Shown here: one piece after another, positions 1 to 32,000 of the stretch
Position numbering within the stretch: position 1 is the stretch's first letter
How the letters are laid out: every line of letters begins with the position of its first letter
Source: Geminisphaera colitermitum TAV2
GTDB lineage: Bacteria; Verrucomicrobiota; Verrucomicrobiia; Opitutales; Opitutaceae
Assembly (NCBI RefSeq): GCF_000171235.2
Contig: NZ_ABEA03000010.1
Span: forward strand, 14,590 to 46,589
Direction of reading: 5' to 3'
Length of the DNA: 32,000 bases
Made by a program: the position numbers and the translations under genes
The notes under the pieces: generated by a model
Told to the model about the DNA's origin: nothing
What the model saw: the letters and a program-made list of their open reading frames with translations, nothing else
The model's database searches: none

Positions 1-71
1 CATTCCGCACGCCAACGACATTCGCTCCATCTCACCACGCCCGGCGGAGGTCTCGGAGAGACCTCCCTGCC
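1..71. repeat. Right half of a REPIN-like palindromic element (family A), cut by the window edge
   Basis: nt 1-71 match 1121-1191 at 69 of 71 positions. The segment ends in the arm cggaggtctcggagagacctccc. Confidence 0.8.
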
Positions 72-91
72 AGGTTTTTCTCACATTTCCC

Positions 92-1093
92 ATGCCCACT
101 GCAACAGCCCCCTCTTCCGCCTACGACGTCGTTGTCCTCGGCATGAACGTCGTGGACATCCTCACCGAAGTTCCCGCCATCGTCACGCCCGACGCCAAAC
201 ACGAAGTCGAAAAAATCCTCGTGCAAGGAGGCGGCCCCGCTTCGACCGCCTCCTGCCAGATCGCCTCGCTCGGCTGGCGCACCGCCTTCGTCGGACGCCA
301 CGGACGCAACACCATCAGCGCCATTTCCGAAGCCGAGTTTGCCCGCTGCGGCGTGCTCCCCGACCTCTTTCTCCGCGACGATCCCGATGCCCAGCCCGCC
401 GTTGCCATCGTCGAAGTGGATCGCGCGAAACAACAGCGTACCGTCTTCTTTTCCACCACCGGCTGTCCCAAGCTCACCGCTGCCGAAGTTCCTGTCGAAG
501 CCATCCGCCGCGCCCGGGCCATCCTCGTTGACGGTTACGAAACAGCCGCTTCCCGCGCCGCGCTTCTTGCCGCCCGCGACGCAGGCATCCGTTCCGTCCT
601 CGACATCGAAGCCGGTCCGCCTGACACGCTTCGCGAACTCCTCTCACTCGGCACCGATGCGATTCTTCCCCTCGCCGCCGCCCTCAAACTCACCGGTGCC
701 GCCACGCCTGCCGACTCCCTTCGCGCCCTCTCGCGCCACACCGCCGCGCAACTCCTCATCACCGACGGGGCCAATGGTAGTTGGGCATTGGATACCGAAA
801 AAAATCCAGATGGAGTGATCCACCACCAGCCCGCCTTTCCGGTCAACGTCATCGATACCACTGGTTGCGGTGACTGTTATCACGCCGCCTATCTCTCCGC
901 GCTCCTCTCCGGCTGGTCGTTGCCACTGCGCATGGAGTTTGCGAGTTGGGTGGCAGGCTACGTGGCCGAAGCCCTCGGCGGTCGCACGCACCTGCCTACG
1001 CGCGCCGCCCTCCGTGCCCGCGACCAGTCGATGCTCTCGCCCGCGTTGCGCGAATGTCTTGCTGGTTTTCTGAAGATAACACCGACCCGGTAG
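92..1093 (+). CDS. PfkB-family carbohydrate kinase (ribokinase-like)
   Basis: 333-aa ORF. N-terminal VVVLGMNVVDIL and a GG motif (VQGGGPAS). C-terminal PfkB signature DTTGCGDCYHAAYLSALL. The stop codon TAG lies inside the repeat at 1089-1191. Confidence 0.8.
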   Translation: MPTATAPSSAYDVVVLGMNVVDILTEVPAIVTPDAKHEVEKILVQGGGPASTASCQIASLGWRTAFVGRHGRNTISAISEAEFARCGVLPDLFLRDDPDAQPAVAIVEVDRAKQQRTVFFSTTGCPKLTAAEVPVEAIRRARAILVDGYETAASRAALLAARDAGIRSVLDIEAGPPDTLRELLSLGTDAILPLAAALKLTGAATPADSLRALSRHTAAQLLITDGANGSWALDTEKNPDGVIHHQPAFPVNVIDTTGCGDCYHAAYLSALLSGWSLPLRMEFASWVAGYVAEALGGRTHLPTRAALRARDQSMLSPALRECLAGFLKITPTR

Positions 1094-1191
1094 GGAGGCC
1101 TCTCCGAGGCCTCCGCGCTACGTTCCGCACGCCAACGACATTCGCTCCATCTCACCACGCCCGGCGGAGGTCTCGGAGAGACCTCCCTACC
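1089..1191. repeat. REPIN-like palindromic element, family A (complete)
   Basis: Arms are ggtagggaggcctctccgaggcctccg and cggaggtctcggagagacctccctacc, around a ~50-nt core. Each arm also folds locally as an 8-bp stem with a 3-nt loop. Confidence 0.85.
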
Positions 1192-1221
1192 TTGTTCTGG
1201 CAATTCAGCCCTTTCCAAACC

Positions 1222-2220
1222 ATGCGCCTCCTCACCAACCGCTCCGACGTCCTTGACCGCTTCCGCCACGCGGGCGAACACCATTCACCCATCCTCTGCC
1301 CCAATGCCGAGACGCCCGACGAAATCGAGGGCATCCTCCTCGGCGCACAACGTCACCTGCATCGTCAGTCCCCCCCCCCCCCCTCCGCCGCTACGCCTGC
1401 TCCAACGCGAATCACCATTGGCATTGGTTTTACCGCCAGTTACCCCGACCACCCGCAACTGGGACGCCTTGCGTTACCCGGACGTTCCCTTGCAGACACC
1501 GCTCATATCTGGCTGTATTGGATTTCCAATTACGCAGACCGGTCCGGTCTGTTTGACGACATCGACGTGATCCCCTTTCTCGATCACGGCTGGGCTCCGC
1601 ATGACGCCGACCTCGAACTCATGCACGAGACATGGTTTCAGGACGCGCTCGGCATCCTGATGTTTGATGCCAGCGCGTTCGACCCCGGGGAAAACATCCG
1701 TCTCACCGCCGCCTTCGCCGCTCGCGCCCGGGCTCGTGTAGTCATCGAAGCCTGCCCCGACAAGGTGTATGAACACGCCGAGCTTCTGCGCAACAACCTC
1801 AACGAAGCCGACCTGCTCTCCGATCCTTCCTTTGTCGAAAACTACGTCCGGCAGACCGGTGTTGATCTCATCGTTCCCAACCTCGGCACCGAGCACCGCA
1901 CCGCCAGCGCCGCAGCGCTCGAATACCGTCGTGACCTTGCCTGCGACATCACCCGGCGTGTTGGTCCGATCCAAGCGCTGCACGGCACCAGCAGTCTCGG
2001 CGGCAGGCTTGGCACCGTTGGGACCGACGGCATCGTGAAAATCAACTACTACACCGCCATGGCCCGCGCCGCTACCAGCGCCTTGCAAGCCTCCCTCCCC
2101 CCCCCCCCCCCCTCCACGCGTCCGCTTCCCATTGTCCAAGCCTGCGGCAGTCACATCCATTGCACTCGACGCGAGGCCATTGCCCAAAACATCGCCGCCA
2201 CCCTCGCCGCGCTCTCCTGA
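1222..2220 (+). CDS. Class II (FBA/tagatose-bisphosphate type) aldolase-family protein with two poly-Pro inserts
   Basis: ATG at 1222 lies in the frame of ORF 946-2220; the part upstream of 1222 overlaps pfkB and the repeat. Blocks resemble recalled GatY/FbaA motifs: IPFLDHGW, ILMFDASAF, VPNLGTEHR, ALHGTSSL, VKINYYTAM. C14 (1370-1383) and C16 (2097-2112) are read as PPPP and PPPPP. Confidence 0.55.
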   Translation: MRLLTNRSDVLDRFRHAGEHHSPILCPNAETPDEIEGILLGAQRHLHRQSPPPPSAATPAPTRITIGIGFTASYPDHPQLGRLALPGRSLADTAHIWLYWISNYADRSGLFDDIDVIPFLDHGWAPHDADLELMHETWFQDALGILMFDASAFDPGENIRLTAAFAARARARVVIEACPDKVYEHAELLRNNLNEADLLSDPSFVENYVRQTGVDLIVPNLGTEHRTASAAALEYRRDLACDITRRVGPIQALHGTSSLGGRLGTVGTDGIVKINYYTAMARAATSALQASLPPPPPSTRPLPIVQACGSHIHCTRREAIAQNIAATLAALS

Positions 2221-2300
2221 GAATTCAGGGCATTGATTAATCACAAAAACACAAAGATACAGAGACTCATCCAACCAATTTTTCAAAAGCATAGTCTCCC

Positions 2301-4511
2301 ATGACCCGCCCGCTCACCTTTCGCATCAACGGCCTCGTTCTCCAATTCCACATCGCGCCCGACGCTCCTGTGTGTTTCACCCTCGGCACTCGTCCGGCGT
2401 CCGCCAAACGCACCACTCCCGCCTGGCTCAAGTGGGCCCGCCTTGTCGAACTTCAGGCTGCCGGGCACAACCCCGACGACCATCACGGCAACAAATACAC
2501 CGGCACCTCGCCTGCCGACCAACTCCGCCATGCCGCCCATCGTAAAATCAAGGACTCCGTCGGGCGCACCCACATCGAAATCGATCAAAACGCCCGCATT
2601 CCCGAGGGAAAACTCCACGTCACCACGCACCTGCAATTTATCCCCGGCCAGCCCGCCTTCCGCATCTGGAACGACATTCGTCTCGAAAAAACGTCTCCGC
2701 GCCGAGCGCCCAATGCCGCGTCATTGTTTCTCGAATACGCTGCGAGCCTCGCCCTTGGCGGCATCTCCGCCGACGCCATCGGACAACGTTGGGCCGAAAA
2801 AATGCGCCTCCATCTCCCCGACAACAACTGGTGCGCCGAATGCCAGTGGCGATCCGGTCCGCTCTTACAGTTTGGCCTGCATCAGTTCTATGCCCCGGAC
2901 CGAAAAAGCTCTCCCTTCGGAGTGGACCGCATCTCGGTCTCCAGTCAGGGCACCTGGTCCACCGCCGGTGCGCTGCCCCTTGCCGCGCTCGAAAATATTG
3001 CCACCGGTGAAACCTTGTATTGGCAAATCGAACACAACGGTTCCTGGCATTGGGAGATCTCCGACATCGCCGGAGAACTTTATCTGCGCGCCTCCGGTCC
3101 CACTTACCGCGAAGGACACTGGAGCAAACACCTCGGCCCCGGCGATACGTTCACGACTGCTCCTGTCGTTTGCGGCATCGTGACCCATTCCCCCGATAAG
3201 GGAAGCGGACTTCAAGCCGCGCTCCGTTCACTCACCGCCGTCCGCCGCGCCACGCGTCGTCCGCATCCCGACAACCGCGCGCTCTCCGTCATTTTCAACG
3301 ACTACATGAACTGTCTCTCCGGCGACCCCACCGAGGAAAAGCTGCGTCCCCTCATTGCCCGCGCCGCCGCCACTGGTTGCGAGTATTTTGTGATCGACGC
3401 CGGCTGGTATGCCGATGCCGGGCGCTCCTGGTGGGACACGGTTGGCGAGTGGCAGCCCTCGGCCAGTCGCTTCCCCTGCGGCCTGCCCGCCCTTCTCCAA
3501 ACCATCCGCGATCATGGCATGATTCCCGGTTTGTGGCTGGAGATTGAAGTCATGGGCATCCATTGCCCGCTCGCCGCCACGTTGCCCGACGACTGGTTTT
3601 TCCAACGCGACGGACGCCGCATCATCGATCATGGCCGCTACCAACTCGATTTTCGCAACCCGGCAGTCCGCGCTCATGCCACCGCCATCATCGACCGGCT
3701 CGTCAGCGATTACGGCGCCGGCTACATCAAGATGGATTACAACATCAACGCCGGTCCCGGCACCGACCACGCCGCTGATTCTCCCGGCGATGGACTCCTC
3801 GCTCACAATCGCGCCTACCTCGCGTGGATGGATTCCATTATCGACCGCCATCCCTCCCTCGTTGTCGAAAATTGCGGCAGTGGCGGACTGCGCATGGATG
3901 CCGCCATGCTCAACCATCACCCGATCCAGTCCGTCACCGATCAGACCGACTACCGTTACAACGCCGTTATTGCCGCCGCGGCCGCCTCTGCTGTCACGCC
4001 CGAGCAGGCCGCGATTTGGAGTTACCCGCTCCCGGAGGGCGACGAAGAAGAAACGATTTTCAACATGGTCAACGCGCTCCTCCTGCGCATTCACCAGAGC
4101 GGATGTATCATGGATCTTGATACGCGTCGTCTCGCCCGCGTCACCGAGGCGATTGCGCTCTACAAAAACACTCTCCGCGCCGACATCCCGCGTTCGCTCC
4201 CGTTCTGGCCGCTCGGGCTTCCGTGTTCCGGAGACGGCTGGCTCGCTTTCGGTCTCGACTGCCCCGCGACGCGTAGCCGCCCCGCCCGGCGTTACCTTGC
4301 CGTGTGGCGACTCGACGGAAAAAACAAAACCTGCGTCCTTCCGCTTCCCGGATTAGAACCGAATGGCCGGAGCCGTAATGTGACCGTGACAGCAGAGTGC
4401 ATTTATCCGCAGCGCAAACCGACGCCCTGCGTCTGGGATGCGCGCCGCGCCGTCCTTGAAGTCACGCTGGCACGTCCTTTCACGGCCCGGTTGTTTCGGT
4501 TGGAAGGTTGA
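2301..4511 (+). CDS. GH36 alpha-galactosidase
   Basis: 736 aa. Motifs FVIDAGWY, IPGLWLEIEV, YIKMDYN and ENCGSGGLRMD are typical of GH36 melibiase-type catalytic domains. Confidence 0.85.
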   Translation: MTRPLTFRINGLVLQFHIAPDAPVCFTLGTRPASAKRTTPAWLKWARLVELQAAGHNPDDHHGNKYTGTSPADQLRHAAHRKIKDSVGRTHIEIDQNARIPEGKLHVTTHLQFIPGQPAFRIWNDIRLEKTSPRRAPNAASLFLEYAASLALGGISADAIGQRWAEKMRLHLPDNNWCAECQWRSGPLLQFGLHQFYAPDRKSSPFGVDRISVSSQGTWSTAGALPLAALENIATGETLYWQIEHNGSWHWEISDIAGELYLRASGPTYREGHWSKHLGPGDTFTTAPVVCGIVTHSPDKGSGLQAALRSLTAVRRATRRPHPDNRALSVIFNDYMNCLSGDPTEEKLRPLIARAAATGCEYFVIDAGWYADAGRSWWDTVGEWQPSASRFPCGLPALLQTIRDHGMIPGLWLEIEVMGIHCPLAATLPDDWFFQRDGRRIIDHGRYQLDFRNPAVRAHATAIIDRLVSDYGAGYIKMDYNINAGPGTDHAADSPGDGLLAHNRAYLAWMDSIIDRHPSLVVENCGSGGLRMDAAMLNHHPIQSVTDQTDYRYNAVIAAAAASAVTPEQAAIWSYPLPEGDEEETIFNMVNALLLRIHQSGCIMDLDTRRLARVTEAIALYKNTLRADIPRSLPFWPLGLPCSGDGWLAFGLDCPATRSRPARRYLAVWRLDGKNKTCVLPLPGLEPNGRSRNVTVTAECIYPQRKPTPCVWDARRAVLEVTLARPFTARLFRLEG

Positions 4512-4539
4512 GGCAAGGGGGGGGGGGGGGAGGAGAGGA

Positions 4540-4890
4540 ATGGCTGCAAACCGGGGATTTTATTTCCAATCCTGTTTCAACAGCGGGCAGCGGGTCGAGG
4601 ACCATTTCGTTGAGGTCACCGATATGGTCGGAATTGGCAGTGGAGCCCGGCGTCCGCTCAAGACAGTGATGATGTCGCGCTATGCCTGTTATCTCGTCAT
4701 CCAGAATGCCGATCCTGCGAAGGAGATCGTGGCCCAGGGGCAGACGTATTTTGCGCTCCAGACGCGACGGCAGGAACTCAGTGATGAACAGGTGGAGGAG
4801 CAGCGCCGGCTCGCCATCCGTTCCGATTTGAGGAGGCACAACAGCCGCGAATGGTTCTTCGACGTTTTCAGTGGAAACTCGATAAGTTGA
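4540..4890 (+). pseudogene. dinD: Remnant of DNA-damage-inducible protein D (DinD-like), truncated at both ends
   Basis: DHFVEVTDMVGIGSGARRPLKTVMMSRYACYLVIQNADPAKEIVAQGQTYFALQTRRQELSDE closely resembles the central part of E. coli DinD as recalled (SRYACYLVVQNGDPAK...GQTYFAIQTRRQEL). Only ~100 of ~270 aa are present. The remnant is bounded by a G14 tract on the 5' side and a long palindrome on the 3' side. Confidence 0.6.
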
Positions 4891-4898
4891 TATAGTGG

Positions 4899-5147
4899 GA
4901 GTTGGCGCGGTAGCGCCCGTAGCGCAGGCATCTTGCCTGCCATCTAAATTGATTGCGCGAAGCGCGGTGACATCGATTTGTCACGTAGTTCGGTGCTTTA
5001 TTGCCAATCCGAACCGTGCGACTCACGAATACGCAGAGGTAACGGTTCGGGCTAAAGCTCCGAACTACGTCAAGGCAAGCGGCGCTTCGCGCAGTAGATT
5101 GGATTGCAGGCAAGATGCCTGCGCTACGGGCGCTGCCGCGCCAACTC
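4899..5147. repeat. 249-nt nested long palindrome (42-nt outer arms, 1 mismatch)
   Basis: Left arm gagttggcgcggtagcgcccgtagcgcaggcatcttgcctgc (4899-4940) pairs with right arm gcaggcaagatgcctgcgctacgggcgctgccgcgccaactc (5106-5147). Inner tiers also pair: attgcgcgaagcgc with gcgcttcgcgcagt, and acgtagttcgg with ccgaactacgt. Confidence 0.85.
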
Positions 5148-5212
5148 TCGTCTATCCACCGAAAACGTCGAAAAACCCCGCGAATAGACGCGTACCGAGC
5201 GAAGGATAAGTT

Positions 5213-5325
5213 GACCACGGATTGCACGGATTTTTCGGAGATTACACGGATGGGAAATCATCTGTTTTTTCCTTCTGAAAATTCCTGCCTTTATCCGGTT
5301 TGTTAAATCAGTGGAATCCGTGGTT
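5213..5325. repeat. Palindromic element of the ccacggat type, related to the ccacggagg elements in the DGR
   Basis: Left arm gaccacggattgcacggattt pairs with right arm aaatcagtggaatccgtggtt. The arms are ~22 nt around a ~65-nt AT-rich core. Confidence 0.7.
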
Positions 5326-5404
5326 TATAGATTTCATTCGCGATCATTGGCGACCATTCGCGCTTGGTTTGTTGGCTTGGGGAACAGAGTTTTTAGAACC
5401 TCCC

Positions 5405-6964
5405 TCATGACGATTCAACTTGAACGGAGCGGTTCGGGCTGAGGCTCCGAACTACGGGACATGTCAGTTGGGCGCGGGGGGTGAGCGTGTAAACATGGGG
5501 GCGCGGGCGGGCGGTGTCGCGGATTTTTGTAACGAGTTCGCGGATACGCTGCTGGCTGGCCGTCTCCGTGGGTTTCACTTTGAGGTAACGTTGCACGATG
5601 CCGCGGTTGTAGTTGTCCATGCGGTTGTCGCTGCCGGTCCATTTTTCGACGAGGGCTTCGAGTTGCGGGCGGACGGCGTCAAAACTGACGGGATGTGGCA
5701 CGTCTTTGAGCTGCCAGTGTTCGGCTTGAGCGACGCCGCGGTCGGCGTGGGCGACAAGGGCACGCCATTGCATGACGAGTTCGAGGACGGCGGCGGATTG
5801 TTTCGCCTGCGGCGTGTCGGGGCGTGTGGCAAGGTTGATGCCTGCGGCGAGTTGGGCGGCGGTCCAGGTGCCGATGGTTTGGTTGTCAATGGTCAGGGTG
5901 TGGCTGCCGGGCGCGAGTCCGGTGATGACAAGGGTTTCTCGGTTGAGGTCGTCGGTGAAGGGAACGTAGTCGAGCGCGGGCGTGGCGTTTTTCTCGATGG
6001 GACAGGGGAGGGCGGCGGCGTTGACGGTAAAGGTGAGGGTGGCGTTTTGTTCCAAGCCGTCGCCCGCGGTGGTGGTGGTGTGCGTGAGGTCGGTGACGGT
6101 GGCGTTGCGGGTTTCAGTGATGCGGGGGGCGGAGGAGGCGGGCGAAGCATCGATGGCCACATGCGAGATTTCGGCGGGAGCCCCCTGGCTTTTGAGGAAG
6201 TAGTAGGCCATGACAAGGTGACCGGCCTGGCGCGGGTGGACGCGGTCGGGGCCGATAAGGGTGAAGGCGGGGTCGGCTTGCTGGAGTTTCGCGTTGAGCG
6301 CGGTCATGGGGTGGTGGATTTCGATAAGCCCGATGCGGCCGTTGCTGGCGGCGGCGGTGTCGCGGGCGAATTGAGCGCAGTCAGCGAGGGCGAGAGAGTT
6401 GACGCCGGGGAGGTTGGGGCGGTCGCTCTTCATGGTTTCGTCGTAGATCGAGGGGGTGAGGAGCTGCACGCGCGCGCCGTCGGCTTGGAGGCGGGCGATG
6501 AGTTGTGTCATGTTTTTTCGATACGCGGCGAGGGCGTCGGCGCGGCGCTTGGCGATGCCGGGCGCGGGTTCGGTGTCGGGGGTGTTGGGGTCGGCGGGGG
6601 GGGGGAGGGGGGCGTAGAGGCTGCGGCTGACGTCGTTCATGCCCATCATGATGGTGGCGACGGTGGGTTTTTTGGTGTCGGAAACGATGTCCCAGTCATA
6701 GCGGCGGAGGGCACCGGCGGCGGAGTCGCCGGAGATTCCGCAGTTGTAGATGTCAATGGTGCGGTCGGGAAAGCGTGTGGCGTAGTAGGCGGCGATCCAG
6801 GTGTGGTAGTATCCGTTTTGCGTGACGCTGTCGCCGACGACGGCCCAACGGTCGCCGTCGCGGAAGAGGTCGGCAGTGGCGGTGATGGTGTCGGCGCGGG
6901 CAGAGGCGGCGATGAAAACGAGCGCGGTGAGCAGCAGGGCGGAGACGGAGATATGATGGCGCAT
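5405..6964 (-). CDS. Secreted SGNH/GDSL-family hydrolase with C-terminal extension
   Basis: 519 aa with a signal peptide (SALLLTALVFIAASARA). SGNH blocks are VVGDSVTQNG, CGISGDSA, MMGMNDV and DRVHP. An internal G10/G6 tract (6596-6612) is read as PLPPP. Confidence 0.75.
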   Translation of the reverse strand: MRHHISVSALLLTALVFIAASARADTITATADLFRDGDRWAVVGDSVTQNGYYHTWIAAYYATRFPDRTIDIYNCGISGDSAAGALRRYDWDIVSDTKKPTVATIMMGMNDVSRSLYAPLPPPADPNTPDTEPAPGIAKRRADALAAYRKNMTQLIARLQADGARVQLLTPSIYDETMKSDRPNLPGVNSLALADCAQFARDTAAASNGRIGLIEIHHPMTALNAKLQQADPAFTLIGPDRVHPRQAGHLVMAYYFLKSQGAPAEISHVAIDASPASSAPRITETRNATVTDLTHTTTTAGDGLEQNATLTFTVNAAALPCPIEKNATPALDYVPFTDDLNRETLVITGLAPGSHTLTIDNQTIGTWTAAQLAAGINLATRPDTPQAKQSAAVLELVMQWRALVAHADRGVAQAEHWQLKDVPHPVSFDAVRPQLEALVEKWTGSDNRMDNYNRGIVQRYLKVKPTETASQQRIRELVTKIRDTARPRPHVYTLTPRAQLTCPVVRSLSPNRSVQVESS

Positions 6965-6974
6965 ACGGGGATGC

Positions 6975-7697
6975 TCAGTAGCGGGCGGGCCATTCGGCGA
7001 GGAGATTTACGCGTCCGTCAAACCAGAGGATGGTGTGTTTGTTGCCGTGCGGTGGGTTTTTGGGGAGGGAGTTGTACCAGCCGCTTTGTCCGGTGATGTA
7101 GGAGTAGGTGACAGTCTGGTCCACCTCAGCGAGTGCCCAAACGCGTGAGGCTCCGCCGAGTATGTCGAGTTCAGAGTAGCGGAGGGGGCGTATGCCTTTG
7201 GTTTCGTCTTTGGGATCAACACCATCGGGTTGCCCGAAGGCACGGTTATCGTTGTTGGGGGATTTGGTTTTATTGAGGTCACACTGGGCAGCAAAGGTGC
7301 AGATGGAGGTATCGTCCGCGATGCCGCGTGAGGGGCAGTGCAGGAGGGGAACGAAGGGATGGAGGCTGCTGGGGATAGTCGCGGGATCGGGATAACCGAG
7401 ATAGGTAGAGAGTCGCCAAGCGAGGGCAGTATTCTCGGCTTTGCCGTAGGTATTTGTGATTTTTGCGTAAACGGGGCCGGGGAGCTTGTCTTTGTTGTCG
7501 TTGATGTAGGCGTGCATGGCGATGCCGACTTGGCGGAGGTTGGAGATGCAGCGGACTTGATGCGCTTTTTTGCGAACGTTGTCGATGGTCCCGAGGATGA
7601 TACCGGCAAGGATTCCAATGATCGCAACGACCGTGAGGAGTTCGATCAGTGTGAAGGCGGCGGATTGGGTGGATCGGGAGTTGTGGCGTTTTTTCAT
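6975..7697 (-). CDS. Prepilin-type N-terminal cleavage/methylation protein with C-terminal H-X9-DG motif
   Basis: Contains AFTLIELLTVVAIIGILAGII (a type IV pilin-like leader and hydrophobic helix). The C-terminus HGNKHTILWFDGRV fits H-X9-DG, as in DUF1559-like PVC proteins. Confidence 0.85.
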   Translation of the reverse strand: MKKRHNSRSTQSAAFTLIELLTVVAIIGILAGIILGTIDNVRKKAHQVRCISNLRQVGIAMHAYINDNKDKLPGPVYAKITNTYGKAENTALAWRLSTYLGYPDPATIPSSLHPFVPLLHCPSRGIADDTSICTFAAQCDLNKTKSPNNDNRAFGQPDGVDPKDETKGIRPLRYSELDILGGASRVWALAEVDQTVTYSYITGQSGWYNSLPKNPPHGNKHTILWFDGRVNLLAEWPARY

Positions 7698-7726
7698 TAC
7701 GGGGAGAGGGGGGGGGGGAGGAGCGG

Positions 7727-9364
7727 TCAGCGGGATGTAGTCGAGGTTCGGATACGGGCGGCGAGTTGAGCGCGATAGAGGGAATGGGGTTCGAGGCCGG
7801 GGCGGTTCGTGCCTTCAATGTGGCCGGTAGGTTGTGCAAAGTAGCCTTTGCCTTCGACGTTGCCGGTGCAGCCGATGGCGTAGTTTTGCGCGGTGGGTGG
7901 TTTTTGGATGATGAGGCGGCGTCCGTCGGTGTCGCAGCGCCAGGCTACGGAGTGGGCGGCGGCCCAGCCGTGTCCTGTGCCCCAACTGCCGCGGTTGTAG
8001 AGGCCGAGAATGGCGGGGTTGCCGACGGGGTTGCGCGTGATGAAGCCGTCGAAGAGGAGGGCTTGGGGCCAGCGGCGGTGGCCTTCGGAGGGGGCGGTGG
8101 AGTAGGCGTTGGATGAGTCGAGGACGACGATGCCGGAGTCGAGGGTGGTGCCGTTGCTGATGAAGGCGTGGCGGGCGTGGGTGGCGTGGCAGTTTTCGAA
8201 GAGGATGAGTTGGGCTTGATAAACGCAGAAGTTGTAGCGGCGGGCTCCGATGATGCGGGAATGTGGGTCGAGGGCGCGGCAGTCGAGGGCGGTGCCGCGA
8301 GCGAAGTCGGGTCCGAATTTGATGCCGGCGGCTACGAAGTGGAGGACGGTGACGTCGCGCGCCCAGCAGTCGAGGGCGCGGCGGAAGACGAGGGCGTCTT
8401 TGGCGTGGTTTTCAGTTTGTTCGCCTTCGGTTTCGATGTCGATGCGGAGGCGGGCAACGCCGATTTCAGTGAGGAGTGGGGTGGTGTCGTATTTGTAGAG
8501 GGTGCTTTGGGTAAGGGTGCGGTCGAGGTGGTTGTAAACGGGGGCGTCAATGCTGATGGCAGGAGGGGTGGCGGGTGTGATGGCGGTGATGCGGCGGAGG
8601 TAGCGGATGGTCATTTCGGATTCGCGTTCACCGGGTTGCCAGGCGGGATCGGTGTCGGTGCCGCCGCCATTGAGGGCGCGTATCCAGGTTTCAGTTACGG
8701 GGTGTTCGACGATGACGGTATCGCCAATGGAAAAGGGGGTGGCGTCGGCAACGTCAAAGGTGCGGGAGCCGACGGTGACGCGGGGTGTGATGATGTCGGT
8801 GCGGGTGTTGGGGACGGGTTTTTGGAATTTGTCGTGGCGGCCAGTGCCTCCGGCAGTGATGACGGGTTCGGGGTTGGTGCCGGTGCGGCGGAGGATGGTG
8901 TCGCGCGTTGGGTCGTCGCCCGATCCGGAGCCGAGCAGGATAATGCCGGAGTGGCGGATGAGGAGCGGGGTGCGGAGTTCGTAGATGCCGGGTGCAAGGT
9001 GGAGCGCGCCGCGGCGGCGGGTGAGTGGGTCGATGGGGTGGGTGGCTGCAAGGGTGTCGAGCGCGGCTTGGAGGCGGGCGGTGTTGTCACCGGGTTCGGG
9101 TTGGAGGGTGGCGAGGATGGGGATGGCGTTGAGTTCGGGCAGGGGGTCGTCGGCTCCGCGATATCCGGCGTGGCTGAAGTCGGGGATGCGGTTGCCTTCG
9201 GCGTCGGCGGTGTAATGGAGCGCTCCTGTGGCGGGGTCGTAGCGGACGAGGGTGGATTGCCAAGGTGTTCCGGTGGCAGTGGGAGCGGCGGTAACCGCGA
9301 GATGGATTAGAATGAACGCGCAGGCAGCAGTGAGGCAGAGATAGCGGCGTAGCGGAGATTTCAT
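7727..9364 (-). CDS. Secreted right-handed beta-helix (pectate-lyase-fold) protein, probable glycan-active enzyme
   Basis: ATG at 9364 gives the signal peptide MKSPLRRYLCLTAACAFILIHLAV. The DNTARLQAALDTLA motif and repeated short hydrophobic rungs resemble the pectate-lyase superfamily. Function is not resolved from sequence alone. Confidence 0.5.
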   Translation of the reverse strand: MKSPLRRYLCLTAACAFILIHLAVTAAPTATGTPWQSTLVRYDPATGALHYTADAEGNRIPDFSHAGYRGADDPLPELNAIPILATLQPEPGDNTARLQAALDTLAATHPIDPLTRRRGALHLAPGIYELRTPLLIRHSGIILLGSGSGDDPTRDTILRRTGTNPEPVITAGGTGRHDKFQKPVPNTRTDIITPRVTVGSRTFDVADATPFSIGDTVIVEHPVTETWIRALNGGGTDTDPAWQPGERESEMTIRYLRRITAITPATPPAISIDAPVYNHLDRTLTQSTLYKYDTTPLLTEIGVARLRIDIETEGEQTENHAKDALVFRRALDCWARDVTVLHFVAAGIKFGPDFARGTALDCRALDPHSRIIGARRYNFCVYQAQLILFENCHATHARHAFISNGTTLDSGIVVLDSSNAYSTAPSEGHRRWPQALLFDGFITRNPVGNPAILGLYNRGSWGTGHGWAAAHSVAWRCDTDGRRLIIQKPPTAQNYAIGCTGNVEGKGYFAQPTGHIEGTNRPGLEPHSLYRAQLAARIRTSTTSR

Positions 9365-9477
9365 GACAGGGTAAATATTGCTGCGCAATGTGTGCTCGTG
9401 GTGCGTGTGTATGGGGGGGGGGGCAAGGGATCGGAGCGGCGTTTTGGAGAGAAGAACGCCGCTGCGTCAGAAGTTCG

Positions 9478-10374
9478 TTAGCGGTAGCGGCGGATGATGA
9501 GCGTGAGGGCGAGAATCAAACCGGCGGTGAGCATGGCCCATGTCGCGGGTTCGGGAACGGTCGAGGTGGTGGCGAGGAGTTGGTCTTGCGTGAGGATGCC
9601 GTTGGTGAGGCGGACTTCGTCAATGGTGCCCCCGAAGTTGCGATATTCGTAAATGCCGCCGTCTTTGTTACAACTGGTACCGATGACGAAGGGCGCGGTG
9701 GAGGTGGTGGTAAGGGCTTTGAGTGAGGCCGTTTTAGTAACAGACTGAATGTCGCCTCCGGCGCTCAGGTCTTGAAGATAAAAGACGGCAGTGGTGCCGG
9801 AACCGTCGGCAATGACGCTGGCTCCCACGTAGTAATTTTTCGCGTCGGCTCCGGTCGTCAGGAAGAGACCGGAGCTGAGATCGTTGTAAGAGGTGCCCTG
9901 ATTGGCCGAGTTTCCGAGACGCAGGTAAAGTTCACCGGTGGTCTTGACGCCGAAGAGCCAGTTGGCGTTGGCATTGTTACCTGTTTCAAAACCGAACTGT
10001 CCGGCGATGACGGCGGGGTTGGTGCCGTTGAAGGAGGTGATGCTGATGTCGGCTTCGATGGTGAAGGCTTGGAAGTTGAAGACAGCGCTGTCTGGGGTGC
10101 TGAGATAGTTTTTGATGGAACCGGAGCTGTCGAACACGAGGGCTTTGGTGTTGGTGTTGCCGGTTTGCGGGATGGTGGCGTGGAAGGGCGTGGCGACTTG
10201 GGCGGGCGTGGTGCTGCTGACTGCGAGGTTCAGATTGTTGCCGGAGGAGTCTTTGCCGAGGTTGGTGCTGTCTTCAAAGCGCCACCAGCCGATGGTGTCG
10301 GCGGCGATGGCGGCAGGGGAGGCGAGCCCGAGGCTGGTGAGGATGAGAAGGGTGCGGAGGTTTTGGTTTTTCAT
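9478..10374 (-). CDS. LamG/concanavalin-like lectin-domain protein with PEP-CTERM sorting signal
   Basis: ATG at 10374 gives the signal peptide MKNQNLRTLLILTSLGLASPAAIA. The LamG-type end is IDEVRLTNGILTQDQL. The C-terminus VPEPATWAMLTAGLILALTLIIRRYR is PEP motif, TM helix and basic tail. Confidence 0.8.
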   Translation of the reverse strand: MKNQNLRTLLILTSLGLASPAAIAADTIGWWRFEDSTNLGKDSSGNNLNLAVSSTTPAQVATPFHATIPQTGNTNTKALVFDSSGSIKNYLSTPDSAVFNFQAFTIEADISITSFNGTNPAVIAGQFGFETGNNANANWLFGVKTTGELYLRLGNSANQGTSYNDLSSGLFLTTGADAKNYYVGASVIADGSGTTAVFYLQDLSAGGDIQSVTKTASLKALTTTSTAPFVIGTSCNKDGGIYEYRNFGGTIDEVRLTNGILTQDQLLATTSTVPEPATWAMLTAGLILALTLIIRRYR

Positions 10375-10444
10375 GGTGTGTATGTTTGATGTGGACAGGG
10401 ATAAAAGGGAGGCCCTGGCAAGGGGGGGGGGGGGGGGACGCTCA

Positions 10445-11590
10445 TCAGGTGGAGGCGGTAGCGCGGGAACGGGCGCTTGCCTTGGACGCTGTTGCCGGAG
10501 GCTGGGTCGAGAGATCTTGCACGGATTGGCGGATGATGAGGCGGGGGGCGATGCGCACGTTTTGTGATGGATTGTCGGCGTCCGGCGCACCGGACACGGA
10601 CATGCGGCGCAGGAGAAGGTCAACGGCAACGCGGGTCATTTCCTCGAAGGGTTGGTCGAGCGAAGTGAGGGCAGGGGTCATGAGGGGGCAGGCAGAGGTG
10701 TTGTCGATACCGACAATGCTGAGCTGGCGGGGAATGGTGATGCCGGCAGAGGCCGCCCGGTGCAGTAGTGGAAGGGCGAATACGTCGCTCGTTATGAGCG
10801 CGGTGGGAGCGTCGGCGTCGAGGTGCTTCCAGGTGGCGATAATTTCGTCAACTTTGTCGAGGGCGGGGCGTTCGGGTTCGTCTGAGATGGCTTGGAATTC
10901 GGTGTAGTTGCGGATGCCGCGCTCCTCGGTGAACTGGCGGTAGGCGTTGATGCGGGCGCGAAAGAAGGAGTTGCCGGAGTAGTGGCCGAAGGTGGCAATG
11001 CGGCGGTGGCCGAGTGTCCAGAGGTGTTCGGCGGCCATGCGGATGTTCATTTCCTGATCGATGCTGACGACGTCCATCGGGGTGGCGGAGTGGCGTTCGC
11101 GGTTGAGGAGGACGAGGGGGATGCGGGAGGCAATCCAGTGGAGGAGGGCGGTGTCGGTGTCGGCAGCGCGCCAGAGGACGCCGCGGATGTCGGAGTCGGC
11201 GAGCCACTGGGTGAGGCGGGTGGATTCGCCGAGGTGAAAGACGGAGAGGGCAAAGTTTTGTTCGTTGAGTTGCTGGCTGGCCGTGGTGAGGATTTTGCCC
11301 ATCAGGGTCTGGTAGGTGTTTTCGATCCACTCTTCGTTGGTGGCACGGCGGGGGGCCTGCGCGCAGACGATCAGGACGTTGCGTGTGCTGGCGTTGGCGC
11401 GGGGGGCGGCTTTGCGGGAGACGTAGCCGAGTTTTTCGGCGATGGTCAGGACGCGCTGACGGGTTTCGTCGCTGACGTTGAGCGTGCCGCCGTTGACTCC
11501 AGAGAGAATCGCGGAGACGGCGGCTTGGCTGATGCCGGCTTTGCGCGCGATTTGGGCTTGGGTGACAATTGGTTTTGAGGGGGAACGCAT
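10445..11590 (-). CDS. LacI-family transcriptional regulator
   Basis: N-terminal HTH VTQAQIARKAGISQAAVSAILSG followed by a periplasmic-binding-protein-like sugar-binding core. Confidence 0.85.
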   Translation of the reverse strand: MRSPSKPIVTQAQIARKAGISQAAVSAILSGVNGGTLNVSDETRQRVLTIAEKLGYVSRKAAPRANASTRNVLIVCAQAPRRATNEEWIENTYQTLMGKILTTASQQLNEQNFALSVFHLGESTRLTQWLADSDIRGVLWRAADTDTALLHWIASRIPLVLLNRERHSATPMDVVSIDQEMNIRMAAEHLWTLGHRRIATFGHYSGNSFFRARINAYRQFTEERGIRNYTEFQAISDEPERPALDKVDEIIATWKHLDADAPTALITSDVFALPLLHRAASAGITIPRQLSIVGIDNTSACPLMTPALTSLDQPFEEMTRVAVDLLLRRMSVSGAPDADNPSQNVRIAPRLIIRQSVQDLSTQPPATASKASARSRATAST

Positions 11591-11817
11591 GGAGATTTTT
11601 GCGATAAAATTAAAAATAATCTGTTTTTAATTATAAATAATGTCAAGGCGGTTTTTATTGGAATCATTAAGATGGCCAAGGGGGGGGGGGAGGGGGGGCG
11701 TGATTTCCCAGTGTTTTTGCAAATGCGCTCCGGAAGTGTTGGGCAGTCTTGCCACAGCGACTGTTAAGTGAGGAAGTCGGTGGTTTCTGAGTTTTTTGGC
11801 CGTCAAATCATCCTGCC
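11591..11817. promoter_or_regulatory. Divergent intergenic region (lacI-type regulator / fucosidase) with an AT-rich block, an inverted repeat and a G11-A-G7 tract
   Basis: 11595-11675 is strongly AT-rich in a GC-rich genome. Inverted repeat attaaaaa (11609-11616) / tttttaat (11624-11631). Homopolymer at 11680-11698. No promoter or operator consensus could be assigned. Confidence 0.3.
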
Positions 11818-13266
11818 ATGTCGCTCCTCCCTCCCTTCGCTCCTATTCCGTCACCTGCGCAACTTGCCTGGCAGCGCACCGAGACCAATCTGTTTGTGCA
11901 TATTTGCGTGAACACGTTTACCGGACGCGAATGGGGCGACGGCACGGAATCGCCGGCGATTTTTAATCCGTCAAAGCTCGACTGCCGCCAGTGGGCGCGG
12001 GTGGCCAGGGAGGCGGGGATCAAGATCGGCATCCTGACGGCGAAACACCACGACGGGTTTTGTCTTTGGCCAACGGATACAACAGGGCACTCGGTGAAGG
12101 CGTCTCCGTGGCGCGACGGCAAAGGCGATTTGGTGCGCGAGTTCGTGGACGCGTTTCGTGCCGAGGGGCTCAAGGTCGGGTTGTACCTGTCGCCGTGGGA
12201 TCGTCACGAGAAGTGCTACGGTGACTCGTCGCGCTACAATGATTTTTATTGCGCGCAACTGACCGAGTTGCTGACGCGCTACGGCGAGTTGCACGAGGTT
12301 TGGTTCGATGGCGCGTGCGCCGAGGGGCCGAACGGGAGAAAACAGAAATATGACTGGGATCGGTTTTCCGGGATCGTGAAAACATTGCAGCCGAAGGCAG
12401 TGACGTTTGGCGACGGGGGAACCGACGTGCGCTGGGTGGGCAACGAGCGCGGGTTTGCCAACGAAACGTGCTGGGGGTCGGTCGATCCACGGACGGTCCG
12501 ATTTCCGGGCGACTCGGGGATTTGCCAGGCCAACGACGCCGCGGCGCGCGAGGAACTGAAACGGCATTTCGGCAGCGGCGACGCACCCGATCGCGAGGGT
12601 CGCGAGCCTCGCGTGTGGCGTCCGGCGGAGTGCGACGTGTCGATCCGGCCGGGATGGTTTTACCACGCGGAGGAAGATGGCAAGGTGCGGTCAGTTGAGA
12701 ATCTGGTGGATTTGTATTTTCGCAGCGTGGGGCGCAACGGGCTGTTGCTGCTCAACATTCCGCCGACGCGTGAGGGGCTTTTTCACGAGAACGACATCGC
12801 GGCGATCACCGGGATGCGACGCGAGCTGGACCGGATTTTCGCGCAAGACCTGGCGCAGACGGAGGGCGTCCGCGTGACAGCCGACACCGAGCGCGTGAGC
12901 GGTCCGTGCGCGGTGTTGGAGTATTTTGCAGAGTCGGTGCGTGATGGGAATTCGGATACGTTCTGGGCCGCGCCGGATGGCGTTACAACGGCCATGCTGG
13001 AAATGGAGTTTCCAGAAAAAGGAGGGGTGTCCGTGAGCGTGATTTGTCTGGAGGAGGCGATCCAAAACGGGCAGCGCATCGCGGCATATCACGTGGAGGC
13101 TGAGGTCGCCGGGGCGGAGGGAACGTGGACGGAAATCGTGCGCGGCACGACGATCGGACGCAAAAAACTCGACCGGCTCGCGGCTCCGGTGCGAGCGAGG
13201 CGGTTGCGTTTGGTGATCGACGAGGCACTCGCGCCGCCGGCTTTGTCGGCGTGGCGGGTGTATTGA
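11818..13266 (+). CDS. GH29 alpha-L-fucosidase with C-terminal F5/8 type C (discoidin) domain
   Basis: 482 aa. Contains AKHHDGFCLWPT and YLSPWD motifs typical of GH29. The C-terminal ~130 aa is a beta-sandwich-like region (RRLRLVIDEA). Confidence 0.8.
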   Translation: MSLLPPFAPIPSPAQLAWQRTETNLFVHICVNTFTGREWGDGTESPAIFNPSKLDCRQWARVAREAGIKIGILTAKHHDGFCLWPTDTTGHSVKASPWRDGKGDLVREFVDAFRAEGLKVGLYLSPWDRHEKCYGDSSRYNDFYCAQLTELLTRYGELHEVWFDGACAEGPNGRKQKYDWDRFSGIVKTLQPKAVTFGDGGTDVRWVGNERGFANETCWGSVDPRTVRFPGDSGICQANDAAAREELKRHFGSGDAPDREGREPRVWRPAECDVSIRPGWFYHAEEDGKVRSVENLVDLYFRSVGRNGLLLLNIPPTREGLFHENDIAAITGMRRELDRIFAQDLAQTEGVRVTADTERVSGPCAVLEYFAESVRDGNSDTFWAAPDGVTTAMLEMEFPEKGGVSVSVICLEEAIQNGQRIAAYHVEAEVAGAEGTWTEIVRGTTIGRKKLDRLAAPVRARRLRLVIDEALAPPALSAWRVY

Positions 13267-13346
13267 GCGACGTGCTCCGGACGGCAAAATCCGGGTTATA
13301 AAATAGAGGTGCATCTTCGTCCGGATCGGCTTTGGTAAAATGCCAA

Positions 13347-16300
13347 ATGGTTACCAATAGAGGAAAGATCGGGTTGGGTGTTATTGTGGTGTTGCTGGCG
13401 GCCTTGGGTTTCCTGGCATGGCAATGGAAAACGCAACCATTCGCTAGTCAGACGGTTGCCTTTTCGTCCGGTCCGGACGTCGTCCCGTCAGATGCCTCGG
13501 ACGCAGGCGCAGAAGAGGAAATTGGTCCGGTGAATTTCGCCCCCGTGTCGTTTGTGCCTGTCGTGACCGCCGCCGATCAGTCGCGGTTATCCGCCGCCAG
13601 TCCCGCCCCGTCCAATCCCACGCCGGTTTACGCAGGACTGCCGCCTGAAACCGTTTGGCGAGTGCCGGCCAATGCCGATGGCGTCGATTATATCGTGGCT
13701 CTCGATGAACTTTATTTGCCGGCGCGCTCCGATCTTCCCGGCAACACGCTTCGGCTCACCTCTCCCGCGGCCGATTTGCCGGTGCTGCTTCGAATCGCCT
13801 CCGAACACGCCCCCGCAGACGCCGCTTTATCCGCCGCCCAGCCGAACCTTGTCCTTTATCCGGCGGATTCCCCGCGCAGTGAGTCGCAACGCCTCCTCGT
13901 GACCATGCAGGTGTGGATCGAAACGGATTTGCCCTCCTCCGCTTCCACCTCGACGAGCCCCGCCCCTGCCGCGCTTTCCGCACGCGCCGCCGAACTTGGT
14001 CTCGTCCGCCTTCAGCCCGTCACGTATTCACCCGGCACCTACATCGCTGATGTCGCCGGCGACCCTGCCCAGCCGCTCCGCGCCGCCGCCGCGCTTTCGC
14101 AAATGCCCGGTGTGCGTCTGGCCATGCCCGTGCTTGCGCCGCGCCTCGCGCCCGCAGCCATCCCCAACGATCCCCTCTTTTCCCGTCAGTGGCATCTCTA
14201 CAACAACGGACAGCAGGGGGGCAAAGCCGGTTGCGATATCAACGTCCTGTCCGTCTGGGATCAGGGCTACAGCGGCGCCGATTCCGGCTCCGGCCTTGAA
14301 CCTGCCACGCCTGTGCGCATTGGCATCGTCGACGATGGTATTCAGATGAGCATTACCGATGTCGCCGACTGGCCGTATCCACCCGAAAGCGATCACCCCG
14401 ACCTCAAACAAAACCTTGGCGGCAAACACAAAGACTGGCTCGCCCCCATTGAAGCTTCCCTGCGCGCCGCCAATCCCCACTACCAGTTCATCGAGGCCGG
14501 CAAACACGGCACCCCCGTTGCCGGCCTCGCTGCTGCGCGCGGCAACAACACCCTTGGCCTGACCGGTGTTGCCCCCCGCTCCAGCCTCACCCGCCTCCGC
14601 GTCCTCGGCCACGAGAAGAGCACACCTGCCCTCATTGCCGAGGCTCTCGTGTGGGATTGTCCCGCGGCCGACATGATTGAACAAAACGGCGTCAAATACC
14701 CGCCGCTCGACGACGTGATTCACGTCAAGAACAACAGTTGGGGCCCCTACACGACAAAACCCTCCGAGTGGCCCGCATGGACCACCTATAAACCCATCTT
14801 CGACGCCCTCGCCACCGGCGTCCGCCAAGGCCGCTACTGGGCCGGCACGATCTACGTCTTCGCCTCGGGCAATGACCAGCTCATCAACCCCGGCGTCAAA
14901 AACCCCGTCGCCGCCGGCAGCATCAACCTCATTCCCGTCGGAGCCGCCGACAACAAAGGCAAAGTCGCCAGCTACAGTCAGGGCGGCCCCCACCTCGTGG
15001 TCAGCGCGCCCTGCGATGCCGGTACCGGCGTTGCCACTACCGACCTCACCGGTGACCGCGGTTACAACGCGCTCGCCAGCAAAGTAACCGGCGAAGTTGC
15101 CGACCTCGATTACACCACGGGATTCACCGGCACCTCCGCCGCTGCCTCCATCGTCTCCGGCGTCGTTGCCCTCATGCTCGAAGCCAACCCCGACCTCGGC
15201 TGGCGCGACGTGAAGGAAATCCTCCTGCGCACCTCCACCCGCACCGGCGGTTCCAACTGGGTGACGCGCGACGGCGGCCAGCCCTCTCTCCCGCTCATCA
15301 AACACGATGACCGCATGGGCGGCGGCATCGTCAATGCCACCGAGGCCGTCAAGCTCGCCCGCGCCTGGCAAAACCTTCCCGTCAACCTCTCCACTGAACC
15401 CGCGAACGATCCCGTTTACGGTTCCAGTTCGCTTGCCACCACCGCCGCCACCACCCTGCCCGACAAAGGCAGCGCCAAGGCGATTTTCGATTTTTCGCAG
15501 ACCGGCTCCAACATCCGCGTCGAACACGTCGAATTGGAACTCAAGGTCACGCATTCTCAGCGCGGCGCTCTCACGATCACGCTTCGCTCGCCCTCCGGCG
15601 TCACCAGCACCTTCCTCCCCCGTCACGGTCAGGATACCGGCGCCAACGTCCAGACCACCCTCGTCAGCGTCCGTCACTGGGGCGAACTCTCCAAGGGCAA
15701 ATGGACCCTTACCGTCACCGATGCTGTCACCGACGAACGTATCGGTATCCTTGCCACGGGTACCAAGCTCACTCTCACCGGTGCCCTGCTCACCGAACCT
15801 CTTATCAAAGCTCCCGATCAACCTGTCCCCCTCACCATTGTCCCCGTCGGCTCCTCCGCCACTCTCATAACCACCGGCACCGGCCACACGCTCCACTACC
15901 AATGGCGACAGAATAACCAGAACATTCCCGTTGCCACCACGCCCACCGCCAATGACCCCGCCCTCGTCATTCCCTCGGCGACGATCTCGCACGGCGGTTC
16001 CTACACCTGCCGCGTCAGCAATCTTCTCGGCGCCACCGTCAGCGCCGCCGCCAACCTCACTGTCTATGAAACGACTGCGCAATCCATGACCGCCTCCGCT
16101 GGCTCCACCCTTGTTTTCCCGACGCTTGTCAGTGGCACCGGCCTGCAAAACCTCGCCTGGTACCGCGATGGGAAACCCCTCCTCAACGACAACCGTATCA
16201 GTGGAGCCAATACAACCCGGCTCACCATCAAAAACCTCACCACCGCCGACAGCGGTGCCTACACCCTTCAGGTCAATGCCGCCGACGGCACATCCCTCAA

Positions 16301-17771
16301 CGGCGGCGCTCACATCCTCGCTCCCGTCAATCTCACTGTCACCCCGCGTCCCGGTGACGAGAACGCCATCGCCATCACCGGCGAAGTCGGACGCGGCCTC
16401 GCTCTCTCCGTCCCCGAAGGCGGTGTGAGCTACAGCTACAAAGGCCTGCCCAAAGGACTGAAATACGACAAGAAAACCGGCCTCATCACCCACTACGCCA
16501 CCACTCCCGGCAGCTATCCGGTGACGCTTACCATCACCTGGCCCGACAAAACCAAGACCACGCTCCCCACCTGGCTTGTCACCATCGAACCCTCCCCGGC
16601 TGTCGGCACATTCAACGGCTTCGTGCACCGCTCGCCCTCGCTCAACCAAAACCTCGGAGCCTCTTTTACCCTGACCAGCACGCCTGCCGGTTCGTTCACC
16701 GGCAAGCTCACCATCGCCAAGTCCTCCGCCTCCTTCCGCGGCAACCTGAGCCGCCCCGAGACCGGCCCCGCGATCCTCGCCACCACCGTTACTCCGCGCG
16801 GCTATCCGCCGCTCGCGCTTTACCTGGAGATTCCGCAAGACGGCACCGCCGCCACCGGCTACCTGCAACCCGTCGGTTCCCCCGCCGATGTTGCCAGCGT
16901 CACTGCGTCCCTCGCCAATGGCACTGCCGCCGCCGTCACCGCATGGCGCAATCCTTGGAATAAAAAAACCTTCCCCGCCACCAGCCAGACCGGCGCCTAC
17001 ACCCTGGCAATGGAAAATCCGGTATCCAATCCCGCCCTACAACCCGCCGGCTACACCACCGCGGCGCTCAAGGTGGCGGACGACGGAAAACTCACCTGGA
17101 CTCTCTATCCCGCGGACGGGTCCTCCGCGCTCAAAGGCAGCACCACGATTTCGTTCGACGGAACTTTCCCGCTCTATGCCGTGGAGAGCACGCCTGCCGG
17201 GACGTTCCTTGGCTGGATTACGCTGCCCGACCGGTTTTCAACTGGTTCGATTACGACCGGCGATCTCACTTGGACTCGCGCTCCAGTGACGAGCAGCAAA
17301 GGCGTGCAGAGTTACCCGGACGGCTTCGGTCCGCTTCCGCTTACCCTGACGGGCGCGGCCTACGCTCCACCGGCCAAGGGCGCGCTTCTGTTCGGCCTTG
17401 TGCCAGAGGACGGCAACCTGCAACTCAAGCTTGTCGAAAACGAAGCGACCGGTATGGGCGAGCAGGGATATTATCTCGACGCGCTTTATTTTGGACTCTG
17501 GACCGGCAACAAAATCCGCAACCCCACGATGCCGTTGACTCCTAAGCTCACGCTCAAACCGGCAACGGGTGAATTTAGCGGCAGCCTCACACTGGCCGAC
17601 CCGAATCCCGCGAACCCAAACAAGACGATCAAGCGCACCGTGAAATTCAACGGCGTGATCCTGCAAAATTGGGATCAGGCGGTTGGTTATTATCTGCTCC
17701 CGGTTTCGCCCGCCGGCACGATGCCCGGCCCACTGTCGGGCGAAGCAATCTTGATGCCGAAGGTGGAGTGA
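13347..17771 (+). CDS. Large secreted S8 (kexin/proprotein-convertase-like) serine peptidase with P-domain and Ig-like repeats
   Basis: Catalytic triad contexts are GIVDDGIQ (Asp), HGTPVAGLAAARGNN (His) and GTSAAASIVSGVVALML (Ser). P-domain-like VEHVELELKVTHSQRGALTITLRSPSGV. Ig I-set-like GGSYTCRVSNLLG and SGAYTLQVNA. A TTG at 13332 is an alternative start. Confidence 0.85.
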   Translation: MVTNRGKIGLGVIVVLLAALGFLAWQWKTQPFASQTVAFSSGPDVVPSDASDAGAEEEIGPVNFAPVSFVPVVTAADQSRLSAASPAPSNPTPVYAGLPPETVWRVPANADGVDYIVALDELYLPARSDLPGNTLRLTSPAADLPVLLRIASEHAPADAALSAAQPNLVLYPADSPRSESQRLLVTMQVWIETDLPSSASTSTSPAPAALSARAAELGLVRLQPVTYSPGTYIADVAGDPAQPLRAAAALSQMPGVRLAMPVLAPRLAPAAIPNDPLFSRQWHLYNNGQQGGKAGCDINVLSVWDQGYSGADSGSGLEPATPVRIGIVDDGIQMSITDVADWPYPPESDHPDLKQNLGGKHKDWLAPIEASLRAANPHYQFIEAGKHGTPVAGLAAARGNNTLGLTGVAPRSSLTRLRVLGHEKSTPALIAEALVWDCPAADMIEQNGVKYPPLDDVIHVKNNSWGPYTTKPSEWPAWTTYKPIFDALATGVRQGRYWAGTIYVFASGNDQLINPGVKNPVAAGSINLIPVGAADNKGKVASYSQGGPHLVVSAPCDAGTGVATTDLTGDRGYNALASKVTGEVADLDYTTGFTGTSAAASIVSGVVALMLEANPDLGWRDVKEILLRTSTRTGGSNWVTRDGGQPSLPLIKHDDRMGGGIVNATEAVKLARAWQNLPVNLSTEPANDPVYGSSSLATTAATTLPDKGSAKAIFDFSQTGSNIRVEHVELELKVTHSQRGALTITLRSPSGVTSTFLPRHGQDTGANVQTTLVSVRHWGELSKGKWTLTVTDAVTDERIGILATGTKLTLTGALLTEPLIKAPDQPVPLTIVPVGSSATLITTGTGHTLHYQWRQNNQNIPVATTPTANDPALVIPSATISHGGSYTCRVSNLLGATVSAAANLTVYETTAQSMTASAGSTLVFPTLVSGTGLQNLAWYRDGKPLLNDNRISGANTTRLTIKNLTTADSGAYTLQVNAADGTSLNGGAHILAPVNLTVTPRPGDENAIAITGEVGRGLALSVPEGGVSYSYKGLPKGLKYDKKTGLITHYATTPGSYPVTLTITWPDKTKTTLPTWLVTIEPSPAVGTFNGFVHRSPSLNQNLGASFTLTSTPAGSFTGKLTIAKSSASFRGNLSRPETGPAILATTVTPRGYPPLALYLEIPQDGTAATGYLQPVGSPADVASVTASLANGTAAAVTAWRNPWNKKTFPATSQTGAYTLAMENPVSNPALQPAGYTTAALKVADDGKLTWTLYPADGSSALKGSTTISFDGTFPLYAVESTPAGTFLGWITLPDRFSTGSITTGDLTWTRAPVTSSKGVQSYPDGFGPLPLTLTGAAYAPPAKGALLFGLVPEDGNLQLKLVENEATGMGEQGYYLDALYFGLWTGNKIRNPTMPLTPKLTLKPATGEFSGSLTLADPNPANPNKTIKRTVKFNGVILQNWDQAVGYYLLPVSPAGTMPGPLSGEAILMPKVE

Positions 17772-17789
17772 GCCAACAAATCAAACCGT

Positions 17790-18115
17790 AACCGCGAATG
17801 AACGCGAATAGACGCGAATAACTGAGGTTACGTGGAACATTGTGGCGCGGGCGTCTCGCCCGCATCTGAGGAATGTGCCTCTCAGCCTTGTTCCAGGGCG
17901 GCGCTCCGCGCCGTTTGCGGGCGAGACGCCCGCGCCACGCGTAGGGGCTTCGCTTGCGAAGCCCGCGTATGCAGGACGTGGCCTCAAATGGCGTGCGCGG
18001 GCGTCGCAAGCGACGCCCCTACAGCGGGCGAGACGCCCGCGCCACTTTCCAAGCATACGTAACGTCAGTGAACCCTGTCATGTTATTCGCGTTTCATTCG
18101 CGACCATTCGCGGTT
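17790..18115. repeat. Composite nested palindrome between convergent S8 protease and carB genes
   Basis: Outer arms of three 10-nt units: aaccgcgaatgaacgcgaatagacgcgaataac (17790-17822) and gttattcgcgtttcattcgcgaccattcgcggtt (18082-18115). They enclose a ~204-nt module (17842-18045) that recurs at 23862-24046. Confidence 0.8.
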
Positions 18116-18172
18116 GCTTCGGCGAAGCAGGCAGGGGATTCGCAAGCGAAGTCCCCCCCCCCCTGCGACGGA

Positions 18173-21100
18173 TCACGCCAGAGTGACGTTGCCTTTGTAG
18201 TGCTGGATGGGACGGACGCCGATGCGCTGGCTCTTGAGCGCCTTGATGCCGGAGAGCGCGGCGAAGGCGCCTGTAATGGTCGTCATGATACACACACTGT
18301 GCGCATAGGCGGCGGAACGAATCTTGTTCTCGTCCTGACGCGGGATCATGCCGCTGGGCGTGTTGATCACGAGCTGGATCTGGTTGTTCTTGATCATGTC
18401 GATCGTGTTGGGACGGCCTTCATCGATCTTGGCAAGGCGCGTCACGGGCACGCCGCAATCGGCAAGGTGCTGCGCGGTGCCGCTGGTGGAGTAAATCGTG
18501 AAACCGAGCTTGATCAACTGGCGGGCGAGATCGACGGCGCGCTTCTTGTCGCTGTCCTTGACGGAGAGAAACACGTTGCCGCCGGTCGGCAGCGGAGGAC
18601 GCGCGGCGGCCTGCGCCTTGGCGAAGGCCACGCCGAGGTCGGCATCAAGTCCCATCACCTCGCCGGTGGAGCGCATCTCGGGGCCAAGCGTGATGGTGGA
18701 GCCGGGGAAACGAACAAAGGGGAACACGGCCTCCTTCACGCACCAGTGCTTGGGCGTCTGCTCATGCGTGAAGCCAAGGTCGGCGAGTTTTTGGCCGGTC
18801 ATGATCTTGGCGGCGAGTTTGGCGAGGGGCACGCCGATGGCCTTGGCGACGAAGGGCACGGTGCGCGAGGCGCGAGGGTTGACCTCAAGGACGTAGAGTT
18901 CGTTGTCCTTGATCGCAAACTGGATGTTCATGAGGCCGATGACGTTGAGTTCGCGGGCGAGGGCGTGCGTGGCCTTGCGAACGGTCTCCAGCATGGCGCG
19001 CCCGAGGGTGTGCGGGGGCATGACCATGGAGGCATCGCCGGAGTGCACGCCAGCGAACTCGATGTGCTCCAACATGCCGCCGATGACGGAGGTAGTGCCG
19101 TCGCTGATACAATCGACGTCGAGTTCGATGGCGTCTTCGAGGAACTTGTCGATGAGCACGGGCTTGTCGGGCATGACCTCGAAGGCCTGGCGGATGACGG
19201 CCTTGAATTCGTCTTCGTTGTAAACGATGAACATGCCGCGTCCGCCGAGCACGAACGAAGGGCGGAGGAGGACGGGGAACCCGACTTCCTTGGCGAAAAC
19301 GAGCGCCTCGGTCTCGTTCATCGCGGTGCGGTTGGCGGGTTGTTGCAGGTTGAGCTTGTGGAGGATGGCGGCGAAGAGTTTGCGGTCTTCGGCGATTTCG
19401 ATGGATTCGGGCGAGGTGCCGATGATGTTGACGCCGTTGGCCTTGAGGGCGGAGGCGAGGTTGAGCGGGGTTTGTCCGCCGAATTGCACGATGGCGCCGT
19501 CGCACTGTTCCTGCTGGTAGATTTCGAGGACGTCTTCGAGGGTGAGCGGTTCGAAGTAGAGGCGGTCGGAGGTGTCGTAGTCGGTGGAGACGGTTTCGGG
19601 GTTGGAGTTGACCATGACGCTTTCGTAGCCGATCTCGCGCAGGGCGAAGGAGGCGTGGACGCAACAGTAGTCAAACTCGATGCCCTGGCCGATGCGGTTG
19701 GGGCCGCCGCCGAGGATCATGATTTTCTTTTTTCCGGTCGGCGGGAGGACTTCGTTTTCGTCGCCGTAGCTGGAATAATAATACGGGGTGAACGCCTCGA
19801 ACTCGGCGGCGCATGTATCCACAAGTCGATACGTGGTGCCGATGCCGGCGGCCTTGCGCGCGGCGCGCACGGTGGCGAGGTCGGAGCCGAGGTAGTGCGC
19901 GAGTTGGACGTCGGAGAAGCCGAATTGCTTGGCGCGGCGGAAGAGCGCGACAGGGAGGGGGGGGGGGGGGGGGGGCGGCGCTACGCGCCGAACGTCGAAC
20001 GCCGAACGTCCAACATCCAACGTCGAAGTGCCGGAATTGGATGCGAGTGTGGACGGGAGCGACTGCCGGGCTTGAGTGCCGTCGGTTGGATGTTGGATGT
20101 TGGGCGTTCGATGTTCGATGTTCGGCGAAGCCGCGGCTTTGATCTGCGTTTCCAGTTCGTAGATTTCGCGGAGTTGGGTGAGGAACCAGGGGTCGATTTT
20201 CGAGAGGTCGAAAATCTGTTCCACGGTGTAGCCGGCCATGAAGGCGTAGCGGATGTAAAAGATGCGCTCGAAGTTGGGCGTGGCGAGTTTGCTGCGGATG
20301 AGCTTGTCGTCGGGTGCTTCGTCGAGGCCGTATTTGCCGCCGCCGCCGAAGCCGCGCGCGCCGATTTCGAGGGAGCGGAGCGCCTTTTGCATCGACTCCT
20401 TGAAGGTGCGTCCGATGGCCATGGCTTCGCCGACGGACTTCATGGCGGAGGTAAGCATGGTGTCGGCGCCGGGGAATTTTTCGAAGGTGAAGCGCGGGAT
20501 TTTGGTGACGACGTAGTCGATGGTGGGTTCGAAGGAGGCGGGGGTGAGGCGCGTGATGTCGTTGCGCAATTCGTCGAGCGTGTAGCCGACGGCGAGTTTG
20601 GCGGCGATCTTGGCGATGGGGAATCCGGTGGCTTTGGAGGCGAGGGCGGAGGAGCGGGAGACGCGGGGGTTCATCTCGATGACAACCTGGCGACCTGTCT
20701 TGGGGTCGATGGAAAACTGGATGTTGGAGCCGCCGGTTTCGACGCCGATTTCGCGGATGACGGCGAAGGAGGCGTCGCGCATGACTTGATACTCTTTGTC
20801 GGTGAGCGTCATGGCGGGGGCGACGGTGATGGAGTCGCCGGTGTGGACGCCCATGGGGTCGAAGTTTTCGATGGAGCAGATGACGACGCACTGGTCCTTG
20901 TGGTCGCGCATGACTTCCATCTCGTATTCTTTCCAGCCGAGCAGGCACTCTTCGACGAGCACTTCATGGACGGGGGAGAGGTCGAGGCCGTTGGCGACGA
21001 TTTGCTCGAATTCTTCCTTGTTGTAGGCGATGCCGCCGCCGGAGCCGCCGAGGGTGAAGGAGGGTCGGATGATGAGGGGATAGTTGCCGATTTCCTCGGC

Positions 21101-21574
21101 GGCGGCGCGGGCCGCGTCCATGCTTTTGACGGTGCGCGAGCGGGCAACGTCGAGGCCGATCTTGAGCATGGCTTGCTTGAAGAGTTCGCGGTCTTCGCCT
21201 TTGGCGATGGCGGCGGGTTTGGCGCCGATCATCTCGACGCCGTGTTTTTGGAGGATGCCTTTCTCGTGCAGTTGCATCGAGAGATTGAGCGCGGTCTGGC
21301 CGCCGAGGGTGGGGAGGAGGGCCGAGGGTTTTTCGGTTTCGATGATCTTTTCGAGCATCTCGACCGTGAGGGGCTCGATGTAGGTGACGTCGGCAAATTC
21401 CGGGTCGGTCATGATGGTGGCCGGGTTGGAATTTACGAGGATGACGCGGTAGCCTTCCTCTCGCAAAGCTTTGCAGGCTTGAGTGCCGGAGTAATCAAAC
21501 TCGCAGGCTTGGCCGATCACAATGGGACCGGCACCAATGATGAGGATGGACTTCAGATCAGTGCGCTTGGGCAT
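18173..21574 (-). CDS. carB: Carbamoyl-phosphate synthase large subunit
   Basis: Start [33 protein letters not shown] (ATG at 21574). Both ATP-grasp halves are present (second: [24 protein letters not shown]), and so is the MGS-like C-terminus. Length is 1133 aa because of an internal insertion at 19957-20127. Confidence 0.95.
19957..20127. repeat. G19 tract plus 142-nt palindromic repeat embedded in-frame in carB
   Basis: G19 lies at 19957-19975. Left arm cgccgaacgtcgaacgccgaacgtccaacatccaacgtcg starts at 19986. Right arm cgtcggttggatgttggatgttgggcgttcgatgttcgatgttcggcg ends at 20127. A related single arm lies at 23794-23838. Confidence 0.85.
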
Positions 21575-21966
21575 GGACGTGGATTTCGTGGAGGGTTGCG
21601 ACCGGTGGGCAGTCTGCGCAAGTGGAAAGCCCGAGAAATTCCTAGTTTGCGCGGTGAATATGAGAAATACGCACGAGCAGGCTTTTGTTGCAGTTTTTTT
21701 GCTTATATTGGGGGAGCCCAACCACGAATTACGCGGAGCGGCTGTACCGCAAGCGAAGTGGCGGAAGGAATGGCCACAAGAAACACAAAGAAACAAGCGG
21801 CGCATGGAATCCTCCATTGCGCATATAAGCGCGCGAGCGTCTCGCCCGCAACTGTTGCCACTCAGCCTGAGACCGCGACATCCTTACCGGCACCGGTGAA
21901 TGCCAGGCTGGGGCCTGCACTCCCAGAGGCGCATCGCGTGTGTAGTGGACCGTCAACTACAACCGG

Positions 21967-22524
21967 TCACGACGCGTTGAACAGTTCCGTCACTCCGATG
22001 CTCAGGCCCGGCAGCAACGCGCTCGCCAGCTTACGCCCGCTCCTCAACGTGGCGACCGGAGTGTCCGCGTTCTCCTCCAGGTTGTAAACTTTCACCACCC
22101 GCGCCATTGGGTCGATGATCCAGTATTCGAGCACCCCCGTCCGCGCATAAACATCCCGTTTCACTCCCAGATCGTATTTCGATGTGGAGGGGGACAAAAT
22201 CTCCACCACCAAATCGGGCGCGCCGTTTGCCCCTTCGTCTGTCAGGTAGCAGTAACGTTCCTTGGAAAAATAACTCAGGTCGGGTTGATACACGTTGAGG
22301 TCGGACAGATACACGTCGAACGGGCCGGCATAGACTTTGCCGATCTGATTTTGTTTAAGATAAATGGTAAATTCTCCTGCGAGGAAGATCAGGATTCCTT
22401 GGTGAAAACGGTTGGGGGCTGGCGCCATGTGGAGGTCTCCTTCGATGAGTTGATAACGCGGTCCGTATTCCGGGAGTTCCCGGTAATCGTGGGCGGTAAG
22501 CGGACGGTATGCAGCGACTGGCAT
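21967..22524 (-). CDS. Uma2-family (DUF820) putative restriction-type endonuclease
   Basis: YQLIEGDLHMAPAPNRFHQ, YQPDLSYF, GAPDLVVEILSPST and GVLEYWIIDP match the Uma2/PD-(D/E)XK pattern. The ORF extends to 22560, an alternative start. Confidence 0.8.
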   Translation of the reverse strand: MPVAAYRPLTAHDYRELPEYGPRYQLIEGDLHMAPAPNRFHQGILIFLAGEFTIYLKQNQIGKVYAGPFDVYLSDLNVYQPDLSYFSKERYCYLTDEGANGAPDLVVEILSPSTSKYDLGVKRDVYARTGVLEYWIIDPMARVVKVYNLEENADTPVATLRSGRKLASALLPGLSIGVTELFNAS

Positions 22525-22581
22525 GGCAATGCATGATACGTTACAAATTGGCCGCGTCAAGGGTGCCTCCTCATTCCGGAA

Positions 22582-23793
22582 TCAGTGGCGAAGTTGGTGG
22601 CCGTGGCGGACAAGGGGAGGGGAGCCTTTGGCAGCGGTGGCGTTGAGTTTGTCGAGGACGGCAGCGAGTTGGCGGCGTTTTTCGTCGGTCCGGGCAAACA
22701 TGTCGAGTTGCACGCCGTCGGCGGCATCGACGCCGGAGAGTTTCACGCTGACGAGTCGCAGGGGACGGTGCTGCAACCAGGCTTGGCGGAGGAGCGGGGC
22801 AACGTGGGGATAAAAGAGGGTTTCAAGGTCGGTGGCGTCGGACAGGCTGTGCGCGGCGGAGCGTTGGGTGAAGTCACCGTAACGCACTTTGACGGTAAGG
22901 GTCCGCACGCGTTTGCCGTCGGCGCGGATGTCGGGCATGAGTTCGTCGATCATGCCCTTGGCCACGCTTTCGATGGTGGCGAAATCTCCGACGTCGGCAG
23001 GGAATGTTTCTTGTTTGGAGTAGCTTTTGGCGTCCTCGTGGTCGGTGTGCACGGGGCGGTCGTCTTCGCCGCGTGCGGCGGCAACGAGGTCGGGCCAGCC
23101 GGAGCCGAGCGTGGCGGCGAGTTCGCGTTCGCCGGTGGCCCCGGCACCGGGCGCGAGGCAGCGGGCGGCAAGGGTTGTAATGTCACTGACGATACGCAGG
23201 CCGCGGGCGTTGAGTGTTTCCTCCGTTTTCTGGCCGACGCCGGGGAGTTTGCCGATGGAGAGCGGGGCGAGGAAGGCGGCTTCTTCGCCGGGCGGCACGA
23301 CGACGAAGCCGCGGGGTTTGCGAAGTTTGGAGGCGATTTGGGCAACAAGGCGGTTGGTCGCGATGCCCATGGAGACGGGGATTTGCAGTTGTTGCCAGAT
23401 GCGGTTTTGCAGGTCGCGGATGGCGGCGACGATTTCATCCTGCGTCTTGAAACCGCACATCGTCACGTCGAGGTAGCCTTCATCGATGGAATTGCGCTGG
23501 ACGATGGGGGTGAGGTTTTCGCAGAGGTCAAACATGCGGCGCGACACGTCGCCGTAACTGCCTTTGTGCGGGAGGAGGATGAGGTCGGGGCAGATTTTGA
23601 GGGCGCGGGCGGTGGGCATGGGCGTGTAAACTCCGCAGGCGCGCGCCTCGTAGCTGGCGGAGGCAATGATGCCGCGTTCGCGTCCGCCGACCGCGACTTT
23701 CTTGCCGCGATACTGAGGCTGCAACGCCAGCTCGACCGACACGAAAAACGCGTCGGCGTCGAGGTGCACGATGTTGGGCAGCGGGCGGCTCAT
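22582..23793 (-). CDS. dinB: DNA polymerase IV (Y-family)
   Basis: ATG at 23793 gives MSRPLPNIVHLDADAFFVSVE (canonical HxDxDxFFxxVE). Downstream motifs are SIDEGYLDVT and LPGVGQKT. The upstream part of ORF 22582-24060 is repeat-derived. Confidence 0.9.
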   Translation of the reverse strand: MSRPLPNIVHLDADAFFVSVELALQPQYRGKKVAVGGRERGIIASASYEARACGVYTPMPTARALKICPDLILLPHKGSYGDVSRRMFDLCENLTPIVQRNSIDEGYLDVTMCGFKTQDEIVAAIRDLQNRIWQQLQIPVSMGIATNRLVAQIASKLRKPRGFVVVPPGEEAAFLAPLSIGKLPGVGQKTEETLNARGLRIVSDITTLAARCLAPGAGATGERELAATLGSGWPDLVAAARGEDDRPVHTDHEDAKSYSKQETFPADVGDFATIESVAKGMIDELMPDIRADGKRVRTLTVKVRYGDFTQRSAAHSLSDATDLETLFYPHVAPLLRQAWLQHRPLRLVSVKLSGVDAADGVQLDMFARTDEKRRQLAAVLDKLNATAAKGSPPLVRHGHQLRH

Positions 23794-23838
23794 GCGTCGA
23801 ACATCCAACATCGAACGCCGAACGTCCAACATCCAATC
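23794..23838. repeat. Orphan arm of the 7-nt-unit (cgaacgt/ccaacat) repeat family
   Basis: gcgtcgaacatccaacatcgaacgccgaacgtccaacatccaatc abuts the dinB start codon. It belongs to the same family as the arms inside carB. Confidence 0.7.
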
Positions 23839-23861
23839 TGATGTTGCGCAGAGTTTGGGAA

Positions 23862-24046
23862 GTGGCGCGGGCGTCCCGCCCGCTTCGGGAGCGCCGGGCA
23901 CCAGTCCGGCACCTGATGCGGGCGAGACGCCCGCGCCCCGCGTAGGGGCTTCGCTTGCGAAGCCCGCGAATGCAGGACGTGGCATCGAATGGCGTGCGCG
24001 GGCGTCGCAAGCGACGCCCCTACAGCGGGCGAGACGCCCGCGCCAC
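23862..24046. repeat. Second copy of the ~200-nt hairpin-rich module
   Basis: Begins gtggcgcgggcgtcccgcccgc and ends gcgggcgagacgcccgcgccac. The central stretch cgcgtaggggcttcgcttgcgaagcccgcg...ggcgtgcgcgggcgtcgcaagcgacgcccctacagcgggcgagacgcccgcgccac is near-identical to 17842-18045, in the same orientation. Confidence 0.85.
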
Positions 24047-24316
24047 TTTGCCATCAGCACGATGCCGGCAGGATGCCGCGCCGCCTGTCCCTCCCCCCCC
24101 CCCGCGCACTAAATATATAATACAGCGAAAGCCTTATTGTTATATGTATAGTAGGTAGGTGATTCACCTGACATGTAGTGTATAAAGCGAAAAATATCTG
24201 AATAAAACGGTTGATAAAGAGGTGGAGGGAGGCAGAGTAGAGAGGCTGAACCGGTCGCGGCCAGATCCGTGACGGTGCAGATTCAACATCAACAAGATCA
24301 TCAACAAACGACAGTC

Positions 24317-25147
24317 ATGAGTATTCAAAATAATGATATGATAAGCGCAGGTCCGCTTTGGCGGGCGCTGCTCGTTCCCCTCGCGGGAGCGTTAATGACG
24401 CTGGGGGCCGTGACAACGGCCTTCGCCGCAACTCCAGGATCGCAGCTCATCACCATGCCGACCGTGACGGTGGGCGACATTGGCAACGTTGCCGATTCGA
24501 CTGGCTTCGGTTCGGTGAGCTACGAGTATCAGATTGGGAAGTATGAGGTGACGAACGGGCAATATGCGGCGTTTTTGAACGCCGTGGGCGTGACCAGCAC
24601 GAACAACGCGCTTGGGCTCTACAACAGCAACATGGGCAGCAATGCCAGCTACGGTGGCATCACATGGAACGCAGGCAGCAGCCAATACGAGGCGAAGACC
24701 GGGTGGGAGAACAAGGCCGTGAATTACGTATCGTTTTACGATGCGGCGCGGTTCACGAATTGGCTGACGACCGGGGACACGGAGAACGGGCTGTACACGT
24801 TTAACGGAGCGACGAGTATCACGATCAATCCGGACCATGCAGCCAGCAGCGGCTGGGCAGTGGCGAGCGAGGACGAGTGGTATAAAGCGGCGTATTACAA
24901 TGGAGACGGGACGTATCACACGTATCCGGTGACAGGGTCCCTGAACCAGACCACGGCGAATTACTATAGCGGTGGGTATGCGATGCCTGGAGGGACGTAT
25001 ATAGCGGATGTGGATTATTATGATGATGTGACTGGAGCTGGTTCGACGTATGGTACGTTCCAGCAGGGGGGCAACGTTTATGAGTGGAGTGATACGCTTA
25101 TAAACGGAACTGCCCGTGGGGTGCGTGGCGGCTCGTTCGACATATAA
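24317..25147 (+). CDS. DGR variable (target) protein, FGE/SUMF1-type C-lectin fold. The ORF as read ends at a TAA inside the VR; an intact frame would run to 25345.
   Basis: Signal peptide LLVPLAGALMTLGAVTTAFAA. FGE-type motifs are YEYQIGKYEVTNGQYAAFLNAV, VNYVSFYDAARFTNWL and GGNVYEWSD. The C-terminus RGVRGGSF enters the VR. GTG 24269 and ATG 24338 are alternative starts. Confidence 0.85.
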   Translation: MSIQNNDMISAGPLWRALLVPLAGALMTLGAVTTAFAATPGSQLITMPTVTVGDIGNVADSTGFGSVSYEYQIGKYEVTNGQYAAFLNAVGVTSTNNALGLYNSNMGSNASYGGITWNAGSSQYEAKTGWENKAVNYVSFYDAARFTNWLTTGDTENGLYTFNGATSITINPDHAASSGWAVASEDEWYKAAYYNGDGTYHTYPVTGSLNQTTANYYSGGYAMPGGTYIADVDYYDDVTGAGSTYGTFQQGGNVYEWSDTLINGTARGVRGGSFDI

Positions 25148-25243
25148 CGTTACGCTCCTCGCCTCTTCGGCCCGCTACCTCGACGCTCCCGCCGGCGAGT
25201 GCTCGACTCCATCGGTTTTCGTGTCGTGTCGTTGTCCAGCCTT
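25111..25243 (+). repeat. DGR variable repeat (VR), 133 nt
   Basis: Aligns to 25618-25747. The first 28 nt and last 33 nt are identical. Internal differences occur only at TR adenines, plus 1-nt and 2-nt insertions in the VR. Confidence 0.9.
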
Positions 25244-25469
25244 GACGGCCCCCAAGTGCCCGAGCCGAATGATATAGCGGCTATAATTGGAGTGTTGATG
25301 TTAGGAGTCGTTTTGATGAGAAAGGGGGGCCGCCGCACCCTTTAGGCTTTTACCCTTTTACCCTTTATGAATGGACCCGCGAAAGCGGGGCCATTTCGGG
25401 GGGACTGGGGGGCTTGCCCCCCAGTGTTCTTTGAATCCGAAACCGGCGAAGCCGGTCGAAAAAAAATTT

Positions 25470-25570
25470 AACCACGGAGGACACGGAGGAACACGGAGAA
25501 AAGGCAGGAAGGTTTTTGTAATTATAAAAGCTGACTTTTCTCGGCTTGAACCTCCGTGTCCTCCGTGGTT
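25470..25570. repeat. ccacggagg palindromic element, copy 1 (between VR and TR)
   Basis: Left arm aaccacggaggacacggaggaacacggag (25470-25498). Shortened right arm ctccgtgtcctccgtggtt (25552-25570). An extra ctccgtggtt lies at 25579-25588. Confidence 0.85.
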
Positions 25571-25617
25571 TAAAAAAGCTCCGTGGTTAAAGAAACTTGG
25601 GGGTTCCGGGACACTTA

Positions 25618-25747
25618 TGCCCGTGGGGTGCGTGGCGGCTCGTTCAACAATAACGATACGAACCTCGCCTCTTCGGCCCGCAACAACAACGATCCCGCCA
25701 ACGAGAACAACAACATCGGTTTTCGTGTCGTGTCGTTGTCCAGCCTT
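25618..25747 (+). repeat. DGR template repeat (TR), 130 nt
   Basis: Reads in frame as RGVRGGSFNNNDTNLASSARNNNDPANENNNIGFRVVSLSSL, with 10 AAC and 1 AAT codons in the diversified core. It is non-coding in context, with no plausible start or RBS for a real gene. Confidence 0.9.
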
Positions 25748-26048
25748 CGGAACAGGCGTCCAGCCTGGTAGGCCAGAACGACGTGTGGTGTGGCACGGAT
25801 TAAATGCCGTGCTCGCTCACGCCGCCGTGCCGTTATCAGGAAGGCACCCGGCGCTCCCGCGCGGAGGAAAGAGGGGACACATGGCGACGAAGCGCAAGTC
25901 TCGTCCGCCCCCCTTCCGGCCTCCGGGCAAATAACACCCGTGCCCGGCTGCGGCTATGTAGGCGAGGCGACTCGCCCAACGACGCGGCCGGGCCTTCTTT
26001 TTTCAAGAAAACAAACCTTCAAGCCTTCAAACCTTTTAAACCACGGAG

Positions 26049-26158
26049 GACACGGAGGAACACGGAGAAAAGGCAGGAAGGTTTTTGTAATTATAAAAGC
26101 TGTCTTTCCTCGGCTTGAACCTCCGTGCCCTCCGTGTCCTCCGTGGTTTAAAAAAACA
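26049..26158. repeat. ccacggagg palindromic element, copy 2
   Basis: Same 29-nt left arm (26049-26077). Right arm ctccgtgccctccgtgtcctccgtggtt (26131-26158). The core is near-identical to copies 1 and 3. Confidence 0.9.
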
Positions 26159-26167
26159 AAAAAATCC

Positions 26168-26551
26168 ATGAACACCAAAATTGAACAGGAAGCATTGACT
26201 GAGAAAATCATCGGCGCGGCCATCGAAGTGCACAAGCAACTCGGTCCGGGCTTGCTTGAATCCGCCTACGAAGCCGCCCTTGCGCTGGAACTGGCGCTGC
26301 GCGGAGTCGGGCTGGAGAAGCAAAGGGTGCTTCCGGTTAGCTACAAGGGAACCCCGATCGAGATCGGTTATCGCATCGATCTTCTGGTCGAGGGCAAGAT
26401 CGTCGTCGAACTCAAGGCCGTGGAGGCCCTGCATCCGCTCCATGAGGCGCAGCTCCTCACTTACCTGAAACTTTCGGGCTGCAAGGTGGGGCTCCTGATC
26501 AATTTCAATGTTCCTCTCTTGAAAAACGGCATCGTCCGCCGGGTGCTGTGA
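26168..26551 (+). CDS. GxxExxY protein (PD-(D/E)XK nuclease-like superfamily)
   Basis: 127 aa from ATG 26168. Contains [13 protein letters not shown] (G-x-x-E-x-x-Y), [14 protein letters not shown] and AQLLTYLK, which is the typical family layout. The upstream part of ORF 25790-26551 is repeat/non-coding read-through. Confidence 0.85.
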
Positions 26552-26571
26552 TTTTTTTCCCAAACCTTTTT

Positions 26572-26681
26572 AACCACGGAGGACACGGAGGAACACGGAG
26601 AAAAGGCAGGAGGGTTTTTGTAATTATAAAAGCTGACTTCTCTCGGCTTGAACCTCCGTGCCCTCCGTGTCCTCCGTGGTT
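26572..26681. repeat. ccacggagg palindromic element, copy 3
   Basis: Same 29-nt left arm (26572-26600). The right arm (26654-26681) is identical to copy 2. An extra cctccgtggtt lies near 26700-26710. Confidence 0.9.
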
Positions 26682-26731
26682 AAAATTTTCTGCGTCGTAT
26701 CCTCCGTGGTTCATTAAAAAAAAGCCCGAAT

Positions 26732-27088
26732 ATGTCGAATGCATCGAAATCGGCCAATGAGCCCGTGTTGCTGGCGCGCTGGTATGACTACATGAAGTGG
26801 CTGCTGGACCGGGTGGACGGCTTTCCGAAAAACCAGCGGTTTATCTTTGGCACGCGGCTGGCGGACGCGGCGCTGGACATCCATGAGTTGCTGGTGGAGG
26901 CGAGCTACACGCGGGAGAAGGCGGAGTTGCTGCGCCGGGTCAACGTGCGGGTGGAAAAGTTGCGCTGGCTGGTGCGGCTGGCGAAAGACCGCCGCCTCAT
27001 CACGTCGCGCCAATACGAATACAGCGCCGAGCAGTTGACCGGCTGCGGCAAAATGCTCGGCGGCTGGATTAAAAACACTGAACGCTAA
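26732..27088 (+). CDS. avd: Avd-like accessory variability determinant (four-helix-bundle / 23S rRNA IVS protein family)
   Basis: 118 aa, predicted all-helical and basic. LARWYDYMKWLLDRVDGFPKNQRFIFGTRLADAALDIHELLVEA resembles four-helix-bundle/Avd proteins. It lies immediately upstream of the RT. Confidence 0.8.
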   Translation: MSNASKSANEPVLLARWYDYMKWLLDRVDGFPKNQRFIFGTRLADAALDIHELLVEASYTREKAELLRRVNVRVEKLRWLVRLAKDRRLITSRQYEYSAEQLTGCGKMLGGWIKNTER

Positions 27089-27108
27089 TGACTGAAAAAC
27101 AGAAATTT

Positions 27109-27219
27109 AACCACGGAGGACACGGAGGAACACGGAGTTTCAAACCGAGGGAAGGATGTATTTTCTAATAAATACAATTTCCTGTCTTTTCTCCGTGTTC
27201 CTCCGTGTCCTCCGTGGTT
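27109..27219. repeat. ccacggagg palindromic element, copy 4 (perfect 29-nt arms, core inverted and diverged)
   Basis: Arms at 27109-27137 and 27191-27219 are exact reverse complements. The reverse complement of the core resembles the cores of copies 1-3 (aaaagRcaggaa...ctcggYttgaa). Confidence 0.9.
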
Positions 27220-27238
27220 TAAAAATCAGGACTTCCCC

Positions 27239-28315
27239 ATGCCCCGAAAGCACCGTCACCTGTTCGAGAAGGTAATCACGCTGGAAAACCTGTTTGCCGC
27301 CGCCGAAAACGCGTCGCGTGGCAGGAGCGGCAAGGTGCCGGTGGCGCGAGGATTTGCGGAACTGGAAAAGACCGTCGTCACGCTGCGAGACGAATTGCTG
27401 GCGGGCACGTGGCAGCCGGGCCGGTATTATTACTTCACGATCACCGACCCGAAAGAGCGTGAGGTGGCCGCCGCGCCGTTCCGCGATCGCGTGGTGCACC
27501 ATGCGCTGGTGCGCGTGCTGGAGCCGATTTTCGAACCGCGTTTCATCGCGGATTCCTTCGCGTGCCGCCCCGGCAAGGGCACCCACGCCGCGCTCGCCCG
27601 CGCCCGCGAGTTCACCCGCCGCCACCGCTACTGCCTCAAGTGCGACATCAAAAAATATTTCCCCAACATCGACCACGCGCTGCTCCTGCGCGAGGTCGGG
27701 CGGGCGGTGGACGACGCGAGGGTGCTCGAACTCATCGGGCGCATCCTCGCCAGCCATGCCGACGGCGCGGCGCAGGAATGGCGGGCGGGGGCCGGTTTGT
27801 TCGACGTGGAGCAACGCCCGCGAGGCTTGCCCATCGGAAACCTCACCAGCCAGTTTCTGGCCAACGTACACCTGCACCCGCTCGACCTGTTCGTGAAGCA
27901 GACGTTGCGCGTGAAAGGCTACGTGCGCTACGTGGACGACTTTTTGCTTTTCGGCGACGACCGCGCCGCGCTCAAGGCGCACGGCCAGCGGGTGCGCGAG
28001 TTCGTCAGGACGCTGCGCCTGCGGGTGCATCCGGACAAGTTCCGGCTCTCGCGCACGGAGCAGGGCGTGGATTTTGTGGGTTTTGTGGCCTTTCCTGACG
28101 GGCGTATCCGCGTGCGCGACAGCAACGTGCGCCGCTTCACGCGCCGCCTGCGGCGGCAGGCGTGGTGCGTACGCACGGGGAGGATGGATTTTGACGACCT
28201 GTGCCAGCGGGCGTGTTCGTGGGCCGCCCACGCGGGCCATGCGCAGAGCCGGGGGTTGTTGCAGGATATTTTTTCCGGAATTTTCCATTTGCCAAATAAA
28301 GGCTCATGGGCCTAA
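27239..28315 (+). CDS. DGR-type reverse transcriptase
   Basis: 358 aa. RT motifs are FRDRVVHHAL, KCDIKKYFPNIDH, LPIGNLTSQFLANVHL (DGR-typical I/LGxxxSQ instead of QGxxxSP), YVRYVDDFLLF (YxDD), LRVHPDK and GVDFVGF. There is no maturase or endonuclease extension. Confidence 0.92.
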   Translation: MPRKHRHLFEKVITLENLFAAAENASRGRSGKVPVARGFAELEKTVVTLRDELLAGTWQPGRYYYFTITDPKEREVAAAPFRDRVVHHALVRVLEPIFEPRFIADSFACRPGKGTHAALARAREFTRRHRYCLKCDIKKYFPNIDHALLLREVGRAVDDARVLELIGRILASHADGAAQEWRAGAGLFDVEQRPRGLPIGNLTSQFLANVHLHPLDLFVKQTLRVKGYVRYVDDFLLFGDDRAALKAHGQRVREFVRTLRLRVHPDKFRLSRTEQGVDFVGFVAFPDGRIRVRDSNVRRFTRRLRRQAWCVRTGRMDFDDLCQRACSWAAHAGHAQSRGLLQDIFSGIFHLPNKGSWA

Positions 28316-28345
28316 TCATTGGCAAGTTCACCAAAATACCAAACT

Positions 28346-29323
28346 ATGGCTCGCATCTATAACGACATCACCGAGACGATTGGCAATACACCGCTCGTCC
28401 GCCTCAACCGCACCGCCGCCGCTCATGGCGCCCAAGCCGAGATCCTTCTCAAACTGGAGTTCTTTAATCCGCTCTCCTCCGTTAAGGACCGCATCGGTTT
28501 CGCCATGATCGACGAGGCCCTGAAATCCGGCCGTATCAACAAGGACACGATCCTCATCGAACCCACCTCCGGCAACACCGGCATTGCGCTCGCCTTTGTC
28601 GCCGCCGCCAAGGGTCTCAAGCTTATCCTCACCATGCCCGAGACGATGTCGCTCGAACGCCGCAAGCTCTTGAAAGTTCTCGGCGCCAAGCTCGTTCTCA
28701 CCGAAGGCAGCAAGGGCATGAAGGGCGCCATCGCCAAGGCCGAGGAACTCAACAAGCAGATCGCCAACAGCGTCGTGCTCCAGCAATTTGCCAATCCCGA
28801 CAATCCCGAAATCCACCGCAAGACGACCGCCGAGGAAATCTGGCGCGACACCGATGGCGCAGTCGATTTTGTCGTTTCGGGCGTCGGCACCGGCGGCACC
28901 ATCACCGGCGTCGGCGAAGTGCTCAAATCCCGCAAGCCCGGCGTCAAACTCGTCGCCGTCGAACCTGCCGGCTCCCCCGTCCTTTCCGGTGGCAACCCCG
29001 GCCCGCACAAGCTTCAGGGCATCGGCGCTGGCTTCATTCCCTCGGTGCTCAACACCAAGATCATCGACGAAATCATCCAGGTGAAGGAAGACGACTCGGG
29101 GCCCATTTCCAAGCAAGTGAACACCCTTGATGGCATTCCCATCGGCATTTCGTCCGGCGCGGCCGTGTGGGCGGCGATCCAACTCGCCAAGCGTCCGGAG
29201 AACAAGGGCAAGAAGATCGTTGCGATCATTCCCTCTGCCGCCGAGCGCTACCTGTCGTCCTGGCTGTTTGCCGACGTCAACGTCGAGAGCGACAACATCG
29301 ACGCCCTTCTCGCCGCCAAGTAA
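28346..29323 (+). CDS. cysK: Cysteine synthase A (O-acetylserine sulfhydrylase)
   Basis: Start [25 protein letters not shown]-lysine motif NPLSSVKDR, plus TSGNTG and [10 protein letters not shown]. Confidence 0.92.
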
Positions 29324-29350
29324 GGCGGCTTTACGTGGACAGCCCCCTAT

Positions 29351-29451
29351 AAGGAGGGCGGGTCTCCCGACCCGCCGACGGCGCAAAGCGCCGCAATTCC
29401 GGATGGGCGCGGCTGCGCCGCGTCTGGCGGGTCGGGAGACCCGCCCTCCTT
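29351..29451. repeat. REPIN-like palindromic element (variant family)
   Basis: Arms are aaggagggcgggtctcccgacccgcc and ggcgggtcgggagacccgccctcctt. Each arm holds a local gcgggtc-tcc-cgacccgc type hairpin. Confidence 0.85.
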
Positions 29452-29458
29452 AGAAAAT

Positions 29459-29494
29459 GCCGCTCCGGGGTAATGCCCGGAGCGGCGTTTTTTT
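29459..29494 (+). terminator. Rho-independent terminator downstream of cysK
   Basis: Perfect 11-bp stem gccgctccggg / cccggagcggc with a 6-nt loop, followed by g and T7 (29488-29494). Confidence 0.8.
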
Positions 29495-29553
29495 AGTTGG
29501 CCTGACTATGGCGGACCTGCCTTTACTCCGCGCCCGCCTTGCCTGCTGTCACC

Positions 29554-30270
29554 ATGAACGACCAACCGCCACCACCCAGTCCATCGCCCGCCGAGTCCTC
29601 CCGGACCGGCGAACGCGAAAAACCGGGAACAATCGTCGGACGGGCGCGTCAGAACGCAGAGCAAATGATTTCGACCAAAGCTCAAGAAGTTGCCCTGGAC
29701 CGCATGTTGGTGGATCGCTTCAAGGACGGCGATGCCTCGGCCTTCGATGAAATGGTATCGCGTTACTGGGACCGCATTTATGCCGTCGTCCATCAACTCC
29801 TCCGCAATCATCAGGATGCCGAGGAAGTCACGCAGGACGCTTTCATTCGCGCCCACCGGGGTCTTGTTAATTTCCGCGGCGACTCCGCCTTTTCGACCTG
29901 GCTTTACCAGATCGCCACCAACCTCGCCCGCAACCGCTACTGGTATTGGTGGCGCCGCAAGCGCGACAAGACAGTGTCGTTTGACCAGCCTGTCAGCTCC
30001 GACAACGAAACGCCGCTTTCGGAGATTTATGCCGCGCCTGTGGAGAGTCCAGACGACATCACCGTCACGCAGGAATTCGTGGACCGCGTGGCCTCGGGCA
30101 TGGAAAAACTCAACGCCAAGCACCGCGAAATTCTTATCCTGCGAAACGTCAAGAACCTGTCATATGAAGAGATCGGCACGATCCTCGGCATATCCGTCGG
30201 CACCGTCAAAAGCCGCATCGCTCGCGCGCGCGATAACCTGCGCGCAACCATGGGAGGAGATTTCAAGTGA
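29554..30270 (+). CDS. ECF-type sigma-70 family RNA polymerase sigma factor
   Basis: Region 2 is YWDRIYAVVHQLLRNHQDAEEVTQDAFIRAH...FSTWLYQIATNLARN. Region 4 is REILILRNVKNLSYEEIGTILGISVGTVKSRIARAR. A TTG at 29539 is an alternative start. Confidence 0.85.
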   Translation: MNDQPPPPSPSPAESSRTGEREKPGTIVGRARQNAEQMISTKAQEVALDRMLVDRFKDGDASAFDEMVSRYWDRIYAVVHQLLRNHQDAEEVTQDAFIRAHRGLVNFRGDSAFSTWLYQIATNLARNRYWYWWRRKRDKTVSFDQPVSSDNETPLSEIYAAPVESPDDITVTQEFVDRVASGMEKLNAKHREILILRNVKNLSYEEIGTILGISVGTVKSRIARARDNLRATMGGDFK

Positions 30271-31028
30271 AAGACCGTAGATTCAAAGAACTGATCAACC
30301 TGTATCTCGATAACGAGATAAGTATGTCCGAGGCCGCCGAACTCGAAGCCGAGTTGCACTGCAATCCAGTCCGCCGCGAGGAATACCACGACTACTGCCG
30401 CCTGCAACGAGGCTGCTCCACGCTCTTCGAGACGGAGTGCTCCCGCGCCCCGGCTTCCTTTGCCCTGCATCGCGCCCTCCGCGATGCTGAACGGCGCATC
30501 GAACGGCCCGCGTCGTCGGCTGCTTTCTGGCAACGTCGTCAATGGTGGGCTTATGGCAGCGCCGCCGCCGTGGCCGCTTCGCTGGTGCTGGTCGTGGTCC
30601 GCTTGCAGCAAGACCCGGACGGTGCCGCCGCATCCGCCCAATACGCCGCCACCGCTCCGGCGCTTGAGGTGGCTCCCGGTGGCAGTGGAGAAGCGCCGCC
30701 GCTGGTTGTTGCGGTCAGCGCACCTAGTCCGGTGCGTCCTTCGCATGGCACGTTGCGCGGCATCTCGGTTCCTGGCTGGGTGCTGGTGGCGGCGCACGAT
30801 GCGAACCGGCAGGGCGAACTGGGCGTTGGTTCCAGTCGTCTGGCGCTGGGTGTCGGCGAGCCGGTGATCAATCTGCCCGAACCCGCCATCAACGCTGATC
30901 TCGACCATTACGAACGAGCCGTGGCGTATGAGCCGGTTTCTTCCACCGGACTGCGCGGCTCCACCTCGGCGCTCGGCGCCGGTTCTGGATACAAGGTCGA
31001 GATGACCTCGTATCAGTTCCAACGGTAA
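30267..31028 (+). CDS. Putative anti-sigma factor (single-pass membrane protein)
   Basis: The GTG start overlaps the sigma-factor stop (GTGA), which suggests translational coupling. The N-terminus is anti-sigma-like (LINLYLDNEISMSEAAELEAELHCNP). The TM helix is WWAYGSAAAVAASLVLVVV. Confidence 0.6.
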   Translation: MKDRRFKELINLYLDNEISMSEAAELEAELHCNPVRREEYHDYCRLQRGCSTLFETECSRAPASFALHRALRDAERRIERPASSAAFWQRRQWWAYGSAAAVAASLVLVVVRLQQDPDGAAASAQYAATAPALEVAPGGSGEAPPLVVAVSAPSPVRPSHGTLRGISVPGWVLVAAHDANRQGELGVGSSRLALGVGEPVINLPEPAINADLDHYERAVAYEPVSSTGLRGSTSALGAGSGYKVEMTSYQFQR

Positions 31029-31063
31029 GTTCACCACCGAGACACAAAGTTCAAACTATACCT

Positions 31064-31167
31064 GGTAGGGAGGCCTCTCCGAGGCCTCCGCCGTGCGTAG
31101 TGTGAAGATGCGAAATTCATAGGTAGATGGAGCGTGGTTTCGGAGGCCTCGGAGAGGCCTCCCTACC
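31064..31167. repeat. REPIN-like palindromic element, family A, inverted relative to 1089-1191
   Basis: Arms are ggtagggaggcctctccgaggcctccg and cggaggcctcggagaggcctccctacc. The core resembles the reverse complement of the core at 1089-1191. It sits between convergent genes. Confidence 0.85.
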
Positions 31168-31202
31168 GTTAAGACAACGGCTACATTTCAACTGAAAACG
31201 CA

Positions 31203-31991
31203 CTACACCCGCGCCAGCGCGTGGGCTCGGGCGAGATCGTCAAGCGGATTGGCCGCCGGGAAAAATTCGTGGCCGACAAAACCGGCATGGCCGGTTTCAC
31301 GAATCGCACGGAAAATCGCCGGGTAATTGAGTTCCTGCGCGGGATCGTCAAGCGGGCCGCGACCGGGATTGCCTGCCGTGTGGTAGTGCGCAAACCAACG
31401 ATGATCGCGCCGGATCGTCCGGATAACGTCTCCCTCCATCACCTGCATGTGATAGATGTCGTAGAGCAGTTTCACCGCCGGCGAGTTGACCTGCTCGCAA
31501 AGCCGCACGCCCCAAGCCGTGCGGTCGCATTGGTAGCCGGCGTGATCCACACGGCTGTTGAGCAACTCGACGGCGAGCGTCACGCCAGCCTTTTCGGCTT
31601 CGGGCGCAATGCGGGAAAGCGTTTCCGCGGCAACGGCGAGGCCGCCGGCATCGGAAGGAGTATCGGTATTTGAATTTCCATGACGGTTGCCGCTGAAGCA
31701 GATCAGAACCGGGATGCGCCACTCCACGGCTTTGGCGATGTTGGCGCGCAACTCGTCGAGGATGCGCGGGGCGTTCTCACGACGGTTGAGGCCGTTTTCG
31801 ATGGTTCCGTGGCCGCCGGTGGTGGCGATGGCAAGGCCGTGCCGCCGGGCGAGCGGCCAGAATTTTTCGTCGATCAACTCGACGCCATCGTAGCCGATCT
31901 TCGCGGCCCCGGCGAGCAGGGCCTCCGGCTCGACACCGCGATTGGCGAACGACCACCAGGTGAAGGATTGCTTGAAGGATGCTTTTTGCAT
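31203..31991 (-). CDS. Hydroxypyruvate isomerase-family / xylose-isomerase-like TIM-barrel protein
   Basis: 262 aa. Contains [18 protein letters not shown] and [13 protein letters not shown], typical of Hyi-like sugar-phosphate isomerase/epimerase barrels. Confidence 0.7.
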
Positions 31992-32000
31992 GGTGCGGGG

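What the first reader, a model, noticed from the sequence alone, without database searches (positions are those of the whole stretch)
24317..28315. Complete DGR with adenine-only TR/VR mismatches and a non-canonical, spread-out gene order
Seen in sequence:
- TR 25618-25747 aligns with VR 25111-25243 at the 3' end of an FGE/C-lectin-type gene.
- The flanks are identical: 28 nt at the 5' end and 33 nt at the 3' end.
- All ~16-17 internal substitutions fall at TR adenines. For example, TR aac aac aac gat ccc gcc aac gag corresponds to VR tac ctc gac gct ccc gcc ggc gag. No TR C, G or T is substituted.
- The TR core carries 10 AAC and 1 AAT codons.
- Downstream lie an Avd-like four-helix-bundle ORF and an RT with IGNLTSQ and YVDD.

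Established knowledge: adenine-specific mutagenic retrohoming, AAY-rich TRs, an Avd plus RT pair, and C-lectin/FGE-fold targets define DGRs.

Inference: this is an active or recently active chromosomal DGR in a PVC-type bacterium. Its order is target/VR, TR, unrelated nuclease-like ORF, avd, RT. The TR lies ~1.0 kb upstream of avd and ~1.5 kb upstream of the RT. In the Bordetella phage prototype (mtd-avd-TR-brt) the TR abuts the RT gene. This raises the question of how the TR RNA is made and recruited.
Basis: partly seen in the sequence, partly recalled or inferred. Interest (0 to 1): 0.85.

Follow-up and report, generated by a model that had tools for sequence, protein, structure and literature searches.

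The report
Rearranged bacterial DGR with broken target
This is a genuine diversity-generating retroelement in a termite-gut Verrucomicrobium (Geminisphaera colitermitum / Opitutaceae TAV lineage) that rewrites the tip of a surface lectin-like protein, but in this sequence the rewritten region carries a frameshift and a stop codon, and the odd gene order comes from a relocated template module and inserted hairpin repeats, not from a new mechanism.

Summary
The TR/VR pair is real. All 16 substitutions sit at TR adenines (chance about 2e-11). Avd passes NCBI's DGR-Avd model. The RT's best solved relative is the Bordetella phage bRT, and it has the IGxxxSQ and YVDD motifs.

- The VR is 3 nt longer than the TR. 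Insertions of +1 and +2 nt next to AAC codons shift the frame and create a TAA at 25145-25147, so the target ORF is truncated inside the VR.
- Four ~125-nt hairpin repeats occupy every gap between the parts.
- The nearest RT relatives have the order avd-RT-TR.

Sister strains TAV3 and TAV4 carry the same cassette, with machinery about 99% identical. Their VR alleles differ at TR-adenine columns (24 of 28 A columns against 1 of 102 other columns on the VR side). This shows recent activity.

A covariance model built only from relatives' post-TR RNA matches 25742-25998 at full length (E about 4e-8). The TR therefore moved together with its own structured spacer and terminator, which explains how it can work 1.5 kb from the RT gene.

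Verdict: a new member of a known kind with modest architectural novelty.

The parts
24317..25147 (+). Target ORF as assembled: 276 aa with an N-terminal signal-like hydrophobic segment and an FGE-sulfatase / C-type-lectin fold. It is truncated inside the VR.
   Evidence: ORF list. Pfam PF03781, E=1.6e-12. Identical to P0010, named 'formylglycine-generating enzyme family protein [Geminisphaera colitermitum]'.
24317..25345 (+). Original extent of the target gene. With the two VR insertions removed it reads through to a VPEP + hydrophobic + basic tail (PEP-CTERM-like).
   Evidence: Frame analysis. The intact 326-aa allele in TAV3 locus L082 (6012-6992) and the intact 333-aa P0001 have the same tail. 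Paralogs hit PF07589. This tail itself gave no HMM hit.
25111..25243 (+). Variable repeat (VR), 133 nt.
   Evidence: Alignment with the TR shows 16 substitutions, all at TR adenines, plus two insertions.
25143..25147 (+). The 1-nt insertion (~25143) and the premature TAA stop it creates (25145-25147).
   Evidence: It lies within the AAC-AAT-AAC codons of the TR.
25199..25200 (+). The 2-nt insertion that restores the original frame. It lies directly 5' of the AAC-AAC-AAC run.
25210..25243 (+). IMH-like 3' end of the VR. It is identical in all four VR alleles, and its adenines are never changed.
   Evidence: In TAV3/TAV4 (L082, L084) the matching TR end differs at 7 non-A positions, as expected for IMH*. 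In the window it is identical.
25404..25425 (+). Terminator-like GC stem after the natural end of the target gene.
   Evidence: Consensus scan only.
25459..25583 (+). Hairpin repeat copy 1. Its arms are made of tandem CACGGAGGA units.
   Evidence: RNA fold -57.9 kcal/mol, z=-10.
25598..25610 (+). Segment upstream of the TR (TGGGGGTTCCGGG) that can pair with 25847-25859. It resembles the cPRT-Stop duplex of the Bordetella DGR RNA.
   Evidence: Duplex prediction in the window and in 8 relatives, z from -1.5 to -3.9. The concept comes from Handa et al., bioRxiv 10.1101/2023.10.23.563531.
25618..25747 (+). Template repeat (TR), 130 nt, with 28 adenines and 10 AAC + 1 AAT codons.
25742..25998 (+). 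Structured spacer RNA directly 3' of the TR. It is homologous to the post-TR region of related Verrucomicrobial DGRs.
   Evidence: Covariance model R1 was built only from 7 relatives. It gives a full-length match of 33.2 bits, E=4e-8. Structure counts: 90.9% of cells paired and 20 of 29 pairs with compensatory changes.
25942..26003 (+). Branched GC-rich hairpin followed by CTTCTTTTTTC, a likely intrinsic terminator that ends the TR RNA.
   Evidence: Fold. The homologous element in relatives is followed by a T-run. The simple scan missed it because of its large loop.
26028..26155 (+). Hairpin repeat copy 2.
   Evidence: Fold -74 kcal/mol.
26168..26551 (+). GxxExxY / PD-(D/E)XK family ORF (127 aa). 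It is not a DGR component.
   Evidence: TIGR04256, 153.5 bits against a cutoff of 35. PF13366, E=1.9e-43. Absent from DGR loci of relatives, apart from one unlinked copy in L041.
26561..26688 (+). Hairpin repeat copy 3.
26732..27088 (+). avd, the accessory variability determinant (118 aa).
   Evidence: NF033474 DivGenRetAVD, 107.7 bits against a cutoff of 80. PF22296 bAvd, E=4.9e-16. PHROG 3206 'Avd protein of DGR', E=4.7e-25.
27098..27228 (+). Hairpin repeat copy 4, with its loop inverted relative to copies 1-3.
   Evidence: (I1-I3, I7).
27239..28315 (+). DGR reverse transcriptase (358 aa). It has IGNLTSQ, YVDD, and equivalents of bRT Arg74 and Ile181.
   Evidence: Best PDB match is bRT 8ub7 at E=1.1e-44, against 1.2e-28 for group II RTs. 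PF00078. PHROG 1423, E=1e-111. 518 relatives found in genomes, and 45 of the best 80 have an A-biased TR/VR pair. The motif definition is from PMC7826257.

Best explanation
This is a chromosomal diversity-generating retroelement of the Geminisphaera colitermitum / Opitutaceae TAV lineage (Verrucomicrobiota).

How it works:
- A non-coding TR RNA unit (about 25598-26003) is transcribed. It consists of an upstream pairing segment, the 130-nt TR, a ~250-nt structured spacer and a terminator.
- The RT-Avd complex, encoded about 1-1.5 kb downstream, binds this RNA in trans through the spacer.
- The complex copies the TR into cDNA and misincorporates opposite adenines.
- The cDNA replaces the VR at the 3' end of a secreted FGE/C-type-lectin-fold protein that has a PEP-CTERM-like anchor.

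Shown here: the parts, the adenine-only pattern, VR turnover between strains, and conservation of the RNA module.
Inferred by analogy to the Bordetella system: RNA binding, cis-priming and retrohoming.

Current state of the target: the VR allele carries +1 and +2 nt insertions next to AAC codons. These are most likely RT slippage products. They truncate the target, so the target is currently off. Because both homology flanks are intact, a later retrohoming event could overwrite the defect (inference).

Origin of the spread-out order (target/VR, TR, GxxExxY, avd, RT): it is derived. Relatives have avd-RT-TR. Here the TR module sits between target and avd, a GxxExxY ORF is inserted, and four copies of a widespread hairpin repeat fill every gap.
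For: - Adenine-only substitutions: 16 of 16, chance about 2e-11.
- Avd scores above NCBI's curated DGR-Avd cutoff.
- The RT is closest to bRT and has the [I/V/L]GxxxSQ motif plus the Arg74 and Ile181 equivalents.
- The target has the FGE fold.
- Four DNA alleles (window, L082, L083, L084) have machinery about 99% identical with no indels in coding parts. Their VRs differ by 9-25 positions. 24 of 28 TR-A columns vary. Only 1 of 102 non-A columns varies on the VR side, and the other 7 non-A differences are TR-side changes. Fisher p=1.7e-15.
- L082 and L084 have 9 VR differences but none in the 2.9 kb downstream.
- A fifth VR variant is seen in the intact protein P0001.
- All three VR indels (two here, one in L083) adjoin AAC codons. 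This matches Wu et al., who found indels in 7% of DGRs, 74% of them next to AAC.
- Model R1, built from relatives only, hits 25742-25998 at full length. Covariation supports the structure.
- An upstream/downstream duplex is present in all 9 sequences tested.
- Relatives' order: 41 of 45 have the TR after RT or avd, at a median of 46 nt. Verrucomicrobial relatives L002-L009 are all avd-RT-TR.
Against: - The target ORF is interrupted in this sequence and in L083 and L084. Present-day function in these strains is not shown.
- IMH and IMH* are identical in the window. In the Bordetella system that would blur donor and recipient, although Wu et al. report such cases.
- No GC-rich inverted repeat lies next to the VR.
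- No promoter for the TR unit could be identified.
- The pair counts were made on an alignment fitted to the model.
- There are no expression, cDNA or read-level data.
Confidence: 0.85

Rival explanations
1. The VR insertions are consensus or assembly artefacts from a culture that is heterogeneous at the VR. In individual cells the target would be intact, so the DGR would be complete and fully functional.
For: - The two insertions sum to +3 and lie exactly in the hypervariable AAC stretches, where mixed reads could be mis-joined.
- L083 also has a 1-nt VR deletion, and the TAV assemblies used PacBio.
- The TAV4 assembly contains two versions of the locus, one of them next to an N-run.
- The Logan assembly of SRR6478749 breaks at the hairpins.
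Against: - There are no indels in about 3 kb of adjacent coding sequence across four assemblies.
- The 276-aa truncated protein is recorded as such (P0010).
- Indels next to AAC are a documented DGR outcome.
Confidence: 0.25
2. The cassette is decaying in this strain. The target is a pseudogene, the parts have been split by mobile repeats and a foreign ORF, and the element no longer retrohomes.
For: - There is a premature stop in the VR.
- Three of four DNA alleles have a disrupted target.
- Hairpin insertions lie between all genes.
- IMH equals IMH*.
- Terminator-like elements could uncouple transcription.
- Some relatives (L007, L010, L042) have the spacer but no detected TR.
Against: - RT and Avd are full length and about 99% conserved without indels.
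- The TR keeps all its AAC codons, and the flanking RNA structure is kept.
- The same hairpin-split layout is present in strains whose VRs have clearly turned over. Splitting therefore did not stop activity.
Confidence: 0.15
3. The four hairpin repeats are working parts of the system and not passive insertions. They could be RNase III-type processing sites or insulators that release a discrete TR RNA and separate mRNAs. Alternatively they could be recombination sites that shuffle DGR modules.
For: - All four copies in 32 kb lie inside the DGR, one in every gap, at a regular spacing of 569, 533 and 537 nt.
- They closely bracket the TR module.
- The stems are very stable.
- They are conserved at the same places in TAV3/TAV4.
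- There are none in 27 kb of other TAV loci.
- The TR module has changed position relative to relatives.
Against: - The same arm sequence occurs in at least 120 metagenome contigs, none of them next to a DGR RT or Avd. It usually occurs once or twice per contig.
- DGR relatives lack the repeats.
- Copy 4 is inverted.
- No hairpin flanks the 3' side of the RT, so a simple hairpin-to-hairpin exchange does not explain the move.
Confidence: 0.1
4. It is not a DGR. The two repeats would be an ordinary duplication, or gene conversion among the many FGE/PEP-CTERM paralogs, diverging by normal mutation.
For: - The target belongs to a large paralog family, and its body is mosaic between strains.
- The VR-like region of paralog P0003 also resembles the TR.
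Against: - Strict adenine specificity holds in four alleles.
- AAC-rich non-coding TR.
- Adjacent Avd and DGR-type RT.
- The paralog shows 11 non-A differences, unlike the cognate VR.
Confidence: 0.01

Closest known systems
Bordetella phage BPP-1 DGR (mtd-avd-TR-brt), the prototype
   Same: - Homologous RT: bRT is the best PDB hit at E=1e-44, and both have the IGxxxSQ and YxDD motifs and Arg74/Ile181.
- Homologous Avd.
- Adenine-only TR-to-VR differences and an AAC-rich TR.
- The VR lies at the 3' end of a C-type-lectin-fold protein.
- The TR is flanked by an upstream segment that pairs with a structured downstream spacer.
   Different: - This element is chromosomal, not phage-borne.
- avd lies after the TR, not before it. 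The TR is 985 nt from avd and 1492 nt from the RT gene.
- An unrelated ORF and four hairpin repeats are interspersed.
- IMH and IMH* are identical here, and there is no GC hairpin next to the VR.
- The target is a PEP-CTERM-like anchored FGE-fold protein, not a tail fibre.
- The VR carries frameshifting insertions.
Architecture B2 DGRs (avd-RT-TR) of Wu et al. 2018, as found in Verrucomicrobial MAGs (L002 Verrucomicrobia Prado240, L003 Prosthecobacter debontii MAG, L004, L009 Luteolibacter)
   Same: - Nearest RTs at 54-65% identity, with matching Avd and FGE-type targets.
- Near-identical TR coding pattern (RGGSWNNN...NENNNIGFR).
- Homologous post-TR spacer RNA and terminator.
   Different: - In those loci the TR module follows the RT stop by about 30 nt.
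- Here the module lies between target and avd.
- Those loci lack the GxxExxY ORF and the hairpin repeats.
Treponema denticola and Legionella pneumophila chromosomal DGRs, which diversify surface proteins (from my own knowledge and the introductions quoted)
   Same: They are chromosomal DGRs that diversify a cell-surface protein. The Treponema TvpA target also has an FGE-type C-lectin fold.
   Different: They use different anchoring (lipoprotein signals there, a PEP-CTERM-like tail here), different accessory genes (HRDC in Treponema) and a different order of parts.
Small palindromic intergenic repeats (MITE-like or REP-like elements such as Correia/NEMIS, ERIC and BIME), as a comparison for the hairpin repeats only (from my own knowledge)
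   Same: They are about 100-200 nt long with terminal inverted arms, are intergenic, occur in either orientation, form very stable hairpins, have many copies across genomes, and can sit inside operons.
   Different: - The arms are built of tandem 9-mers (CACGGAGGA).
- The arm sequence is conserved across many environmental metagenomes, while the loops vary.
- There is no Rfam family or paper match.

Membership tests
Diversity-generating retroelement (DGR) | Reverse transcriptase of the DGR clade with the [I/V/L]GxxxSQ motif in place of QGxxxSP | tested here: met
   IGNLTSQ and YVDD are present. The best solved relative is bRT at E=1.1e-44, against 1.2e-28 for group II RTs. PHROG 1423, E=1e-111. 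Homologs at 40-65% identity sit beside A-biased TR/VR pairs. The motif definition is from PMC7826257. No formal phylogeny was made.
Diversity-generating retroelement (DGR) | A TR/VR repeat pair whose differences fall at TR adenines | tested here: met
   16 of 16 substitutions are at A, and the TR has 28 A in 130 nt. Two insertions are also present.
Diversity-generating retroelement (DGR) | The VR lies within the coding sequence (usually the 3' end) of a target gene with a C-type-lectin or Ig fold | tested here: inconclusive
   The fold criterion is met (PF03781). However, the ORF stops inside the VR because of a +1 insertion. Intact alleles exist in TAV3 (L082) and as P0001.
Diversity-generating retroelement (DGR) | Accessory protein Avd (present in most DGRs, not all) | tested here: met
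   NF033474 scores 107.7 bits against a curated cutoff of 80.
Diversity-generating retroelement (DGR) | IMH at the VR end, with a non-identical IMH* at the TR end | tested here: inconclusive
   The 34-nt 3' block is identical in the TR and VR of the window. In TAV3/TAV4 (L082, L084) the TR end differs from the VR end at 7 non-A positions. Wu et al. note DGRs with identical IMH and IMH*.
Diversity-generating retroelement (DGR) | GC-rich inverted repeat just downstream of the VR (found in about 34% of DGRs) | tested here: not met
   No inverted repeat occurs within about 150 nt after 25243. The nearest stem is at 25404-25425. This feature is not universal.
Diversity-generating retroelement (DGR) | TR-flanking RNA elements: an upstream/downstream duplex and a structured spacer | tested here: met
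   Full-length CM hit at 25742-25998, E=4e-8. Duplex between 25598-25610 and 25847-25859. Covariation in 12 sequences. The assignment of individual stems to the Bordetella elements is an inference.
Diversity-generating retroelement (DGR) | Evidence of diversification: VR variation between close relatives restricted to TR-A sites | tested here: met
   There are four DNA alleles plus one protein allele. 24 of 28 A columns vary, against 1 of 102 non-A columns on the VR side.
Diversity-generating retroelement (DGR) | Demonstrated mutagenic retrohoming (cDNA synthesis and VR replacement) | not testable with these tools
   This needs culture work or read-level data.
GxxExxY protein family (TIGR04256 / PF13366) | HMM score above the curated cutoff | tested here: met
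   153.5 bits against a cutoff of 35, and PF13366 at 148 bits against 22.
PEP-CTERM sorting signal (PF07589 / TIGR02595) | HMM match to the C-terminal PEP motif, TM helix and basic cluster | tested here: not met
   No hit for the tail, even at E<=10. The motif VPEP + hydrophobic + RKGGRR is visible by eye, and paralogs do hit PF07589. It is therefore called 'PEP-CTERM-like' only.
Integron attC cassette array (considered for the hairpin repeats) | Imperfect hairpin with R/L boxes, an unpaired central spacer and extrahelical bases; uniform orientation; a nearby integrase or a long array | tested here: not met
   The basal stems are perfect for 20-25 bp. Copy 4 is inverted. There is no integrase in the window. 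Metagenome contigs carry one or two copies, not arrays. No attC covariance model was available.

The most novel reading that the evidence does not exclude
The hairpin repeats may be more than passive insertions. They bracket each DGR module (TR RNA unit, GxxExxY, avd, RT) at about 535-570-nt intervals. They could act as recombination or processing boundaries that allowed the self-contained TR-RNA module to be moved within the cassette, and that now release it as a discrete RNA. That would be a natural mechanism for shuffling DGR architecture. A second unexcluded reading is that slippage at AAC codons gives the DGR a reversible on/off switch for the surface protein, because a later retrohoming event would overwrite the frameshift.
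Probability: 0.12. Interest if true: 0.6.

Novelty: new member of a known kind. Interest (0 to 1): 0.35.

Why it matters
- **A tractable system.** The element sits in cultured termite-gut Verrucomicrobia (Geminisphaera colitermitum, Opitutaceae TAV3/TAV4). Sister isolates already show different VR alleles, so DGR activity, frameshifted 'off' alleles and their possible repair could be followed in the laboratory. Most known DGRs come from uncultured organisms.
- **A natural experiment on the TR RNA.** The TR has been relocated together with its conserved flanking RNA. This supports the recent structural model in which the TR RNA scaffold, not gene adjacency, recruits RT-Avd.
- **A separate lead.** The hairpin repeat family is widespread in environmental metagenomes and, as far as these searches show, undescribed.
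- None of this changes the known DGR mechanism.

Tried and rejected
- **Rfam search of 23500-28800:** it gave only sub-threshold miRNA-precursor look-alikes on the hairpins and no known RNA family.
- **NCBIfam on the RT:** there is no DGR-RT model. The best hit was group II RT, far below its cutoff, so classification rested on the PDB match, PHROGs and genomic context.
- **PDB sequence search with Avd:** no hit.
- **Exact-protein look-ups:** Avd, P0001, P0005 and P0010 are not on record. The DNA of the intact G. colitermitum allele could therefore not be fetched.
- **nhmmer with the relatives' spacer:** only a weak hit (E=0.0027). The covariance model was needed.
- **RNAalifold on the raw MAFFT alignment that included the TR:** the consensus was poor.
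- **Integron attC reading of the hairpins:** rejected.
- **GxxExxY gene as regular cargo of the hairpin element:** only 3 of 80 metagenome loci show this.
- **Remote extra targets:** there is no second VR in the window. Paralog P0003 has 11 non-A differences from the TR and is identical in TAV3 and TAV4, so it is not a current target.
- **Literature search:** nothing found for the hairpin sequence and nothing useful for GxxExxY.
- **Supplements of Wu et al.:** not held. Whether this DGR is already in their catalogue is unknown.

Full report
**1. The observation**

The TR is 25618-25747 and the VR is 25111-25243. A gapped alignment gives 16 substitutions, all at TR adenines. The 5' flank is identical for 28 nt and the 3' flank for 34 nt. 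The TR has 28 A in 130 nt, so 16 of 16 by chance is about 2e-11. In frame the TR reads ARGVRGGSFNNNDTNLASSARNNNDPANENNNIGFRVVSLSSL, with 10 AAC and 1 AAT codons.

One T is inserted at ~25143, inside AAC-AAT-AAC. Two nt are inserted at ~25199-25200, just 5' of AAC-AAC-AAC. The first insertion shifts the frame and makes a TAA at 25145-25147, so the ORF as assembled is 24317-25147 (276 aa) and ends inside the VR. After the second insertion the old frame resumes. It reads through IGFRVVSLSSL to a VPEP + hydrophobic + RKGGRR tail ending at 25345.

**2. The parts**

- The target has the FGE-sulfatase / C-type-lectin fold (PF03781).
- ORF 26732-27088 passes NCBI's curated DGR-Avd model (107.7 bits against a cutoff of 80). 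It also matches bAvd and the PHROG 'Avd protein of DGR'.
- ORF 27239-28315 is an RT. Its best solved relative is the Bordetella phage bRT (8ub7) at E=1.1e-44, ahead of group II RTs at 1.2e-28.
- The RT has IGNLTSQ and YVDD. It also has the equivalents of bRT Arg74 and Ile181, which promote adenine mutagenesis.
- ORF 26168-26551 is a GxxExxY / PD-(D/E)XK protein with no link to DGRs in the relatives.
- The neighbourhood is ordinary chromosome: carB, Uma2, dinB, cysK, an ECF sigma factor, glycosidases and a subtilase. There are no phage or integrase genes.

**3. Provenance and sister strains**

The truncated 276-aa target is identical to P0010, which a source names under Geminisphaera colitermitum. 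An exact look-up with the neighbouring cysK product returned three loci from the Opitutaceae TAV3 and TAV4 assemblies (L082-L084). These are termite-hindgut isolates sequenced with Illumina plus PacBio (PMC6952651). The loci are 96-98% identical to the window. A 1715-nt Logan contig from SRR6478749 is 100% identical.

From 25300 to 28400 the four versions are about 99% identical with no indels in coding sequence. All four VRs differ:

| Comparison | Result |
|---|---|
| TR-A columns that vary | 24 of 28 |
| Non-A columns that differ | 8 of 102 |
| ...of which TR-side changes at the 3' (IMH*-like) end in L082/L084 | 7 |
| ...of which a C>A at the 5' edge | 1 |
| Fisher test | p=1.7e-15 |
| L082 vs L084, differences in the 130-nt VR | 9 |
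| L082 vs L084, differences in the 2.9 kb downstream | 0 |

An intact G. colitermitum allele (P0001, 333 aa) shows a fifth VR variant.

**4. State of the target**

- L082 has an intact 326-aa gene.
- L083 has a 1-nt deletion inside an AAC codon of the VR.
- L084 has a 2-nt insertion mid-gene.
- The window has the +1/+2 pair.

All three VR indels adjoin AAC codons. Wu et al. 2018 found TR/VR length differences in 7% of DGRs, 74% of them next to AAC. Eleven caused frameshifts, and they proposed RT slippage. In my own scan 7 of 56 TR/VR pairs of relatives had indels.

The absence of any other indel in the adjacent 3 kb argues against general sequencing error. A consensus artefact from a VR-heterogeneous culture cannot be excluded without reads. 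Because both homology flanks are intact, a later retrohoming event should overwrite the defect. This is an inference.

**5. The gene order**

The literature already records great variety:
- Wu et al. describe 48 architectures (B1 avd-TR-RT, B2 avd-RT-TR, B3 TR-(avd)-RT), unrelated 'X' ORFs nested between parts, and TR and RT on opposite strands.
- Another survey found 122 VR/TR/RT patterns.

A scan of one genome per species with the RT found 518 relatives. Of the best 80, 45 had an A-biased TR/VR pair:

| Position of the TR | Loci |
|---|---|
| Downstream of RT or of RT-avd (median gap 46 nt) | 41 |
| avd-TR-RT | 1 |
| TR-(avd)-RT | 1 |
| More than 3 kb upstream of the RT | 2 |

The nearest, Verrucomicrobial, relatives (RT 54-65% identical) all have target/VR-avd-RT-TR. 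The window's order is therefore derived within its clade but is not unprecedented.

**6. How the TR RNA can work at a distance**

In the Bordetella system the TR must be flanked by an upstream segment and a downstream spacer. These wrap RT-Avd, position the primer and stop cDNA synthesis. Similar elements were predicted in 207 of 278 Avd-containing DGRs (Handa et al.).

I built a covariance model only from the post-TR regions of seven Verrucomicrobial relatives. It matches the window at full length at 25742-25998, directly abutting the TR (33.2 bits, E=4e-8). It matches the same place in the TAV loci and nothing else in 95 kb.

On the 12-sequence model alignment:
- 90.9% of cells pair.
- 20 of 29 pairs show compensatory changes.
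- No shuffle reached the observed values.
- Slid controls pair at 32-45%.
- Caveat: the alignment is fitted to the model.

A 12-13-bp duplex between a segment 8-20 nt upstream of the TR (25598-25610) and the spacer (25847-25859) is predicted. Counterparts with different sequences exist in all eight relatives. The module ends in a branched GC hairpin plus a T-run (25942-26003).

The TR thus moved with its whole RNA scaffold and terminator. This is enough to explain recruitment in trans. The assignment of individual stems to Bordetella elements, and the promoter, remain unknown.

**7. What spreads the cassette out**

Four ~125-nt hairpin repeats lie at 25459-25583, 26028-26155, 26561-26688 and 27098-27228. 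Their starts are 569, 533 and 537 nt apart, and the fourth has an inverted loop. They occupy every gap between the parts and fold at -58 to -74 kcal/mol. They are present at the same places in TAV3/TAV4. They are absent from DGR relatives and from 27 kb of other TAV loci.

Their arm, made of tandem CACGGAGGA units, occurs exactly in at least 120 metagenome contigs (capped):
- Half have an inverted partner within 600 nt, with a median inner distance of 136 nt.
- There are usually one or two per contig.
- None lies beside a DGR RT or Avd, and only 3 of 80 lie beside a GxxExxY gene.

They therefore belong to a widespread MITE-like family and are most simply read as insertions. Their density here and their tight bracketing of the TR module are unexplained. 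An attC/integron reading was rejected.

**8. Verdict**

This is a real, recently active DGR of a known kind.
- The target is interrupted in this sequence.
- The order is a derived rearrangement padded by repeats and a foreign ORF.
- The TR carries its own recruitment RNA.

Novelty is modest. The value lies in having cultured sister isolates with different VR alleles.

Noticed in passing
window 25459-25583, 26028-26155, 26561-26688, 27098-27228; also loci L085-L204: There is a family of long hairpin repeats whose arms are tandem 9-mers (CACGGAGGA)n starting TT(T/G)AACCACGG. The exact 20-mer arm occurs in at least 120 environmental metagenome contigs, with variable loops (median inner distance 136 nt). 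It has no Rfam family and no match in the paper library. Its copy number in the host genome could not be measured.
   Followed up: partly
window 1370-1383, 2097-2112, 4517-4530, 6596-6605, 7708-7718, 9413-9423, 10422-10437, 11680-11690, 18153-18163, 19957-19975, 24093-24103: There are eleven poly-G or poly-C tracts of 10-19 nt in 32 kb. Their lengths differ between strains. For example, the C11 tract just upstream of the DGR target's AT-rich leader is C18 or C13 in TAV3/TAV4. These could be slipped-strand switches, or they could be assembly-length noise.
   Followed up: no
window 19957-19975 (minus-strand carB ORF 18173-21817): A G19 tract lies inside the carbamoyl-phosphate synthase large-subunit ORF. 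It falls in an extra segment of about 120 aa between Pfam domains. The tract is G28 or G66 in TAV3/TAV4. It was not checked whether this insert is in frame in all strains.
   Followed up: no
window 17916-18051 and 23917-24053: A ~135-nt GC-rich palindromic repeat is present twice at 96% identity. One copy lies just upstream of the DGR target region, between dinB and the target.
   Followed up: no
window 24317-25110; L082-L084 6012-6760; proteins P0001-P0022: The body of the target gene is 15-30% divergent and mosaic between strains whose flanking DNA is about 99% identical. The gene belongs to a large paralog family of FGE-fold, PEP-CTERM proteins in TAV1, TAV4, TAV5 and G. colitermitum. This suggests gene conversion among paralogs.
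   Followed up: partly
L205/L206 4001-4960 (paralog P0003): The VR-like region of this paralog differs from the TR at 27 positions, 16 of them TR adenines. Its 3' end resembles the TAV3/TAV4 TR end more than the cognate VR end does. It is identical in TAV3 and TAV4. It looks like a former target or a relative of the TR source, not a current target.
   Followed up: partly
L083 and L084 (both from GCA_001653825.2, TAV4): The TAV4 assembly holds two versions of the DGR-cysK region on different contigs. One (L084) is nearly identical to the TAV3 version and sits next to a run of N. This could be a duplication, a scaffolding error or mixed material.
   Followed up: no
L007 2337-2490, L010 6795-6998, L042 5783-5962: The post-TR spacer model also hits three Verrucomicrobial loci where no AAC-rich TR was found and the RT match is short. 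These may be degraded DGRs that keep the spacer.
   Followed up: no
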